Shown here: piece after piece, positions 1 through 64,000 of the stretch | How positions within the stretch are numbered: position 1 is the first letter of the stretch | Layout: the number at the start of each line of letters is the position of its first letter | Assembly: GCA_025999275.1 (NCBI GenBank) | Contig: AP024680.1 | Location: 244,728-308,727 of the forward strand | Source: Patescibacteria group bacterium | Lineage (GTDB): Bacteria > Patescibacteriota > Microgenomatia > UBA8517 | Direction of reading: 5' to 3' | DNA length: 64,000 nucleotides | Translations under genes and position numbers: made by a program | Notes under the pieces: generated by a model | The model's database searches: none | Told to the model about the DNA's origin: nothing | Seen by the model: only the letters and a program-made list of their open reading frames with translations

Positions 1-25
1 TCTTGTAACAATTCCTCCTTTAGTC

Positions 26-427
26 TTGGTCTTATTTTTTGTTGCTCAAGCTATTAACCCGTCTTTTCTTGATGTAATTTTGTTTTCTTTACTTTTAATA
101 AACAGCCTTTTTATTTCTTTTTCCATTCACACATTAATTGTTTCCTTTAGTATTATTACTCTTGAGATAGATCATATTGTTATGATTTATCGGGATTTGG
201 AAACAATGGCGAGATTCCCTCTTGAAATTTATGGTCCAAAAATAGCTACTTTTTTAACATACTTTATACCCCTTGGAATTATGGTTTCTTTTCCTGCTAA
301 AGTCTTGATGGGTCTTCTTAATTGGAGATTTGTTTTATTTTCTTTTCTTTTTGCTTTTATTTTTTATTTTGTCTCAGTTAAATTTTGGAATTTTGCATTA
401 AGAAAGTATACGAGTGCATCAAGTTAA
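26..427 (+). CDS. ABC-2 type transporter permease, C-terminal part. The gene probably starts upstream of the window.
   Basis: The ORF is open to the window edge and hydrophobic throughout. Its C-terminal pattern resembles ABC-2 family permeases. Confidence 0.35.
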   Translation: MVLFFVAQAINPSFLDVILFSLLLINSLFISFSIHTLIVSFSIITLEIDHIVMIYRDLETMARFPLEIYGPKIATFLTYFIPLGIMVSFPAKVLMGLLNWRFVLFSFLFAFIFYFVSVKFWNFALRKYTSASS

Positions 428-430
428 AAA

Positions 431-517
431 ATGGAAAAAGTACTTATAATTTGTGGGCCGACAGCAACGGGTAAGACAGACTTGTCAATTCATTTGTTAA
501 ATCGCTTTCTTTGGTAA
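431..517 (+). pseudogene. Degenerate duplicate of the miaA 5' end. It encodes a truncated P-loop peptide, MEKVLIICGPTATGKTDLSIHLLNRFLW.
   Basis: It is about 76% identical at the nucleotide level to 1498..1590, and the last ~35 nt are nearly identical. A 1-nt deletion relative to miaA (ctttctttgg-taaaaa) creates a stop. Confidence 0.55.
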
Positions 518-590
518 AAAATAATAAGAATTTATATAAACTAAAGATCAATTCTAATGATGTAATATTTAATTTAGTTTTTTATGTATT

Positions 591-1346
591 CTATAAAGCT
601 CTTAATGTGGAAATTATTGTATCTCTTGTGCTCCAACGATTAATTTCTTTGGTATCAGGATTGTAACTAAGCCCCTCAAAGATTACTAGCTTGTTGCCAA
701 TTAATGATACTATACCACCACTTTCTCCTTGACAATAGGTACTATTGACAGCAATTTGGAGAGCTTTTATTCCCCCAAAGAGTGCCTCTTTGTATAATGG
801 TTCGCAGTTGGCAACTTCTCTATGTGAAGATAGGAATTGTTCTTTTATAGACCCACCAGTATAATTCTCTACTTTAACGTAAATATAAGAAGTTGTATTA
901 CGACCTTGGTAATTCCAAGTGTAAGTTATAATACTGCATTGACTTTCGTTATTACAGCTAGCCTCGGGTGGAATCTCAAAGTTTATGCCATTGTTTGAAA
1001 CATTTTTCCAATTTTCGGTGGACATAATTCTTATTTTTTCCAATAATACATCCTCGTTTTTGCTGTTTGGGTATGGTGTTTCTTCTATTGTGACCACTTC
1101 AGGTGTTGTTGTCAGCATTGGGGTTGTGGGTATTGTTAATTCATTTTTAGTTGATTGGTTTCTATCCATTTTGTTCTTTAGCTGGAAATAGTTATAGGCA
1201 AAGAAGGTAGTTGTAAGCGTAGTTAGTATAATCAGGCCTGATAGCAATCGGATTGTTATTTTTTGTTGATAATAGCTTTTTGAATTATTGTATTTAATTT
1301 CTTCCTTGCTAGTAGAGTTATCTTGTTCGTAATTATCTATTTGCAT
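591..1346 (-). CDS. Hypothetical membrane-anchored extracellular protein
   Basis: A 251-aa ORF with a single N-terminal TM helix. The rest is Thr/Asn-rich and Cys-containing. No recognisable family. Confidence 0.45.
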   Translation of the reverse strand: MQIDNYEQDNSTSKEEIKYNNSKSYYQQKITIRLLSGLIILTTLTTTFFAYNYFQLKNKMDRNQSTKNELTIPTTPMLTTTPEVVTIEETPYPNSKNEDVLLEKIRIMSTENWKNVSNNGINFEIPPEASCNNESQCSIITYTWNYQGRNTTSYIYVKVENYTGGSIKEQFLSSHREVANCEPLYKEALFGGIKALQIAVNSTYCQGESGGIVSLIGNKLVIFEGLSYNPDTKEINRWSTRDTIISTLRAL

Positions 1347-1497
1347 ATTTGCTTTATTTTAGCGTATCTATATTCATTTGCAAGACCCTTTCAATAGGAT
1401 TATTTCTAATTATTTTTTTGAAGGTGTATAATTTACTTGTATTAGAAAATCGCAGAGATCTGAATTATAAAGTTGGGTTTATAATTTGATTCAGTTT

Positions 1498-2511
1498 ATG
1501 AGTAAAGCTCTTGTCGTTTGCGGTCCTACAGCAACAGGTAAAACTGATTTAGGGATTCATTTGATTAAATCGCTTTCTTTGGGTAAAAAGGGTAATGTTG
1601 GTGAAATAATTTCTGTTGACTCAAGGCAGGTTTACAGGCAAATGGATATTGGGACAGGTAAAGATCTCCCTGTTAGAGCAAAATTTATTTTTCCGGATGA
1701 TTCTCTAAAGAAGAAAGGCATTGGTTGTTATGTTGTTGAGGGAGTGAGAATTTGGGGTTACGATCTAGTTTCTCCAGATAAAGATTTTAGTGTTGGTGAT
1801 TATCTCAGGAAAGCAATTCCGATAGTTAAAAGTATTTTGAGAAGAAAGAAGATACCAGTTTTAGTTGGTGGAAGTGGCTTGTATTTGAAGGCTTTAGTCG
1901 ATGGTATTCAGACGGCATTTATTCCTCGTGATAATAATTTGAGGGAGTTTTTGTCTTCTTTCTCAACTGAGGAATTGTTTGAAAAATTAGCTCAGCTTGA
2001 TCCCGAAAAGTCAGCATCGCTTAATCTTTCTGATCGTAAAAATCCGCGTCGTCTAATAAGAGCAATAGAGATAGCTCAATGGCAGATGAGAAATTTTGGT
2101 AAAAATCTATCGCCAAAACTTCCTTGGTCAAAGGAAACTCAATTTTTGTTTATTGGGCTTTTTGCACCCCTTTCTTTCTTAAAGCAAAAAATAAGAAAGA
2201 GAGTCTATAAAAGAATGTCCATGGGTTTTGAGGGCGAAGTGGAAGCTCTTATCAAGGCCGGAATTTCTTGGTCATTTCATTCTATGGATACTTTAGGTTA
2301 TAAAAATATTAAAAGATATATTGAAGGTGAGATTAAAAAAAGCCAGATGATCAAGAGTTGGATAAACGATGAATTTTCATACGCCAAACGTCAAATGACA
2401 TGGTTTAAAAAAGATAAAAGAATTATCTGGTTTGATGTTTCGTTTACAAATTATAAAAAAGAAGTGGAAAAATTGGTCAAAGATTGGTATTATAATGACA
2501 TAAATTTATAA
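1498..2511 (+). CDS. miaA: tRNA dimethylallyltransferase
   Basis: P-loop VVCGPTATGKTDL at the N-terminus. SVDSRQVYR and GGSGLY motifs typical of MiaA. Start set at MSKALVV, which matches the duplicated fragment at 431. Confidence 0.85.
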   Translation: MSKALVVCGPTATGKTDLGIHLIKSLSLGKKGNVGEIISVDSRQVYRQMDIGTGKDLPVRAKFIFPDDSLKKKGIGCYVVEGVRIWGYDLVSPDKDFSVGDYLRKAIPIVKSILRRKKIPVLVGGSGLYLKALVDGIQTAFIPRDNNLREFLSSFSTEELFEKLAQLDPEKSASLNLSDRKNPRRLIRAIEIAQWQMRNFGKNLSPKLPWSKETQFLFIGLFAPLSFLKQKIRKRVYKRMSMGFEGEVEALIKAGISWSFHSMDTLGYKNIKRYIEGEIKKSQMIKSWINDEFSYAKRQMTWFKKDKRIIWFDVSFTNYKKEVEKLVKDWYYNDINL

Positions 2512-2518
2512 GGAAATT

Positions 2519-3490
2519 ATGCCGCGAAAAATAGAGATATCACATAAAACAATTATTTTTACAGTTTTGTTTCTTGTTTCTTTATGGTTCTTATATTTTA
2601 TTAGGGATATTATCTTTCTTTTTTTTATATCCCTTCTTTTAATGGCTATTATAAATCCTTTTGTAACAAAGTTGTCACGGTTTAAAATACCAAGAGGTGT
2701 TTCAATTTTAGTTGCATATGTTGTCTCAATTGGCATATTTGTATTTTTAATATATTCTCTTTTCCCTGTAATAATTGATCAGACCACAAAACTAATAGGT
2801 CTCTTCCCATCATTAATAGAAAATATAGGACTACTACCAGTTTTAGGTGATTCATTAATTTCTCAGATAGCTTCTCATGTTGGTAATTTTTCAGAGTCTT
2901 TGGTTAAGTTTACTTTTTCGGCGTTTTCAAATGTTTTGTCTTTAATTACTGTTTTGGTTATGACTTTCTACCTTCTTCTTGGAAGGGAAAAAATTGAACA
3001 TGGTATTGATGGGGCATTTGGCAAAGAGATTAAAAGAAAAGTCAAACTTTTTCTTGATCTTTGGGAAAGAGAGCTTGGCGGCTGGATTAAGGGGCAGCTT
3101 CTTTTAATGCTTTTTGTCGGACTTTTGACTTTTATTGGTCTTATTGCTCTAAGGATACCTTTTGCCTTGCCGCTTGCATTGCTTGCTGGTCTTTTTGAGA
3201 TAATACCAATTATTGGACCTCTATTTTCAGCAATTCCTGCTGTTATTATTGGTTTTAATATTTCACCCCTTTTCGGTTTTTTGATTATCGTTCTTTACTT
3301 TTTGGTTCAGCAAATTGAAAATCATCTTCTTGTCCCAAAAATTATGGAGAAATCAACAGGTATTAATCCTGTTTTGGTAATTCTTTCTTTATCTATTGGT
3401 TCAAAAGTGGCTGGTTTTTTGGGCGTGCTTCTTGCAATTCCTGTTTTTCTTACTTTAAAGATTGCTCTCCGTGTTTTTTTGGCTAGATAG
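2519..3490 (+). CDS. AI-2E family transporter (PerM/UPF0118)
   Basis: Eight-TM profile. Conserved C-terminal block ALLAGLFEIIPIIGPLFSAIPAVIIGF, typical of the AI-2E family. Confidence 0.8.
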   Translation: MPRKIEISHKTIIFTVLFLVSLWFLYFIRDIIFLFFISLLLMAIINPFVTKLSRFKIPRGVSILVAYVVSIGIFVFLIYSLFPVIIDQTTKLIGLFPSLIENIGLLPVLGDSLISQIASHVGNFSESLVKFTFSAFSNVLSLITVLVMTFYLLLGREKIEHGIDGAFGKEIKRKVKLFLDLWERELGGWIKGQLLLMLFVGLLTFIGLIALRIPFALPLALLAGLFEIIPIIGPLFSAIPAVIIGFNISPLFGFLIIVLYFLVQQIENHLLVPKIMEKSTGINPVLVILSLSIGSKVAGFLGVLLAIPVFLTLKIALRVFLAR

Positions 3491-3539
3491 TTTTTTGGTT
3501 TAATTGAATAAACTTCATTTTTTTGATAAAATATTGCTG

Positions 3540-3858
3540 CCTTGGAGAGGGAGCAATCGCCCCGCTTTTTGCGGGGAGGAAAGTCCGGACAGCAGAAAGG
3601 CAGGATGCGCCGCGCAAGCGGTGACCCGAAAGGGCTGGTCCCCTCTTGTTAAAGGGGCGCTGGGTGAATTGACACCCTGCGAGAGCAACAGAGACGAGTC
3701 TTGTCTTTTCCTAAAGAAAAGATAAGGGTGAAACGGGCAATCCCCTCCGCTGCAACCTGCGAATTGGACGTTTGAGGTGCCTTTCCCGATGTCCTAAGGC
3801 AGGGCATTAGATAGATGATTGCTTAGAAACAGAATCCGGCTTACCACTCTCCAAGGCG
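3540..3858 (+). ncRNA. rnpB: RNase P RNA, bacterial type A-like and compact
   Basis: GGAAAGTCCGGAC (P4 5' strand), CGCGCAAGCGGTGA, AAGGGTGAAACGGG and ACAGAATCCGGCTTACC (P4 3' strand) are all present. P1 pairs ttggagag (3542-3549) with ctctccaa (3847-3854). The locus is GC-rich within an AT-rich genome. Confidence 0.85.
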
Positions 3859-3862
3859 CCAA

Positions 3863-3894
3863 TAAGCCGTATCTTAAGATGCGGCTTTTTTATT
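3863..3894 (+). terminator. Rho-independent terminator of rnpB
   Basis: aagccgtatc-ttaa-gatgcggctt hairpin followed by a TTTTTTATT tract. Confidence 0.7.
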
Positions 3895-3939
3895 CTTGAC
3901 TTCTTTTGTTAAAAGCTTCAAGATGAAATAGGAGAGGGG

Positions 3940-4635
3940 GTGAAGAATATGGGAGGAATCGGTTATTTGGGTAATGTCTTTGCTGAATCGGCCAGAAGCG
4001 TTTGGTCTTTGTTTTGGGGTGCTTCTCTTAACATCTTTTGGGCGGTTGTTGTCTTTTTGGTCGGTTTGGCGGCAGCCTCTTGGGTTCAGAAATTGGCTAT
4101 CAAGTTTTTTGAGCTGACAAAACTTGAGAAGTTTTTGTCAAAGACAGGAATAGATAAACTTCTTGACAAGGCTGAAATAAAGCTTGGTGTGGGTGATTTG
4201 ATAGCTATTTTCTTAAGATGGCTTGTTGTACTTACCTTTTTCTTAGCCGCCATTGATATTTTGGGGCTAAACACTGTTTCTCAGGTTCTATTTTCTATCT
4301 TAGGCTATGTACCAAGCATTGTTGCGGCTATTTTTGTTTTTGTTTTGGGCTATTTGGTGGCCAACTTGATTGAGGGTTTGGTAAAGGGGGCGGTTGCCTC
4401 GATTGATAAAAACATTGCCAGGCCGCTTTCTGTTCTTTCAAGGTGGCTCATTCTTTTAATTGCCTTTTTTGCCGCTCTTGACCAATTGAAGATAGCCCAA
4501 GGTTTGATTAACACTTTCTTTCAAGGCCTAACTTATACTTTTGTTTTGGCTGTAGGTTTGTCTTTTGGTCTTGGGGCAAAGGATTTGGTATCGAGAATTT
4601 TGAATGATTGGTACGACAAGTTAAATAAGAAGTAA
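3940..4635 (+). CDS. Membrane protein with two MscS-like conserved TM-helix repeats
   Basis: A repeated hydrophobic module, FWxxVVFLVGLxxAxWV then LRWLVVLTFFLAAIDILGL, resembling the conserved TM helix domain of mechanosensitive-channel-related proteins. An SD sequence (ggagagggggtg) precedes the start. Confidence 0.45.
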   Translation: MKNMGGIGYLGNVFAESARSVWSLFWGASLNIFWAVVVFLVGLAAASWVQKLAIKFFELTKLEKFLSKTGIDKLLDKAEIKLGVGDLIAIFLRWLVVLTFFLAAIDILGLNTVSQVLFSILGYVPSIVAAIFVFVLGYLVANLIEGLVKGAVASIDKNIARPLSVLSRWLILLIAFFAALDQLKIAQGLINTFFQGLTYTFVLAVGLSFGLGAKDLVSRILNDWYDKLNKK

Positions 4636-4637
4636 TT

Positions 4638-6167
4638 ATGCTTGCCAAAATTGTATCAGGGGCCACTATTGGCCTTGAAGGTTGTTTGGTTGAAGTTGAA
4701 GTAGACGTGCCGGGGGAAGGCCTTCCGGCATTTAATATTGTTGGCCTTCCTGACAAGGCGGTTGAAGAGTCAAAAGAAAGGGTTAGATCTGCCCTTAAAA
4801 ATTCGGGCGCAGATTTTCCTGGTGGACGAGTCACGGTAAACTTGGCTCCTGCTGATTTACCAAAAGTTGGCCCTGCCTACGATCTCCCAATAGCCCTTGG
4901 CCTAATGGTTGCTTCAGGCCAAATTCCTAATTTAACCTCTGAATCTTTGTTTTTTGGCGAGCTTTCTCTTGATGGGAATTTAAGACACACAAACGGGGTA
5001 TTGCCAATAGTTTATCTTGCTCGTGAGAAGGGGATAAAGAAGGTTTTTATTCCCAAGGTGAACCAGGAGGAGGCCTCAATTGTTTCAGGAGTTTCTATTT
5101 ATCCAGTTGAGAATTTAATCAGTCTGGTTAGGTTTTTTATGGGCACTTTTGAAATCAAGCCAGTGGGGAAGACTGATTTATCGGTTCTTCTTAAAAATAC
5201 ACCCGCAGAGTTTGATTTTTCTGAAATTATAGGGCAAGAACATGCCAAAAGGGCAATGGAAATAGCAGCTGCTGGGTCGCACAATATTTTTATGAAGGGA
5301 ACACCTGGATCTGGAAAAACAATGTTAGCGCGCGCTTTGCCTGGCATTTTGCCAAGATTAACAGAAGATGAAGCTTTGGAAGTTACCAAAATTTATTCGG
5401 TTACTGGCAATTTATCATCAGGCCAGTCAATTGTAACAACCAGGCCTTTTCGAAGCCCACATCACACTACCAGTAGAGTTGGCTTGATTGGCGGAGGCTC
5501 GAATTTAACTCCAGGTGAAGTTTCTCTTGCGCACCGAGGGGTTTTATTTTTGGACGAATTTCCGGAATTTCCAAGAAATGTTTTGGAAAGTTTACGACAG
5601 CCATTGGAGGATGGAAAGGTGACAATCTCAAGGGCAAAAGGGTCGGTTACCTACCCCGCTTCTTTTCTTTTGGTTGCCGCCGCCAATCCCTGCCCTTGCG
5701 GCTATTATGGGGATCCAAAAAGAGTTTGCAAGTGCTTGCCCGGCCAAATCGCGAGGTATCAAAAGAGAATTTCAGGGCCAATTCTAGACAGAATTGATAT
5801 TCATATTGAAGTGCCTTCAGTTGAAACGCAAAAACTGGTTTCAGAGGCAAAAATTAAACCTGAGTTTTCAAAAGAGATTCAATCACGTGTTCAGAAGGCA
5901 AGAGAAAGACAAACCAAAAGATTTAAAGGAACAAATTTGAAGTCAAATTCAGAAATGGGAACAAGGGATGTTAAAAAATATTGCCCTCTTTCGGATGATT
6001 GTCGCACAATATTAAGAAGTGCTATTGCAACTTTGAATTTGTCTGCTCGAGGTTATTTTAAGGTTATAAAAGTTGCAAGAACAATTGCCGATTTGGAAGG
6101 ATCTGAAGAAATTTCAGTCAACCACATAGCAGAAGCTCTGCAGTACCGAATAAAAGACGAATCTTGA
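4638..6167 (+). CDS. YifB/ComM family Mg-chelatase-like AAA+ ATPase
   Basis: N-terminal Lon-like/ChlI domain. Walker A GTPGSGKT and Walker B LFLDEFPEF are present, with a C-terminal Mg chelatase subunit-like domain. Confidence 0.85.
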   Translation: MLAKIVSGATIGLEGCLVEVEVDVPGEGLPAFNIVGLPDKAVEESKERVRSALKNSGADFPGGRVTVNLAPADLPKVGPAYDLPIALGLMVASGQIPNLTSESLFFGELSLDGNLRHTNGVLPIVYLAREKGIKKVFIPKVNQEEASIVSGVSIYPVENLISLVRFFMGTFEIKPVGKTDLSVLLKNTPAEFDFSEIIGQEHAKRAMEIAAAGSHNIFMKGTPGSGKTMLARALPGILPRLTEDEALEVTKIYSVTGNLSSGQSIVTTRPFRSPHHTTSRVGLIGGGSNLTPGEVSLAHRGVLFLDEFPEFPRNVLESLRQPLEDGKVTISRAKGSVTYPASFLLVAAANPCPCGYYGDPKRVCKCLPGQIARYQKRISGPILDRIDIHIEVPSVETQKLVSEAKIKPEFSKEIQSRVQKARERQTKRFKGTNLKSNSEMGTRDVKKYCPLSDDCRTILRSAIATLNLSARGYFKVIKVARTIADLEGSEEISVNHIAEALQYRIKDES

Positions 6168-6210
6168 ATGCGGCTTTGCATATCTTGCCCTGTCAGGTTA
6201 GAATTGCTAA

Positions 6211-7338
6211 ATGAAGAAGAGATTTTTGATAATTTTGGTTTTTTTCTTTATTCTGGGTTTTTTGGCTTATTTTAGGTTTGCCTCTAAAGATAATATTTCT
6301 CCCTTGCCAAAATTTAATAATCCACCCTCCCCTGCCGAAGTTGGAAATTTGCAAATTGCAGTAATTGCCTCTGACCTTGATACTCCTTGGGCTATAGCTT
6401 TTCTGCCTGATGGAAATATGATTACCACTGAAAGAAAAGGGTCTGTGCGTCTAATAGATAAAAAGGACGGTCTTCTTGAGAACCCAATATTTGTTTTTGA
6501 TGATGTTGTTGAAAAAGGTGAAGGAGGCCTATTGGGAGTTGCTGTTCATCCGAATTTTGGAGCTAATGGCTTTGTTTATTTTTATTACACCTATAAAAGT
6601 TCTAGTAATGTATTTAATAAAGTGGTGAGAATGGTTTTTAAGGATAATAGTTTGATTTTTGATAAAGTGATAGTTAACGATATTCCTGCCTCGCAAAATC
6701 ACAATGGTGGCAGAATCAAATTTGGCCCAGATGGCTATCTTTATATAACCACTGGAGACGCAGAAAAACCTTCTTTGGCTCAGGATAAAAATTCTCTGGC
6801 TGGGAAAATCCTCAAGGTTGATGATGATGGTAATCCGGCAACTGGCAATCCTTTTGATAACCTTGTTTATTCTTATGGTCATAGAAATCCGCAAGGGATT
6901 ACTTGGGATGAGAATGGAACTCTTTGGGCAACCGAGCATGGCCCTTCTGGTCTTGAAACGGGAAATGATGAGATTAACAAGATTGAACCTGGCAAAAACT
7001 ATGGCTGGCCTGAAATTAGAGGAGCAGAAACCAAAGATGGGATGGTTAGTCCAATTCTTGAGTCGGGAAAAGGGAATACTTGGGCACCATCAGGTATTGC
7101 CTATTTTGAAGGCAAGCTCTATTTTGGGGGTTTAAGGGGGGAAGCTTTGTATAGAGTTGTTTTTGTTGATGAAAAACCAAAGCTTGAGACTTTGTTTAAA
7201 GGGGAATTTGGAAGAATTAGAGATGTTGTTTTGGGTCCTGATAATATGCTTTATATTACAACTAGCAACAAAGATGGCCGCGGCAGGCCAGGAGAAAAAG
7301 ATGACAAAATTATAAGAATAAATCCAAGAGATCTTTAA
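6211..7338 (+). CDS. Soluble sugar/sorbosone dehydrogenase family beta-propeller protein, membrane-anchored
   Basis: N-terminal TM helix. DTPWAIAFLPDG, HNGGRIKFGPDGYLYITTGD and GHRNPQGITWD are motifs typical of PQQ-dependent aldose sugar dehydrogenases (YliI-like). Confidence 0.75.
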   Translation: MKKRFLIILVFFFILGFLAYFRFASKDNISPLPKFNNPPSPAEVGNLQIAVIASDLDTPWAIAFLPDGNMITTERKGSVRLIDKKDGLLENPIFVFDDVVEKGEGGLLGVAVHPNFGANGFVYFYYTYKSSSNVFNKVVRMVFKDNSLIFDKVIVNDIPASQNHNGGRIKFGPDGYLYITTGDAEKPSLAQDKNSLAGKILKVDDDGNPATGNPFDNLVYSYGHRNPQGITWDENGTLWATEHGPSGLETGNDEINKIEPGKNYGWPEIRGAETKDGMVSPILESGKGNTWAPSGIAYFEGKLYFGGLRGEALYRVVFVDEKPKLETLFKGEFGRIRDVVLGPDNMLYITTSNKDGRGRPGEKDDKIIRINPRDL

Positions 7339-7343
7339 AGGAG

Positions 7344-7847
7344 GTGATAAAAATGGAGGAACAAGATTTAAAAGAACAGATAGCTGAAGAAAAAAGCCAG
7401 AATGAAAACAAGTCTAAATTTTCAGGTTTTGCGGTTTTTTTAGCTTTGGCGGTTGTTTTGGTGGGGGCTTTGTTTTTATTTAATAAATACAAAGCAAAAT
7501 CTGGCGCTTCTTTTTCTTCTCAAGAGACTCGGCTAGAAGAAAATCGGCAGACTTCTTCTGAAACGCAGACACCGTCAAATATGATTGAGGTTGAAGGTGG
7601 AATGTATTATTTCAACCCTGATGTTATAAAGGTTAAAAAAGGAGAGACTGTTAAGATATCTTTCAGGAGTGTTGATGGAGTGCATGATTTTGTTATTGAT
7701 GAATTTGACGCAAGAACAGAAATTATAAGAGAAGGTCAAACTGCAGAGGTTAGTTTTGTTGCTGATAAGACTGGTGAATTTGAATACTACTGCTCTGTTG
7801 GCAATCACAGAGCGCTTGGAATGAAAGGGACTCTTGTGGTGGAGTGA
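7344..7847 (+). CDS. Type-1 blue copper (cupredoxin) protein, membrane-anchored
   Basis: N-terminal TM helix. Cu ligand pattern H(DF)...YYCSVGNHRALGM, i.e. Cys-x4-His-x4-Met after an upstream His. Confidence 0.7.
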   Translation: MIKMEEQDLKEQIAEEKSQNENKSKFSGFAVFLALAVVLVGALFLFNKYKAKSGASFSSQETRLEENRQTSSETQTPSNMIEVEGGMYYFNPDVIKVKKGETVKISFRSVDGVHDFVIDEFDARTEIIREGQTAEVSFVADKTGEFEYYCSVGNHRALGMKGTLVVE

Positions 7848-7901
7848 GACATTAATTTTTAGTATTTGTGCTTTATCTTTTTTGGTGTAAAATCTGGCTA
7901 A

Positions 7902-9188
7902 ATGGCGGCAAAAATTGATATTTTTGAGAAGCTTTCAAGGCGGATAAAAAAGTTTGCAAGAAAAATTTTCTTTTCTTTTATTTCCTATATTAAAAAGCTT
8001 ATTTTCCCTATTTATCTTTTCCCCATTAAAATTTTCACCTACAGTCTTTATTATTCGATTAGGTTTGCGTTTAAATTTATTTTTACCTTTTTTTCTTTGA
8101 TTTTTGAGACAATTATTTTTCCTTTCAAAAGCCTTAAAAATTTTTTAAAGTCAATCTTCTTTCTTGCGATTTTTGTTTACCTTTTGTTTTCAGTCCTTGT
8201 CATAGCTGATTATTTGAGCAGACAATACGGCAACTTTAGAAAGATTTTCTGTGATTTGGGAGTTAAAGAGAGATTAAGAAAATCGGTTGTCAGAGTAATT
8301 GGCGGTTATTCTCAAGGTTCCGGATTTTTTATTTCTCCAAACAGGGTTGTTACAAATTTCCATGTTGTTGATGGAGAGATTGCGCCCAAAATTATTCTTC
8401 CAGACGGCAGAATGATAATTCCTGAAAAGTTTCTTGGCAACAAAGAAGCCGATATTGCTGTTATCTTTACAAAAGAGGAATATCCACAACTAGTTTTGCC
8501 AGTGAATCAAAGAGACATTCTTGAAAAGATAGCCAAAGGCGAAGTTGGTTTCGAAAATTATCAATCAACTTTATCGGAAGACGCCATTGTCTTTGCCGCT
8601 GGATATCCATTGGGCACAGAAATTAAAGGAAACCCTACAATTTTAAAGGGAAGATTTTTAGATTACAGAATCAGCTCTCCGATTGTGTACATACAAACAG
8701 ACATCACTTTGGTTGAGGGGATGAGCGGAGGTCCTTTTACTGATGTTTGCGGAGAGGTGGTCGGCATTAACACTAAAGGAGTTGGGGGAATGTCTTTTTT
8801 TCTTTTTTTAAGAGATGCTTGGAAATATATAGACGATCAAAAAGGCGAGCTTCTTTCTGATAAAGATATTAGAAAAATTGCTTTTGATCCTTCAAAATCC
8901 CCCCAAGAGGCGGTCTCTGCCTTTTATGCCTATATCAGCGCAAGAAGGATGGAAGACGGTTTTTCTCTTTTGAGTGAAAAATATAAACAGAAGACAAATC
9001 TTGAAGAATGGTCTAGTCGTTTTAGGGATGTAATTGATATCCAAGTTTGGAAAGTAGAGCTTGAGGATAAAAAGAAAAACAGAGTTTTTGTTAAGTTTTC
9101 AACCAAAAACTGGACAAATCAGAATGTTGAAATACATCATTACGAAGGTACTTGGGAAGTTGTTTTGGAAGATGGGTTTATAAAATGA
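7902..9188 (+). CDS. Trypsin-like serine protease with N-terminal TM region and C-terminal domain of unknown function
   Basis: Catalytic His at GSGFFISPNRVVTNFHVV, Asp at ADIAVI, Ser at EGMSGGP. These are chymotrypsin-fold S1 motifs. Confidence 0.65.
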   Translation: MAAKIDIFEKLSRRIKKFARKIFFSFISYIKKLIFPIYLFPIKIFTYSLYYSIRFAFKFIFTFFSLIFETIIFPFKSLKNFLKSIFFLAIFVYLLFSVLVIADYLSRQYGNFRKIFCDLGVKERLRKSVVRVIGGYSQGSGFFISPNRVVTNFHVVDGEIAPKIILPDGRMIIPEKFLGNKEADIAVIFTKEEYPQLVLPVNQRDILEKIAKGEVGFENYQSTLSEDAIVFAAGYPLGTEIKGNPTILKGRFLDYRISSPIVYIQTDITLVEGMSGGPFTDVCGEVVGINTKGVGGMSFFLFLRDAWKYIDDQKGELLSDKDIRKIAFDPSKSPQEAVSAFYAYISARRMEDGFSLLSEKYKQKTNLEEWSSRFRDVIDIQVWKVELEDKKKNRVFVKFSTKNWTNQNVEIHHYEGTWEVVLEDGFIK

Positions 9189-9254
9189 ATAAAAGCAATA
9201 TAAAAGAAGTCCAAAATCCTGATTTTTATTGGATATGGGAGTAATGAATAAATT

Positions 9255-9638
9255 TTGATTTTTAATATGGAAAGAAATCTTTGTTTGGAATCAGGATGCA
9301 AGGGATATTGCTGTGAGGATATAGATATTGAGGTTACAGGTTGTGAGAGAACTAGGCTTTTTCCAAAGGCAAAAGCAGTTTCTTCAATTAAACAGCTGGC
9401 AGAAATTAAAGAATCAGGAAATGTCGGTGTGTTTTATACAAAATATGAAAGAGAGGGTTTGGAAGGAGATTTTTATATTGTTTGTATAAACGGACCCTGC
9501 CCCAATAGACTTGAGGATGGCAGTTGTGCAAAGCATAGTGAGCGCTCTTATGCAGCAAGAAATTTCAAAATTGGCAGCCGAGAGTGCAATGAGATTCGCC
9601 TCTCCCACGGCCTTCCTACAATTGCAGATGAGATTTAA
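9255..9638 (+). CDS. Cys-rich hypothetical protein with a YkgJ-type CxxCxxCC putative Fe-S/zinc-binding motif
   Basis: ESGCKGYCCED motif plus additional Cys residues (CINGPCPN, GSCAKH). Confidence 0.4.
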   Translation: MIFNMERNLCLESGCKGYCCEDIDIEVTGCERTRLFPKAKAVSSIKQLAEIKESGNVGVFYTKYEREGLEGDFYIVCINGPCPNRLEDGSCAKHSERSYAARNFKIGSRECNEIRLSHGLPTIADEI

Positions 9639-9720
9639 AATCACAAAACTCTTAGATCTTAAATCGTAAATCATAACATAATGAATTTTAAGGCTAAAAG
9701 GGGTAAAATAGGATTAAATT

Positions 9721-11523
9721 ATGGCGGGAGATAACAATAACTCAGGTATCGATAAAACAGAGCTTGTCTGGCCCGGCAAGCGCAAAGAGGTTGAGCGGGT
9801 AGAGCTGCCGTTTCAGACGATTGAGACGATTAACCTACCGCGCGGTACTCGCCAAGATGAACTATTTGGAGACAAAACAGAAGGATGGAAGAATCGGCTC
9901 ATTTGGGGCGACAATCTTTTAGTGATGGGTTCGCTTCTCAAAGAGTTTGCCGGAAAAATAAACCTTATTTACATTGATCCGCCTTTTGCTACCGGAGATG
10001 ATTTTTCTTTTGAAGTACAGATTGGTGATGGTATTGAAATTACCAAAGAGCCATCGGCAATGGAAGTAAAAGCCTACCGCGATACTTGGGGCAAAGGTCT
10101 TCAGTCATATCTTCAAATGATGTACGACCGACTGGTTTTGATGAAAGAACTTTTAGCGGACGATGGCTCAATTTATGTACATTTAGACGCTACTGTTGGA
10201 CATTATGTTAAAACAATAATGGATGAAATTTTTGGGAAGGAGAATTTTCGCCGTCAAATTATATGGGTAATGACTGGAATAGCTGGGTATAAGGGTTTGG
10301 TAAATAATTATGTTCGTGGGCACGATCTTATTCTGTACTACACTAAAACTAGCAATCACGTCTTTAATAAAACCTACATTCCATATTCCGAAAAACAGCT
10401 TGCACGCTTTTCAGGCATTGATGAAAAAGGGCGACGATATAAACCAATCACAAAAGATAGGAGACTTTATTTAGATGAGGCAAAAGGTATTCCAATAACA
10501 GATGTTTGGTCAGATATTGTAGGTTTTCATACCATCGTTAACGCCCCGGAAGATGTTAAATATCCCACTCAAAAACCGGAAAAATTACTTGAACGGATAA
10601 TTAAAACATCTTCAAATGAAGACGATCTTGTCGCTGACTTTTTCTGCGGCTCCGGTACCACTGGTGTAGTGGCGGAGAAACTGGGCAGGCGATGGATTAT
10701 GTCCGATCTCGGACGCTACGCTATCCACACTACTCGCAAGCGGCTTTTAGATATGGGTGCCAAGCCTTTTATTGTGCAAAATCTTGGCAAATACGAGCGC
10801 CACCGCTGGGCAAAACTCAATGGAAAATACAAGGACTACATCAAATTTATTTTAGAGCTTTATCACGCCGAGCCGGTGGATGGCTTTACTCACCTGCATG
10901 GCAAGAAAGATAAGAGTTTTGTCCGCGTAGGCAGCGTAGACGCGCCAGTTACGCTTTCGGAAATCCGTGAGGCGCTCTCCGAATGTAAAGAAAACAATAT
11001 CAAAAAGTTGGATGTGCTTGGCTGGGAGTGGGAAATGGGCTTGCATGATTTGGTCAAAGAAGAGGCGGAAAAATATGGGGTCAAACTAGCTACTTTACAG
11101 ATTCCGAGGGAAGTAATGGAATTATCTGTCGCAGACGCCCAAAAACATGATATTCAATTTTACGAATTGGCGTATTTGGAAGTTGAGGTGAAAGTTGAGG
11201 GCAAGCACGCAACCATAACGCTCAAAGATTTTATTATTCCCAATCCGGAGCTCTTGCCGGAAGAAGTGAAAGGTAAAGTCAAAAGCTGGAGCGACTTTAT
11301 TGACTACTGGGCAGTGGACTGGATGTTTAATCAGCACGAAGAAGAAACAGAAGAAGATGACACCTTCCACAATATGAACCAGCGCTACCGCACCCGCAAG
11401 GAGCCAAAGTTGGAGGTTTCAATGAGCTATGAGTATAAAAACAAAGGTCGATATAACATCCTTGTGAAGGTTATTGATATTTTTGGAAATGATACGACGA
11501 AGCTAATTGAAGTAAAAGTATGA
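9721..11523 (+). CDS. mod: Type III restriction-modification system methyltransferase (Mod), beta-class N6A/N4C DNA methyltransferase
   Basis: Motif IV LIYIDPPF precedes motif I VADFFCGSGTTGVVA, the beta-class order typical of Type III Mod. A variable target-recognition region lies in the middle. GC is high relative to the flanking sequence. The stop overlaps the next start (ATGA). Confidence 0.8.
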   Translation: MAGDNNNSGIDKTELVWPGKRKEVERVELPFQTIETINLPRGTRQDELFGDKTEGWKNRLIWGDNLLVMGSLLKEFAGKINLIYIDPPFATGDDFSFEVQIGDGIEITKEPSAMEVKAYRDTWGKGLQSYLQMMYDRLVLMKELLADDGSIYVHLDATVGHYVKTIMDEIFGKENFRRQIIWVMTGIAGYKGLVNNYVRGHDLILYYTKTSNHVFNKTYIPYSEKQLARFSGIDEKGRRYKPITKDRRLYLDEAKGIPITDVWSDIVGFHTIVNAPEDVKYPTQKPEKLLERIIKTSSNEDDLVADFFCGSGTTGVVAEKLGRRWIMSDLGRYAIHTTRKRLLDMGAKPFIVQNLGKYERHRWAKLNGKYKDYIKFILELYHAEPVDGFTHLHGKKDKSFVRVGSVDAPVTLSEIREALSECKENNIKKLDVLGWEWEMGLHDLVKEEAEKYGVKLATLQIPREVMELSVADAQKHDIQFYELAYLEVEVKVEGKHATITLKDFIIPNPELLPEEVKGKVKSWSDFIDYWAVDWMFNQHEEETEEDDTFHNMNQRYRTRKEPKLEVSMSYEYKNKGRYNILVKVIDIFGNDTTKLIEVKV

Positions 11524-12437
11524 GTGGAGTTAATTTTCACTTTCTAGATGTAGGTGACGGCGACTGTACGATTGTTGATTTTCCGGAGCGTGTTGTGAAA
11601 AGTACCGGCAAGACAAAGAATGCCCGGGTTATGATGGTAGATATACACCATCACGATGATCATAACGACTATGAGCATGTCATAAATTACTACAAACAGA
11701 ATATTGGCGACCGTTCTATTTTTAGATTCATTGCTACTCATCCACAGAAAGATCACATTAAAGGCATAAAACAATTGTTTGAAGATTATGGTATAGAGAT
11801 TTTGAACTTCTGGGATTTAGAGCACGACTTTGAACCAGATAAAGGTGACGAATATTGGGAGGATTACAAAGATGATTGGGAAAAATATTGCGAGATTAGA
11901 GTAATGAAAGACGAAGAAGGGCTTTGCGTTAGACGCTATTGGGATCACCAAAGTGGCATACAATATTGGGACGAGGACAGAATAGAGATTCTTTCACCAT
12001 CAAAGGAGTTGTACCAATTTGTTCACTATACTGAAGAAGGCGAAAAAAGAAGCAAAGAAGAAATCGGAGAATTAATTAACAACATGTCTTATGTTCTGCT
12101 GGTCCGCATCAACAACTTGAAAGTGTTGCTTGCTGCAGACGCAGAGGAGAAGTGCTGGGAATACATATTGAAGAAACATAAGAAGAAAATTGAGAATATT
12201 GATATTTTGAAGGCCGCTCACCATGGTCGGTTAAGTGGATTTCATGAAGAGGCGGTAAAAATTATGAGGCCAAAGCACATCGTTTTTTCTTGCTCTTCGG
12301 ATACCGATCATGAGCACGGAGCGGAAGATGAATACAAAAAAATAGTGCCAGATGCAGAATTTTATAAAACATATCATTACGGCACCATTGTCCTAAATTG
12401 CGATTTTAACGGAAATATAACCCATATACGAGCATGA
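11520..12437 (+). CDS. Metallo-beta-lactamase-fold hydrolase, ComEC/Rec2 C-terminal-domain-like (first paralog)
   Basis: HFLDVGDGDCTIV (beta-lactamase-fold DxGxGD entry), ATHPQKDH (HxHxDH-type motif), LKAAHHGR (C-terminal His pair) and a His-rich HHHDDHNDYEH segment. ATGA overlaps with both neighbours. Confidence 0.55.
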   Translation: MSGVNFHFLDVGDGDCTIVDFPERVVKSTGKTKNARVMMVDIHHHDDHNDYEHVINYYKQNIGDRSIFRFIATHPQKDHIKGIKQLFEDYGIEILNFWDLEHDFEPDKGDEYWEDYKDDWEKYCEIRVMKDEEGLCVRRYWDHQSGIQYWDEDRIEILSPSKELYQFVHYTEEGEKRSKEEIGELINNMSYVLLVRINNLKVLLAADAEEKCWEYILKKHKKKIENIDILKAAHHGRLSGFHEEAVKIMRPKHIVFSCSSDTDHEHGAEDEYKKIVPDAEFYKTYHYGTIVLNCDFNGNITHIRA

Positions 12438-13249
12438 CAAGAATTCACATTTTTGATGTTGAACACGGGGAATGCAATGCCATAGAGACACCTTCTGGCG
12501 ATTTGGTATTGATAGGTGCTGGCCATAATTCCTCTACAAATTGGCGACCATCAAACTGGTTGCGACAGCGCAATCGAAGACCGCACTGTCTTGTTTTAAG
12601 CAATCTAGACCGAGATCATCTTTCTGATTTGGCGAATTTTGAACCCCATATCCGTCCAGTAAGTATTAAGTACAACAGCTATATTAATCCCGACTGGGCG
12701 GAAAGTAAAAAGATCGAAGAAAGTGGCGAGGTACACGAGGGGGTTCAGACAGCTCTGCATTGGATACGAAATGTTTTCACTGGCTCGCCAATATCTCCGA
12801 ACTATGGGATGGAAATTGCTTATTTTCATCATTCACCGACAAATTTTCAAGATACAAATAACTTGAGTGTTGTTACTTTTGTTGCTTACAACGGGGTTGG
12901 TGTAATGTTCCCAGGAGACATTGAAACCGCTGGATGGAGAGAATTTTTAACAAATCAGACATTTGTAAATTGTTTGAGGCGAACAAGGATTTTAATCGCT
13001 TCTCATCATGGACGAGAAAGCGGTTATTGTCGCGAAGTGTTCAATTACTGTGCTCCTGATGTAGTGATTATTTCTGATAAGCCGCTAATGCACGAGACAC
13101 AAAACCATAATCTCTACGCCCAGCATTGTAGTGGCTTAAACTCCAACGGTAATCTTAGGAAAGTATTAACTACCCGCAACGATGGTAAGCTTACGATTGA
13201 AATTCCGGCGATTGGAAACTATACCGTTTATATCAATCAAAATTATTGA
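12434..13249 (+). CDS. Metallo-beta-lactamase-fold hydrolase, ComEC/Rec2 C-terminal-domain-like (second paralog)
   Basis: FDVEHGECNAIETPSGDLVLIGAGH, SNLDRDH and IASHHGRESG repeat the motif arrangement of the preceding ORF. Confidence 0.55.
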   Translation: MTRIHIFDVEHGECNAIETPSGDLVLIGAGHNSSTNWRPSNWLRQRNRRPHCLVLSNLDRDHLSDLANFEPHIRPVSIKYNSYINPDWAESKKIEESGEVHEGVQTALHWIRNVFTGSPISPNYGMEIAYFHHSPTNFQDTNNLSVVTFVAYNGVGVMFPGDIETAGWREFLTNQTFVNCLRRTRILIASHHGRESGYCREVFNYCAPDVVIISDKPLMHETQNHNLYAQHCSGLNSNGNLRKVLTTRNDGKLTIEIPAIGNYTVYINQNY

Positions 13250-13252
13250 GCT

Positions 13253-13870
13253 ATGGAACAAAAAGTTTTCTCAAAATTTAATGTATATGACCAAATCGGC
13301 TACCTGATGGTTGGCGCACTTACCCTATTACTGCTTGTTTTTAACACAGTTTATTTCTTTCAAGTTGCTGTCCCCTCTTTCAGTTTAGATACTTTCTTAA
13401 TCTGGTTCATTGTCGCTTATTTTGTAGGACATTTTATGCAGGGAGTTGCAAATCTTATCAACGAGATAAAATTTTTGCGTTTTTTGGTTCCGGAAAACAA
13501 AAAAGATTTTGATGACAAGCAAAAAGAAATATTGCAACAAGCAAAAGAATATTTTGGATTACATAAACAAGATGACAGCAGATTATGGAATCTATGTTAT
13601 ATGTTAGCCAGCGCCAAAGATATAACTGGTCAAGTGCAAGCATTTAACTCCTATTACAGCTTGTATCGGGGTTGGCTCATCGTGTTTATTTTGGAGTCAT
13701 TGTTTTTACTCTATTTTATTTTTTCGGCTTTCAACTTGAACACTTTGCTGTTATTTTTGGCGAGCATATTTTTTTCTGTCATATTTTATCGGCGTTCAAA
13801 GCGCTTTTGGAGCTATACGAAGGATAAGGTTTTAGAAACTTTTGTCATTGTTAAAACTTTGAATCTATGA
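13253..13870 (+). CDS. Four-TM membrane protein of unknown function in the Mod-Res operon
   Basis: The start is 3 nt after the preceding stop and the stop overlaps the res start (ATGA). Two N-terminal and two C-terminal TM helices flank a charged cytoplasmic segment. Confidence 0.5.
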   Translation: MEQKVFSKFNVYDQIGYLMVGALTLLLLVFNTVYFFQVAVPSFSLDTFLIWFIVAYFVGHFMQGVANLINEIKFLRFLVPENKKDFDDKQKEILQQAKEYFGLHKQDDSRLWNLCYMLASAKDITGQVQAFNSYYSLYRGWLIVFILESLFLLYFIFSAFNLNTLLLFLASIFFSVIFYRRSKRFWSYTKDKVLETFVIVKTLNL

Positions 13871-16356
13871 GTAAATCATCTAAACAACAATCACTACTTC
13901 CTCTCGTCCGCGCCCTACAGCTGGCGGTGGCGGCGTGGCGTGAGGGTGGATATAAAGAAGGCACGAGTGAGACGACCCGGCGGCTTTTGGAGTGGTGGTT
14001 TATGGAAGATCACGAGCTTGCAGATGGAAAAAGTTTTGCTTTTTGGCAAGCGCAAAGAGAAGCAATTGAACATCTAATTTATTGCTATGAGGTTTTGGAA
14101 GCGCGCAGTTTATACAAACTTGCGCAACAGCTTGATGTGAGGATTCCAATTGACCCAAGCGCCGACAAATGGGCAAAATACGCTTTCAAAATGGCGACCG
14201 GCTCGGGCAAGACAATGGTAATGGCGATGACAATTGCCTGGTCGTATTTTAACGCGACAAAAGAAAAGCGGGAAGATTTTACAAAACATTTTGTGCTTAT
14301 TGCGCCAAATCTGATTGTGCTTGATCGCTTATTCGGTGATTCAAAGAATCCGGAATTCTTTGAAGGCGCAATTTTCAAAAAATTTCCTTTCATTCCGCCG
14401 GAATGGTTATCAGATTTTCAACTTGATGTCATTGGTCCAGACGAGGAACGGGAAGCTACCCGTCCGGCAACGCTTTATCTCTTGAACTGGCAGAAGTTTA
14501 TTGAGCGCGAAAATGGCGAAGCAGAAAATCCGGTACAGGATATTTTAGGACCAAAGCCGCCGAGCGAAATTGCCGTTTCTTTGGCAAAGCTAAAAGACAG
14601 ATTGTCTCATCTTTCAAATGTGATGGTGATAAATGACGAAGCGCATCGTGTATGGAGCGAAGAACTCGTTTGGTATAAGGCGATTGAAAATCTCCACGAG
14701 ACCGTAGGACTGATGTGCCAGCTTGATTTTTCAGCAACGCCGAAAGATCAAGACGGGCGGCTTTTTACACATATTATTACCGATTACAATTTGGGCACGG
14801 CGATTGAAGACAACATTGTTAAGCGTCCCAAAATTGCCGAACTTGAGAATGTACCTGAAATTGAAAGTGAGAACGCGGCAGAAAAATACCGTGTTCAAAT
14901 AGATGCTGGTATTAAACAGTGGAAAGTTATGAAAAAGACGCTTGAGAAAGCCCAGAAAAAACCGGTTATCTTTTTTGTTACCGAAGATAACACGGCCGCT
15001 GACGAGGTTGCTGAGTATCTTCAAACTTTTCCTGAGTTTAGCGGCGATAAAACTTTGACGATTCATTCCGGCAGAACTAAAGATCAGATTGCCGAAAAGG
15101 ATTTGGCTAAAGCAAGAAAGGCGGCGCGCGAGATTGATTCACTGGATAATCCTCATAACGCTATTGTTTCTGTTTTGATGTTGCGCGAAGGGTGGGATGT
15201 TAAAAATGTAGTTGTGGTTGTGCCCTTGAGATCCTTCAGCGCCAAAGCCAAAATTTTTCCGGAACAAACCTTGGGAAGAGGTTTACGAAAAATGTGGCCA
15301 GATCGACAAGAATTAGTTGAAGAATTGATTGTTATAGAGCATCCGGAATTTCATGATTTAATTGAGCAGGCACTTGCCGAACAGGGCGTAAAAGTGGAAT
15401 TTACTTCACTTGAAGAAGCGTATACTCCACCTATTATTATTCAGGTCGAGGAAGGCAAAGAAAAATTTGATATAGAAGTGCCGATGCTTTCCGGTGGCTT
15501 GACGCACTCGGTTAAAGGGATTGAAAAGTTGCAGCCAAGCGCCCTAGAAAAAGGATTGTTCGATTATGACTCTCTGCAGGCTCGGGATGTAACTTTGCGC
15601 AAAGTTGATATGCTGACGAAAAAAGAGGAAGCCAGAGAAGTACTGGAATTTCCGTACGCGGACAATCCGCAAATGTATATTGCGAGCATTACCAACGCGG
15701 TTTTGCGATTTGCGAGAATTCCCGGACACTTTGATAAAGTTGTGCCGCAAGTCAAGGAGTACATCTCGAAGCACCTGTTTGATAGAAAGGTGGATATTGC
15801 TAATCTAGAAACTTTGAAGAAACTCAATCATCCAAAAGTACGCGGCGCAATTATCTCCGTTTTTGTTGATGCTATTAATAATTTAACGATTGTATCGGAG
15901 GAAATGAGGCTTGAGGAACGGAAAACTCGAGCGTCAGAAATTAAACCATTCCCGTGGACAAAACTTGCAGTGGCAGCGCAAAAGTGCGTCTTGAATTTTA
16001 CACCGGTTGATAACGATTTTGAGGCGAAGTTTGTAAAATTTCTCGATGGAGCAGGCGATGTTGAAGCTTTTATCAAAAATGAAACAAGGACTGTAAATCT
16101 TAAAATTCCATATATCGCAAAGGACGGGTTTTTACGTCGCTATATTCCAGACTTTATCGTCAAAACGAAAGATGGTATCGTGATTGTAGAAACAAAAGGA
16201 CGAGAGGATGTTGATGTTGCGGCAAAGGATTTACAGGGCAGACGCTGGGTAGAAGAAATTAGCAAGCGAACCAGAACTAAGTGGATTTTCTTGCGTGTTG
16301 ATCAAAAAGAATTTGAAAAGTCGAGGTATAGTAATTTTTCAGAATTGACAGTATAA
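13867..16356 (+). CDS. res: Type III restriction enzyme Res subunit (SF2 helicase with C-terminal PD-(D/E)xK nuclease)
   Basis: Walker A MATGSGKTMVMA and DEAH box VINDEAHRV. C-terminal nuclease motif DFIVKTKDGIVIVETKGRE. The length and domain order fit Type III Res. Confidence 0.8.
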   Translation: MSKSSKQQSLLPLVRALQLAVAAWREGGYKEGTSETTRRLLEWWFMEDHELADGKSFAFWQAQREAIEHLIYCYEVLEARSLYKLAQQLDVRIPIDPSADKWAKYAFKMATGSGKTMVMAMTIAWSYFNATKEKREDFTKHFVLIAPNLIVLDRLFGDSKNPEFFEGAIFKKFPFIPPEWLSDFQLDVIGPDEEREATRPATLYLLNWQKFIERENGEAENPVQDILGPKPPSEIAVSLAKLKDRLSHLSNVMVINDEAHRVWSEELVWYKAIENLHETVGLMCQLDFSATPKDQDGRLFTHIITDYNLGTAIEDNIVKRPKIAELENVPEIESENAAEKYRVQIDAGIKQWKVMKKTLEKAQKKPVIFFVTEDNTAADEVAEYLQTFPEFSGDKTLTIHSGRTKDQIAEKDLAKARKAAREIDSLDNPHNAIVSVLMLREGWDVKNVVVVVPLRSFSAKAKIFPEQTLGRGLRKMWPDRQELVEELIVIEHPEFHDLIEQALAEQGVKVEFTSLEEAYTPPIIIQVEEGKEKFDIEVPMLSGGLTHSVKGIEKLQPSALEKGLFDYDSLQARDVTLRKVDMLTKKEEAREVLEFPYADNPQMYIASITNAVLRFARIPGHFDKVVPQVKEYISKHLFDRKVDIANLETLKKLNHPKVRGAIISVFVDAINNLTIVSEEMRLEERKTRASEIKPFPWTKLAVAAQKCVLNFTPVDNDFEAKFVKFLDGAGDVEAFIKNETRTVNLKIPYIAKDGFLRRYIPDFIVKTKDGIVIVETKGREDVDVAAKDLQGRRWVEEISKRTRTKWIFLRVDQKEFEKSRYSNFSELTV

Positions 16357-16793
16357 CTCTAATTAAGGTATTACACTTCATAAGTGGCATAGCTTCACAA
16401 GTTTGGAGTTTTTTGTTTTCTTTTCAAAAGTATTAAATAAATGAAAGAGTTTTTATGGTGTGTTAAAATTCTATGAGAGGGATGGTCTGAAAAAGAAAAA
16501 ATAAATGGAAGAAATTGATTCAAAAATTAGCGAGCTAATAAATCAAGTTAAGGAGTGTGCTAGAGATGCTTATAAAAAAATTGGTTAGTGGTGTTCAGGT
16601 TTTGGATGTCGAAGCTGTTAAATAACACAAACTCTTCTGCTTTATGTTTATGCTCGGAATTTAAAAACAGGCAAAGGGTATAAAAAAAGTTTTGGTTATC
16701 AGTTAGTTTTTAAGCCAGCAACAAAAGATTATCAAGTAAAAGCAAAAGGGAATATTGATACGCAACTAGTTTTATATCCATCGGTAAAAATAT

Positions 16794-17432
16794 ATGGAAA
16801 ATTTTAGATTTGAATTGAAAGGAAAAACATTGGTAATTGTTGACTGGGCGAATGTTTATGGTTGGTTTGAAAAATTGAAATGGGAAATTGACGAGAAGAA
16901 GCTTTTTAAATATCTTAAAAGTTATTCTCCAATAAAAGAAATTCGTTTTTATTTTGGAGTTGAGAAAGGCAATAAAAAATCAGAAGAGTTTCAGAAAAGG
17001 ATTAAGAAAATTGGTTATATTTTAGTTTCCAAAGAAGTTAAATGGGTGCCGGTAACACTTGATAGAACTCATTTTAAAGAATTTTTAAGTAAGCTTTTTT
17101 TACTGGCAAATATTTTAGAATCTTCTAACTCAAAAATTGCCAATCTTTTAAGACAATTACCTAAAAATCCAATTTACAGGAGGAAATGTGATTTTGATTG
17201 TGAGATTAGTATAGATGTGATGAAAAATCTAAATAATTATGATGGCTTTATATTGTTTAGCGGCGATGGCGATTATGCCGCTTTGATAAAAGAAATAATC
17301 AATAACCGAAAACAAGCCATAGTTGTTGCTTTGAAAAACTCAATGGGGAAAGAATATACAGATATCAAAAAGGGATTGTTTATTTGCAATGTTAAGAAGT
17401 TTAAGAAGTTTATTAAAAGAAATTCCCGGTAG
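16794..17432 (+). CDS. NYN-domain (LabA-like PIN nuclease) protein
   Basis: VIVDWANVYGW and ILFSGDGDYAALIKE, acidic residues arranged as in NYN/LabA nucleases. Isolated between two long non-coding stretches. Confidence 0.6.
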   Translation: MENFRFELKGKTLVIVDWANVYGWFEKLKWEIDEKKLFKYLKSYSPIKEIRFYFGVEKGNKKSEEFQKRIKKIGYILVSKEVKWVPVTLDRTHFKEFLSKLFLLANILESSNSKIANLLRQLPKNPIYRRKCDFDCEISIDVMKNLNNYDGFILFSGDGDYAALIKEIINNRKQAIVVALKNSMGKEYTDIKKGLFICNVKKFKKFIKRNSR

Positions 17433-17665
17433 ATATACTACCGGGCGTGATTGGGATTATGATACCATCTTGAATAGTGCTTGTCAATAGTGTTGACAAG
17501 TATGTTAGTTGAAATTGTACACTCCAGGAGTGTTATAGCTGAGTGTTATAGCTTCACACACTTTAGATTGTGTACACTGAAAGTCAGCCTGCTGGTGGGT
17601 GTATTAGCTTGGTGCCAAATAAGAGGGTGGGTTATGTGTTAATTAAAATTAGGTCAAAAGGCTGG

Positions 17666-18325
17666 TCAAAAGTGATCTTTCCATTCTCCACTTTCAATTA
17701 TTTCAGTAATAGATTTATTTTGAGTGGCTAACCAAGCTCTCAATCTTTTTTGATTGGGGTAACCTTTTTCTTCAGGGTTAGTAAATACAGTTAAAGCTTC
17801 TTTTAACGATTCAAACTTTTCTTCATCTAATTCTTTCTTTAAGCCGTCAAAATAATAATAAAACATAAAATGATTAAGCTCGTGTGTTAATATTTTGATT
17901 TGTTTTTCAGTGGATGCCCCGGCGAAAATCATAATCCATCTTTTTTTAAAATTATATGGGCAAATTGGTAAAGAAGAGAGAAATACTTTCACTGTTTTAA
18001 AAGGAAATTCTTTACCGTAAATTTTTTGCAATTTATTTTCTATTGTAGGCCCTTTCTCTTTCCAAGCTTTTTTTAAATCTTTAGCAACTTTTAAATATTT
18101 AATTTTTCTACCTTCTAGACCTTGAAGTAGGAAATTTTTGATTATTTTTTTAGCCTCTTTTTCGTTTTTGGCATTTTTAAGACTAGTTTTAAATTTTTCA
18201 GGGAGAGCTAAAATTATTTTGTCTTGAATATTATCTCTGCCATGCTTATACCATACAAACTTATAGACAGAATTTAAATAATTCCATACATCTTGGTCCA
18301 AAGAATAACTCACATTTAGGTTCAT
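17666..18325 (-). CDS. Hypothetical protein with an HExxH zinc-metallopeptidase-like motif
   Basis: ILTHELNHFMFYY. Otherwise Lys-rich with no clear family. Confidence 0.35.
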   Translation of the reverse strand: MNLNVSYSLDQDVWNYLNSVYKFVWYKHGRDNIQDKIILALPEKFKTSLKNAKNEKEAKKIIKNFLLQGLEGRKIKYLKVAKDLKKAWKEKGPTIENKLQKIYGKEFPFKTVKVFLSSLPICPYNFKKRWIMIFAGASTEKQIKILTHELNHFMFYYYFDGLKKELDEEKFESLKEALTVFTNPEEKGYPNQKRLRAWLATQNKSITEIIESGEWKDHF

Positions 18326-18392
18326 AAATTTTATTTTAGATGCTGGTGTTAACTATTATATTAAGTTTAACACTTCGGGAGTGAAATGATTT

Positions 18393-18698
18393 TTGCAAAT
18401 AGTTTATGAAGAGAATAGTTTCTTTATTGACTGCTATTGTGAGGTGTGTTTTAATTGTCTTATGTTAACTCAGAGGGATTTGGATGAAATTGAAAAAGTT
18501 GTAGAGGAAAAGATAGAAGAGAAAACTCGTAACTTGCCTAGCAAAGATGATTTTTTTACCGCGATTGATGAAGTTATGGACGAGTTAAAAACAATAAGAG
18601 AGAATCAAGAAGTTTTGACAAATAGGGTTTATGAAGATCATGAGAGTAGAATCAAAAGATTGGAGAAGAAACTCCAGATTTCTAGTTCTAACTTTTGA
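18393..18698 (+). CDS. Small coiled-coil hypothetical protein
   Basis: A 101-aa ORF with an N-terminal Cys cluster (CYCEVCFNC) and an acidic/helical remainder. Confidence 0.3.
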   Translation: MQIVYEENSFFIDCYCEVCFNCLMLTQRDLDEIEKVVEEKIEEKTRNLPSKDDFFTAIDEVMDELKTIRENQEVLTNRVYEDHESRIKRLEKKLQISSSNF

Positions 18699-18832
18699 TT
18701 TCTAGTTGGCTAAACTAATTTAGGAAATAAATACAAATCGTAAATTATTGATTGGTTTTTTAAGCTTTTGTTTTAAAAACTTCACTCCTTTTAATTTTCC
18801 ACTTATCTTTAGTGTAAAATAACAAATTAGAA

Positions 18833-19285
18833 GTGAAAGATTCTGAAATTGTTGTAAGTATCAAGATTGATAAGGACCCTTTTTGGATTTTTGATTTTAT
18901 TTTTAAGGCAATAGTAATAACTAGATATCTTTGGGGAGTTTTTAGGAAAAATTACAATCATTTTAAGCCTGATATAAAAAATATTCTTTTTGTAGAGGTT
19001 GTTATCAAAAAAATTTATAGAATTTTGATTTATTTTATTTTTGCCTTTTTCTTAATCTCATATTTGGATTTTAAAAATTTTATCTCTGAAGAAAAATTTT
19101 TTTTCGTTTGGGCAGCTTTTGGCTCTTTATTTTTTGCTTTTTACTTTTTAACCACCATTTATATTGCTTTTTATTTAATAATTCTTTTTTTCCTTTGGAT
19201 AAGGGCGGTTTTAAAAAGTCTTGTTCATTTTATTAAAGATATATTTACTCCACCAGATGAGGAAGAAGAAAAGACTTTAAAGTAG
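18833..19285 (+). CDS. Hypothetical membrane protein
   Basis: Several predicted TM helices. No family assignment. Confidence 0.35.
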   Translation: MKDSEIVVSIKIDKDPFWIFDFIFKAIVITRYLWGVFRKNYNHFKPDIKNILFVEVVIKKIYRILIYFIFAFFLISYLDFKNFISEEKFFFVWAAFGSLFFAFYFLTTIYIAFYLIILFFLWIRAVLKSLVHFIKDIFTPPDEEEEKTLK

Positions 19286-19294
19286 GAGTTTATT

Positions 19295-20464
19295 TTAGTT
19301 TGTTTTATTTAATTTTATTTTAATGGTAATCATAAATACTAAAAATAAAATTGCTGAGGCAAGAGCAAAAGGAATATTTTTACCAAAGATATAAAAAATT
19401 TCACCGCCAATTATTGGCCCCAAAATTCTTCCCAAAGAACCTGCTGACTGCAGAAAACCTAGAGTCCCCCCATATTCTTCTTTTTTTACATTTTCTGAGG
19501 CAATTGCTTGAAGAGAAGGGTTTGCCAAACCATTTCCCAGAGGCATAAAGGTTAAGGCAAGGTAAAAAATTATCTCGTTTTTTGCCATATAAATTAAAAG
19601 GAAGCTTAGAAATAAGTTAAAAGTGGCAATTTTTAGAATATTTCTTTCGTTAATTCTTTTTAATAGGAAGGGTAATATAACAAGTTGCACTAAAACCGCC
19701 AGAACACCAACATAAGCAAATATCGCTCCGTTTTTAGAAGCATCGTATCCAAATGTTTTTTCTGTCCATAAGGCTAAATTTCCTTGAGTTAAAGAAAAAG
19801 AAAGATTAATAAGAAAGAAAATTAGAATTAAAAATACAAAGTTTGGGATTTGTAAAACTTTTTTTAACTCTTCCAAGCTAAACTCAGTTCTTTTGCTGTG
19901 GGTTGATTTTTCTGTATTTACAGTCTCATCAAGAAACAAGAAAGTAGTCATAATTGTAAGTAGGGAAACAAAAGCGGCCAATAAAGCTGGGGCAGAATAA
20001 GATATTTTGGATAAAGCTCCTCCAATTGCCGGGCCAAATATGAACCCTAGTCCAAAAGCAGCGCCAATCAACCCCATACCTCGGGCACGATTTTTATTAT
20101 CAGTGACATCAGCTATGTAAGCTTGAGCGATAGAGATGTTTCCTCCTGTTATTCCATCTATGATTCTTGAAATAAAAAGTAGCGGCAGGCTGTTTGCTAA
20201 AGCCAAGATTAAGTATCCAATAGCACTTCCTAACTGGGACAAAATTAGTATCTTTTTTCTTCCATATCTGTCTGATAATCTTCCCAAGATTGGAGATGCA
20301 ATAAGCTGAAAAAATGAATATGTAGCCGTTAGGAAACCAATTTGGGCTGGGTTTGCCTCATATTTTTCTGCAATGAAGGGTAGAAGGGGTAAAATAATTC
20401 CAAATCCAAGTAGATCTATAAAAACGATTAAGAATATGGTAATTAATGCTTTTTTGTTTTTCAT
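19295..20464 (-). CDS. MFS transporter (drug:H+ antiporter-like)
   Basis: Twelve-TM profile. MFS motif A GRLSDRYGRKKILI after TM2. Confidence 0.8.
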   Translation of the reverse strand: MKNKKALITIFLIVFIDLLGFGIILPLLPFIAEKYEANPAQIGFLTATYSFFQLIASPILGRLSDRYGRKKILILSQLGSAIGYLILALANSLPLLFISRIIDGITGGNISIAQAYIADVTDNKNRARGMGLIGAAFGLGFIFGPAIGGALSKISYSAPALLAAFVSLLTIMTTFLFLDETVNTEKSTHSKRTEFSLEELKKVLQIPNFVFLILIFFLINLSFSLTQGNLALWTEKTFGYDASKNGAIFAYVGVLAVLVQLVILPFLLKRINERNILKIATFNLFLSFLLIYMAKNEIIFYLALTFMPLGNGLANPSLQAIASENVKKEEYGGTLGFLQSAGSLGRILGPIIGGEIFYIFGKNIPFALASAILFLVFMITIKIKLNKTN

Positions 20465-20616
20465 ATTTGATTGTCAGTTTTAGAAGCAAAATTTTTGTCG
20501 ATCTGTTTTTAATTTAGCCTTTTGAATTATAGGGACAAGTTTTTGCAATTTCAAACCTTAAAGATGTAAGAAGTTTATAGAAAGATAATTCTTGGTTATT
20601 TGGGGTTAGAAAAATT

Positions 20617-20862
20617 TTATTGTTTTTTCTGCGATTTTATTTTATCCAAAATCTGTGCTATTGGTGTATCAGGGCCATAAATTTCAATTAACTTTTCCAA
20701 TGTTCCACCATCTAATCTTATTCCGCTTTCCCCATTCCACTTTTTCGTAATTTCTTCTGCCACTATTTCAGTCTGCTTGCTTGTTAAGGGTATAGCACTT
20801 TCTCCTTTTGGTCTTTCTGCGCTCATATTTTTAATTATATCATAAAAGGGCCGATATTTCAA
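20617..20862 (-). CDS. Small hypothetical protein
   Basis: An 81-aa ORF in an otherwise non-coding 550-bp gap. No family. Confidence 0.3.
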   Translation of the reverse strand: MKYRPFYDIIKNMSAERPKGESAIPLTSKQTEIVAEEITKKWNGESGIRLDGGTLEKLIEIYGPDTPIAQILDKIKSQKKQ

Positions 20863-21016
20863 AATATTTTACTGTTTTTTTCTTTTTTTGGATTATTTTG
20901 GTGTTAAGGGTTAAAAGGGAAGTCAAGTTCCAATTTGTATTAGAGCATTTATTAATTACAATTTTGGTGGTAATATTATATAGTTTGGTGGGCGATTTTA
21001 TTGAAGCAAAATTTAA

Positions 21017-21268
21017 ATGAAAATAGAAGAAATTATTAACAACCCATTTTTTGTTTCAGTTTTTCTTTTTTGGGCTTTGTTTTGGAAGGGTCTTGCTCTT
21101 TGGAAATCAAGCCAGAAAAGACAGCTTTTGTGGTTTTTGATTTTGTTGGTATTTAATACTTTGGGGATTTTGGAGATTCTTTATGTTTTTTGGCTTAATA
21201 AGTGGAATTTAGATCAAGGAAGACTTCTTAATTTTCTGGAGAAGAAATTTAAAAAATGGAGAAAATAG
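21017..21268 (+). CDS. Small two-TM membrane protein
   Basis: 83 aa with two hydrophobic helices (FFVSVFLFWALFW, LWFLILLVFNTLGIL). Confidence 0.3.
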   Translation: MKIEEIINNPFFVSVFLFWALFWKGLALWKSSQKRQLLWFLILLVFNTLGILEILYVFWLNKWNLDQGRLLNFLEKKFKKWRK

Positions 21269-21361
21269 TTTTCATGCCCTTTTTTGAAATTATTGCATTT
21301 TTAGATAAGATAATTTCTAATTTCAGATAAATAATTAAAGTTAAATTTATTTTAATTTTCT

Positions 21362-22108
21362 ATGGATAGTCTAGTTGAGCAAGGATATTATCCTTATTCT
21401 TACGCACCCACAAAAGTTTTTTTGGAAAAACCATCTTTAAGAGAATTAGTTGCTAAGGCTAGGGAATTAATTGCTCCTATTAGGTTTCGTCTTGCGGCGC
21501 GTGATATAACTCGGGAATTGGAGATAAAAGAAAACAGCAAAATTTTAGAATTGGGTAGTGGTTTAGGTTTATTGGGCGAGGCCATTAAGAGTGAGACAGG
21601 TGGCGATATCTCCTATTTTGGTGTTGAATTATTTTTGACTTCTGCAAAACAAGGATCAGATAGGGGTTTGATCTCTATTCAGACAGACTTGCAAAAGCTT
21701 CCTTTTGCTGACGGCTCTTTTGACTATATAGTTACAACTGATGTGCTTGAGCATGTAAATGATTCTGAAACTGCAGCAAAGGAAATGTTTAGGGTATTAA
21801 AATCTGGTGGAAAGGCTTTTGTTGTAATTGCTGATCCTTCTGAGGCTCGTTTTGATTTTGTTGAGGGACATATAAAGAGAAGTAATGAAAATTCTGACGT
21901 TTCTTATTGGGAGAATTTATTTATGAAAGTTGGTTTTGAAGTTAAACCCGAGAATTCAGAGAAATATAGGAGGAGAGATTGGAGGAGGATTTTTAACTTA
22001 CCGTTTCTAGTTAAATTAAAAAATAAACCTGGTTTTGCATGTGCCTTCAATCCAATAAACAGGCCTGGGGTTTATATTCTAGAAAAGCCGATAAGCAAAA
22101 CAAATTAA
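21362..22108 (+). CDS. Class I SAM-dependent methyltransferase
   Basis: Motif I ILELGSGLGLLG, post-I acidic residue, motif II DYIVTTDVLEHV. Confidence 0.65.
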   Translation: MDSLVEQGYYPYSYAPTKVFLEKPSLRELVAKARELIAPIRFRLAARDITRELEIKENSKILELGSGLGLLGEAIKSETGGDISYFGVELFLTSAKQGSDRGLISIQTDLQKLPFADGSFDYIVTTDVLEHVNDSETAAKEMFRVLKSGGKAFVVIADPSEARFDFVEGHIKRSNENSDVSYWENLFMKVGFEVKPENSEKYRRRDWRRIFNLPFLVKLKNKPGFACAFNPINRPGVYILEKPISKTN

Positions 22109-22138
22109 AAGATTGGATTGCTTTTAATCGGATTTATC

Positions 22139-23449
22139 TTAATTTTTAAGTAAATCTACCAAATCTTCCAATTTTCTTTCAAATTGCTCTCCAGTTTTAA
22201 GATTTTTAATTTTTACTACTTTTGCTTTAATTTCATCTGGGCCCATAAACAATGCCCAAGGTATACCCAAGCTGTCTGCATATTTTAGCTGTTTGGCTAA
22301 TTTTGCCCCTTCATAATAAACTTCTGTTGGTATTCCTAAAGAGCGAAGATTACTTGCAACTTGTGCATATTCGCCTGACAGTTCTTCCCCAAAGTTTACA
22401 ATTAGAATTTGTGATGGTGTTTTTATGGTTTCTACTGTTCTTAAGGTTTGAAGAGCTGTAAGTAGTCTATCAACTCCCACTGAAGTGCCAACTGCTGGCA
22501 AGTCTACTTTATTGTCTGATAAAGTGGCAATCAGATTATCATATCTTCCACCGCTACAGACACTTCCTATGTTTGGCAAATTGGTAAGTGTGGTTTCGAA
22601 TATTATCCCTGTATAATAATCAAGCCCTCTTGCAATCTTTTGATCAAAAATTACCAAAGGTTCTTTGTATCCGGCGGCTTCTAAAATTGAAAAGACGGTT
22701 TTTAAGTTTGAAATACCTTCTTCTGCAGAATTGTTATTTTCTAGAATTTGTCTAATTCTTTCTAGGCGGATACTAGGTGTTCCTTCTATAGACAAATATT
22801 TAGACACCAATTCTGAAACGTTTCCACCAAATTGAGATTCTATTTCTTTTAGAACATAATCAACACCAAATTTATCTGTTTTATCAATTATAGAAATTAA
22901 TTTTCTTGCTTCTTTTGTGTCTTTTATTCCTGAAACTTCTGCTAGCCCATCAAGAATTCTCCTGTTGTTAACTCTTACAACAGCATTTACCTCTAATGAT
23001 TTAAAAATGTCGCACATCATCATCACTACTTCAGCATCAGCCATTGGGCTTTTGCTTCCAACCACATCTGCGTCAAACTGATAAAATTCGCGATATCTTC
23101 CAGCTTGTGGGCTTTCACCTCTCCATACAGGACCTATTTGGTATCTTTTAAATGGAAGAGGAATTTTGTCTCTATGTTGTGCAACCACTCTTGCAAGTGG
23201 AACAGTTAAATCATAGCGAAGGGCAACATCTCTATTGCCGTGATCTCTAAATCTATACATAAGTTTTTTTCCTTCTTCTCCATATTTCCCTGCTAAAGTT
23301 TCGTATCTTTCTATTGCCGGTGTTTCAAGAGGGGAATATCCGTATCTTTCAAATACAGTCTTTATTTTCTGAATCATTTGCTCTCTGGGCAACATTTGTT
23401 CTGGGAGCATGTCCCTAAATCCTGATAGCGGTCCTTGATTTTGTTTCAT
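22139..23449 (-). CDS. hisS: Histidine--tRNA ligase
   Basis: Class II aaRS motifs GFRDMLP, FRDHG...RYDLTVPLAR, YQIGPVWRGE and GGRYD. C-terminal anticodon-binding domain. Confidence 0.9.
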   Translation of the reverse strand: MKQNQGPLSGFRDMLPEQMLPREQMIQKIKTVFERYGYSPLETPAIERYETLAGKYGEEGKKLMYRFRDHGNRDVALRYDLTVPLARVVAQHRDKIPLPFKRYQIGPVWRGESPQAGRYREFYQFDADVVGSKSPMADAEVVMMMCDIFKSLEVNAVVRVNNRRILDGLAEVSGIKDTKEARKLISIIDKTDKFGVDYVLKEIESQFGGNVSELVSKYLSIEGTPSIRLERIRQILENNNSAEEGISNLKTVFSILEAAGYKEPLVIFDQKIARGLDYYTGIIFETTLTNLPNIGSVCSGGRYDNLIATLSDNKVDLPAVGTSVGVDRLLTALQTLRTVETIKTPSQILIVNFGEELSGEYAQVASNLRSLGIPTEVYYEGAKLAKQLKYADSLGIPWALFMGPDEIKAKVVKIKNLKTGEQFERKLEDLVDLLKN

Positions 23450-23585
23450 TATGTTTTTTTGGCTTAATATGGATAAAAACTCAATCCTTGATATTAGCTA
23501 GCGCATTTGTATTTTATCACAATTTTATAATAACCGGGTTATTATGGTATGATTTTGGTTTCAGTCTGTGGAAGTTTGCCAGTAT

Positions 23586-23954
23586 CTAAGAGTTTTCTTT
23601 AATCGGATTTAACGCCCCTTTGGGTTTGATTAGCCTGTCTCCAATTTGAAAACTATCATACACTTCTTTTGTAACAGCTACTTTTCTTGTTAATCCTTCA
23701 TCGGTTTTTACTACCAGTGTATAAAAACTAGATACTTTCTTTTTATTTTTGATTATGCTCCCCTCATCAATTTCTTCCTTCGTATTGTAAAGCTTGTCAA
23801 TTACCTCGCCTTTCCACTCACTTGCTCTTGTTTTCTTTACTATTTTTAAGATTAATAATCCAACTAACCCCACTGGAACGACAAAAAACAAAAGAAAGAA
23901 TAAAATTCCAAATATTCTCATCTTGGTCACCTCCTTTTTAAGGACCTGTCGCAA
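23586..23954 (-). CDS. Hypothetical membrane-anchored protein
   Basis: N-terminal TM helix (IFGILFFLLFFVVPVGLVGLLIL). Confidence 0.4.
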   Translation of the reverse strand: MRQVLKKEVTKMRIFGILFFLLFFVVPVGLVGLLILKIVKKTRASEWKGEVIDKLYNTKEEIDEGSIIKNKKKVSSFYTLVVKTDEGLTRKVAVTKEVYDSFQIGDRLIKPKGALNPIKENS

Positions 23955-24936
23955 TTTCTGTTATTTTCCAAGTGTTACCGTCTTTTTCTAAAGTAATCCA
24001 CCTGGTGTTTTCTCCATTTTGCCATCCATAGTATGGAATTGGAGCATTGGCTGAATCAGGATTCATCCAAACATCAAAGACGGCCTTGTAGAAATGTTTA
24101 TTTTCGGTCCATTCGTTTTCTCTTGTTTTCTCCAAACTTATTAGTTTAAAGGAATTGATGTTACTGAAATTAACAGCCCATGCTTGAAGTTCGCTTTCAT
24201 CGGAAGTTTTTATCATACTTGCTGCTTTATCAGGGTATCCTTCTTCAATCAGGTTGACAAAATTATGAATAATATCCTCCTCTTGTGGCAAAGGAACGCT
24301 TTCACTTTTTTTCTCTTCTTGGTTTTGTTTTGATTCCAGATAATCCTTTAGGTGTAGGGAAAATTTTTTGACAAAATTAAGGGCTTGTTCTTGGTTAAGA
24401 TCGCTTTGATAGGTATTAATTATAAGGTCAAGATTGTTGGATAAAAAGATTTCTAGGGTTCTAAAATTTCCGTTTTGATCATATATTAGCTGGTGGAGAA
24501 AAGGAATTTGAGAATCTTGCTTGACAGAATAATTGGAAAGCTTGTAAGCATCCCTTAAGCTTTGAATTTCTCCTTTAATAAAGCTTATGGGCAGTCTTTT
24601 GGATGGTGTCGGGACGCCTGAATTGTAATTCATTTTAGGTTCTTCTTGATAGTATTCACAGTAATATTCGCTATACTTTGAGGTTTTATTAACCCCTCCT
24701 TTGGTGGTTATAAATTTTTTGCCTAAAATTTCTTCTATTTTTTCTTTTGGAAAGATCTTGCAGGTGTCAATTTCTGACCCAAGCACTCTTTCGTAATCTA
24801 CTTCTTCTTTGGTTGTTGATTGGGTTTTGCTTTCTTGGGGATTTGCGGTATTTGGCTTTTGAGTTTTTTGGACTGCTAAAATAACGCCTGCAATTATTAT
24901 TAAGGCGATGGTTATCAATATTACGACCTTTTTCAT
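23938..24936 (-). CDS. Hypothetical secreted/membrane-anchored protein
   Basis: N-terminal TM/signal anchor (VVILITIALIIIAGVILAV). Overlaps the downstream gene by 17 nt. Confidence 0.45.
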   Translation of the reverse strand: MKKVVILITIALIIIAGVILAVQKTQKPNTANPQESKTQSTTKEEVDYERVLGSEIDTCKIFPKEKIEEILGKKFITTKGGVNKTSKYSEYYCEYYQEEPKMNYNSGVPTPSKRLPISFIKGEIQSLRDAYKLSNYSVKQDSQIPFLHQLIYDQNGNFRTLEIFLSNNLDLIINTYQSDLNQEQALNFVKKFSLHLKDYLESKQNQEEKKSESVPLPQEEDIIHNFVNLIEEGYPDKAASMIKTSDESELQAWAVNFSNINSFKLISLEKTRENEWTENKHFYKAVFDVWMNPDSANAPIPYYGWQNGENTRWITLEKDGNTWKITEIATGP

Positions 24937-25088
24937 TTATTTAGTCTTGTTCTAATTTTTTATTTTAATACTCAAAGTCAATCTCGGCTAGTTTAGATTT
25001 AAGACTAAGAAGTTGATTGTTGTAATTTTGTCTAATGATTTGTTTCAATTGGTTTTAAGTACCCTTTTTGATAGAATAACGCTAGAGT

Positions 25089-26078
25089 ATGTTGAAAAAT
25101 GGGAATGTTTATCTAGAATTTTTGCAAGTTTCCAAGAAGATAGGAGTACCGATTAGAAAAATCCTGGATGTATTTTGGCATCTTTCTACTAAAAAGACTG
25201 TTGAAAATAATGAGTTGGTTCGTATGGTGGGCGTGTCCAGAAATGCTCTAAATCAGGTCAAAAAAGAACTATCTTTATATCTAGACCCTCCATCTGAGAA
25301 AACTTGTTTGAGAAAGGATGCAGCTGAGAGAGTAACTGAGTTGTATAAAAATAATTTTTTATTAGAAGAAGACCTTTTGAAAATTTTAACCACAAGCGAA
25401 GTCTATGAACAATCTATTAAGTTACTTTCAAGTTGTAAAGATAGAAGGCCGTCCCCCAAAAGGGCTTTTGATCAATTTATAGCGACAATTGATACTTTAG
25501 CAAGAAGAGCGGCTATTCTTGACTTTTTAGGAGATGTAAGGGCTAAGAGAATATTGTTTTTGGGAGATGATGATTTTACATCGGTGGCAATTGGAAATAT
25601 TAAGTCACACCAAGATATAACAGTGGTTGACATTGATAGTAGGATTTTAGACAACATTGGAGCTATTTCAGACGAGCTTAATCTGGGAATCAAAAGAGTA
25701 AATCACGATTTAAGAAAACCGATTCCTGCTAGTTTAAAAGGAAAGTTTGATATTGTATTTACTGATCCTCCTTATACACCGGAAGGCATACAACTTTTTG
25801 TTTCAAGGGCATTAGACGCGATAGACCAAGAAAACAGGGCGGCAAGGATTTACTTTTGTTACGGGAATAGTGATAGAGCTAAAGAGAGGTTTTTGCCTAT
25901 TCAGAATGCAATTACAGCTATGGGACTAATGCTTAGATGGATATTTGATAGATTTAATAGATATGAGAGAGCTGAATCTGTAGGGAACGCAAGCTCTTTA
26001 TATGTTGCTGAAATTACTCCCATGACTAAGCCTTTAATAAGAGGAGTTTATGACAAACCCATCTACACCATTGATTAA
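25089..26078 (+). CDS. Aminopropyltransferase-like protein of the BpsA/DUF43 family (putative branched or long-chain polyamine synthase)
   Basis: Rossmann entry RILFLGDDDFTSVAIG and DIVFTDPPYT motif, arranged as in N4-bis(aminopropyl)spermidine synthases. Overlaps the downstream SAM decarboxylase gene. Confidence 0.55.
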   Translation: MLKNGNVYLEFLQVSKKIGVPIRKILDVFWHLSTKKTVENNELVRMVGVSRNALNQVKKELSLYLDPPSEKTCLRKDAAERVTELYKNNFLLEEDLLKILTTSEVYEQSIKLLSSCKDRRPSPKRAFDQFIATIDTLARRAAILDFLGDVRAKRILFLGDDDFTSVAIGNIKSHQDITVVDIDSRILDNIGAISDELNLGIKRVNHDLRKPIPASLKGKFDIVFTDPPYTPEGIQLFVSRALDAIDQENRAARIYFCYGNSDRAKERFLPIQNAITAMGLMLRWIFDRFNRYERAESVGNASSLYVAEITPMTKPLIRGVYDKPIYTID

Positions 26079-26406
26079 ACATTTTGTCGCGCTTATAAAA
26101 ATAAAACCATTTGATAACTCTTTAGTGTTTGTTGAAAAGTTGGCAGACAACATAATTTATGATTTAGATTTAAAGGTGGTTAAAAAGGTTTCTTATGTTT
26201 TTAAGCCAACAGGAATTACTCTTGCATATATACTTTCCCAGTCTCATCTTGTTATTCATACTTACCCCGAAAGTGGTTTTATCCATATCGATTTATCAAT
26301 TTGTGTTAACCGTACAAAGAAAGAATTTGAAAGTTCATTAAAACATGTATTTTGTAAACAAAAGGGTTGTTTTATTGATGTTAGGACTATTAATTTTGGC
26401 AGATAG
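26050..26406 (+). CDS. speH: S-adenosylmethionine decarboxylase proenzyme, pyruvoyl-dependent class 1b
   Basis: Self-cleavage/active-site motif AYILSQSHLVIHTYPE, homologous to the LSESHxSIHTWPE of SpeH. Size 118 aa. Confidence 0.75.
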   Translation: MTNPSTPLIKHFVALIKIKPFDNSLVFVEKLADNIIYDLDLKVVKKVSYVFKPTGITLAYILSQSHLVIHTYPESGFIHIDLSICVNRTKKEFESSLKHVFCKQKGCFIDVRTINFGR

Positions 26407-26701
26407 AAGAAACTAATTATCGACTTTTTTTACTAACCTTATCTTATTTGGTAAGGTATTTTTAAAGAGGATTTAATTGAAAACCCTAGTGTTAACTTCA
26501 GTCTCTGGGGATGTTTGGTTTTTAAAAATGGATTGAGAATCTAAAAACCTTTATATCAAGAATGAATAAGTAAGGTTTTTTATGGAAAAATTTTATAATT
26601 CGTTTTTTCTTAGATTTTGTATTTGTATTTTTGAGGCTCTATCTATTTTTGAAAATAGGATAGATAATATTTTGTGAAGAAAACTTTATTTTTAACCCCT
26701 T

Positions 26702-26854
26702 TTATTTTTGATCTTTCCCTTTCGAATAGACAATTTCTACCTTGTCGTGATTGGGTGTGGAACTGGGTTTTTCCCCAAGATTCTCTCCATTATCGACAAT
26801 TGTTACTTTTTCTTCCTTTTTATTAATAATTACTATTCCTCTCCTTTCTTTCAT
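26702..26854 (-). CDS. Small ORF of 50 aa. Hypothetical.
   Basis: Preceded by ggggtgagaaaaATG, a strong SD with proper spacing. Not in the ORF track because it is below the length cutoff. Confidence 0.25.
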   Translation of the reverse strand: MKERRGIVIINKKEEKVTIVDNGENLGEKPSSTPNHDKVEIVYSKGKDQK

Positions 26855-26887
26855 TTTTCTCACCCCCTTTCTTTCAAAAAAATAAAA

Positions 26888-26925
26888 AAAGCGGCCCCTT
26901 TATTTGCCGCTTTGGTTTTTATTTT
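26888..26925. terminator. Bidirectional rho-independent terminator
   Basis: aagcggc-ccctttattt-gccgctt hairpin flanked by A-tracts upstream and T-tracts downstream. Confidence 0.6.
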
Positions 26926-27055
26926 CTTTTAATTTCACTTTTGGTTCCTAAACGAAAATTCTATTTTTGTTTTTTAATCTTGTCAATATTATCTAACTTT
27001 GGAGATGATGATTTGGAGATTGGATTAGCGTGTCTAAGACTTTATTTAGTGGAGG

Positions 27056-27442
27056 TTGAGTTTTGTTTTTCTTGGTGGTATTTTCCTTAAAAAAGGAGGG
27101 TTGACTTTGAGAATTGAGCAAGGAAGATTATTAAGTAAAAATGATTTGTGTCAGATTAGAGATTGGGGAGAAAATGTTTTTGCGTCTGCTTGCCTTAAAA
27201 AAACTCATCTGAAAGTTAGGTATCAGGTTCCTATTAATGGGAAGACTAATTCTGTTATAGATTTTGAAGTTACGAATATTAAGGCAGGTAAAAGTAAATT
27301 GGTTGAAGTAACAATTACCCCAAGAGGAAAAATATCTTCAACTGAAAGAAAATTAAGGCAAATTGCTAACCTTAAGATTAATGGTAAACCTTTTGTTGTT
27401 CTTACAATTGAAAATCTTAGGAATATTGCTAGACACTTATAG
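27056..27442 (+). CDS. Hypothetical protein
   Basis: ORF from the track. The start is uncertain (possible TTG). No family. Confidence 0.3.
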   Translation: MSFVFLGGIFLKKGGLTLRIEQGRLLSKNDLCQIRDWGENVFASACLKKTHLKVRYQVPINGKTNSVIDFEVTNIKAGKSKLVEVTITPRGKISSTERKLRQIANLKINGKPFVVLTIENLRNIARHL

Positions 27443-27466
27443 ATTTTTATTCTAAACTAGTATTAG

Positions 27467-28189
27467 GTGAAAAAAATATTTTTAATTTTTTTGTCTTTGA
27501 TTTTTGCTGTTGTTTTAGGAGGTCTTTTGGTGGGGGGTTATTTTGGAGTTGTGCCTTATTTTTCTTCTTTGTTTGGCTCTGATAAACCTCGTGATTTGGG
27601 GGTTCCTTATACAAAAGAGGATTTTGATTCATATATTAAAAAAGTTGATTATCAGCTTGAGAAGTCAAAAAGTGTAAACTCCCCTTTGGGTGTTGATTTT
27701 TCAGGAGAGGTGGAAATAAAGCAGACTCTTACTAAAGAAGAAGTATCGGCCCGTTTGAATTATGCTCCATGGAAGTATATGCCAATTAAAAATGTGCAGG
27801 TTAATTTTCCTGAAAAAGATACTGTTGAATTTTCTGCTAATTTGTTGGTTGAAAGAATCCCTGAATTTCTTTCTGCTGTTGGCTTTTCCGGTGTTTCGCA
27901 GGAGGACATTGATAAAGGATTAAAATATGTAAAGGCAGTTAATCCTCCAATTTATGCCAAAGGTAAAGTTTCGGTTTCTGAGAACAAGGTTGATGTTAAT
28001 CTTATTTCCGTTGAAGTTGGTCGAATTCCTGTTCCTTTTGAAGATTATGATGGGAACAAAATTGTAAAAACGGTAGCGGAGAGAATTTTTTCTCTTGTTC
28101 CAAATTTTTATGCAAAATCAGTAGTTTTTTCTCCTGAGGGTATGTTCTTTGAAGGGAAGGCACCGACAAAAGGTGCGGTTCTTGAATAA
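27467..28189 (+). CDS. Hypothetical membrane-anchored protein
   Basis: N-terminal TM helix (IFLIFLSLIFAVVLGGLLVGGYF). Confidence 0.45.
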   Translation: MKKIFLIFLSLIFAVVLGGLLVGGYFGVVPYFSSLFGSDKPRDLGVPYTKEDFDSYIKKVDYQLEKSKSVNSPLGVDFSGEVEIKQTLTKEEVSARLNYAPWKYMPIKNVQVNFPEKDTVEFSANLLVERIPEFLSAVGFSGVSQEDIDKGLKYVKAVNPPIYAKGKVSVSENKVDVNLISVEVGRIPVPFEDYDGNKIVKTVAERIFSLVPNFYAKSVVFSPEGMFFEGKAPTKGAVLE

Positions 28190-28190
28190 T

Positions 28191-28706
28191 TTATATTTTT
28201 CTGCTGTCGTATGCCCAATGGAGAAGAGCCTGTCTTTGTTTTCTTCTGCAGTTTAAGTCTTTTGGTTTGCAATATTTTTTAATTTGTGCAATATGTCTTC
28301 TCATTAACTTCCATCTTTTTATTTGTCTTTCATCATCTTCGTGGCGTCTGCCCATATAATATCTACAGTACCATTGAAACCAACCTCTTGGATCATCGGG
28401 ATGGATCCAGCCCTTTTTGCGCCAGAAAGATAAAGGTTGGCTTGCGTTTACTTTGAAATAGTTTAGATTTGGGTCGTGGGATTTTGGGTTTAGTTTTGCC
28501 TTTTTAAACCAATCTTTAGGAAATTCGTTTTGGCAGTCAGTCATGTACTTGCCTCCAAACACCCCAAGCTCAAGCATTTCTTTTGGGGTGAGTTCTGGTT
28601 TGAATTCTGGATCAAAGTTTTTCCCTTCTGGCTCTGTGAAGAAATAAACATAATTTTTTTGCATCAAGTCGTTTACAACTACCTTTTTGGGTCTTTTATC
28701 GTTCAT
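28191..28706 (-). CDS. Conserved hypothetical Trp/Cys-rich protein
   Basis: A 171-aa ORF with aromatic-rich blocks (GWIHPDDPRGWFQWYCRYYMGRR). Immediately downstream of the small zinc-ribbon ORF on the same strand. Confidence 0.45.
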   Translation of the reverse strand: MNDKRPKKVVVNDLMQKNYVYFFTEPEGKNFDPEFKPELTPKEMLELGVFGGKYMTDCQNEFPKDWFKKAKLNPKSHDPNLNYFKVNASQPLSFWRKKGWIHPDDPRGWFQWYCRYYMGRRHEDDERQIKRWKLMRRHIAQIKKYCKPKDLNCRRKQRQALLHWAYDSRKI

Positions 28707-28715
28707 TTTAATTTT

Positions 28716-28856
28716 CTATTCGCAGCATGGATCTTTAAAACCACAGTTTTTGCAAATAGCTTCTTTTGATCCGGCAACTACTCCTATTTCGTATCCACAT
28801 TGGGGGCATTTTTGAGTTTCTCTTTCTTTTTCTTTTTGGTTATTTTTATTATTCAT
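28716..28856 (-). CDS. Small zinc-ribbon protein of 46 aa
   Basis: MNNKNNQKEKERETQKCPQCGYEIGVVAGSKEAICKNCGFKDPCCE carries CxxC-x15-CxxC. Below the ORF-track cutoff. 9 nt upstream of 28191..28706. Confidence 0.45.
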   Translation of the reverse strand: MNNKNNQKEKERETQKCPQCGYEIGVVAGSKEAICKNCGFKDPCCE

Positions 28857-28907
28857 TTTTGGTATATTACAATCGTTTTATATTATATAATCGCCTTAAC
28901 AATTATT

Positions 28908-30383
28908 ATGAATGGAAAAAAAGTAGTTGTCGTTGGTGGTGGAATAGGAGGGTTGGCAACAGCTTCTCTTTTAGCTAAAGATGGCTATTCTGTCACTCTT
29001 ATTGAGAAAAATAGTACTTTGGGTGGTAGGGCAAGAAAGTTAGAGACTGGTGGTTTCACTTTTGATATGGGCCCATCGTGGTATATGATGCCTGAAGTTT
29101 TTGAGAATTACTTTTCTTTGTTTGGTAAAAAAGTTTCAGATTTTTATAAGCTCAAGAGATTAAAAACTCATTATCGTGTTTTTTTTGATGACGGTAAAAA
29201 AATTGATATAACCTCAGATATTAAGAAAAATCTTAATTTGTTTGCTCAGTTTGAAGAAAATGGCGACAAAAAGTTAAGAGAAATACTTGATGAGGCAAAG
29301 CGTGTTTATAACAAATCCATGGAATCACTCGTATTTGAGAGTTATAAAAATCCTTTTTCTCTTGTTAAAAAGGATGTATTACTTAATCTTATCAGCTTTG
29401 ATTTATTCCAAAGTCTTCATAACTACATAAAGAAAAGAATTAAAAGCCCATATCTTCAGAAAATACTTGAGTTTACTACAGTTTTTCTTGGGGGATCTCC
29501 CTTTAATACTCCCGCTTTTTATAAATTAGTTGCTCATGCGGATTTTGATTTGGGAATTTATTATCCTGTTGGTGGAATATATAAGGTTGTTAATGCCTTG
29601 GAATCTCTGGCTCGCAGTAACAATGTGAGAATTATATTAAATGAGTCGGTTGTAAAAGTTTCTTTTAGCGGCAAAAGTATAAAAAAAGTTATTACTAATA
29701 GATCTAGTTATGATTCTGATTTTGTTGTTGTTAATGCTGATTATGCTTTTTTTGAGACCAATATTTTACCCAAATCATTTAGAACTTATGATAAAGATTT
29801 TTGGAATGATAGAGTTTTGTCGCCTTCGGCGTTTTTGTTGTACTTAGGATTTGATGGTAATATAAATAAGAGCAGTCATCACAATCTTTATTTCACCAGT
29901 TCTTGGGAAAGAAATTTTGATGAGGTTTATAATGATCCTAGAATTCCTGATAACCCATCTTTTTATTGGCATATTCCTTCAAAAACTGATAGTAGTTTGG
30001 CACCAAAAGGTTGTTCTTCTGTTATGATATTGGTTCCTATTTCTCCCAAGGTTTCTTTTAGTAAATCATCTTTGAAAAATTTTTCGGATAGAATTATAGA
30101 TACATTTGCTAAAATAAATAATATATCAAATATTGAAAGTAAGATTTTGTTTAAGAAGGTATTTTATTCAAAAGATTTTATTAAAGATTATAATTCTTTC
30201 AAGGGTTCAGCTTTTGGAATTGCTCATACTCTTTCTCAGACAGCTATATTTCGGCCTAAGAATTTTTCGAAAAAAGTGGATAACCTTTTTTATGTTGGTC
30301 ACCACACTAATCCTGGAATTGGTATGCCTCCTGTGATAATTTCATCACAAATTGTTTACAATTTGATCAAAAATGAACATTAA
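28908..30383 (+). CDS. crtI: Phytoene desaturase family FAD-dependent oxidoreductase (CrtI/CrtN-like)
   Basis: FAD dinucleotide fold VVVVGGGIGGLATASLLAKDGYSVTLIEKNSTLGGRA. Length and C-terminal pattern fit CrtI. Start moved to MNGKK, because the upstream in-frame extension overlaps the opposite-strand zinc-ribbon gene. Confidence 0.8.
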   Translation: MNGKKVVVVGGGIGGLATASLLAKDGYSVTLIEKNSTLGGRARKLETGGFTFDMGPSWYMMPEVFENYFSLFGKKVSDFYKLKRLKTHYRVFFDDGKKIDITSDIKKNLNLFAQFEENGDKKLREILDEAKRVYNKSMESLVFESYKNPFSLVKKDVLLNLISFDLFQSLHNYIKKRIKSPYLQKILEFTTVFLGGSPFNTPAFYKLVAHADFDLGIYYPVGGIYKVVNALESLARSNNVRIILNESVVKVSFSGKSIKKVITNRSSYDSDFVVVNADYAFFETNILPKSFRTYDKDFWNDRVLSPSAFLLYLGFDGNINKSSHHNLYFTSSWERNFDEVYNDPRIPDNPSFYWHIPSKTDSSLAPKGCSSVMILVPISPKVSFSKSSLKNFSDRIIDTFAKINNISNIESKILFKKVFYSKDFIKDYNSFKGSAFGIAHTLSQTAIFRPKNFSKKVDNLFYVGHHTNPGIGMPPVIISSQIVYNLIKNEH

Positions 30384-31215
30384 TAAATATTCTCTTATAA
30401 CTAAAAAATATTCTAATACCTTTTACTATTCCACTCTAATTTTCCCAAAAGAAGTTAGAGATAAGGTTTTCGTTCTTTATTCCTTTGTTAGGACTATTGA
30501 TAATTTGATGGATAGTAAAAAACCAGACATAGCCAAATTTAATGATTTGAGAAGTAGTTTTGAGAAAGCTTGGAAGGGTGAACCTGTTAATAATAAACTA
30601 GTTGTTGATTTTGTTAGTGTTGCTAAAAGTAACAATTTTTCCAAAAAATGGATTGACGATTTTTTTGATGCTCAAATTTTAAGCGCCAAGAAGAAAACTT
30701 ATAATGATTTTGACGATTTGAAAAAAAATATTTATGGCGTGGCCGGGGTGATAGGTCTTTTTATGTCAAAGATTATTGGCTTGCCAAAAAAAGTTTATAA
30801 GAATGCTGTTCTTCTAGGAGAGTCGATGCAGATTATTAATTGTATGCGGGATATTGTTGAAGACTATAAAATGGGCAGAATCTATATTCCAGTTGAGGAT
30901 TTAGAAAAGTTTGGATTGAGTGTTGATAATTTTCTGAATAAGAAAAATAGAAATAAACTTAAGGAAGTTATTAATTTTCAATTACAGAGGGCTTTTAAAT
31001 TTGGAGAAAAAGCCTCTTTGTCATTTTCTTATTTTGACAAAAGAAATCTTCTTGCTGTAAAAACATCTTTTGATCTTTATTGCTTTATAGGCAAAAAGAT
31101 ATTAAAAGATCCAGAAATTATATTTCAAAGGAAAAAAATAAAGCCTGGTTTATTATTTATTTTGCTCACCTTTTTTAAAAATTTTTTTAATATCTATTTT
31201 TTGGGTAGAAAATAG
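30373..31215 (+). CDS. crtB: Phytoene/dehydrosqualene synthase family (CrtB/CrtM-like)
   Basis: Trans-isoprenyl diphosphate synthase head-to-head family, with YxxxR and Asp-rich motifs (YSFVRTIDNLMD, MRDIVEDYKMGRIYIP). Overlaps the crtI stop. Confidence 0.75.
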   Translation: MNINKYSLITKKYSNTFYYSTLIFPKEVRDKVFVLYSFVRTIDNLMDSKKPDIAKFNDLRSSFEKAWKGEPVNNKLVVDFVSVAKSNNFSKKWIDDFFDAQILSAKKKTYNDFDDLKKNIYGVAGVIGLFMSKIIGLPKKVYKNAVLLGESMQIINCMRDIVEDYKMGRIYIPVEDLEKFGLSVDNFLNKKNRNKLKEVINFQLQRAFKFGEKASLSFSYFDKRNLLAVKTSFDLYCFIGKKILKDPEIIFQRKKIKPGLLFILLTFFKNFFNIYFLGRK

Positions 31216-31220
31216 CTTTT

Positions 31221-31883
31221 ATGCCAAAAAGGTTTTTTTATCTTTTTTTGCTCTTGTTAATATTATTTTTGCCACTTTTATCCTCTATTTTTTATAAGAA
31301 TTTTGTTTTTCCTGAGTTTTTAAAGCTTGTTTTTTCTATTTTGTTGCCGTCGTTTATATTTATTCTTTGGGATTTGCGAGTTGTTGGAAAATGGTGGAGT
31401 TTTAACAATGATTATATTTTAGGTTACAGATTTAAGGGATTGCCTCTTGAGGAAATAATGTTTTTTCCTGTGGTTTCTTTTTCAACTCTTATTATATGGG
31501 TGAACCTAGAGAATTTGTTTGCTGATAGCTATTATTTTGTCTTTTTACCTGCTTTTATTTTTTTAATCTCATTTTTAATTTCTATTTTTTCTTATTTTAA
31601 GGGTAAAATTTACAGTTTTTTTGTTTTTGTTTTATTGTGTTTATTGTTTATTATGGATTTTTTAATAGGAACAAAAATCCTATTTTTAAAAAGGAATTAT
31701 ATTTTTATTTTGATTGTTATTTTTTTGACCCTTATTTTTAATTACCCTCTCACCAAGTTACCTGTTGTTTCTTATAACAAAAAATTTTTTTGGGGGAAGA
31801 GAATTCTAACAATTCCTTTTGAAGATTTTGTTTATGGAATTGATTTTTTGATTTTGGTGGTGATGATTTATCAGTTTCTTTAA
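31221..31883 (+). CDS. Lycopene cyclase domain membrane protein (fused CrtYc/CrtYd type)
   Basis: Polytopic membrane protein with two PxE(E/D) signatures (LPLEEIMFFP and IPFEDFVYG) in separate halves. Sits immediately after crtB. Confidence 0.55.
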   Translation: MPKRFFYLFLLLLILFLPLLSSIFYKNFVFPEFLKLVFSILLPSFIFILWDLRVVGKWWSFNNDYILGYRFKGLPLEEIMFFPVVSFSTLIIWVNLENLFADSYYFVFLPAFIFLISFLISIFSYFKGKIYSFFVFVLLCLLFIMDFLIGTKILFLKRNYIFILIVIFLTLIFNYPLTKLPVVSYNKKFFWGKRILTIPFEDFVYGIDFLILVVMIYQFL

Positions 31884-31951
31884 ATTTTTATCGACTTATT
31901 TAGCCAGCTTTAATTTTTATTTTTCTAGAACCAATTTGATAGAATGAATTT

Positions 31952-32389
31952 ATGAAAATTGTTGTTCAGAGGGTCAAAGAAGCGCAGGTTGAGACTAATG
32001 GCGAAATTGTTGGCAAGATTAAGAAAGGTCTTTTTGTCCTTCTTGGGGTGGCAAAAGGAGACAGGGAAGAAAAGGCGATCTTTTTAGCAGAAAAACTAGC
32101 AAAACTGAGGGTAATGGCTGATGATAATGATAAAATGAATTTATCGGTTAATGAGGTTAAAGGAGCGGTTCTTGTTGTTTCTCAATTCACTTTGTATGCG
32201 GATACGCAAGGAGGCAATAGACCATCCTTTATTGATGCTGCAGAGCCAGAAATTGCAAAGTCTTGTTATGAAGCTTTTATTAAGAGATTAAGAGATTTGG
32301 GTTTAGAGGTTGAGACTGGTCGTTTTGGGTCTTATATGAATATTAAGGCTCTTCTTGATGGGCCTGTAACTATAATTATTGAGAAATGA
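31952..32389 (+). CDS. dtd: D-aminoacyl-tRNA deacylase
   Basis: MKIVVQRV... SQFTLYADTQGGNRPSF, the DTD signature. 145 aa. Confidence 0.85.
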   Translation: MKIVVQRVKEAQVETNGEIVGKIKKGLFVLLGVAKGDREEKAIFLAEKLAKLRVMADDNDKMNLSVNEVKGAVLVVSQFTLYADTQGGNRPSFIDAAEPEIAKSCYEAFIKRLRDLGLEVETGRFGSYMNIKALLDGPVTIIIEK

Positions 32390-32994
32390 AAATTAATTGG
32401 GGTTTAATTTTTGAGGTTTTTTATTCTATTTTTACCGTCTTTCTTGTAATTTTTTTGGTAATTTCAGCTTATGTTTTTGGTTTCAAGACGGGGAGTAATT
32501 ATGGTTTTAATCAGGCCATTAGTCAGTTAAATGGAAAGGCAAGTTCTCTTGAGATTCCAAAGCCTACCTCTACACCAGTTGTAGTTAAGCAAACTACTCC
32601 AGCGCCAAGACCAAAGATTCCAAATTGGACGGGGCCAGAGCTTTGGGAAGCTGTAAATAAAGCTCGTGTTGAACACGGGGTTAATCCTCTAAAACAGGCA
32701 GATGAGCTTTGTACAATTGCCTCGATTAGGTTAAATGAGCTTCTTGAACTTGGCAAACTTGATGGCCATGAAGGCTTTTCCAGTTTGCCTGAGAGAAGGT
32801 CAGATTTGAAGTGGATTTTTGAAAAATACACAATTGCTGAGTTTTTAATAGCAGGAGCGAGTTCAGCTCAAGATGCAGTTAATGCTTGGCTTGATACCCT
32901 TGGCCATAGGAAACTTTTAACTGGTGGAGAGTATGTTTGGGGGTGTACTTATGCTCAAAATGGTTTTGGAGTTGCTATTGCCGCTTTTCAATAA
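32386..32994 (+). CDS. CAP/SCP/PR-1 family protein, membrane-anchored
   Basis: N-terminal TM helix. GHRKLLTGGEYVWGCTYAQ near the C-terminus and HGVNPL/W motifs as in CAP domains. Confidence 0.55.
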   Translation: MKINWGLIFEVFYSIFTVFLVIFLVISAYVFGFKTGSNYGFNQAISQLNGKASSLEIPKPTSTPVVVKQTTPAPRPKIPNWTGPELWEAVNKARVEHGVNPLKQADELCTIASIRLNELLELGKLDGHEGFSSLPERRSDLKWIFEKYTIAEFLIAGASSAQDAVNAWLDTLGHRKLLTGGEYVWGCTYAQNGFGVAIAAFQ

Positions 32995-33586
32995 GTTTAT
33001 TTTTCTTTAAGAATTCCAAAATTCTAGATTTTGTTTTATATTGTCTGCCAATCGAGACAAAAAGACGGTTTATGTCCCTCCAGTATTTTTTGGGTATAAC
33101 TCTTGTTAATTCTTCTTCTGTTTCTTCGGGTGTTTTGGTTTTAACGACTTCAAGCATATTTGAGATCTTGTGAACATGTGTGTCAACAGCTATTGCAGGT
33201 ATTCCAAAAGCTCTGTTTAAAACCAGATTAGCGGTTTTTCTTCCAACTCCCGGTAGACTGACAAGGTCCGTCCTTGTCGTTGGCACTCTTCCTTGGTATT
33301 TGTTTAAAATTAACTTCGATAATTTTTTTAAGTGTTTTGCTTTTGTTTTATAAAAGCCAACGGGATAGATTAGTTTTTGTATTTCAGAAACGCTTAGCTG
33401 ATTAAGTTTTCTGAAGTTGGGAGCTTTTTTGAAAAGTCTTTTTGAGGCTTCAAAAGTGGTTTCATCCTTTGTTCTTGCAGAAAGAAGAGTAGAAACCAAA
33501 ATCTCATATTCGCTTTTAAATTTTTCAAGCGGGATTTCTTGGTAGTTTTTCTTGAAAATGGTGATTATTTTCTTGATGTTTTTCAA
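32975..33586 (-). CDS. nth: Endonuclease III family DNA glycosylase (HhH-GPD), apparently lacking the C-terminal [4Fe-4S] Cys cluster
   Basis: LLSARTKDETT, helix-hairpin-helix LPGVGRKTANLVL and catalytic Asp region. No Cx6Cx2Cx5C motif at the C-terminus. Confidence 0.8.
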   Translation of the reverse strand: MKNIKKIITIFKKNYQEIPLEKFKSEYEILVSTLLSARTKDETTFEASKRLFKKAPNFRKLNQLSVSEIQKLIYPVGFYKTKAKHLKKLSKLILNKYQGRVPTTRTDLVSLPGVGRKTANLVLNRAFGIPAIAVDTHVHKISNMLEVVKTKTPEETEEELTRVIPKKYWRDINRLFVSIGRQYKTKSRILEFLKKNKLIEKRQ

Positions 33587-33662
33587 TTTTTAAGAAACAA
33601 AAAGCACAAACAAACCACTTACTGCAGAATCTTTTGTGCTTGGTTCAAGAAAAAAAGGTTTT

Positions 33663-33797
33663 TTAACCTCCAATCTTAAACATTGTTGTGCCACAAACTT
33701 CACAAGTGGCCTTGGTAGCTTTCTTACCGTTTTTCATTGTCACCTCGTTCTTATTTTTGCCTTCTCTTTTGGTTCGGCACTTGACACAATACATCAT
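33663..33797 (-). CDS. Small zinc-ribbon protein of 44 aa
   Basis: MMYCVKCRTKREGKNKNEVTMKNGKKATKATCEVCGTTMFKIGG carries CxxC-x21-CxxC. Preceded by ggggtgataaaaATG. Below the ORF-track cutoff. Confidence 0.4.
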   Translation of the reverse strand: MMYCVKCRTKREGKNKNEVTMKNGKKATKATCEVCGTTMFKIGG

Positions 33798-34200
33798 TTT
33801 TATCACCCCCTATCTCCAGACAAAATATAGCAATATCTCTAAAGCTAAGATAAAAGTTGTCAAAACAAGACTTTTGACCATATCTTTTTTTATAAAAGTC
33901 ATGTTGTTGGTATATTTATCCACCTTTTTACTATTTTGTAGATGGTTTAATTCTTTTGCTTGGTTTGTTTTAATATCTTGTATTTGTTTTTTTGAAGAGG
34001 TGATTTGGGTGTAGTTTATTGATTGGTTCAAATTCCATAGAAATCTATAGTTAGCACTCTTTTTTTCCTCTTTTGTCCTTCTTTTACTCACAGCTTTAAT
34101 TTATAAAAAAATAAGCTAAAATACAAGAACATTGTTTTTAATTTATTAATCTTGACATCAAAAAATCAAGGTGCGACAATGATAAAAGTTTGTTTAGTTT

Positions 34201-34665
34201 ATGGATTTTAATAGTCCTTTTTTTATTTGGCTCGTTTTAGTTAGTGTTTGGCTTGTTTTTTTGTCAATTATTTTTGTTTGGTTTTTTTTGAAAATAAACA
34301 GTTTAATTAGAAATGAAGATAAGAAGGGGTTTGTTAAGGTTTTTGAGGGTATCCTAAAACAGGAGAAGGAAAATTTAAAAGAAATTGGCGAATTAAGGGC
34401 TGAAGTCAAAAAGATTTCTGAGGAAGGGATAAATCATTTCCAAAAGTTGGGGTTGGTAAGGTTTAACCCTTTTAATGAAACGGGTGGTGATCATAGTTTT
34501 TCTTTATCGCTTTTGGACGGAAAAAATAATGGTTTGGTAATGACTGGGCTACACACAAGGGAAAGGACACGTCTTTATGTGAAGCCAATTAAGGCTTTGA
34601 AAAGTGAATACGAACTTTCGACCGAGGAGGAAAAAGCAATTAATAAAGCAATTGGTAAAAAATGA
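34201..34665 (+). CDS. DUF4446-like membrane-anchored protein
   Basis: N-terminal TM helix, then GLVRFNPFNETGGDHSFSLSLLDGKNNGLVMTGLHTRERTRLYVKPI, which resembles the conserved core of DUF4446 proteins. Confidence 0.45.
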   Translation: MDFNSPFFIWLVLVSVWLVFLSIIFVWFFLKINSLIRNEDKKGFVKVFEGILKQEKENLKEIGELRAEVKKISEEGINHFQKLGLVRFNPFNETGGDHSFSLSLLDGKNNGLVMTGLHTRERTRLYVKPIKALKSEYELSTEEEKAINKAIGKK

Positions 34666-35861
34666 AAGAATTTCTAACATCTAAAAGGTTTATGCTAATA
34701 GCCAGCTTTGTTGGCTTGTATTTGTTTTCTACTGGAGCATCGTTGGCTATTTTCTCGTTTTTGAAGGGAGACTCTGGTGTTGATAATATTGATCTTTCTG
34801 GGAATGTCTCAGAAGTTCGTTCTAAAATTGGAGAAGGGTTGCCAAAAACTGAAGAATGCCCTATTAATGGCGCTTTGTATAGTAAACCAGAAAGAGCGAT
34901 TTGGGAGAAAAGAAGACCAATTGCTGTAATGATAGAAAATTCTGTAGATGCTCGTCCTCAGTCAGGAATTTCAAAAGCAGATGTTGTTTATGAGGCTGTG
35001 GCTGAGGGGGGAGTTACTAGATTTTTGGCTATTTTTTATTGTGGAGCAGCTGCTGAAGATGTCAAAGTTGCTCCTGTTAGATCTGCTCGTGTTTATTTTA
35101 TTGATTGGGCAGCAGCTTATGGCAAGAACCCTATTTTTATGCATGTTGGAGGCGCTAATGATTTCGCTGGCACAGGAGATACAGCCAAGGAGGCTAGAGC
35201 TCTTGAACTTTTGCAAACGTTAGGTTGGCGGGTCCCTCAAGGCAATGATTTTGACACCACTTATGATTCAGGTTACCCAGTTTTTTGGCGCAATTATGAT
35301 AGACTCGATCATCAAGTTGCCACAGAGCATACTATGATGGCTTCTTTGGATGCTGCTTACAAACAGGCTGAGAAAAGAGGTTTTACTAATAAGGATAAAA
35401 ATGGAGTTAGTTGGGATATCAACTTCAAGCCTTGGAGGTTTACGGACGGTAAACCCCAATCTCAAATAGTTAAAGAAATATCTTTTGAATTTTGGGCTAA
35501 TAAGCCTGACTATGCAGTTTCTTGGAAATATAATCCTGCTGAGAATAGTTATTTGAGATTTAACGGTGGTGTTGAGCACAAAGACCATGAAACAAAAGAG
35601 CAGATAAAGGCTAAAAATGTGGTTATCCTTTTTACCAAGGAGCAATCATCAGTTGACAAAAACAAGCATAGCCTGTATACAACAATTGGAAAGGGTGAAG
35701 CATTGGTTTTCCAGAATGGGGAAGTGATTGAGGCCACTTGGCAAAAGGATAGTCGAGAGTCGATGATTGTTTTTAAGGATAAAAAGGGTAAGGAAATTTC
35801 TTTTGTAAGAGGGCCTATTTGGATAGAGGTCTTGGCGATTGGATCGAAAGTAAATTATTAA
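34662..35861 (+). CDS. DUF3048-like (YerB-like) secreted protein
   Basis: N-terminal signal anchor, then RPIAVMIENSVDARPQSGISKADVVYEAVAEGGVTRFLAIFY, characteristic of DUF3048. Confidence 0.45.
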   Translation: MKEFLTSKRFMLIASFVGLYLFSTGASLAIFSFLKGDSGVDNIDLSGNVSEVRSKIGEGLPKTEECPINGALYSKPERAIWEKRRPIAVMIENSVDARPQSGISKADVVYEAVAEGGVTRFLAIFYCGAAAEDVKVAPVRSARVYFIDWAAAYGKNPIFMHVGGANDFAGTGDTAKEARALELLQTLGWRVPQGNDFDTTYDSGYPVFWRNYDRLDHQVATEHTMMASLDAAYKQAEKRGFTNKDKNGVSWDINFKPWRFTDGKPQSQIVKEISFEFWANKPDYAVSWKYNPAENSYLRFNGGVEHKDHETKEQIKAKNVVILFTKEQSSVDKNKHSLYTTIGKGEALVFQNGEVIEATWQKDSRESMIVFKDKKGKEISFVRGPIWIEVLAIGSKVNY

Positions 35862-35887
35862 TAATATTTTTTTCTGCCTTAACTTAA

Positions 35888-36472
35888 ATGGCAAGTCTTG
35901 CAGATATAATTACTTCTAGAGTCAGGGTTAAGCTTTTGGAGTTGTTTTTTTCCAATATTAACGAGCTTTATCATGTAAGGGGAATTGCTCGGGAAATAAA
36001 AGAGGAAATCAATGCAGTAAGACTAAGCCTTGCTGGGCTTGAGAAGGCAGGGATTATTAAAAAGGAAGTTAGGGGAAACAGGGTTTATTATTGGCCAAGG
36101 CAAGATTATCCCTTTTTTGAAGATATCTTGTCTATGGTTGCTAAAACTACAGGTATAGGTGCCAAGATTATTGAGAATAGAAGAAAAATAGGCAATATTA
36201 ATTGGGTGATGTTTTCAGAGAGGTTTGTAAAAAGGCAAGCAAGGCTTAAGGATGAGGATATTGATATTCTGATTGTTGGGGATGTGGTTTTGCCAGAAGT
36301 GGCAACTATTATTAGGTATGAAGAAGCAAATCGCAATATGGAAATAAATTATACGGTAATGTCTCGTGAGGAGTTTGAATTTAGGAAAAAAAGGCGCGAT
36401 CCGTTCCTTTTGGGGATTTTGTCTTCAAGTAGAATTATGATTATTGGAGATCAAGAAAGTTTGGTTGAGTAA
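35888..36472 (+). CDS. Hypothetical protein with an N-terminal winged-helix DNA-binding-like domain
   Basis: LYHVRGIAREIKEEINAVRLSLAGLEKAGIIKKEVRGNRVYY fits a wHTH fold. The C-terminal half is unassigned. Confidence 0.35.
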   Translation: MASLADIITSRVRVKLLELFFSNINELYHVRGIAREIKEEINAVRLSLAGLEKAGIIKKEVRGNRVYYWPRQDYPFFEDILSMVAKTTGIGAKIIENRRKIGNINWVMFSERFVKRQARLKDEDIDILIVGDVVLPEVATIIRYEEANRNMEINYTVMSREEFEFRKKRRDPFLLGILSSSRIMIIGDQESLVE

Positions 36473-36474
36473 TT

Positions 36475-37824
36475 ATGAAGTCTCCTCTTGCCAAAGTTAT
36501 AATTATTTTTATTTTTACTTTGATTTGCCTTTATATAGACTTACCTTCAAGCTTTCCAATCAAATTTAATATTGGAAACTATTCTGTTGATAAAACTTTC
36601 AATAGAGGAGGCTTGGATATTCAGTTTGGCAGATTTTCTTTTAGAAGAAGTCTTGATCTGGTTTTTGGGCTTGATCTGGCTGGTGGAAGCCATTTGGTTT
36701 TTGAGGCAGATTTGAGTGGAATTAAGCCGGAGGAAAAAGCAACAGCTCTGTCTTCTTTAAAAGAGGTAATTGAAAGAAGGGTCAATTTTTTTGGTGTATC
36801 AGAACCAAATATTCAGATTTCTTCATTTGAAAATAAGAGTAGAATTATAGTTGAATTACCTGGTGTTAGTGATCCAAAGCAGGCAACCTCTTTAATAGGT
36901 CAAACTGCCCAGTTGGTTTTTGGTGAGGTGGCTCCTCAAGCAGAAGATAAGGGTGAGAATAGCCAGTTGCCTTTTGTATTTACTGATTTGACTGGAGCGG
37001 ATCTTAAAAAAGCCAGTGTCGTCTTTGATCAGACTTCAGGTAGACCAGCTGTAAGTTTGGAATTTACGGACGAGGGGGCAAAGAAATTTGAATCTTTAAC
37101 TGAAAGAAATGTGGGTAAGATGCTTCCTATCTTTCTTGACAACCAAATTGTTTCTGCTCCTTTGGTTAAAGAAAAAATAGCCGGTGGAAGAGCTCAAATC
37201 AGTGGCGACTTCACTCTTGAAGAAGCAAAAAAGATGGCAATACAGCTTAATGCTGGAGCCTTGCCTGTGCCGGTAAAACTAGTTGAGGAAAGAACAGTTG
37301 GGGCCACTCTTGGTGAAGAGTCGATTTACAAAAGCATTCGCGCAGGTTTGGTTGGGCTTTTTATGGTGGTTTTGTTTATGTTTCTTTCTTATGGCTGGCT
37401 TGGTTTGATTGCAAGTCTGGCTCTTTTTATATTTGCTGCTATTAGCTTGGCAATTTATAAAATAGCTCCTGTTGTTTTAACACTTCCTGGGATTGCTGGT
37501 TTCTTGCTTTCGGTTGGTATGGCTGTTGATAGTAACATCTTGATCTTTGAGAGATTTAAGGAGGAAAGGCCAAGAAGGCCGCTTCGTGAGGCTCTTGAAG
37601 TTTCTTTTGGTCGTGCTTGGGATTCGATAAGGGATGCCAATATTGCTACTTTAACTACAGCTTTTGTTTTGGCTAACCCTTTTGATTGGGGATTTTTACA
37701 CACTTCAGGTCCTGTTCGTGGTTTTGCTATAACTTTAGCTTTAGGAGTAGCTTTAAGTATGTTTACTGGAATTGTTGTTTCAAGAAATTTGCTTAGAGTT
37801 TTAGTAAGAGAGAAAAAACAATGA
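36475..37824 (+). CDS. secD: Protein translocase subunit SecD
   Basis: Periplasmic domain followed by a six-TM C-terminus with the conserved SecD/SecF block VDSNILIFERFKEE. Adjacent secF. Confidence 0.85.
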   Translation: MKSPLAKVIIIFIFTLICLYIDLPSSFPIKFNIGNYSVDKTFNRGGLDIQFGRFSFRRSLDLVFGLDLAGGSHLVFEADLSGIKPEEKATALSSLKEVIERRVNFFGVSEPNIQISSFENKSRIIVELPGVSDPKQATSLIGQTAQLVFGEVAPQAEDKGENSQLPFVFTDLTGADLKKASVVFDQTSGRPAVSLEFTDEGAKKFESLTERNVGKMLPIFLDNQIVSAPLVKEKIAGGRAQISGDFTLEEAKKMAIQLNAGALPVPVKLVEERTVGATLGEESIYKSIRAGLVGLFMVVLFMFLSYGWLGLIASLALFIFAAISLAIYKIAPVVLTLPGIAGFLLSVGMAVDSNILIFERFKEERPRRPLREALEVSFGRAWDSIRDANIATLTTAFVLANPFDWGFLHTSGPVRGFAITLALGVALSMFTGIVVSRNLLRVLVREKKQ

Positions 37825-38717
37825 TTAATTGGCTTAAATATAAATATATTTATTTTAGTATTTCTATTTTGGCTTTATCTCTGGGTTTGTTTGGGATCCT
37901 AAAGTGGGGTTTGAGGCTTTCGATTGATTTTACTGGTGGAGTAATGGCTGAATATGTTTTGGGTAAAGATGTTTCAATTGAGGATATAAAGTCAAAAATA
38001 GAAAATGAAGTAAAGGCAAATGTTTCCTCGATTTCTAAAGTTGGTGATGGAGGCTCTTATATTTTCCGTATTTCAAGTTTGAATGACAATCAAAAGGAAA
38101 AATTAAAAGATATTCTAAAAGAAGCAGCTGGAGACAATTTTAAGGAATTAAGATTTGAAAATGTTGGACCTTCAGTTGGACCAGAGCTTGTAAAAAAGAC
38201 AGTTTATGCAATTGTAATTAGCTCTTTCTTCATACTTTTAATGGTTGCCAGACAATTTAGCAGTTTTAAATTTGGAATTTCGGCAATTTTGGCGATGTTT
38301 CATGATAGCTTTATTCTAATTAGCTCATTTTCTTGGTTTGGCCATTTTTTTGGAGCGGAAGTTGATTTTCTTTTTGTCACTGCTCTTTTAACTACACTTT
38401 CATTTTCTGTCCATGACACAATTGTTGTTTATGATCGAATAAGAGAATTGCAGAGGAAAGAGGGGGGAGAGTTTGTTTCTTTGGCCAACAGAGCCTTGAG
38501 TGAAACTATGGTTAGATCTTTAAATAATTCATTTACGATTATATTTATGCTTGTTGCCATGATTCTTCTTGGAGGGTCAACGATCAAGTGGTTTGCGGTT
38601 GCACTTCTTTTAGGGACAATTGCTGGAACCTACTCATCTCCTTTTGTTGCTGTGCCACTACTTGTAGTTTGGAATAACTGGGAAGAAAAGATACGTTTAA
38701 GGAAGTTGTCAAGATAA
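37821..38717 (+). CDS. secF: Protein translocase subunit SecF
   Basis: Coupled to secD (4-nt overlap). N-terminal TM helix, then a SecF periplasmic domain and six TMs with HDTIVVYDRIRE. Confidence 0.85.
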   Translation: MINWLKYKYIYFSISILALSLGLFGILKWGLRLSIDFTGGVMAEYVLGKDVSIEDIKSKIENEVKANVSSISKVGDGGSYIFRISSLNDNQKEKLKDILKEAAGDNFKELRFENVGPSVGPELVKKTVYAIVISSFFILLMVARQFSSFKFGISAILAMFHDSFILISSFSWFGHFFGAEVDFLFVTALLTTLSFSVHDTIVVYDRIRELQRKEGGEFVSLANRALSETMVRSLNNSFTIIFMLVAMILLGGSTIKWFAVALLLGTIAGTYSSPFVAVPLLVVWNNWEEKIRLRKLSR

Positions 38718-40184
38718 TTCCTCTTTCATTTTTTGTACCTCTTTTATGAGCGCCTCTTTCTCGTTTGGTATTTTTTTACTGACAACTTTCTCGAAAAGAT
38801 ACTCTAGTACTTCACCAACTTTTGGCCCTGGTTTTATGTTTAGTATTCTCATTACATCATTGCCGTCTATTTTTAAATCTCTGACAGTAAATGGTTGTTT
38901 TTGGACTTCAATTAGTCTTCTTTTAAATTCTTCCAGTCTCCAACTTGTTTCTTTTGCGCCGCTTCCAAGTCTGTCCCCAACTCTTATGTCGATCATATCT
39001 TTGATATTTTCTACCCCCACTTCTCTGATAAACCTTCTAATTGCAGAATCGGTTTGTCTTTCGTCTACTGTGAATTGGTGATAGCGAACCAATCTATACA
39101 ATTTATCTTTCTGTTTGTTGGACAGTCTTAATCTGTCAGCAATGCGGTTTGCGATTTTGGCTCCGACGATTTCGTGATTATAAAAAGTAATTGTGCCATT
39201 TTCTAATTTCTTGTATGTGTGGTATTTGCCAAGGTCATGAATTAAGGAGGCTAGTCTTGTTATTGGATCAGTATTTCTCAAAGCAGTGTATTTAAGAGTC
39301 ATAAGGCTATGAGTTCCAACATCATAAATGTGATGTCTGTTTGGTGATACTTGATCAATTCCAAAAGTTTTTTCGAGTTCAGGCAGAATTATATTCATGA
39401 GTCCTGATTCTTTTAAGAGTAAAATTCCTTCATAAGGATGCTCTGAGGCAAGAATTTTAAACAGTTCGTCCCTGATTCTTTCATTGGCAATTTTTTTTAT
39501 TAGACTAGCATTTTTCCTAATTGCCTCGAGTGTATTTTTTTCTATCTTGAAGTTTAGTTCAGCTGCTATTCTTACAGCTCTTGCCATTCTTAATGCATCT
39601 TCAGAAAAACGTTCGTCTGGATCTCCGACACAGCGAATAAGCTTTTTTTCTAAATCTTTTTGACCTCCGTAAAGATCGATGAGAGTAGAAGAGTACAAGA
39701 GCGGGAGAGCGGGAGAGTAGAAAGACGGGAGAGTAGGAGTTTTGTTTTTTTGTTTCTTACTTTCTTCTACTCTTCTACTCTCCTGCTCTAGTTTCAGTGC
39801 CATTGCGTTTATGGTGAAATCTCTTCTTTTGAGATCTTCTTCTAGTGTTTTCCCCCATCTAACTTCCTTTGGGTGTCTTCTATCGTCATATTGTTTTTCA
39901 GTTCTGAAAGTTGTTATTTCATAAGGTTTTTCCCCTTCTATTTCGTTTGGAATTCCTACGGTCCCAAACTCATTGTTATAATAAGCCTCAGGAAACATTT
40001 TAAGCATTTGTTCTGGGGTAGCGTTTGTTGTAAAATCCCAATCATAGACTCTTCTGCCGGTGAGCATATCTCTTACTGCTCCACCAACGATATAAATTTC
40101 AAAGTTGTTCTCTTCAAATTTTTTTACAATGTCGATGACTTTTTCTGGTAATTTAATTTCCATCCTGATATTATTATACTTCAA
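38709..40184 (-). CDS. cca: CCA-adding tRNA nucleotidyltransferase with C-terminal HD domain
   Basis: Pol-beta head IVGGAVRD...DWDF, neck RRDFTINAMA and an HD domain (HDLGK, H...D). Carries a ~30-aa insertion encoded by a palindromic repeat segment. Confidence 0.8.
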   Translation of the reverse strand: MKYNNIRMEIKLPEKVIDIVKKFEENNFEIYIVGGAVRDMLTGRRVYDWDFTTNATPEQMLKMFPEAYYNNEFGTVGIPNEIEGEKPYEITTFRTEKQYDDRRHPKEVRWGKTLEEDLKRRDFTINAMALKLEQESRRVEESKKQKNKTPTLPSFYSPALPLLYSSTLIDLYGGQKDLEKKLIRCVGDPDERFSEDALRMARAVRIAAELNFKIEKNTLEAIRKNASLIKKIANERIRDELFKILASEHPYEGILLLKESGLMNIILPELEKTFGIDQVSPNRHHIYDVGTHSLMTLKYTALRNTDPITRLASLIHDLGKYHTYKKLENGTITFYNHEIVGAKIANRIADRLRLSNKQKDKLYRLVRYHQFTVDERQTDSAIRRFIREVGVENIKDMIDIRVGDRLGSGAKETSWRLEEFKRRLIEVQKQPFTVRDLKIDGNDVMRILNIKPGPKVGEVLEYLFEKVVSKKIPNEKEALIKEVQKMKEELS

Positions 40185-40186
40185 TT

Positions 40187-41878
40187 ATGGCTATTAAGGG
40201 TATTTCGGGCAGAATTTGGCAGGTTAGATCGGTTTTGAGATCAGAGTCTAAAATAGATTTAAATAAAATAATTTCTTTGCTTCTTAAAAATCGTGGAATT
40301 GAAGGCAAGGTAGACCAAGAGAATTTTCTCAACCCACCTCATCCCTCAAAGCTTAAGGCAATTGATTTTGATTTGAATGAAGGAGATATTAAAAAAGCAA
40401 TTTCAGTGATGAATAACAAGAAAGAAGAGGGTAAAAAGATAATTATTTATGGTGATTACGATGCTGATGGGATAACGGGATCGGCTATTTTGTGGGAAGC
40501 TCTTTATTCCCGTGGTTTTGATGTTTTGCCTTATATACCTGATAGGGCTAAGGAGGGTTATGGAATAAGAAGCGAGAGTGTTGCCAAACTTAAGAAAAAA
40601 TACACTGATTTGGGTATGATAATTACTGTTGATAATGGAATAACTTCTTTTGATGAAGTGGGAAGGGTAAAAGAAATGGGTATTGATGTAATTATTGTTG
40701 ATCATCATAAAAAGGATAGGAAATTACCACCAGCGGATGTTATTGTCCATAGTGATAAAGTTGCTGGTTGTGGTGTTTCTTGGTTTTTGTCACAGTGTTT
40801 GAAAAAGGAGATTAGGGCTAAAAATTCTTTTTATGATAACGATGGGCTTGATCTCTTGGTGATTGGAACCATTGCAGACCAGATGGATTTGACTGGTATT
40901 AATCGCAGTTTGGTCAAACATGGAATAAGAGCTCTTAATGAAACTAAACGTAAGGGTTTACTTGAGGTTTTTAAAGAAGCAGGAATAAAGAGGGGTGGTA
41001 TTGGTACTTATGAAATTAATTATGTAATTGCTCCGAGAATAAATGCTATGGGAAGGATTTCTCATGCAATGGATTCTTTAAGACTTTTGTGCACAAAAGA
41101 CCAAGAGAAGGCGAGGGAATTGGCATTACACTTGGGTAGAATTAACAAAGAAAGACAGAAAATGGTGGATGAGCTTTTGGTTAAATCCAAGGAAAAGGCA
41201 GAAAAGGAACTTGAGAATAAAGCATTGGTGATTGTAGGTAGAGATTATAATGAAGGTATTATAGGTCTGGTGGCAGGTAAATTGGTTGAAGAGTTCTATC
41301 GTCCTACAGTTGTTATATCCAAGAGGAAAGGAATATCTAAGGCTTCTGCTAGATCTGTATCAGGTTTTGATATTACTGAAGAACTAAGGCAGTGGGAAGA
41401 AATTTTTGAGTCTCTTGGGGGGCATCCAATGGCAGCAGGTTTTTCTATTGAAACAGGAAAAATTGGCGATTTTAAGAAAAAATTTATTAATTATGCCAAT
41501 AAGACTATAGATAAAAGTATTTTAGAGCCTAGGTTATTAATAGATATGAAGATTGATTTTGATCTTATTGATGATAAGTTGGTGGAAATACTTCTTGCTT
41601 TTGAACCTTTGGGAATGGGCAATCCATCCCCTCTTTTTCTAGCTGAAAAAGTTAGGATTGTTGATATCAAAAAAATTGGTCAGGATGGTAAGCATTTGAA
41701 GTTTGTACTATCACAATCAGATAAGATTTTTGAAGCAGTTGCTTTTGGATTTGGAAACTTAGAATTAGTTGAAATCAAACCTAATTCTTTCTTGGATATT
41801 GTGTTTAGTGTTGGAAAGAATTTATGGAATGGCTTTGAAAGCATCCAATTAAATGTAAAAGATTTGGGGATAAATTAA
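40187..41878 (+). CDS. recJ: Single-stranded-DNA-specific exonuclease RecJ
   Basis: DHH motifs IIIYGDYDADGITG, VIIVDHH and DHHA1 GGHPMAAG. Confidence 0.85.
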   Translation: MAIKGISGRIWQVRSVLRSESKIDLNKIISLLLKNRGIEGKVDQENFLNPPHPSKLKAIDFDLNEGDIKKAISVMNNKKEEGKKIIIYGDYDADGITGSAILWEALYSRGFDVLPYIPDRAKEGYGIRSESVAKLKKKYTDLGMIITVDNGITSFDEVGRVKEMGIDVIIVDHHKKDRKLPPADVIVHSDKVAGCGVSWFLSQCLKKEIRAKNSFYDNDGLDLLVIGTIADQMDLTGINRSLVKHGIRALNETKRKGLLEVFKEAGIKRGGIGTYEINYVIAPRINAMGRISHAMDSLRLLCTKDQEKARELALHLGRINKERQKMVDELLVKSKEKAEKELENKALVIVGRDYNEGIIGLVAGKLVEEFYRPTVVISKRKGISKASARSVSGFDITEELRQWEEIFESLGGHPMAAGFSIETGKIGDFKKKFINYANKTIDKSILEPRLLIDMKIDFDLIDDKLVEILLAFEPLGMGNPSPLFLAEKVRIVDIKKIGQDGKHLKFVLSQSDKIFEAVAFGFGNLELVEIKPNSFLDIVFSVGKNLWNGFESIQLNVKDLGIN

Positions 41879-41879
41879 T

Positions 41880-43358
41880 ATGGAAGAAGATTTTTTAAAA
41901 CTAAAAAGATCACTGGAATTGAATAAAGAAGGAGAAGCGCTTCTTAATAAAGCTTGGGGATTTGCCAAAAATGCTCATAAAGACCAAAAGCGATTTTCTG
42001 GCGACCCTTACGTAACCCACCCTCTGGAAACAGCATTGATACTAGCTGATTGGAAGCTTGATTTAACAACCGTAATTGCTGGAATTCTTCATGATGTGGT
42101 TGAGGATGCTGGTGTTACTTTAGAGGAAATAAGGTCTCTATTTGGAGAGGATGTGTCTAGTTTGGTTAATGGGGTTACTAGGGTATCTAAGATAAAATTG
42201 AGGGGTTCAAAAGAAGAAGAATTTGTAGAGAATTTGCGTAAGATGTTTCTTTCTATGGCAAGAGATTTACGTGTAGTTTTTATAAAACTTGCCGATAGGT
42301 TGCATAATATGAGAACACTATGGGCTTTACCTCCTGATAGGCAGAAAAAAATTGCCACTGAAACACTTGAGATTTATGCACCTCTTGCTGAAAGATTGGG
42401 AATGGGTGAGGTCAAAGGAACACTTGAAGATCTTGCCTTTTTTTATCTTTATCCTGATGAATACAAAAATTTAGTTAGAGTCTCAAAGCCCTACTACTCT
42501 CAGGCGGAAGAGGTAATTAAGATTATGAGACAGAAGCTACTGCGTTATTTGGCTGAGGAAAAAATATCTGTGATATTACAGTCAAGAAAAAAACATCTTT
42601 ACTCTCTGTGGACAAAACTTAAAAGACCAGAGATAAGAGGTGATTTTGGCAAGATTTACGATATTGTTGCTTTAAGAGTAATAGTTGAAGATGATAATAT
42701 TCCAGCGTGTTATTCTACTTTGGGGATAATTCATAGCTTTTATAAGCCAGTTCCTTATCTTGGAATTTCTGATTTTATTGCTCAGCCTAAGCCGAACGGT
42801 TATCGCTCAATTCACACAAAAGTATTTGGCCCCAAGGGTAAGATTGTAGAAATTCAAGTTAGAACAGAGAGAATGCATGAGGAAGCAGAACACGGACTTG
42901 CTGCTCACTGGGCTTATGGTGAGAAGAAGGCCAAGGGGGAAGGTGATGATTTATTAGAAAAAAGAGGTGTTTTTGTCCCAAAAGAGAAAATGGCCTGGGT
43001 AAATCAACTGGTTCTTTGGCAAAAAGAGATTGTTGATTCCAAAGAATATCTAAACGCTGTTAAGTTTGATGCCCTAAGTCATAGAAATTTTGTTTTCTCA
43101 CCAGCTGGAGATGTTTATGATTTACCTGTTGGGGCAACTCCTGTTGATTTTGCTTATGCTGTTCATACAGACATGGGTGGTTTTATTAAAGGGGCAAAAG
43201 TAAATGGTAAAATGGTTCCTCTTGATTATAAACTTAAGAGTGGTGATGTGGTTGAGATTATCAAGAGTAAGAATCATCAGAAACCCAGATCGGATTGGTT
43301 GGATTTTGTTGTGACTAGTTTGGCAAAAAAAGAGATTAGAAAAGCACTTAAGGAATAA
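41880..43358 (+). CDS. relA: Bifunctional (p)ppGpp synthetase/hydrolase RelA/SpoT homolog, short form without ACT domain
   Basis: HD hydrolase HDVVEDAG, synthetase domain DIVALRVIV...YRSIHTKV and TGS domain FSPAGDVYDLPVGATPVDFAYAVHTDMG. Confidence 0.85.
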   Translation: MEEDFLKLKRSLELNKEGEALLNKAWGFAKNAHKDQKRFSGDPYVTHPLETALILADWKLDLTTVIAGILHDVVEDAGVTLEEIRSLFGEDVSSLVNGVTRVSKIKLRGSKEEEFVENLRKMFLSMARDLRVVFIKLADRLHNMRTLWALPPDRQKKIATETLEIYAPLAERLGMGEVKGTLEDLAFFYLYPDEYKNLVRVSKPYYSQAEEVIKIMRQKLLRYLAEEKISVILQSRKKHLYSLWTKLKRPEIRGDFGKIYDIVALRVIVEDDNIPACYSTLGIIHSFYKPVPYLGISDFIAQPKPNGYRSIHTKVFGPKGKIVEIQVRTERMHEEAEHGLAAHWAYGEKKAKGEGDDLLEKRGVFVPKEKMAWVNQLVLWQKEIVDSKEYLNAVKFDALSHRNFVFSPAGDVYDLPVGATPVDFAYAVHTDMGGFIKGAKVNGKMVPLDYKLKSGDVVEIIKSKNHQKPRSDWLDFVVTSLAKKEIRKALKE

Positions 43359-43445
43359 TTTCAAGGTCGGGGTGGAATTGTATTTGCAAGCCGGTTTTTC
43401 TGCTTATTGTAAGAGTTTATTTTTAAGTTTAAAATATCTTGAAAT

Positions 43446-44843
43446 ATGGCAGGCAAAAGAACATTGATAGGGGAGACTCCTGATCTGGTTGGTAAAAAAG
43501 TTAGTCTTTTGGGTTGGGTCAACTCGATCAGAGATCATGGCAAATTGGCCTTTGTTGATTTAAGAGATAGAACTGGCATTGTTCAGTGTGTTACTAACTT
43601 TCTACCTAAACTTACAATCGAATCGGTGGCTGAAGTTTTGGGTGTTGTAAAAGAAAGGCCGGAGAAATTGATTAACCCAAACCTCAAAACAGGAAAGATA
43701 GAGGTTGAAGTTGAAGATATTAAGATTATAAGTTTGGCGCAGGAATTACCCTTGCCGATTGAAGGTGATGGCTTTGATATAGAAGAGTCAACTCGCCTTA
43801 AATATCGGTATCTTGATCTAAGGAGGAAGAGGATGGCTGAGAATATCAGGACCCGTTTTAAGGTATTGCAATTTATCAGGAACTGGCTTTTTGAAAGAGA
43901 TTTTGTGGAAATCGAAACACCTATCTTGACTAAGACTACTCCTGAGGGGGCTCGGGATTTTATTGTTCCTTCACGCTTGCAGCCAGGAAAGTTTTATGCT
44001 CTTCCACAGTCGCCTCAGCAGTATAAACAGCTTTTAATGGTTGCTGGTTTTGAGAACTATTTTCAAATTGCTCGTTGTTTTCGAGATGAGGATCCAAGAG
44101 CAGATAGAGCTTATGGAGAGTTTACTCAGCTTGATATGGAAATGAGTTTTGTGACCCAGGATGACATCCTTGTTTTAGTTGAAGAAATGTTTACTGAGAT
44201 GATAGAAACTCTTTTTCCCAACAAAAGGATTTTACAAAAACCATGGCCAAGAATACCTCATAGGGAGGCTATTGAAAAATACCAAAGTGACAAACCAGAT
44301 CTAAGGAAAAATAAAAATGATCCTGATGAGCTGGCTTTTGCTTGGATAGTTGATTTCCCTCTATTTAATAAGCAAACAAAGGAGGACTTTTATTATGGAT
44401 CGGGAAAGTCAGTCTGGGCCCCTTCACACCACATGTTTACTGCTCCTCATCCTGAAGATATTCCGCTTCTTGATTCCGACCCTGGCAAGGTTAGGGGTCT
44501 GCAACATGACCTGGTCTTAAATGGTTTTGAAGTTGGCGGAGGTAGCATTAGAATTCATCAGCCGGAGATCCAAGAGAAGGTTTTTGATTTGATTGGTTTT
44601 ACTGAAGAACAAAAATTGCAATTTGACCATATGCTAACTGCCTTTAGATATGGTGTTCCTCCGCATGGAGGTATAGCCCCAGGGATTGATAGACTTTTAA
44701 TGGTTATTTTGGGTCAACCTAGTTTAAGAGAGGTAATTGCATTTCCAATGTCTTCTAGTGGCACTACAGCAGTTTTAGATGCCCCAAGTGATGCAACTGA
44801 AGAACAGCTCCAAGAGTTGGGGATTAAAGTGACTAAAAAATAG
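43446..44843 (+). CDS. aspS: Aspartate--tRNA ligase, compact archaeal-type length
   Basis: N-terminal OB fold. Class II motifs FRDEDPRADR, GGGSIRIH and GIDRL. No GAD insertion domain. Confidence 0.85.
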   Translation: MAGKRTLIGETPDLVGKKVSLLGWVNSIRDHGKLAFVDLRDRTGIVQCVTNFLPKLTIESVAEVLGVVKERPEKLINPNLKTGKIEVEVEDIKIISLAQELPLPIEGDGFDIEESTRLKYRYLDLRRKRMAENIRTRFKVLQFIRNWLFERDFVEIETPILTKTTPEGARDFIVPSRLQPGKFYALPQSPQQYKQLLMVAGFENYFQIARCFRDEDPRADRAYGEFTQLDMEMSFVTQDDILVLVEEMFTEMIETLFPNKRILQKPWPRIPHREAIEKYQSDKPDLRKNKNDPDELAFAWIVDFPLFNKQTKEDFYYGSGKSVWAPSHHMFTAPHPEDIPLLDSDPGKVRGLQHDLVLNGFEVGGGSIRIHQPEIQEKVFDLIGFTEEQKLQFDHMLTAFRYGVPPHGGIAPGIDRLLMVILGQPSLREVIAFPMSSSGTTAVLDAPSDATEEQLQELGIKVTKK

Positions 44844-45895
44844 TGCTTATGCGTTCTAAAAAGAAAAAGAAAACTTCTAATATTCTTTTGAAAGTTAAAA
44901 AAATTCTCTCCTTGACTAGTTTAAGTATAAACAAAAAAACTTTTTATTCTTCGGATAGTCATTTCTTTTTATTTTTTTTGGCCTCAACTTGTTTTTTGAT
45001 TTCATTATTTTTGATCGTCGTTTTTCCCAAGAGTGTTAGGAAAGTATCTCACGGTGAAGTTTTATCTTTACAAATGGATTACAAAAGAATTCCACTTAAA
45101 GATAGAGTTTTTGTCTTAAAACCAGTTCTTAAAAATGGAGTATTTTCCTTTCCCATTCTTTCCGCTCAATCGGTAATAGGTTTAGATCTGGATACTAATG
45201 TAACTTTATACGAGAAAAATCCAGATTTACCTGTTTTACCTGCTTCAATCACAAAGTTGGTGACAGCAATGGTTGCGCTTGAGTCTTTTGATAAAAATGC
45301 TTTATTTTCTTTTAACGGTGAGTATATAGACGGACAAAAAATGGGTCTTTTAAAGGGGGAAAGAATGAAAGTTATTGATTTAATAAATGCACTTTTGGTT
45401 TATTCTGCTAATGATGCTGCCTATCTTTTGGCTGAAAATTACCCAGGTGGAGTTGAAGCATTTGTTCAAGCTATGAATGAAAAGGCTGCAAGTTTGGGGG
45501 CTTTAAACACCCATTTTGAAAACCCTACTGGTTTTGACGGTCAAAACCATAAAACTACAGCCTCAGATTTGATGTTAATTAGCAAGGCAGCTATTGATAA
45601 TCCTGATATTTTAGATATTGTGAAGAAAAAAGAAATAGATTTGGTTAGTTCTGATGGTAAGATAAGACATAATCTTAAAAATACTAACAAGCTTTTAGGT
45701 ATTTTAGATGGGGTAGTTGGCCTAAAAACTGGATGGACTGAAAATGCTCGAGAAAATCTTGTTACATACTTTGTTAAAGATAATCACCATCTTTTGATAG
45801 TTCTTCTTGGTAGTCAGGATAGATTTGGAGAAACAAAAGAGCTTATAGACTGGATCTTTTCAAGCTATGATTGGCTTTGGGTTGAGGCAAAGTAA
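44843..45895 (+). CDS. D-alanyl-D-alanine carboxypeptidase (S11, PBP5/6-like)
   Basis: SxxK ASITK, SxN YSANDAA and KTG LKTGWT. N-terminal TM anchor. Confidence 0.75.
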   Translation: MLMRSKKKKKTSNILLKVKKILSLTSLSINKKTFYSSDSHFFLFFLASTCFLISLFLIVVFPKSVRKVSHGEVLSLQMDYKRIPLKDRVFVLKPVLKNGVFSFPILSAQSVIGLDLDTNVTLYEKNPDLPVLPASITKLVTAMVALESFDKNALFSFNGEYIDGQKMGLLKGERMKVIDLINALLVYSANDAAYLLAENYPGGVEAFVQAMNEKAASLGALNTHFENPTGFDGQNHKTTASDLMLISKAAIDNPDILDIVKKKEIDLVSSDGKIRHNLKNTNKLLGILDGVVGLKTGWTENARENLVTYFVKDNHHLLIVLLGSQDRFGETKELIDWIFSSYDWLWVEAK

Positions 45896-45919
45896 TTGGA
45901 CAGGGTCCGACCCTTTCCA

Positions 45920-46966
45920 TTATTCTCCATAATATTGACTGGTTACAGCTGGTAGGTAGGCTTTGAAATCTCTATCTCCCTCAAAAACTACGACTGGTTG
46001 ATAGAAATCTGTCTGAACGCCAGCATCGTAATATGCAAGGTAAATTCTTCTTATTGTTATTTGTTGATCTTGATTTTCACCAAGGTTAGCAATGTAGGCT
46101 TTTTGATTTTGCAATTCTTCCCAGGCTTGTTGTGCAGTTTTGATTGGGTAGGTTGCATATTTTGATTCATCAATTGGAAAATAATGATATTCACCAGCTA
46201 CTATTTCTTTCTCTCTTTGAGTTTCTCCACTAACAATTAACCAAACATTGGCTTCTTTAGGGTTGGGAGTTACAGCAGGGTAATTATCGTAGTCTTTTCT
46301 GTAAAAATTTACTTTGACAAAATTTGCTTCAGATAGAGAATTAGCACCAATTATTTTATTTCCTTCTAGCCTGACTGGTTCAGTGACGGTTGGGCCAGTG
46401 AGATCTTTTGCTAACAGATTTGCTCTTGATAGAAAAGATCTTGCTTTACTAGCGGCAACTTCTGGCACTGGTGGTCTTTTATCAAGTGGAGAGGGGTCTT
46501 CAGATAGATTATAGCTTATGGAAAATATGCCGGTGGCAATACTTATTTTAAGCTCTGATGGCACTTTTGAACTTTTAAATGAATAAACTGTTTCAGTAAT
46601 CTGTGATTGTTCACCATCAAAATTTAGATTGAGTGCTTTCTTTTGGGTTTGATCAAGGGATAGAAGGGTGGGTGAAATCTTTGGCATAAAGAAAACCTTT
46701 AGGGAATATGGGAATTGGGGCAGGTTTCCAGTTGGTGTTTCAAGTTTGAATTGAAGATTGGTGGGAACGTCTTTTTTGGGAAAAGGAAGAGATGGTAGTT
46801 TGCCAAAAGATACTGTAGGTGGAGGCGGGGGGGCGGGAAAGTAGTGTCTGTAGATTTTGTAGGCAGTAAGAATGACGCCGCGCAGAGCTATAATACCCAT
46901 GATCCCAAAGATTGAATAGCGGATAATTTTTCTGGTTATAATAGAGACTTGGGTAAGCTTGGTCAT
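45920..46966 (-). CDS. Hypothetical membrane-anchored protein with a poly-Pro linker
   Basis: N-terminal TM helix, then APPPPPT followed by a beta-rich remainder. Confidence 0.4.
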   Translation of the reverse strand: MTKLTQVSIITRKIIRYSIFGIMGIIALRGVILTAYKIYRHYFPAPPPPPTVSFGKLPSLPFPKKDVPTNLQFKLETPTGNLPQFPYSLKVFFMPKISPTLLSLDQTQKKALNLNFDGEQSQITETVYSFKSSKVPSELKISIATGIFSISYNLSEDPSPLDKRPPVPEVAASKARSFLSRANLLAKDLTGPTVTEPVRLEGNKIIGANSLSEANFVKVNFYRKDYDNYPAVTPNPKEANVWLIVSGETQREKEIVAGEYHYFPIDESKYATYPIKTAQQAWEELQNQKAYIANLGENQDQQITIRRIYLAYYDAGVQTDFYQPVVVFEGDRDFKAYLPAVTSQYYGE

Positions 46967-47013
46967 AATTATTTTGCCTTTTGAGTATAGCTTGAAGAGG
47001 GGGTATAATTCAA

Positions 47014-48366
47014 TTGTTTATGGTTAGCAAGAAAGTTAGTAAAATTAGGACTCGTTTTGCTCCTAGTCCAACAGGCGATCTTCATATTGGAGGCTTACGG
47101 ACTGCTCTTTACTCTTATGCTTTAGCTAAGCATTTTGGAGGCGATTTTATTTTGAGAATTGAGGACACTGACAAAAAAAGGGAAAAGCAAGGTTCAAAGG
47201 AAAAGATAGTTGAGCTTTTAAAATTATTTGGCCTTAATTGGGATGAATATTATGTGCAGTCAGAAAGAGTAAAAACAGGCATTTACCAGAAAGCTGCTCA
47301 TTTATTGGTTGAAAAGGGACAAGCGTTTTATTGTCAATGTCCTGCCAGGTACTCAAAAAAGGAAAGCTCATCTAATTTATTGCGTGATCCTTGTCGAGAT
47401 TTAAATCTCAGAGAAGGAGCCATAAAACTTAAAGTTCCTGAAAATAAAATAGTTTCTTTTCGTGATTTTGTCTTAAATAAAAAGGTAAGCTGGAATACTT
47501 CAAGCGTTGCTGACACTACGCTTTTGAAATCTGACGGCTTTCCAACTTATCACTTGGCTGCAGTAGTTGATGACCATGAAATGAAAATAACACATGTCTT
47601 AAGAGGTCATGATTGGATGCCTTCAACACCAGTTCATCTTTTAGTTTATGAATATCTGGGTTATAAGCTGCCTGAGATTGGGCATTTAACTGACATTTTG
47701 GATCCTGAGGGGGGTAAGTTGTCGAAAAGGAAAGGATCTGTCTCTTGTCAAGCTTTACTTGATGATGGTTATCTGCCCGAGGCTCTTCTTAATTTTGTAA
47801 TGCTTTTGGGGTGGGCTCCGAAGGATAATCGCGAGCTGTTTAGTCTTGAAGATTTTGTATCTGTATTTGACCCTAATGGTTTTCAAAAAAGTAATCCAGT
47901 TTTTAATCGAGATAAGTTAAATTGGTTTAATGGAGAATATATTAGAAAATTACCATTGGATGACTTAGTTGAAAGGTTGAATAAACTTTATAGAGGTAAG
48001 TATAAAACTTCAAAAATAAAGGAAATCTTACCCTTGGTAAAAGAGAGAATAAGAACACTAAGGGAGTTTGAAAGTTTAGCTGGTTTTTTCTTTGTCAGAC
48101 CCAATGTTGATAAAAGCCTTTTATGTCCAAATTATAAAGAACATCTTTCCTCATGTATTAGTGTATTGGAGAGTGTTTCTTGGGATCTAAATTCGATTAA
48201 CCAATCTCTTATGGATAAAGTTAAAGAAAAGGGTTTTAAGACTGGAGATTTCTTTATGGATTTAAGAATTGCAATTACGGGAAGTAGAGTAACTCCTCCA
48301 ATTAACGAATCTATTATAATTTTAGGTAGAGAAGAGGTCTTGCATAGAATAAAATCTTTAATCTAA
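47014..48366 (+). CDS. gltX: Glutamate--tRNA ligase
   Basis: HIGH-class motif RFAPSPTGDLHIGG and KMSKS-class KLSKR. Class I catalytic core. Confidence 0.85.
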   Translation: MFMVSKKVSKIRTRFAPSPTGDLHIGGLRTALYSYALAKHFGGDFILRIEDTDKKREKQGSKEKIVELLKLFGLNWDEYYVQSERVKTGIYQKAAHLLVEKGQAFYCQCPARYSKKESSSNLLRDPCRDLNLREGAIKLKVPENKIVSFRDFVLNKKVSWNTSSVADTTLLKSDGFPTYHLAAVVDDHEMKITHVLRGHDWMPSTPVHLLVYEYLGYKLPEIGHLTDILDPEGGKLSKRKGSVSCQALLDDGYLPEALLNFVMLLGWAPKDNRELFSLEDFVSVFDPNGFQKSNPVFNRDKLNWFNGEYIRKLPLDDLVERLNKLYRGKYKTSKIKEILPLVKERIRTLREFESLAGFFFVRPNVDKSLLCPNYKEHLSSCISVLESVSWDLNSINQSLMDKVKEKGFKTGDFFMDLRIAITGSRVTPPINESIIILGREEVLHRIKSLI

Positions 48367-49343
48367 TGGGGGGAAAACTGCCTGCACAGACTTATCACCG
48401 AATCCAAAAGGATAAAATTGATTCAGAATTCTATCGCAATAAGCTAAAGCTTAAAAGTTTTGAGGTAGAAAGAAACTTGAAAGAGAAGTATCCTGATTTT
48501 TGGTCATCGCTTAGCAAAAGTGGGCTAGATTTGTCCAAGATTAGAGAGCATTCATCAAGAATCTTGTCTAGTAGCATTTTGGCTGGTGCTCTTCTTTTTT
48601 CTTATCCTCAAGAGAAAATTCAAGGCTTGCCTTCATTTGTCTTTGAGAGAACAAAAGATCAAGATAAAGATTTTTCTGGGGCTAAATTGAGGAATATTTT
48701 GGTTTCAAATTTGGAAGCAATCTTGCCCAAAAGGATTAGGCCACTTTTGCCTCAAGAAGAAGCTCTTTTGGAAAAACTTTTCTCCCAAGTTATGGGTATA
48801 AAAGCAAAAGCTACTCTTGATAGTCAGCATTTGAATACCACTTATGGTTTAATTGGAATAGAGCAACATTTGAGAAGATATCCAGGTGATACTTTAAGAG
48901 ATCATACAAGTGATCTTCTTGTGATTAAAGAAGGAATGGCGCCAGGCCTTGGAGCTTGGGGGTATTTTGCTCCTTCAAAAGAGAAGCTGACCCAAGAGCT
49001 TATCGATATTGAGAAATGGTATGCTGTGGTACAAACGCTTTATCTTCCAGACTGGAACACAAATCAACCATTTTTGAAGAATTGGTATAAGTATAGAAAA
49101 GTTTTGATAGTTAATACTCAAAATGGTCGGGCGGTGGTGGCAGCAATTGCTGATTCTGGCCCTGCTGCCTGGACGGGGAAGAGCTTTGGTGGTAGCCCTG
49201 AAGTAATGAATTATCTTGGTGGTCCTTCATACAAAAAGGGTCCGGTAATTTTGTTCTTTATCGACGAGAGTGAAAGAGAAGTTCCTCTTGGTCCGGTTGA
49301 GTATGACAAAATAGATTTTGGTGATAATTTAATTAAAACTTAA
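48366..49343 (+). CDS. Hypothetical protein with a C-terminal RlpA-like double-psi beta-barrel-like segment
   Basis: LIVNTQNGRAVVAAIADSGPAAW...GGSPEVMNYLG resembles DPBB/RlpA cores. Assignment tentative. Confidence 0.3.
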   Translation: MGGKLPAQTYHRIQKDKIDSEFYRNKLKLKSFEVERNLKEKYPDFWSSLSKSGLDLSKIREHSSRILSSSILAGALLFSYPQEKIQGLPSFVFERTKDQDKDFSGAKLRNILVSNLEAILPKRIRPLLPQEEALLEKLFSQVMGIKAKATLDSQHLNTTYGLIGIEQHLRRYPGDTLRDHTSDLLVIKEGMAPGLGAWGYFAPSKEKLTQELIDIEKWYAVVQTLYLPDWNTNQPFLKNWYKYRKVLIVNTQNGRAVVAAIADSGPAAWTGKSFGGSPEVMNYLGGPSYKKGPVILFFIDESEREVPLGPVEYDKIDFGDNLIKT

Positions 49344-49348
49344 ACTAT

Positions 49349-49690
49349 ATGAGCAAGGTATTTTACGATCAATTTCTAAATTTGGATAAGATTGAAAAAA
49401 GAATTAAGAAATTAGTTAAGGATAATGATGAGCTCGTTGAGTTTAGTAAAGAGATTGATAAAATTATTCATTATCGTATTTTTGAGTCAATCCTTAAGGT
49501 TTTGCCGAAGGAACATCATCAAGAGTTTGCTCTATTGGTCTCAAAAAACCCAGCAGATGATAAGATAGTGGATTTCTTAAAATCGAAAATAGAGCAGGAT
49601 ATAGTGAAAATTATTAAGGAAACTGTCTTGGTTCTGACTCTTGAGATCACCTCAGTTTTTTCTTCCTTTATATCCAAAAAGAAAATTTGA
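49349..49690 (+). CDS. Small hypothetical protein, possibly the upstream partner of 49687..50004
   Basis: 113 aa, helical and acidic. 4-nt overlap with the next ORF. Confidence 0.3.
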   Translation: MSKVFYDQFLNLDKIEKRIKKLVKDNDELVEFSKEIDKIIHYRIFESILKVLPKEHHQEFALLVSKNPADDKIVDFLKSKIEQDIVKIIKETVLVLTLEITSVFSSFISKKKI

Positions 49691-50004
49691 AGATGAGAAA
49701 AGAACCTTTTAATTTTAAGGGGCTTTATTTTACCAAACATGCTTTGGAAAGATTAAATGAGCGTGGTTTTAAACTTTCTGATGTTTGGGCAGTTTGGCAT
49801 AATCCACAGAGTAGTCGTTATGCAGCCTCAAAGGGAGCCTATATCTATTGGAGAAAGTTTGGAAATATAAAAGTAGAGGTTGTTGCAAAGAAGGATGAAA
49901 GGGGAAGATGGATTGTAATTTCTCTTTGGGCAAAGCAAATTTATCATTCTGAAAAAGTTTCATTTTTATCTTTAGTTTTAGATAAAATTAAAAGCTTTTT
50001 TTAA
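49687..50004 (+). CDS. DUF4258-like small protein (RelE-fold toxin-like)
   Basis: FTKHALERLNERGF resembles the signature of DUF4258 proteins. Translationally coupled to the preceding small ORF. Confidence 0.35.
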   Translation: MKMRKEPFNFKGLYFTKHALERLNERGFKLSDVWAVWHNPQSSRYAASKGAYIYWRKFGNIKVEVVAKKDERGRWIVISLWAKQIYHSEKVSFLSLVLDKIKSFF

Positions 50005-50039
50005 TTTATTTTTAGGTGTAAAATGCTCAAAAACTAAAC

Positions 50040-51620
50040 ATGACTGATCAGATAAATTTAAGGACAAAAGAGTTTCAAAGAGAGATTTCTTTGGCATTTA
50101 AGCTAAAAGCTTCTCAAAGCAAGGTCGAAGAACCTCTAACTACCACTAAAACTGCTTCTACCCTGGCTGTAATTTACGAATCGGCAAGGAATGCGGTTGA
50201 GTTTAGAGCAGATCATCTTATTAGACAGGCTGCCATCGAAAGAATTTTAAAAAGACGTCTTTTTTTAAACCAGAAAAGCAAAAAACTTTCAGAACTTTTG
50301 ATTAAAGAGCTTCTTTGGGCCAGATATTTAAAACCAGAATCTATTCCTTCTTCAAAGGTAGATGAGGTTTCAAAAATAATTGATAAGTACAGATTTTTGC
50401 TTTCTTATGTTGGAGTAAACGGCTCTGGCAAAGATGATTTGGCGAAGAGAATTTTAGAAATTGCGTCTTGTGAGATAGAGGAAAGATTGGTTTTTGACCC
50501 TTTGTCGCAGGTTATTATCAACTATGTTTTCGAGACATTTTTGGAAAGATTTGATTTTGAAGAGAGAAACCCTAAAGTTAAATCTATTCAAATTTATATT
50601 GCTGTTGAAAAGGGGTTTGGTAAAAACAATGACGGCTTGATTTCTTATAAACTACTTAAAACGCTTATTCCTTCTTGGTTTTCTGATGATGTTGAAGTTG
50701 AAAGATTAAGGGGCGAATTTTTAGAAAATCTTGAGTTTGTCAAACTTCAACTTGATTATCCTTTGGGCGCTGCTTTGAGAAAAGAGGTTATAAGGTTATC
50801 TGCACCATTTAATCTTCTACGAGAGATGATAGATACATATCAGGAGGATTTTATAGATTTGATTTCTGATAAAAAAGTTTTGAATTCAGCAATAGAATCG
50901 GTGCTGAACGGTCTTTACCAAGAAACAAGGGATAAACTTTCTCGAGCTTCTGTTAGAAGCATAATTTATATTTTTTTGACTAAAATGATAATAGGTATTT
51001 TGCTTGAGTTGCCTGTTGATCTGTTATTGGGAAGGCTGAACCTTTTAGCTTTGGGAATAAATTTGGGTTTTCCACCTCTTTTGATGTTCCTTTTGAATTT
51101 AGACATTAATATTCCTGGGAATAAAAATACAGAAATGATAGTAGAGGCTATTGATGATTATTTTTATTCTCAAGATAAACCTGAGGTAAAGTTTTTATCT
51201 TCTGGTGACAAAAAACAAAAGGTGCAAAGAATATTTTGGTTTTTCTATTTGTTTATGTTTGTTGTTACTTTTGGAGGTGTAATTTGGCTTTTGACCAAGC
51301 TTGGCTTTAATCCAGTGAGCCAATTAATCTTTATTTTCTTTTTGTCGGTTGTCTCATTTTTTGCTTATCGTGTGAGAGGAATTGCTAAAGAATTTAGTCT
51401 TGAAGCGGCTGATACAGAATCTTTAATTTCCTCTTTTAAGGATTTTTTGTTTTTACCTATTATCAAAGTTGGGCAGTGGTTATCAGCCAAAATCGCAAGT
51501 TTCAACCTTTTGAGTTTTGTTTTGGATTTTATCATCGAGGCGCCTTTGAAAGTATTCCTTGAGGTTATTGAGGAGTGGATTCACTTTATTAAAGCAAAGA
51601 AAGAGGAGATAGTTTCTTAA
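50040..51620 (+). CDS. Large hypothetical membrane protein
   Basis: 526 aa with a cytoplasmic N-terminal half and several C-terminal TM helices. No family. Confidence 0.4.
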   Translation: MTDQINLRTKEFQREISLAFKLKASQSKVEEPLTTTKTASTLAVIYESARNAVEFRADHLIRQAAIERILKRRLFLNQKSKKLSELLIKELLWARYLKPESIPSSKVDEVSKIIDKYRFLLSYVGVNGSGKDDLAKRILEIASCEIEERLVFDPLSQVIINYVFETFLERFDFEERNPKVKSIQIYIAVEKGFGKNNDGLISYKLLKTLIPSWFSDDVEVERLRGEFLENLEFVKLQLDYPLGAALRKEVIRLSAPFNLLREMIDTYQEDFIDLISDKKVLNSAIESVLNGLYQETRDKLSRASVRSIIYIFLTKMIIGILLELPVDLLLGRLNLLALGINLGFPPLLMFLLNLDINIPGNKNTEMIVEAIDDYFYSQDKPEVKFLSSGDKKQKVQRIFWFFYLFMFVVTFGGVIWLLTKLGFNPVSQLIFIFFLSVVSFFAYRVRGIAKEFSLEAADTESLISSFKDFLFLPIIKVGQWLSAKIASFNLLSFVLDFIIEAPLKVFLEVIEEWIHFIKAKKEEIVS

Positions 51621-51627
51621 TTTTTGA

Positions 51628-52194
51628 ATGTATAAAGTTAATAAAATTTTGATAGTTGATCTTGACGATACTCTGATCTATACATCTCCTTTTAAGAAAA
51701 AATTGTTTTTGAAATTGTCTCAAGAATCTGGCCTTTCTTATTCTAGAATTAAGGGAATTTATTCTATTTGTAAAGAGAAGGATTACAAGGATCTTTATTA
51801 TAGGTTTAGTCGATCTATTTATGATGTTTCAAAAATGGATTCTAAAAAGTTTGGGGATATATTATTTTCAGAAATTAGAAAATTAAGAATTAAAAGGAAA
51901 GTTTTGAATTATGTTAGGAATTTTAAAGGTTATAGGTTGCTTCTGACATTGGGGGATAGAAAAATTCAAAAAGCAAAAATAGACTATCTTGAAGATAAAA
52001 TTAAACTTTATGGATTGTTTGATAAAGTCAAAATTATTTCCACTGATAAATTTAGTTATCTCAAATCATTATTAAAAGGTAGAAGCCTTTGGTTTGAGGA
52101 GAAAAAATTTAATAAAGTTTTTATTTTGGATGATAGGGGCAGTGTGTTTGAAGGGTTAAGAAAATTTTCTTGGATAAAGATTCTTAATCCTTAA
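51628..52194 (+). CDS. HAD superfamily hydrolase-like protein
   Basis: HAD motif I ILIVDLDDTLIY near the N-terminus. Confidence 0.45.
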   Translation: MYKVNKILIVDLDDTLIYTSPFKKKLFLKLSQESGLSYSRIKGIYSICKEKDYKDLYYRFSRSIYDVSKMDSKKFGDILFSEIRKLRIKRKVLNYVRNFKGYRLLLTLGDRKIQKAKIDYLEDKIKLYGLFDKVKIISTDKFSYLKSLLKGRSLWFEEKKFNKVFILDDRGSVFEGLRKFSWIKILNP

Positions 52195-52297
52195 TAAGAT
52201 TTGGGTGTAAATCTTTACTGCTACTTATTTTAATTTTGGCCTTATTTTGTGGTAAAATTTAATAGATTAGTCAATACAGGTTCTTTGTAATTGCTCT

Positions 52298-52368
52298 TAT
52301 TATTCGGTCGTCTGTGCGAAGCAAGAGGAGTGATAGCGACGACATGGTAGGATTCTGCGAAGCAGAAT
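52298..52368 (+). other. tRNA-Gln 5'-half-like pseudo-element with a hairpin insertion
   Basis: ttattcggtcgtct...atggtaggat parallels the tRNA-Gln acceptor/D-arm tgcccggtcgtctaatggtaggac. A 30-nt gtcgtc...gacgac hairpin is inserted in the D-loop position. No T-arm. Confidence 0.3.
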
Positions 52369-52417
52369 AAGGACATTAAAAATAATAATAGACTCGGATT
52401 TTTTGGTTAGTTTTTAT

Positions 52418-52488
52418 TGCCCGGTCGTCTAATGGTAGGACACAGCGCTCTGGACGCTGGAATCGGGGTTCGAATCCCTGCTGGGCAG
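52418..52488 (+). tRNA. tRNA-Gln (anticodon CTG). CCA not encoded.
   Basis: Manual cloverleaf: acceptor tgcccgg/ctgggca, D-arm gtct-aatggta-ggac, anticodon arm cagcg-CTCTGGA-cgctg, T-arm cgggg-ttcgaat-ccctg. Confidence 0.85.
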
Positions 52489-52590
52489 CAAATTCTTCGC
52501 CAAGCCTCCAGGATTGTATGCGGCTCTGAAATCAAAATGGTTGTTAGTAGTTTGTAGTGGACTGAACCTATCTCACTATTATGATATCCA

Positions 52591-52627
52591 TTGTTGGAAG
52601 TTAATCAACTCCCGGAGTTGTAATGTT
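52591..52627 (+). repeat. Left copy of a ~37-bp direct repeat (35/37 identical to 60914..60950)
   Basis: ttgttggaagTtaatcaactcccggagttgTaatgtt. Contains the internal palindrome caactcc-c-ggagttg. Lies 103 nt downstream of tRNA-Gln. Confidence 0.6.
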
Positions 52628-52930
52628 GGAATGTTGGGATTATGATTCTTGGGGTTTAGTCCTTGAAGATTCTAACTCTATCGCAAAAACTCCTAACTTT
52701 TCCTTAAATGGCGGGTATAAACTTTTTAAAACTCTAAGAATTTGGTCTTTGGACATTCCTGGCACGATTCTTTCAGCTTCCTCATGCTCCAATATTCTTC
52801 ATGCTCATTGTTCAAAAGAAATCTCATTCCATGTTTTAACTTTTGGATGTCTCTATACCTAACCAAGACTTTTCGATTACTTTTATCCAAAAAACCAGAT
52901 GAAATATATTTAGAATCTATTTTGCCCTGT

Positions 52931-53965
52931 TTAGTTATCGATTAATTCCTCAATTTTATCTTTATTTTCTAGAACCCATTCGATAAGTTTCTCTAATCCA
53001 AAATTAATATCAGTTTTTGGTCTCCAGCCTAACTGATCTATGAGTTTTCTATTATTACTCACAAAAATTTTTTGATCTCCTGGTCTCCAGTCATCGTAAG
53101 AAATTTCAATTTTCTTTTTAAGTTTTTTCTCTAATAATGAAAGCGTCTCAATTATTGAAATCGAATTGCTTGGTCCACCACCAATATTAAAGATCTCTCC
53201 CTTCGTTTTCTCAATACTTCTTGTTGCTAAGTCCCAAGCTGAGAATAAATCATCTATATATAAAACGTCTCTTGTTTGTTTACCATTCCCGAAAATAGTA
53301 ATTTTTCTGTTTAATAAGAGGGCAATTACAAACCAAGCAACCCAGCCTTGGTCTTCAACACCGAATTGGTGTGGACCGTATATACAAGACTGGCGAAAAA
53401 CAACTGTAGAGAGGCCGTAGATTCTTGAATAGTCTCGCACATATTGGTCGGCAGCCCCTTTTGAACAACCATAAGGGGAATATAAATCAAGCGGATTCGA
53501 TTCTGAAATCCCGTTTATGTTGCTATACAAATATCGTGTTTTACTCTCTGTAATAGGTATGTTTTGCATATTTCCATAGACCTTGTTTGTTGATGAATAG
53601 ACCAATATTGCCTTAGGGTTTTTCTTTCTTATAGCTTCCAGTAGGTTGAACGTACCAACGGCATTAATTTCGAAGTCTTCTCGAGGATTTTGGACAGAAG
53701 TGGTAACGGCAGTTTGCGCAGCCAAATGATAAATTATGTCTGCCTGAACAACTTGTTCCTCTAGTTTTTGTGTATCAAAGCGGATATCCGCTTTGATAAC
53801 TGTCAACTTGTTTTTACCATACCTCCTAAGAAGCCATTGTGCATTTAAACTAGACCCTTTCTTAGAAAAATTATCTAAGATAATAACTTTATCGCCTCTC
53901 GACAATAAATTATTGGAAAAATTAGTTCCTATAAAACCTGCACCACCTGTAATCAAGTATTTCAT
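52931..53965 (-). CDS. NAD-dependent sugar epimerase/dehydratase (SDR extended family)
   Basis: MKYLITGGAGFIGTNF Rossmann entry and catalytic YSPYGCSKGAADQY (YxxxK). Start set at MKYL. Confidence 0.8.
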   Translation of the reverse strand: MKYLITGGAGFIGTNFSNNLLSRGDKVIILDNFSKKGSSLNAQWLLRRYGKNKLTVIKADIRFDTQKLEEQVVQADIIYHLAAQTAVTTSVQNPREDFEINAVGTFNLLEAIRKKNPKAILVYSSTNKVYGNMQNIPITESKTRYLYSNINGISESNPLDLYSPYGCSKGAADQYVRDYSRIYGLSTVVFRQSCIYGPHQFGVEDQGWVAWFVIALLLNRKITIFGNGKQTRDVLYIDDLFSAWDLATRSIEKTKGEIFNIGGGPSNSISIIETLSLLEKKLKKKIEISYDDWRPGDQKIFVSNNRKLIDQLGWRPKTDINFGLEKLIEWVLENKDKIEELIDN

Positions 53966-54025
53966 GGTTAATACTGACAATTATATCACTAATTCGCTAT
54001 AATTTGTTGTGTGGAATAAAAATTT

Positions 54026-55186
54026 ATGAAAAAACGGAGATGCCTTGTTATTAGCAGTCCTTATTCTTGGGGAGGAGGAATAAAAACAATGGTAGATGAA
54101 GGTTTAAAGATATTAGAATCTTTAGGATATAAAACTACTTTAGTAATGCCTTCCTATACTAAAGAAAGTAGGAACAATGAAATAAAAGCTAAAAAGATTT
54201 CCACACCATGGTTTATAAATTTCGATAAATACCCCCTACTACATCACATTGTGTTTGGATTAAAGTTAAAAAATCTTCGGCAAAGATATGATATTGCCCT
54301 AGCTATAGTAGCCACTTCTCACACTGCACTACCTCTTGCATTAAGTGGAAAGCGCTTCGGTATTTGGGTAGCTACTAACTATGCGGATGAGCTAGAAGCA
54401 AAATTTAATTCTAACTTAGGAGATGAGCCAGCTAAAAGATTAAAAAACAGTATTCAGTGGCAATTTCTTGAAAAGATAGAAAAATATGTCCTAAGAAAAG
54501 CCACTAGTATTCTAGCTCTAAGTGATTATACCGCGTCTAGACTTCTTAGACTTGAACCACGTATCAAATCAAAACTAAGTGTTTTTCACCCACCAATTAA
54601 TACCGATTTGTTTTCCCCAGGAATATCAACTAAAAAGGTTAATGGATTAATAGTTAATACTGGAAGGATAAATGACCCGAGAAAAAATACACATTTACTA
54701 ATTAAATCATTCGCAAGAATCTTAAAAAGTTTTCCACAAGCTAGACTACTATTGGTTGGAGATAAAGCAGATGGCCATTTAATTAAGCTTATAGAGTCAC
54801 TGGGGTTAAAAAACTTCGTTGAAATTATTCCAGAAAAGCCACGGGAGGAGATAACAAGCTATTTAAGAAGGGCAGAAGTTTTCGTGGCCACACCGGTGCA
54901 GGAGGGATTAGGGATTTCAATTTTGGAAGCGATGAGCTGTGGTTTGCCAGTCGTAATAACTCGTTGTGGAGGACCAGAAACTATAATTAAAAGAAGCGGA
55001 GGGGGTATTATTACTAATAATAACGAAAAGGATTTTTCAGAAGCAGTCATTAACCTATTGTTAAATAAGCCCCTTCGCATAAAGATGGGATTTAAAGGAA
55101 GAAAATATATCAGAAACAACTTATCTTTTACTTCACAAAGAAAAAGATTAGCACTGGAACTTAATAAACAGTATGCAAAACAATAG
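54026..55186 (+). CDS. Glycosyltransferase family 4 (GT-B, group 1)
   Basis: EGLGISILEAMSCGLPVVITRCGGPETII, the GT4 E-x7-E region. Confidence 0.75.
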   Translation: MKKRRCLVISSPYSWGGGIKTMVDEGLKILESLGYKTTLVMPSYTKESRNNEIKAKKISTPWFINFDKYPLLHHIVFGLKLKNLRQRYDIALAIVATSHTALPLALSGKRFGIWVATNYADELEAKFNSNLGDEPAKRLKNSIQWQFLEKIEKYVLRKATSILALSDYTASRLLRLEPRIKSKLSVFHPPINTDLFSPGISTKKVNGLIVNTGRINDPRKNTHLLIKSFARILKSFPQARLLLVGDKADGHLIKLIESLGLKNFVEIIPEKPREEITSYLRRAEVFVATPVQEGLGISILEAMSCGLPVVITRCGGPETIIKRSGGGIITNNNEKDFSEAVINLLLNKPLRIKMGFKGRKYIRNNLSFTSQRKRLALELNKQYAKQ

Positions 55187-55820
55187 GAAAATTTACTTAA
55201 TCGATCTCGATAACTGTCTGTATAAAATCAAGGACGTTCCGGGCTTAGTAAATACTTTCGAAACCAGAATTACTGCCTGGCTTGCTAATAAACTTGGGTG
55301 TAGCATTAATAATGCTGAAAAAGAAAAAGTTAAACTATATAAGAAGTTTGGAGGAGCGCCACGTTGCCTCGTAAGGGCATCAATTATTAAAAACAAGAAT
55401 GAGTTGATAAACTGCGTTGATTTTATCCACGATTTCAACGTTAGTGCTTGTGGAATAGATAAAAACTTGAATCTAAAACAAAAACTCAGTGAATTAGATG
55501 AAGAGTTATACCTTTTCACAAGTTCTTATGTAAAATACGCAAAACAAATGCTTGTGGCCTTGGGCGTGTTAGATCTATTTTCTGACATCATAGATATTTC
55601 GAAAGTCGAATACTCATTTAAGGACGAAACAATTACTTACACAAAAATATTTAGTTTGCTGAGCATATCTCCCAATAAGATTACCATGGTAGATGATTCT
55701 TTAGAAAATCTATTAGTTGCGAGTAGAATGGGTATTAAAAAATGTGTTTGGGTTAATCATGGGGAAACAAAACAACGTGCCGATTTTGTGAGGTCTATTA
55801 CCAGTATTATGGATTTATAG
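55173..55820 (+). CDS. HAD family hydrolase (pyrimidine 5'-nucleotidase-like)
   Basis: HAD motif I IYLIDLDNCLY. C-terminal TMVDDSLENL/GIK fit motifs III/IV. Confidence 0.5.
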   Translation: MQNNRKIYLIDLDNCLYKIKDVPGLVNTFETRITAWLANKLGCSINNAEKEKVKLYKKFGGAPRCLVRASIIKNKNELINCVDFIHDFNVSACGIDKNLNLKQKLSELDEELYLFTSSYVKYAKQMLVALGVLDLFSDIIDISKVEYSFKDETITYTKIFSLLSISPNKITMVDDSLENLLVASRMGIKKCVWVNHGETKQRADFVRSITSIMDL

Positions 55821-55824
55821 AAAA

Positions 55825-56364
55825 CTAAGTTTGGGGATAGGAACTTTCTGGGTCACCAATATAACCTCTAATAATTACTAAATTCATAAACTTCTTGGTG
55901 TAATAGTGGTGTTCAAATGCTAAGAAATCATATTTGCTCCAAACTGACATGTGAGCTTCTAACTTATGGCCCCTCCATGAATACTGAATATATTTAGAGG
56001 GAAAGACAATTAAAATATAACGACTTCTATACATCAAATAATTAATTAAATCTTCTCCGTCTGATTTCTTTAGATGTTCTAGGCAATCACCAATTATTGC
56101 TATATCAGTTTTAAAATCTGGTTTATTGTCGAAGAAGGTTTCTATCCTAGAACAGTATACCCTGTCATAGATTGAATTCAGTTTAAATTTCTTGATATAA
56201 GAGGCGTTAGCTTCTATGGCCACTACTCTGGATTTGGGCAAAATTTTTTTAATCATCTTGCCATATTTTCCAGCTCCAGCACCAATATCTATATAGTTTC
56301 TAAATTTATGCTCCAGAATAAAATTTTCAACTTGTTTATCAAATGTTGGATCGGAATAGGGCAT
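55825..56364 (-). CDS. Small class I SAM-dependent methyltransferase (FkbM-like)
   Basis: Motif I YIDIGAGAGKYG. 179 aa. Confidence 0.5.
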   Translation of the reverse strand: MPYSDPTFDKQVENFILEHKFRNYIDIGAGAGKYGKMIKKILPKSRVVAIEANASYIKKFKLNSIYDRVYCSRIETFFDNKPDFKTDIAIIGDCLEHLKKSDGEDLINYLMYRSRYILIVFPSKYIQYSWRGHKLEAHMSVWSKYDFLAFEHHYYTKKFMNLVIIRGYIGDPESSYPQT

Positions 56365-56365
56365 A

Positions 56366-57115
56366 TCAATCTAAATAATTATCAATCAATGATTTTAAAT
56401 CATTTGGGAAAGGAAATCGATATTTTCTAAGATATTGCTTTGTCACCTTGTCGTTTAAATCTCTCGGTAAAAATCTAAAAGCGTAGTTATTCTGTTTCAA
56501 TCCTTTTATATACTTGAGGTGGTAGTGATATGCTCCATCTAAACACAATGTTTTCGATGTAGGCTTAAGAAAACAATCTGGAACATTTTCATATTCTCCT
56601 TTTTGATACTTCTGAAATCTTGTTAATACTCTAACATGGGGATCTACCATTAATACTCCGTTCCAAACAGCCTCATAAACATGTAAATAGAAATTTTTAT
56701 CAAAAATGTGATTGCAAGTAATAGCAATACTGTTATAAAACGGATCTCTAACAACCTTTTCAATAAATGGTTTAAGATTCCTACTTATAAGTTCGTCTCC
56801 GTCTATAAGCACTAGGGCGTCGAATTTAAAATTCGAAAAAATAAAATCAAGAAAAGTGTTTCGCACTTTCATCTCGTGTTGTAAATCCCTAGAACCATTT
56901 GGAAGATAATTAATCATAGAATGTTGGAAAAGTGGTTCTATTAAAGTAAGTTTGGGAATGTTGTGTCTTCTCGATAAAATTGATAAAATACTCCTAGTTT
57001 TATCAGAACTATGATCATCGTAGATAACTATTTGATTCACCCACGATATTGAAGTAATCATAGATTCTATAAACAATTCTGCATTCTTAATTATTGAGGC
57101 TGCGAGTATTTTCAT
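56366..57115 (-). CDS. Glycosyltransferase family 2
   Basis: N-terminal GT-A fold with IVIYDDHSSDKT (DxD-containing). 2-nt gap to the upstream gene. Confidence 0.65.
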   Translation of the reverse strand: MKILAASIIKNAELFIESMITSISWVNQIVIYDDHSSDKTRSILSILSRRHNIPKLTLIEPLFQHSMINYLPNGSRDLQHEMKVRNTFLDFIFSNFKFDALVLIDGDELISRNLKPFIEKVVRDPFYNSIAITCNHIFDKNFYLHVYEAVWNGVLMVDPHVRVLTRFQKYQKGEYENVPDCFLKPTSKTLCLDGAYHYHLKYIKGLKQNNYAFRFLPRDLNDKVTKQYLRKYRFPFPNDLKSLIDNYLD

Positions 57116-58449
57116 CTTAATAAATTATAAAGATAATCATAATTAGGTAAACTGCCTACAATTGATGGTGAAAGAAGTGATTGATACAAGGTATGATAAT
57201 ATTTGATAATTTTCTCAGGGTCAAAGTTTTTCTGAAAAATTTTCTTACTTTTCACACCCATCTTAATCCTCAGCTCTTTAGATTCTATTAATCTCCCCAA
57301 CAGGTCAGCAGTGGATTCTGTATCTCCCACTTTGACAACATAACCATTTACACCGTTTTTGACTTGGAAAGCAAGCCCCCCTACATTTGTAACCAATACT
57401 GGTTTTTCATGAAACATCGCTTCGGTAATTGCTAAACCAAAACACTCCATTCTCGACAACATAACTACAATATCAGAGCGCCTATATATTTCTGAAAGGT
57501 TCATATAATCAACACTGCCCGCAAAGATAACTCTATTTGTTAAATTGAGGTCTCTAACCAAATTTTGTGCTTCTAAAAGGTAATTCCTTCTTACATTAGA
57601 GATATTATCTGTAAACGATCCGCCACCCACTAAAACTAAGTAAGAGTTCTTGAATTTATTGCTAATTTTTGAAAACCCTTCTATTAGTTGTGTATGACCC
57701 GATTTCGCATCAAAACGCTGGATACAAGTAATTACAATAGATCCTGGTGGAATTTGTTTGAAAACACTAGGAAGCTCTGTTACTCTACTCATAACATTTT
57801 TATCTATCATGGGGGGGAGGACTATTGATTTTTGGGGCTTTAATCCATGTTTTATGGCAATCTCTGAATACTGAGGGATAGAAAAAACCATTTTATCTGC
57901 TTTATTACCATATCTAACAAGCCATTTGGCAACTGTTCTATCTATATTATCGATCAACGGCGCATGCAAGCTAAAAATTGACTTCACTTCTAATGGAATA
58001 TTTGACAATCCAAGCATAACCTGATAATCCTGGAAATGGACGAGATCTATATTGTTGTTAGAGAGGACATCAAGTATGCGTTTTGAGAATAACTCCGAGC
58101 AAAAAACAAAGTCTTTATAGCCAGGAACATCATCAATCGTTTGATACTTAAACTGTCTTATCCCATGCAAGTGCTGGTATATTTCCTCTTTAAAGGCTGC
58201 ATAACCTTGAAATACTTCCTTAGGAATCTCTGATCGAGAGATAATATACTCTTTGATAGGGTAGCCCAAGGCTTCTGAAGCCGATACATTAGTTGACATT
58301 TCAAAATGTATCGCATAAATCTTATAGTTAAGTTGTGACAGATAACGAGAAAGATTAAGGAGCAAAGTTGACACTCCGCCAACCCTAGGATAGAAAGACT
58401 GACTTACAAATAAAATAGATCGCTCTTTATTTCCGTTAAAGATTTTCAT
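57112..58449 (-). CDS. Glycosyltransferase family 4 (GT-B)
   Basis: MECFGLAITEAMFHEKPVLVTNVGG C-terminal signature. 4-nt overlap with the downstream GT2 gene. Confidence 0.7.
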   Translation of the reverse strand: MKIFNGNKERSILFVSQSFYPRVGGVSTLLLNLSRYLSQLNYKIYAIHFEMSTNVSASEALGYPIKEYIISRSEIPKEVFQGYAAFKEEIYQHLHGIRQFKYQTIDDVPGYKDFVFCSELFSKRILDVLSNNNIDLVHFQDYQVMLGLSNIPLEVKSIFSLHAPLIDNIDRTVAKWLVRYGNKADKMVFSIPQYSEIAIKHGLKPQKSIVLPPMIDKNVMSRVTELPSVFKQIPPGSIVITCIQRFDAKSGHTQLIEGFSKISNKFKNSYLVLVGGGSFTDNISNVRRNYLLEAQNLVRDLNLTNRVIFAGSVDYMNLSEIYRRSDIVVMLSRMECFGLAITEAMFHEKPVLVTNVGGLAFQVKNGVNGYVVKVGDTESTADLLGRLIESKELRIKMGVKSKKIFQKNFDPEKIIKYYHTLYQSLLSPSIVGSLPNYDYLYNLLR

Positions 58450-59200
58450 AAGTTTGTTTTGATTTTGTTGTAGGCAAGAGTCTTATTCCGCCATCAACGA
58501 GCTCACTATCAAGATTATCTAGTATTCCACAAGCAACATCTTTTGGATTATCCAAGTCAGACTCGGAAAATTTTTTCACAAGCTCCTTCGCACCAATGGC
58601 GTTTTTGGCAATATTTGTTTTTATGCCAGTTGGACAGACAAGAATAAATTTCACTCCCTGTTCTTCAAACTCTGGTGCTAACGACCTGAATAGTCCAGCC
58701 AAACCCTCTTTTGCAGCTGAATAAACTGAAAATTTCTTGTGTCCGGGTTTTATACCAGCAAGGGATCCTAATTGAACCACATATTTCTTGTCTTTAGCTT
58801 TAATTATCACTGGTAGCATTTTCTTTATTAACATTATGGCACTTGTTAAGTTTACATCGATTACGGTTTTAACTTCCGAGTCATTAAGATAAAGAAAGGG
58901 TTTATACATTGCGACTCCTGCGGTGTTAATGAGTAAATTTAGATTGCCGAGTGCCTTTATAGAAAAGTTCGCTAATTTATCAACTTGACGTGAATTAGTG
59001 ATGTCCGTTTTAATAACAAATAGTTTTGCTCTTTTGCCTGAATATCGATTTTTAATCTTCAAAAGATTACTTATATTTCGACTGGCTGCTACTACTTTAG
59101 CGCCTCTCTTTAACAACTCTCTTACTATTTCCAAACCCAAGCCAGAAGAAGCTCCAACTACTAGACAGTGCATGTTCGTAAAATCAGGTAATTTTTTCAT
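58436..59200 (-). CDS. SDR family oxidoreductase
   Basis: CLVVGASSGLGLEIV (TGxxxGxG) and catalytic YSAAKEG. Start moved to MKKLPDF to avoid overlapping the upstream acetyltransferase. Confidence 0.7.
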   Translation of the reverse strand: MKKLPDFTNMHCLVVGASSGLGLEIVRELLKRGAKVVAASRNISNLLKIKNRYSGKRAKLFVIKTDITNSRQVDKLANFSIKALGNLNLLINTAGVAMYKPFLYLNDSEVKTVIDVNLTSAIMLIKKMLPVIIKAKDKKYVVQLGSLAGIKPGHKKFSVYSAAKEGLAGLFRSLAPEFEEQGVKFILVCPTGIKTNIAKNAIGAKELVKKFSESDLDNPKDVACGILDNLDSELVDGGIRLLPTTKSKQTYENL

Positions 59201-59753
59201 TTCTCGGGTGAATTTTACGTATAAATTTCGCTGGGGAACCTCCCCATAATTCAGCTTGTGGAACATCCTTGGTTACAACCGAACCCGCAGCAATCCAAGA
59301 AAAATCATTTACCTGTAAACCCGTATTTCCAGCTACTAATTTTGTATCGTTCATAAGCCAGCAAAATTTACCTACGCGAATACTTTGTTGAGTGCCTATT
59401 AAAATTTCTTGCCAATTAGCCTTTTTATCTTCCAAGGGATGGTTGTTGGTTATAAAACTTACATTTGCTCCTATAAGGGTATAGTCACCAATAGAAATCT
59501 TACCCATACCAGCCATATCTGTTGATGCGGGAACTTTTACACCTTTCCCGATCTCTATGTTTTCTGGATACCATACTTTCACCCTATGATGAACTATAGA
59601 ACCCTCCCCTATTTTAGCCCCTGCTAACCTTAACCAATAGGTGTATAACCTTGACCAAATATCTGTAGGCATTTCACCTAAAAATCCTGACCACAATCTT
59701 GCATCAGACTCACAAAATAAGCGATATATCGAGCGAAAAATTAAATGACCCAT
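59184..59753 (-). CDS. Hexapeptide-repeat (left-handed beta-helix) acetyltransferase
   Basis: Imperfect [LIV]-G-x4 hexad repeats (IGEGSIV, IGKGVKV, IGDYTLIGANVSF), as in sugar O-acetyltransferases. Confidence 0.7.
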   Translation of the reverse strand: MGHLIFRSIYRLFCESDARLWSGFLGEMPTDIWSRLYTYWLRLAGAKIGEGSIVHHRVKVWYPENIEIGKGVKVPASTDMAGMGKISIGDYTLIGANVSFITNNHPLEDKKANWQEILIGTQQSIRVGKFCWLMNDTKLVAGNTGLQVNDFSWIAAGSVVTKDVPQAELWGGSPAKFIRKIHPRNEKIT

Positions 59754-59785
59754 ATTTGATATTTTATCATTTTTACATTATTTTG

Positions 59786-59791
59786 TATAAT
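59786..59791 (+). promoter_or_regulatory. Candidate -10 element (TATAAT with adjacent upstream TG) for erm
   Basis: ttttgTATAATat located ~20 nt upstream of the erm SD. No convincing -35 and no leader peptide or attenuator seen. Confidence 0.3.
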
Positions 59792-59810
59792 ATAGCAAAG
59801 GAGGGAGGTA

Positions 59811-60701
59811 TTGAGAAGAACTGTGTCTGAAAGAGGTGGTATCGAGCGGGGAGGTCGTGAACTATGGCAGTCACAGAACTTTCTGAGAAGGCCAGAGTTT
59901 GTAGCAAGTCTAGTAGAAAGAACTGATATAACCCGTGACGACCTTGTTATTGAAATAGGTCCTGGGAAAGGGATAATTACTCAGCAATTAGCACGCAGAG
60001 CTAGAAGAGTAATAGCAGTTGAGATAGACAAGGGATTGGCAGGAAACCTTCGAGCCTCTTTCCAGAATTCACCCAATGTTGAAATTGTTGAAGCTGATTT
60101 CTTGAAATGGTGGTTGCCAAGAGAACCTTATAAAGTTTTTTCCAATATTCCTTTTAATATGACTGCCGATATTGTCAGAAGACTTACAGAAGACAGAAAC
60201 CCTCCACTAGTTGCCTACTTAATTATGCAAGATAAAGCAGCATTTCGTTTTATGGGGAGGCCAAAAGATTCACAAACATCAATTTTATTAAAACCATGGT
60301 TTGAAGTAGAAATAGTAGCAAACATAGATAGGAGAGAATTTACCCCAGTTCCTAAAATAAATGCAGTTCTTGCAAAGTTTAGAAAAAGAGAGCAGCCTTT
60401 AGTTAAACCTGAGTTTTGCCAATGGTTCAGAGATTTTGTTGTTTATGGATATAATCAGTGGAAACCTACAATACTTGATGCGTTTAGAGAAGTATTTAGT
60501 CCAAAACAGAGGAATATTTTAGAAAGAGAGCTGAGAATTAGAGGTGCAAGACCCTCTGATTTAACACTTGAACAGTGGCTTAAACTATTTGAAACATTTT
60601 GTGTTTATGTACCTTCTGATAAAAAAGAAGTTGTTAAGGGGGCTGAAGAAAGACTGAAGAGACAGCAAGGAAGCTTAAAGAAACGGCATAGAACTAGATA
60701 G
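59811..60701 (+). CDS. erm: Erm-family 23S rRNA (adenine-N6)-methyltransferase, putative macrolide-lincosamide-streptogramin B resistance determinant
   Basis: SQNFL, EIGPGKG and NIPFNMTADI, then an Erm-like C-terminal domain (IDRREFTPVPKINAVLAKFRK, LTLEQWLKLFE) that resembles actinomycete Erm proteins rather than KsgA. GC is clearly higher than the flanks. SD aaggaggg 6 nt before a TTG start. Confidence 0.7.
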   Translation: MRRTVSERGGIERGGRELWQSQNFLRRPEFVASLVERTDITRDDLVIEIGPGKGIITQQLARRARRVIAVEIDKGLAGNLRASFQNSPNVEIVEADFLKWWLPREPYKVFSNIPFNMTADIVRRLTEDRNPPLVAYLIMQDKAAFRFMGRPKDSQTSILLKPWFEVEIVANIDRREFTPVPKINAVLAKFRKREQPLVKPEFCQWFRDFVVYGYNQWKPTILDAFREVFSPKQRNILERELRIRGARPSDLTLEQWLKLFETFCVYVPSDKKEVVKGAEERLKRQQGSLKKRHRTR

Positions 60702-60913
60702 ATTTAGGCTACGGCTAAAAGTTGCTGGGTAGATTTGAGAGTAAGCTCTGGAAATTCCAGGATGTTTAACCAGTTGGCTCGCCTGAAATCGTTCCATTTG
60801 TCCAGCCATTCTTTGCTCAATCTAAGGAATTTCATAGTGCTTTGAAACCAAATGATTGTTAATTTTTATACTCTTCCTGTGGGGGGTTAGCTTGTTTTAT
60901 GGTGCGAAACCCG

Positions 60914-60950
60914 TTGTTGGAAGCTAATCAACTCCCGGAGTTGGAATGTT
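60914..60950 (+). repeat. Right copy of the ~37-bp direct repeat
   Basis: ttgttggaagCtaatcaactcccggagttgGaatgtt. 35/37 identical to 52591..52627, in the same orientation. Confidence 0.6.
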
Positions 60951-61056
60951 TTTTGAAATGTGGGGTTTGCAAGCAATAATCAATCTTTGTTTTTCTTCTA
61001 TTTTGATCTTTCCAATTACAAAGTATAGTTGGAAGCCAAGGATAAGATGTTGCTTT

Positions 61057-62121
61057 TTATATTTGGCTTAGTTTGTAAAGCACTTGTTCGAACTTCTCTG
61101 TTGAATAGTCCTCCATTGGCCATTTAGCTATAATACCAAAAGTTGTTGTCATTTCTTTTTGGATTTCAGCTCTAGGAAGCAATTCTCTAATCTTTTTTCT
61201 TACAATTTGGTCAACTTTCTTGGTTCCCCAAAAGTCTAAATTAACTTTTTTGCTTTGAATGTATAAAGAAATAGAAATTTTATCATTATAACTAGTCATT
61301 ACATGGAAAGTTAAACTTTTTGGTGTTTTTGCTACATCTACATTTTCTATTTTTTTTCTTCCTTCTCTCAAGTCGTTAAAGAATGTGATTAGTTCTTTAA
61401 CTTTTTCCTGCTCTGGCAGACCTTGGTAAGCTTTTATGAAATCATCATCTGTCGGTATAACTTTAACTCCTGTTTTCCCTATATCTTTTTTAACTTCTGC
61501 TCCATAAAGTTTGGGAATTAAGATTTCGAATTCTTGGTGTTTATAGTATTCGAGTTCTATGGCGTAAATGCTAAATTCACTATTGTTGTTTAAGAAAACA
61601 ATTAAATCCTTAAGTTGATCATGCAAATGGTCCATCAAAACCACAAATTTGAAATTGCCGTCGTTCAAATTTCTTCTGAGATTTTCTAATAGTGTTTTTT
61701 CTTCTTCCTCTGAGATACCAAAAAAGTCATTCAATCTTTGCCTTAGATTCTGATTAAAATCTTTACTTGTATGCGTTTCTATCTGATCAATAAAATCATT
61801 AAAATCTCGATAGTTAGACCAGAGAGAGGCGCCGTAGTCTAAAACTTGGGCGACAACAGTTCTTTTGTCGGGATTTTTATAAAGCTTTGTTTCGATTAGA
61901 TAAATTTCACCTTCTTTGTCAATTCCCACAGCATCAATTGGTCCGCTTTTGGTAGAAAATTCCCGAGCCAAAATTAAAAGCCTAATGTCTTCTTTAATGT
62001 CGTAAAGAGGAATACTTTCTGGGTTGTCGTAGATGTATTGTTGGAGGTGATCTTCCAGCTCAAAATTGCTTTTATCAAGCTTAATCGCATTTTTACCGTT
62101 TTTTGAGATAATAATTGCCAT
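61057..62121 (-). CDS. Hypothetical protein with an N-terminal PD-(D/E)xK nuclease-like (NucS/RecB-like) domain
   Basis: GPIDAVGIDKEGEIYLIETKL is a D...E-x-K arrangement in a beta-hairpin context. The C-terminal 200 aa are unassigned. Confidence 0.4.
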   Translation of the reverse strand: MAIIISKNGKNAIKLDKSNFELEDHLQQYIYDNPESIPLYDIKEDIRLLILAREFSTKSGPIDAVGIDKEGEIYLIETKLYKNPDKRTVVAQVLDYGASLWSNYRDFNDFIDQIETHTSKDFNQNLRQRLNDFFGISEEEEKTLLENLRRNLNDGNFKFVVLMDHLHDQLKDLIVFLNNNSEFSIYAIELEYYKHQEFEILIPKLYGAEVKKDIGKTGVKVIPTDDDFIKAYQGLPEQEKVKELITFFNDLREGRKKIENVDVAKTPKSLTFHVMTSYNDKISISLYIQSKKVNLDFWGTKKVDQIVRKKIRELLPRAEIQKEMTTTFGIIAKWPMEDYSTEKFEQVLYKLSQI

Positions 62122-62346
62122 TTTATTTCAACTTTTCAGTTAACAATTCAAAAAATAGCACTAACCAACAATTATACCTCTCTTATTTAGCAGTATTTTT
62201 TTATTATTTCTCGGTTGCTTGGGTTATTGCTCACTAACTTCACATTGATTATACAAAAATTGATAGTTTTTTTCATTTTTTATGAATTTATCATTATTAA
62301 TATAATTATTTTATATACATTTTTGGAGGCTATCTAACTTTCGAAG

Positions 62347-62892
62347 TTAGTTGTTTTGCCTGTTATAGAGCCTTTTTGGGCCATTATTGTAAGGCATATA
62401 ATTTTTTCTTTGATGATATAGGGGTTTGTTTCCTTTTTCTATTTGTTGATAAAGTTTTCTAATAGGCCCTCTTTTTGCCCAGATATTGTTTAATCCCGTT
62501 TTTTCAATTATAAAAGCGGAAATTATTGCAGATGCTATAAACAATATGGTAATAACTAGGAAGTTCTTCTTGTAGGAAAAATCATATTTTTTAAGCATCA
62601 TTAAACCAATACCTATACCCAAAATTGAAAGAATTGGTATCCAAATTGGAAAACAGGAGAACATTATTGATAATTTCCCATATCCTGGTCCTTGTTTCTT
62701 AATGAGAAAAATAATTAGGTTTATAAGAAATGAGGTTGTAATAAAACTTGTTATCAACCCGATGAATGTAAGGAAAGAACCAACTACAAAATACCATCTT
62801 GGTTTCATAACCACCTCGCCTGAGGATATTTTTTTCATTACCTCGTTTTCAATTTTTTTATATTTATTTTTTATATTCTTTCTTGCTTGCAT
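62347..62892 (-). CDS. Membrane protein downstream of the ECF sigma factor (putative anti-sigma factor)
   Basis: Overlaps the sigma gene by 22 nt. Four predicted TM helices. Confidence 0.4.
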   Translation of the reverse strand: MQARKNIKNKYKKIENEVMKKISSGEVVMKPRWYFVVGSFLTFIGLITSFITTSFLINLIIFLIKKQGPGYGKLSIMFSCFPIWIPILSILGIGIGLMMLKKYDFSYKKNFLVITILFIASAIISAFIIEKTGLNNIWAKRGPIRKLYQQIEKGNKPLYHQRKNYMPYNNGPKRLYNRQNN

Positions 62893-63419
62893 ATTTTTTT
62901 CATTAAAGCTTTGGCACGATTTATTCGAGTGCCAACAGTTCCTTTAGGTATTCTTAAAATATCACTTATTTCTTCATAAGTTTTTTCCTCTAGAAATGAA
63001 AGTGACAAAATCTCCCTATAGATAATAGGCATTTTGTTTAAGCATTTATTTACCTGTTTTTTTATTTCTTTTTTGCCAAATTCTTCTTCAAGATTATCAT
63101 TGCTTTCAATTTCAATTTTTCCATCAAGAGAAATATGTTTTTTCTCTTTTTTAATAAGGTTAATTGATTCGTTATGTACAATTCTATAAATATAGCTGCT
63201 GAATTTCTTTTTTGTGTTAAAACTATTTAAGTTTATATAGGCTTTGATAAATGAGTTTTGAACAACATCAGCAGCTTTATCTTCATCCCCAATCAGATAG
63301 GTAGCATATCTTGTTAGTTTGTTGCTATAACGCCTAATTATATGGGCAAATAATTCTTTGTCTTTTTTCCGAACAAGTTCTACTATTTTTTCGTCTGATA
63401 GTTTTTCTATGTTTTCCAT
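62871..63419 (-). CDS. RNA polymerase ECF-type sigma-70 factor
   Basis: Region 2 (VVQNSFIKAYINLNSF) and region 4 HTH (YREILSLSFLEEKTYEEISDILRIPKGTVGTRINRA). Confidence 0.8.
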   Translation of the reverse strand: MENIEKLSDEKIVELVRKKDKELFAHIIRRYSNKLTRYATYLIGDEDKAADVVQNSFIKAYINLNSFNTKKKFSSYIYRIVHNESINLIKKEKKHISLDGKIEIESNDNLEEEFGKKEIKKQVNKCLNKMPIIYREILSLSFLEEKTYEEISDILRIPKGTVGTRINRAKALMKKICKQERI

Positions 63420-63506
63420 TATTTTTGATTTTTAACATAAAAACTTTATTTTTCCCAATGCCAAAACTCCACCAATTTTCTTTTGGGGTGGAGTTTTGGT
63501 TTGGTG

Positions 63507-63882
63507 TTAGCGGTTTGCATTTCGACCGTAACCCATTCTTTGTCCTGATCCGTTTTGCAAACCTAACCCAAGTTCTGCTCTTATGGTATTGGCTTGGTCA
63601 GTTTTGCCTTCAAGCATTAGTTTATGCATTTCTGCAAATTTTGCAAAGTTGCTCTCATTTATTACTTGAGTAACTCTGCCTCTTCCCTGCATGAGCTCTT
63701 TCCATGCTTTGTAATCTTTATTTTCAAAAGCTTTTATCATAGCTTCATGCCTTTCTTCAGAGTAATTTGGACCCTTAACATTTGGATCGCCTCTGTAGGC
63801 AAGAGTTTTTGAGGAGCTTGCAAAAAGCATTCCTCCTCCAATTATTATGCTTGCTAGGGCTAGTAATTTTTTGTTCATATTT
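63507..63882 (-). CDS. Hypothetical secreted protein
   Basis: Start set at MNKKLLALASIIIGGGMLFA (signal peptide). The upstream in-frame extension has no SD. Confidence 0.35.
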
Positions 63883-64000
63883 ATCACCTCCTTTCTAATT
63901 GTTATACAAAATTTACCTTCTTTTTCTTTCAACCAAAATATCTTTGGGATATGCTTTGCTTGTGAGTTTAAAGTTAAAAAAAGGCTTTCTTTTTCTTCTT

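Follow-up and report, generated by a model that had tools for sequence, protein, structure and literature searches.

An uninterrupted, intact open reading frame on the forward strand at positions 59811–60701 of the window (the whole 64-kb stretch of DNA that was analysed) encodes a member of the Erm family of rRNA adenine N6-methyltransferases, on the evidence of the ORF itself, HMM searches, PDB matches and an AF2 model. The most probable reading, to which we give a probability of about 0.7, is that the protein is an Erm(42)-like, SAM-dependent enzyme that, by analogy with characterised relatives, would methylate A2058, and that the gene is a long-resident, intrinsic resistance gene and not a recently acquired one. 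The source is a Patescibacteria MAG, streamlined and uncultivated as the first-pass annotation of this DNA had judged, and the source contig is 785,860 bp long.

Sequence, structure and family membership

The ORF begins with TTG, ends with a stop codon at 60699–60701 and codes for 296 amino acids. An identical protein at NCBI is started from the GTG at 59823, giving 292 residues, and carries the submitter's name of ribosomal RNA small subunit methyltransferase A. The TTG start is also found in the syntenic relative L003, in which the position of NCBI's GTG is occupied by ATA. The translation contains WQSQNFL, EIGPGKG, NIPFNMTADI, IDRREFTPVPKINAVLAKFRKREQPL and LTLEQWLKLFETF, and all of the SQNFL, EIGPGKG and NIPFNMTADI motifs listed in the first-pass annotation are found within it. 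By alignment, EIGPGKG is SAM-binding motif I (residues 48–54; 59952–59972, forward strand), in which E48, G50, G52 and G54 show no variation among 62 clade members, and NIPF is catalytic motif IV (residues 112–115; 60144–60155, same strand), in which P114 and F115 are likewise invariant in these members. NIPF fits the [D/N/S][I/L]P[Y/F] motif that defines N6-adenine methyltransferases (PMC12652253), and a Phe is aligned with F115 in ErmA, ErmX, Erm38, Erm50 and Erm42. The full set of SAM motifs I–III and catalytic motif (EIGPGKG, VEID, ADF and NIPF) is intact and is invariant throughout the clade. Between the window and L003 the gene has a dN/dS of approximately 0.07; it is under strong purifying selection.

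The protein matches Pfam RrnaAD with 162 bits. It scores 237.2 bits on the NCBIfam equivalog model Erm23S_rRNA_broad (NF000499), above the cut-off of 212 by a modest margin, and 154.4 bits on the KsgA model TIGR00755, below the cut-off of 171. NF000499 is reached at E <= 1e-62 by 62 of 62 sampled clade members, and the KsgA model is reached at that level by none of them. The top sequence match in the PDB is ErmE (6nvm) at 117 bits, compared to 80 bits or less for KsgA/Dim1. The AF2 model (pLDDT 91.2, pTM 0.87) has a Rossmann N-terminal domain and a helical C-terminal domain, and Foldseek places ErmE and Erm38 at ranks 1–4, with a TM score of 0.88 and an rmsd of 2.4 for ErmE; KsgA/Dim1 structures follow close behind, so that the fold alone discriminates only weakly.

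ErmE from Saccharopolyspora erythraea (6NVM) and Erm38 (7F8A), at 117 and 89 bits and TM scores of 0.88 and 0.80–0.82 respectively, are thus the best solved structures for comparison. Both are encoded by chromosomal, intrinsic-type genes and share the F-x-P adenine pocket and key basic residue with the window protein, although the identity is only about 32%. In the adenine pocket and basic ridge, F115 aligns with ErmE Y134, F177 with F196, P179 with P198 and R146 with K164 (R134 in ErmC); these ErmE and ErmC residues are critical (PMC8906542). ErmE R163, E160 and R171 have no counterparts, the first two being replaced by F145 and K142, at positions which vary among Erms (PMC8906542).

Phylogeny was examined using a neighbour-joining (NJ) tree of 38 sequences and 260 columns, with bootstrap support scored as bipartitions over 300 replicates. 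The CPR erm-like clade is monophyletic for CPR (82%), and forms a group with Erm(42) and Ktedonobacteria proteins (90%), while the CPR KsgA-like family forms a separate clade (100%). An Erm/KsgA phylogeny was one of the checks named in the first-pass annotation; the grouping with Erm(42) bears out its assignment, but the deep, global split between Erm and KsgA has just 51% support. Its assignment of the protein to the Erm family rather than to KsgA agrees with the HMM cut-offs, the sequence and fold matches in the PDB, the functional residues and the phylogeny. No characterised Erm is more than 40% identical to the protein.

Erm(42) (NF000077), the 23S rRNA A2058 N6-methyltransferase of Pasteurellaceae ICEs and IncC-type plasmids, is the closest named determinant, with 39.6% identity over residues 21–296. 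It is 301 residues long compared to 296, has NIPFN in common with the window protein, and groups with the CPR clade at 82% bootstrap in the 38-sequence tree. The window protein is nevertheless not an Erm(42) allele, scoring 197 bits on NF000077 against a cut-off of 600, and Erm(42) has nearer environmental relatives than the CPR clade. The latter result comes from a 182-sequence NJ tree, which was used solely for the relatives of Erm(42), and in which the long branches falling inside the radiation (ErmA/B/C and the CPR KsgA-like family) are artefacts. Erm(42) is located on mobile elements beside IS91-like elements, whereas the window gene is chromosomal and long-resident.

The two proteins also share a basic C-terminal tail of roughly 30 residues ending in HR(N/T)R. 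In the window protein the tail was located by alignment to residues 267–296 (60609–60698, forward strand), ending ...KKEVVKGAEERLKRQQGSLKKRHRTR, with HRTR as its last residues. Erm(42) and the Ktedonobacteria homologues have this tail, whereas ErmA/B/C, Erm50 and the KsgAs lack it; ErmX has a C-terminal extension that is unrelated to it. No counterpart is seen in ErmE or Erm38, whose reference sequences in the alignment are truncated PDB fragments. Among the 62 clade members there is no variation at K291, R294 or T295 and almost none at R296, and the AF2 model makes the tail helical, with pLDDT dropping from about 96 to 60. By contrast, LTLEQWLKLFE, which the first-pass annotation had put forward as an Erm-specific C-terminal signature, fails in that role: L010, a bona fide KsgA of Patescibacteria with 228 bits on TIGR00755 (cut-off 171), contains the identical 11-mer.

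In two relatives the erm-like gene coexists with a separate KsgA-like gene; a second gene of this kind is what the first-pass annotation had proposed looking for in the genome. The two genes are adjacent on one contig in L011, and both occur on contig Ga0063162_1002064 in L013/L015; the erm-like proteins of these relatives are 78–79% identical to that of the window. The KsgA-like gene is very divergent, with 103 bits on the KsgA model. Searching with the erm-like protein (tblastn) found no second RrnaAD gene in the 64-kb window, and a search of a 5.8-billion-protein set with the L011 KsgA-like protein found no KsgA of the window genome among the best 120 matches, which extend down to 62% identity. 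One candidate for it, P0126, was rejected as coming from a different closed genome (CP055307.1). A closed genome of 901,682 bp likewise has a member of the KsgA-like family, yet contributes no close erm-like protein to the top 120 matches, as would be expected if the KsgA-like gene is core and the erm-like gene accessory.

If the protein works as characterised Erms do, its Rossmann domain at the N-terminus would bind SAM via EIGPGKG, VEID and ADF, and the target adenine would be flipped into a pocket made by NIPF (F115) and F177-x-P179, with the helical C-terminal domain docking onto a 50S assembly intermediate. Methylation at N6 of A2058 in 23S rRNA would make macrolides, lincosamides and streptogramin B bind less tightly, predicting an MLSB resistance phenotype. 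One or two methyl groups may be added; Desmolaize 2011, as cited in PMC6028734, describes Erm(42) as a monomethyltransferase of the Erm family.

Genomic position, expression and distribution

The erm-like gene borders a glycosylation block (52931–59753), which agrees with its earlier placement beside a glycosylation island. Across this block, 7.3 kb upstream, a tRNA-Gln(CTG) gene (52418–52489, forward strand) serves as a synteny anchor. L011, L012/L013 and L025 also have a tRNA-Gln on the strand of the erm-like gene, 2.4–5.2 kb ahead of it, and other cargo lies between the two. The frame of tRNA-Gln, variable cargo and erm-like gene is found in four lineages with erm-like proteins that have only 54–79% identity to the window's, and it is the glycosylation genes that appear to have been inserted, between the tRNA-Gln and the erm-like gene. 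We considered and rejected an integrative island at the tRNA-Gln: there is no integrase, and no stretch of 12 or more nucleotides from around the tRNA-Gln recurs downstream as an att or tRNA-derived repeat. No integrase, transposase or other mobile-element genes flank the erm-like gene.

The sister strain L001 (99.8% nucleotide identity, and identical through the gene) has the gene at this position too, and so does L003, which is collinear over 7,764 bp at 77% nucleotide identity as far as the stop codon. The DNA directly downstream varies between strains. The identity of the GSDH proteins (50%) was tried as a measure of how far the genome lies from L011/L012 and rejected as unreliable, because the window copy is at a distance of 50 kb and is possibly a paralogue. 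The description of the gene as visibly GC-richer than its neighbours does not hold: its GC content of 38.0% is 0.75 SD above the average for the 55 ORFs of the window (34.9 ± 4.2%), 27% of which are equal or higher, the gene directly upstream has 38.4%, and its GC3 of 25.3% is under the window mean of 29.3%.

Upstream of the gene is a divergent intergenic region of 57 bp, which contains a promoter-like site (59764–59791, forward strand) consisting of TTATCA at 59764–59769, a 16-nt spacer and TATAAT at 59786–59791. It matches 10 of 12 consensus positions and its stretch is almost unchanged in the 77%-identical relative L003, although the number of such sites in the region (7) is not above that expected from shuffles (4.6 ± 2.1); it may act as the promoter. 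The Shine-Dalgarno sequence AAGGAGGGAGG can be read at 59798–59808 (forward strand), with AAGGAGG at 59798–59804 (GGAGG at 59800–59804), 6 nt ahead of the TTG start; L003 carries GAGGAGGA at this position. The gene's own Shine-Dalgarno and TATAAT elements are therefore present as first described, and the apparent absence of a leader peptide or attenuator is also confirmed, since a space of 57 bp has no room for either. With its own promoter-like site and a strong Shine-Dalgarno sequence, and no leader or attenuator, the gene is probably not regulated by translational attenuation, and it may be expressed constitutively. Approximately 230 nt past the stop codon, at 60928–60954 on the forward strand, the hairpin TCAACTCCCGGAGTTGG followed by a T-run resembles a terminator and may function as one; it is also found in L001. 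The 3' untranslated region (60702–61056) has no credible Rfam match, the sole match being to a plant miRNA model at 18 bits, and shows no conservation with L003.

The clade is characteristic of Microgenomates-type CPR, and sits within a large environmental radiation of Erm(42)-like proteins. Its closest members are up to 82% identical to the window protein, and the best match in the GTDB-representative collection is 78% identical. The window allele is nearer to those of non-syntenic genomes (78–82%) than to that of the syntenic L003 (71%), and the synonymous divergence between the window and L003 is higher for the erm-like gene than for any other gene of the block. Elsewhere the gene lies in a mur/fts cluster (L024), among miscellaneous genes (L014, L025 and L027), and in L026 within a phage-like region with genes for a major head protein, terminase, portal/adaptor and endolysin. 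Viral contigs in IMG/VR hold only distant relatives, at 34–42% identity and without the tail, and none of the CPR clade.

Weighing the alternatives

The gene could be the housekeeping KsgA/RsmA, the 16S rRNA A1518/A1519 dimethyltransferase, made to look like an Erm only by CPR divergence. The two belong to one superfamily (RrnaAD), with the same two-domain fold and SAM and catalytic motifs, and one Patescibacteria KsgA even has LTLEQWLKLFE; the submitter's name points the same way, as do a score on the KsgA model that is higher than that of the CPR KsgA-like paralogue (154 against 103 bits) and the failure to find a second RrnaAD gene in the window or one from the window genome among the best 120 KsgA-like matches. 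We nevertheless consider this very improbable. The protein exceeds the Erm cut-off and falls short of that for KsgA (154 against 171 bits), it is only 19–28% identical to KsgAs, which form a separate clade, its nearest structures are ErmE and Erm38, and it groups with Erm(42) at 82–90% bootstrap and has the same type of tail. In addition, relatives with a 78–79% identical erm-like protein have a distinct KsgA-like paralogue on the same contig, and the closed 901,682-bp genome has the KsgA-like gene with no close erm-like protein among the top 120 matches. Somewhat less improbable, but still unlikely, is that the protein is an RRAD-family paralogue with an Erm fold that acts on another rRNA nucleotide or in CPR ribosome biogenesis, and has no role in resistance. 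The rRNAs and ribosomes of CPR are known to be unusual, and such a role would suit the wide conservation and strong purifying selection in minimal genomes, the location of the L024 copy within a core cell-wall operon, the invariant clade-specific tail and the differences at some ErmE RNA-contact positions; moreover, MLS genes lay outside the testing in a 2026 preprint on CPR methyltransferases. Against this, Erm(42), for which macrolide and lincosamide resistance has been demonstrated, has the same tail, the adenine pocket and a key basic-ridge residue are conserved, and 62 of 62 members are recognised by the curated Erm model.

The first-pass annotation had favoured horizontal acquisition, and a mobile MLSb resistance gene, recently arrived beside the glycosylation island, would be consistent with the patchy occurrence and variable context of the family in CPR, the copy in a phage-like region, the strain-variable DNA directly downstream, and the closer similarity to non-syntenic alleles together with the high synonymous divergence. 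However, the composition of the gene is not anomalous; it has no integrase, transposase or att repeat, L001 and L003 have it in the same place, with a promoter region conserved in the latter, the frame that it shares with tRNA-Gln extends over four lineages, and the clade is typical of Microgenomates-type CPR and is monophyletic at 82% bootstrap. Recent acquisition thus seems to us improbable, and a long-resident, intrinsic Erm(42)-like methyltransferase is the reading that we prefer.

Implications for CPR genomes and for the Erm family

The clade is already labelled Erm in databases, and the erm-like genes of CPR have already been surveyed and automatically annotated. Published surveys of CPR report thousands of erm hits, at about one per genome; the 2026 preprint explicitly left MLS genes out of its testing and makes no mention of KsgA. 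Counts of this kind, with KsgA unmentioned, very probably mix housekeeping KsgA with Erm-type genes. The lesson for resistome surveys is therefore mostly cautionary: the two are separated by a score above the Erm cut-off, by the HRTR tail, and by a distinct, highly divergent KsgA-like gene nearby or alongside. Equally, a reduced genome does not have to have acquired its erm-like gene; the one in the window has probably been in place for long, and the genes beside it arrived later.

Under the convention for erm nomenclature, members of one class share at least 80% amino-acid identity, so that at 39% identity to Erm(42) the gene would, if its function is confirmed, constitute a new erm class. 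It would also provide an environmental context for Erm(42), whose nearest relatives found here are unnamed environmental proteins, none of which was identified as its direct source. More tentatively, and as a combination of readings that we think doubtful as a whole, the clade may be ancestral and largely vertically inherited in Microgenomates-type CPR, in which constitutive methylation of A2058 would shield episymbionts from macrolide-type compounds made by their hosts or neighbours. On the same tentative basis, the HRTR tail may be a new, subfamily-specific element for docking onto ribosome precursors, and the tail-bearing radiation, comprising CPR, Ktedonobacteria and others and occasionally carried by phage, may be the reservoir from which the veterinary and clinical Erm(42) came.

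Family assignment and relation to KsgA

The erm-like ORF (59811–60701, + strand) encodes 296 amino acids from a TTG start and contains all the peptides that the first-pass annotation had quoted for an acquired Erm. Pfam identifies it as RrnaAD (162 bits). It passes the NCBIfam Erm equivalog NF000499 (237.2 bits, cut-off 212) and falls below the cut-off of the equivalog for KsgA, the housekeeping 16S rRNA dimethyltransferase (154.4 bits, cut-off 171). Of the allele-level models, Erm(42) comes nearest (197 bits, cut-off 600). The best sequence match among solved structures is ErmE (6nvm, 117 bits, with the alignment reaching residue 262), followed by Erm38 and ErmC′, while KsgA/Dim1 chains give 80 bits or less. 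The AlphaFold2 model, based on 62 homologues, has a pLDDT of 91.2 and a pTM of 0.87, and when used as a Foldseek query it ranks ErmE (TM 0.88, rmsd 2.4 Å) and Erm38 at the top; KsgA/Dim1 structures rank just behind these, so that fold alone discriminates weakly. We note that the peptide LTLEQWLKLFE, previously taken to be Erm-specific, is found unchanged in a KsgA of Patescibacteria with a score of 228 bits on the KsgA model TIGR00755.

Motifs I (EIGPGKG), II (VEID), III (ADF) and IV (NIPF), as defined in PMC12652253, are all present. F177 and P179 are the counterparts of the ErmE adenine-pocket residues F196 and P198 (PMC8906542); ErmE Y134 corresponds to F115, a position at which Phe is also found in ErmA, ErmX, Erm38, Erm50 and Erm42; and the crucial basic-ridge residue (ErmE K164, ErmC R134; PMC8906542) corresponds to R146. 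The motif, pocket and basic-ridge positions are invariant or nearly so in 62 clade members, and dN/dS against the syntenic orthologue is approximately 0.07. By analogy, the enzyme would use SAM to methylate N6 of A2058 on a 50S precursor, which would reduce binding of MLSB drugs, and its C-terminal domain may serve as the docking module on the precursor, as shown for ErmC′ (PMC12652253).

No second RrnaAD gene was found in the 64-kb window. The relative L011 has an erm-like protein 79% identical to that of the window and, directly downstream of its gene in convergent orientation, another RrnaAD gene (8908–9726, − strand). This second gene is a member of a highly diverged KsgA-like family, which also includes L015 3001–3810 and proteins P0121–P0240. 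Its best model is TIGR00755, yet at only 103 bits (cut-off 171). The family has NPPY in place of N(L/I)PY and DQFF in place of GQNF, and its C-domain carries an insertion. Its members occur widely in Woesebacteria and related groups and are annotated by JGI as 16S dimethyltransferases. The JGI contig Ga0063162_1002064 also carries an erm-like (P0019) and a KsgA-like (P0136) protein together, and the two paralogues therefore coexist in the lineage. The KsgA-like gene is present in a closed genome of 901,682 bp, and the best 120 matches include no close erm-like protein from that genome, suggesting that KsgA-like is the core gene and erm-like the accessory one. Because the KsgA-like paralogue scores below the erm-like paralogue on the KsgA model, automated annotation can swap the two names, and the NCBI name of the window protein is apparently a product of such swapping.

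Start site and regulatory region

The TTG start is kept in L003, a 77%-identical relative, in which the GTG at 59823 (the start in the NCBI record) is replaced by ATA; the 296-residue form is therefore better supported. The gene does have its own Shine–Dalgarno sequence (AAGGAGG, 59798–59804), 6 nt 5′ of the TTG, and the TATAAT element noted earlier is part of a promoter-like TTATCA-16-TATAAT site at 59764–59791, a stretch almost invariant between the window and L003. Only 57 bp separate the ORF from the divergent upstream gene, which is too short to accommodate a leader peptide and attenuator such as inducible erm(A/B/C) genes usually have, in agreement with their reported absence; expression without attenuation is plausible. 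This intergenic region (59754–59810; L003 8981–9040) is approximately 95% identical, compared with 68–85% for the flanking proteins. Its conservation above the surrounding coding DNA points to a bidirectional promoter or operator under constraint, and the highly conserved promoter region of the erm-like gene could contain an operator.

A hairpin followed by a T-run at 60928–60954, common to the sister strain L001, is likely to be the terminator. Just 5′ of it, in the 3′ untranslated region of the erm-like gene, the window has about 90 bases more than L001 (60822–60910); they match no Rfam family and are not homologous to L003.

History of the locus

The gene had been described as GC-richer than its neighbours and horizontally acquired. 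Its GC content is 38.0%, against 34.9 ± 4.2% for 55 window ORFs and 38.4% for the adjacent gene, and its GC3 (25.3%) is below the mean (29.3%). L001 is 99.8% identical to window 52430–60821, differing only further downstream, and L003 is collinear with window 52952–60699 over 7,764 bp at 77.2% nucleotide identity, the homology stopping precisely at the stop codon of the erm-like gene. Searches around the locus found no integrase, transposase or tRNA-derived repeat. Given the ordinary composition, the conserved position in both relatives and the lack of detectable mobility genes, we do not retain horizontal acquisition.

L003 (CAZQCJ010000008.1) is labelled as an 'uncultured Gammaproteobacteria' MAG and is clearly Patescibacteria-like. 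With 34% GC and 77% nucleotide collinearity with a Patescibacteria window across 7.8 kb, mis-binning of a CPR (Patescibacteria) contig is almost certain; the 'Ignavibacteria' label of the homologue P0029 may have arisen likewise.

Four lineages have a same-strand tRNA-Gln upstream of the erm-like gene: at 52418–52489 in the window (7.3 kb upstream), 5572–5645 in L011 (2.4 kb), 4097–4169 in L012 of the pair L012/L013 (3.8 kb) and 4716–4789 in L025 (5.2 kb). The window and L011 also have in common a gene of about 500 residues preceding the tRNA. The cargo between tRNA and erm-like gene differs in each lineage, and in the window comprises eight glycosylation genes (52931–59753). Most simply read, tRNA-Gln and the erm-like gene behind it form an old arrangement, into which the glycosylation block was inserted, the reverse of the earlier proposal that an erm landed at the edge of a glycosylation island. 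The other cargoes are GSDH and hydrolase genes; MORN and EamA genes; and HD, NUDIX and deaminase genes. The interval behaves like a tRNA-adjacent insertion hot spot, with no recognisable integrase found.

The family is not immobile. The gene has other contexts in L014, L025 and L027, lies inside a mur/fts cluster in L024, and in L026 (GCA_018062335.1, 38.1-kb contig JAGOSJ010000001.1, 10001–10876, 58% identical) is in a phage-like region. L026 looks like a phage or prophage of Woesebacterium bearing an Erm-type gene. Its + strand cargo module (2-hydroxyacid dehydrogenase, dCMP deaminase, SDR, erm-like) is set among − strand genes for a major head protein, terminase large subunit (PHROG E 8e-91), portal/adaptor and endolysin. 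A dCMP/cytidine deaminase gene is one to two genes from erm-like in L014, L025 and L026, in otherwise different contexts, and a 2-hydroxyacid dehydrogenase is also nearby in two of the three. The window allele is 78–82% identical to alleles of non-syntenic genomes and only 71% to that of syntenic L003, which hints at allelic exchange within CPR. The L003 allele is 80% identical to that of L002, and synonymous divergence between window and L003 is highest in the shared block at the erm-like gene (pS 0.73; neighbours 0.42–0.65). Allelic replacement by recombination within CPR has possibly occurred here.

Directly after the erm-like gene, a 354-residue ORF (61057–62121, − strand) is strain-variable: L001 lacks it and has a B12-binding radical-SAM gene instead. 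It has a PD-(D/E)xK-like motif (GIDKEGEIYLIETK), matches the PADLOC candidate defence family PDC-S11 (E 1.9e-16) and in Pfam gives only a sub-threshold RnlA_toxin match. Elsewhere in the window, a bacterial RNase P class A RNA (3541–3859, + strand; Rfam 109 bits, gathering score 100) fits a divergent CPR form of this RNA.

The clade and its Erm(42)-type tail

An identical protein occurs in a Patescibacteria MAG that has a contig of 785,860 bp. Shapirobacteria, Woesebacteria, Dojkabacteria and other Microgenomates-type CPR have many homologues, with identities of up to 82%. All 62 clade members sampled reach the Erm model at cut-off level, and exhaustive searching gave 492 clusters (50% identity) at E ≤ 1e-30. 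Ktedonobacteria homologues are 44–49% identical; among named determinants Erm(42) is closest, with 39.6% identity across residues 21–296, and it was described as a monomethylating Erm (Desmolaize 2011, cited in PMC6028734). In a neighbour-joining tree of 38 sequences, bootstrap values are 82% for the CPR clade, 82% for CPR with Erm(42), 90% when Ktedonobacteria are added, and only 51% for the deep Erm/KsgA split. Adding 144 further representatives places environmental proteins nearer to Erm(42) than the CPR clade is; this makes the clade one among the branches of a broad Erm(42)-like radiation rather than the sister of Erm(42).

The CPR clade, Ktedonobacteria and Erm(42) have in common a basic C-terminal tail of approximately 30 residues ending in HR(T/N)R, in which K291, R294 and T295 are invariant in the CPR clade. 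ErmA/B/C, Erm50 and KsgAs lack it and the ErmX extension is unrelated; the ErmE and Erm38 references in this comparison were truncated fragments. The tail is a derived feature joining the three groups, and we speculate that it adds RNA contacts.

PGAP already names many of these homologues '23S ribosomal RNA methyltransferase Erm', and CPR 'erm' matches have been published in bulk: 3,077 in 4,062 genomes (PMC8651080) and 13,375 in 12,552 genomes (bioRxiv 10.64898/2026.07.13.738296). Both surveys left Erm undistinguished from KsgA, and the MLS genes in them are candidates. The value of the present analysis lies in the correction from acquired to resident, the Erm(42)-type tail and the disambiguation of Erm from KsgA in CPR. 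Since identity to every named class is below 40%, the protein would constitute a new erm class if its function were confirmed.
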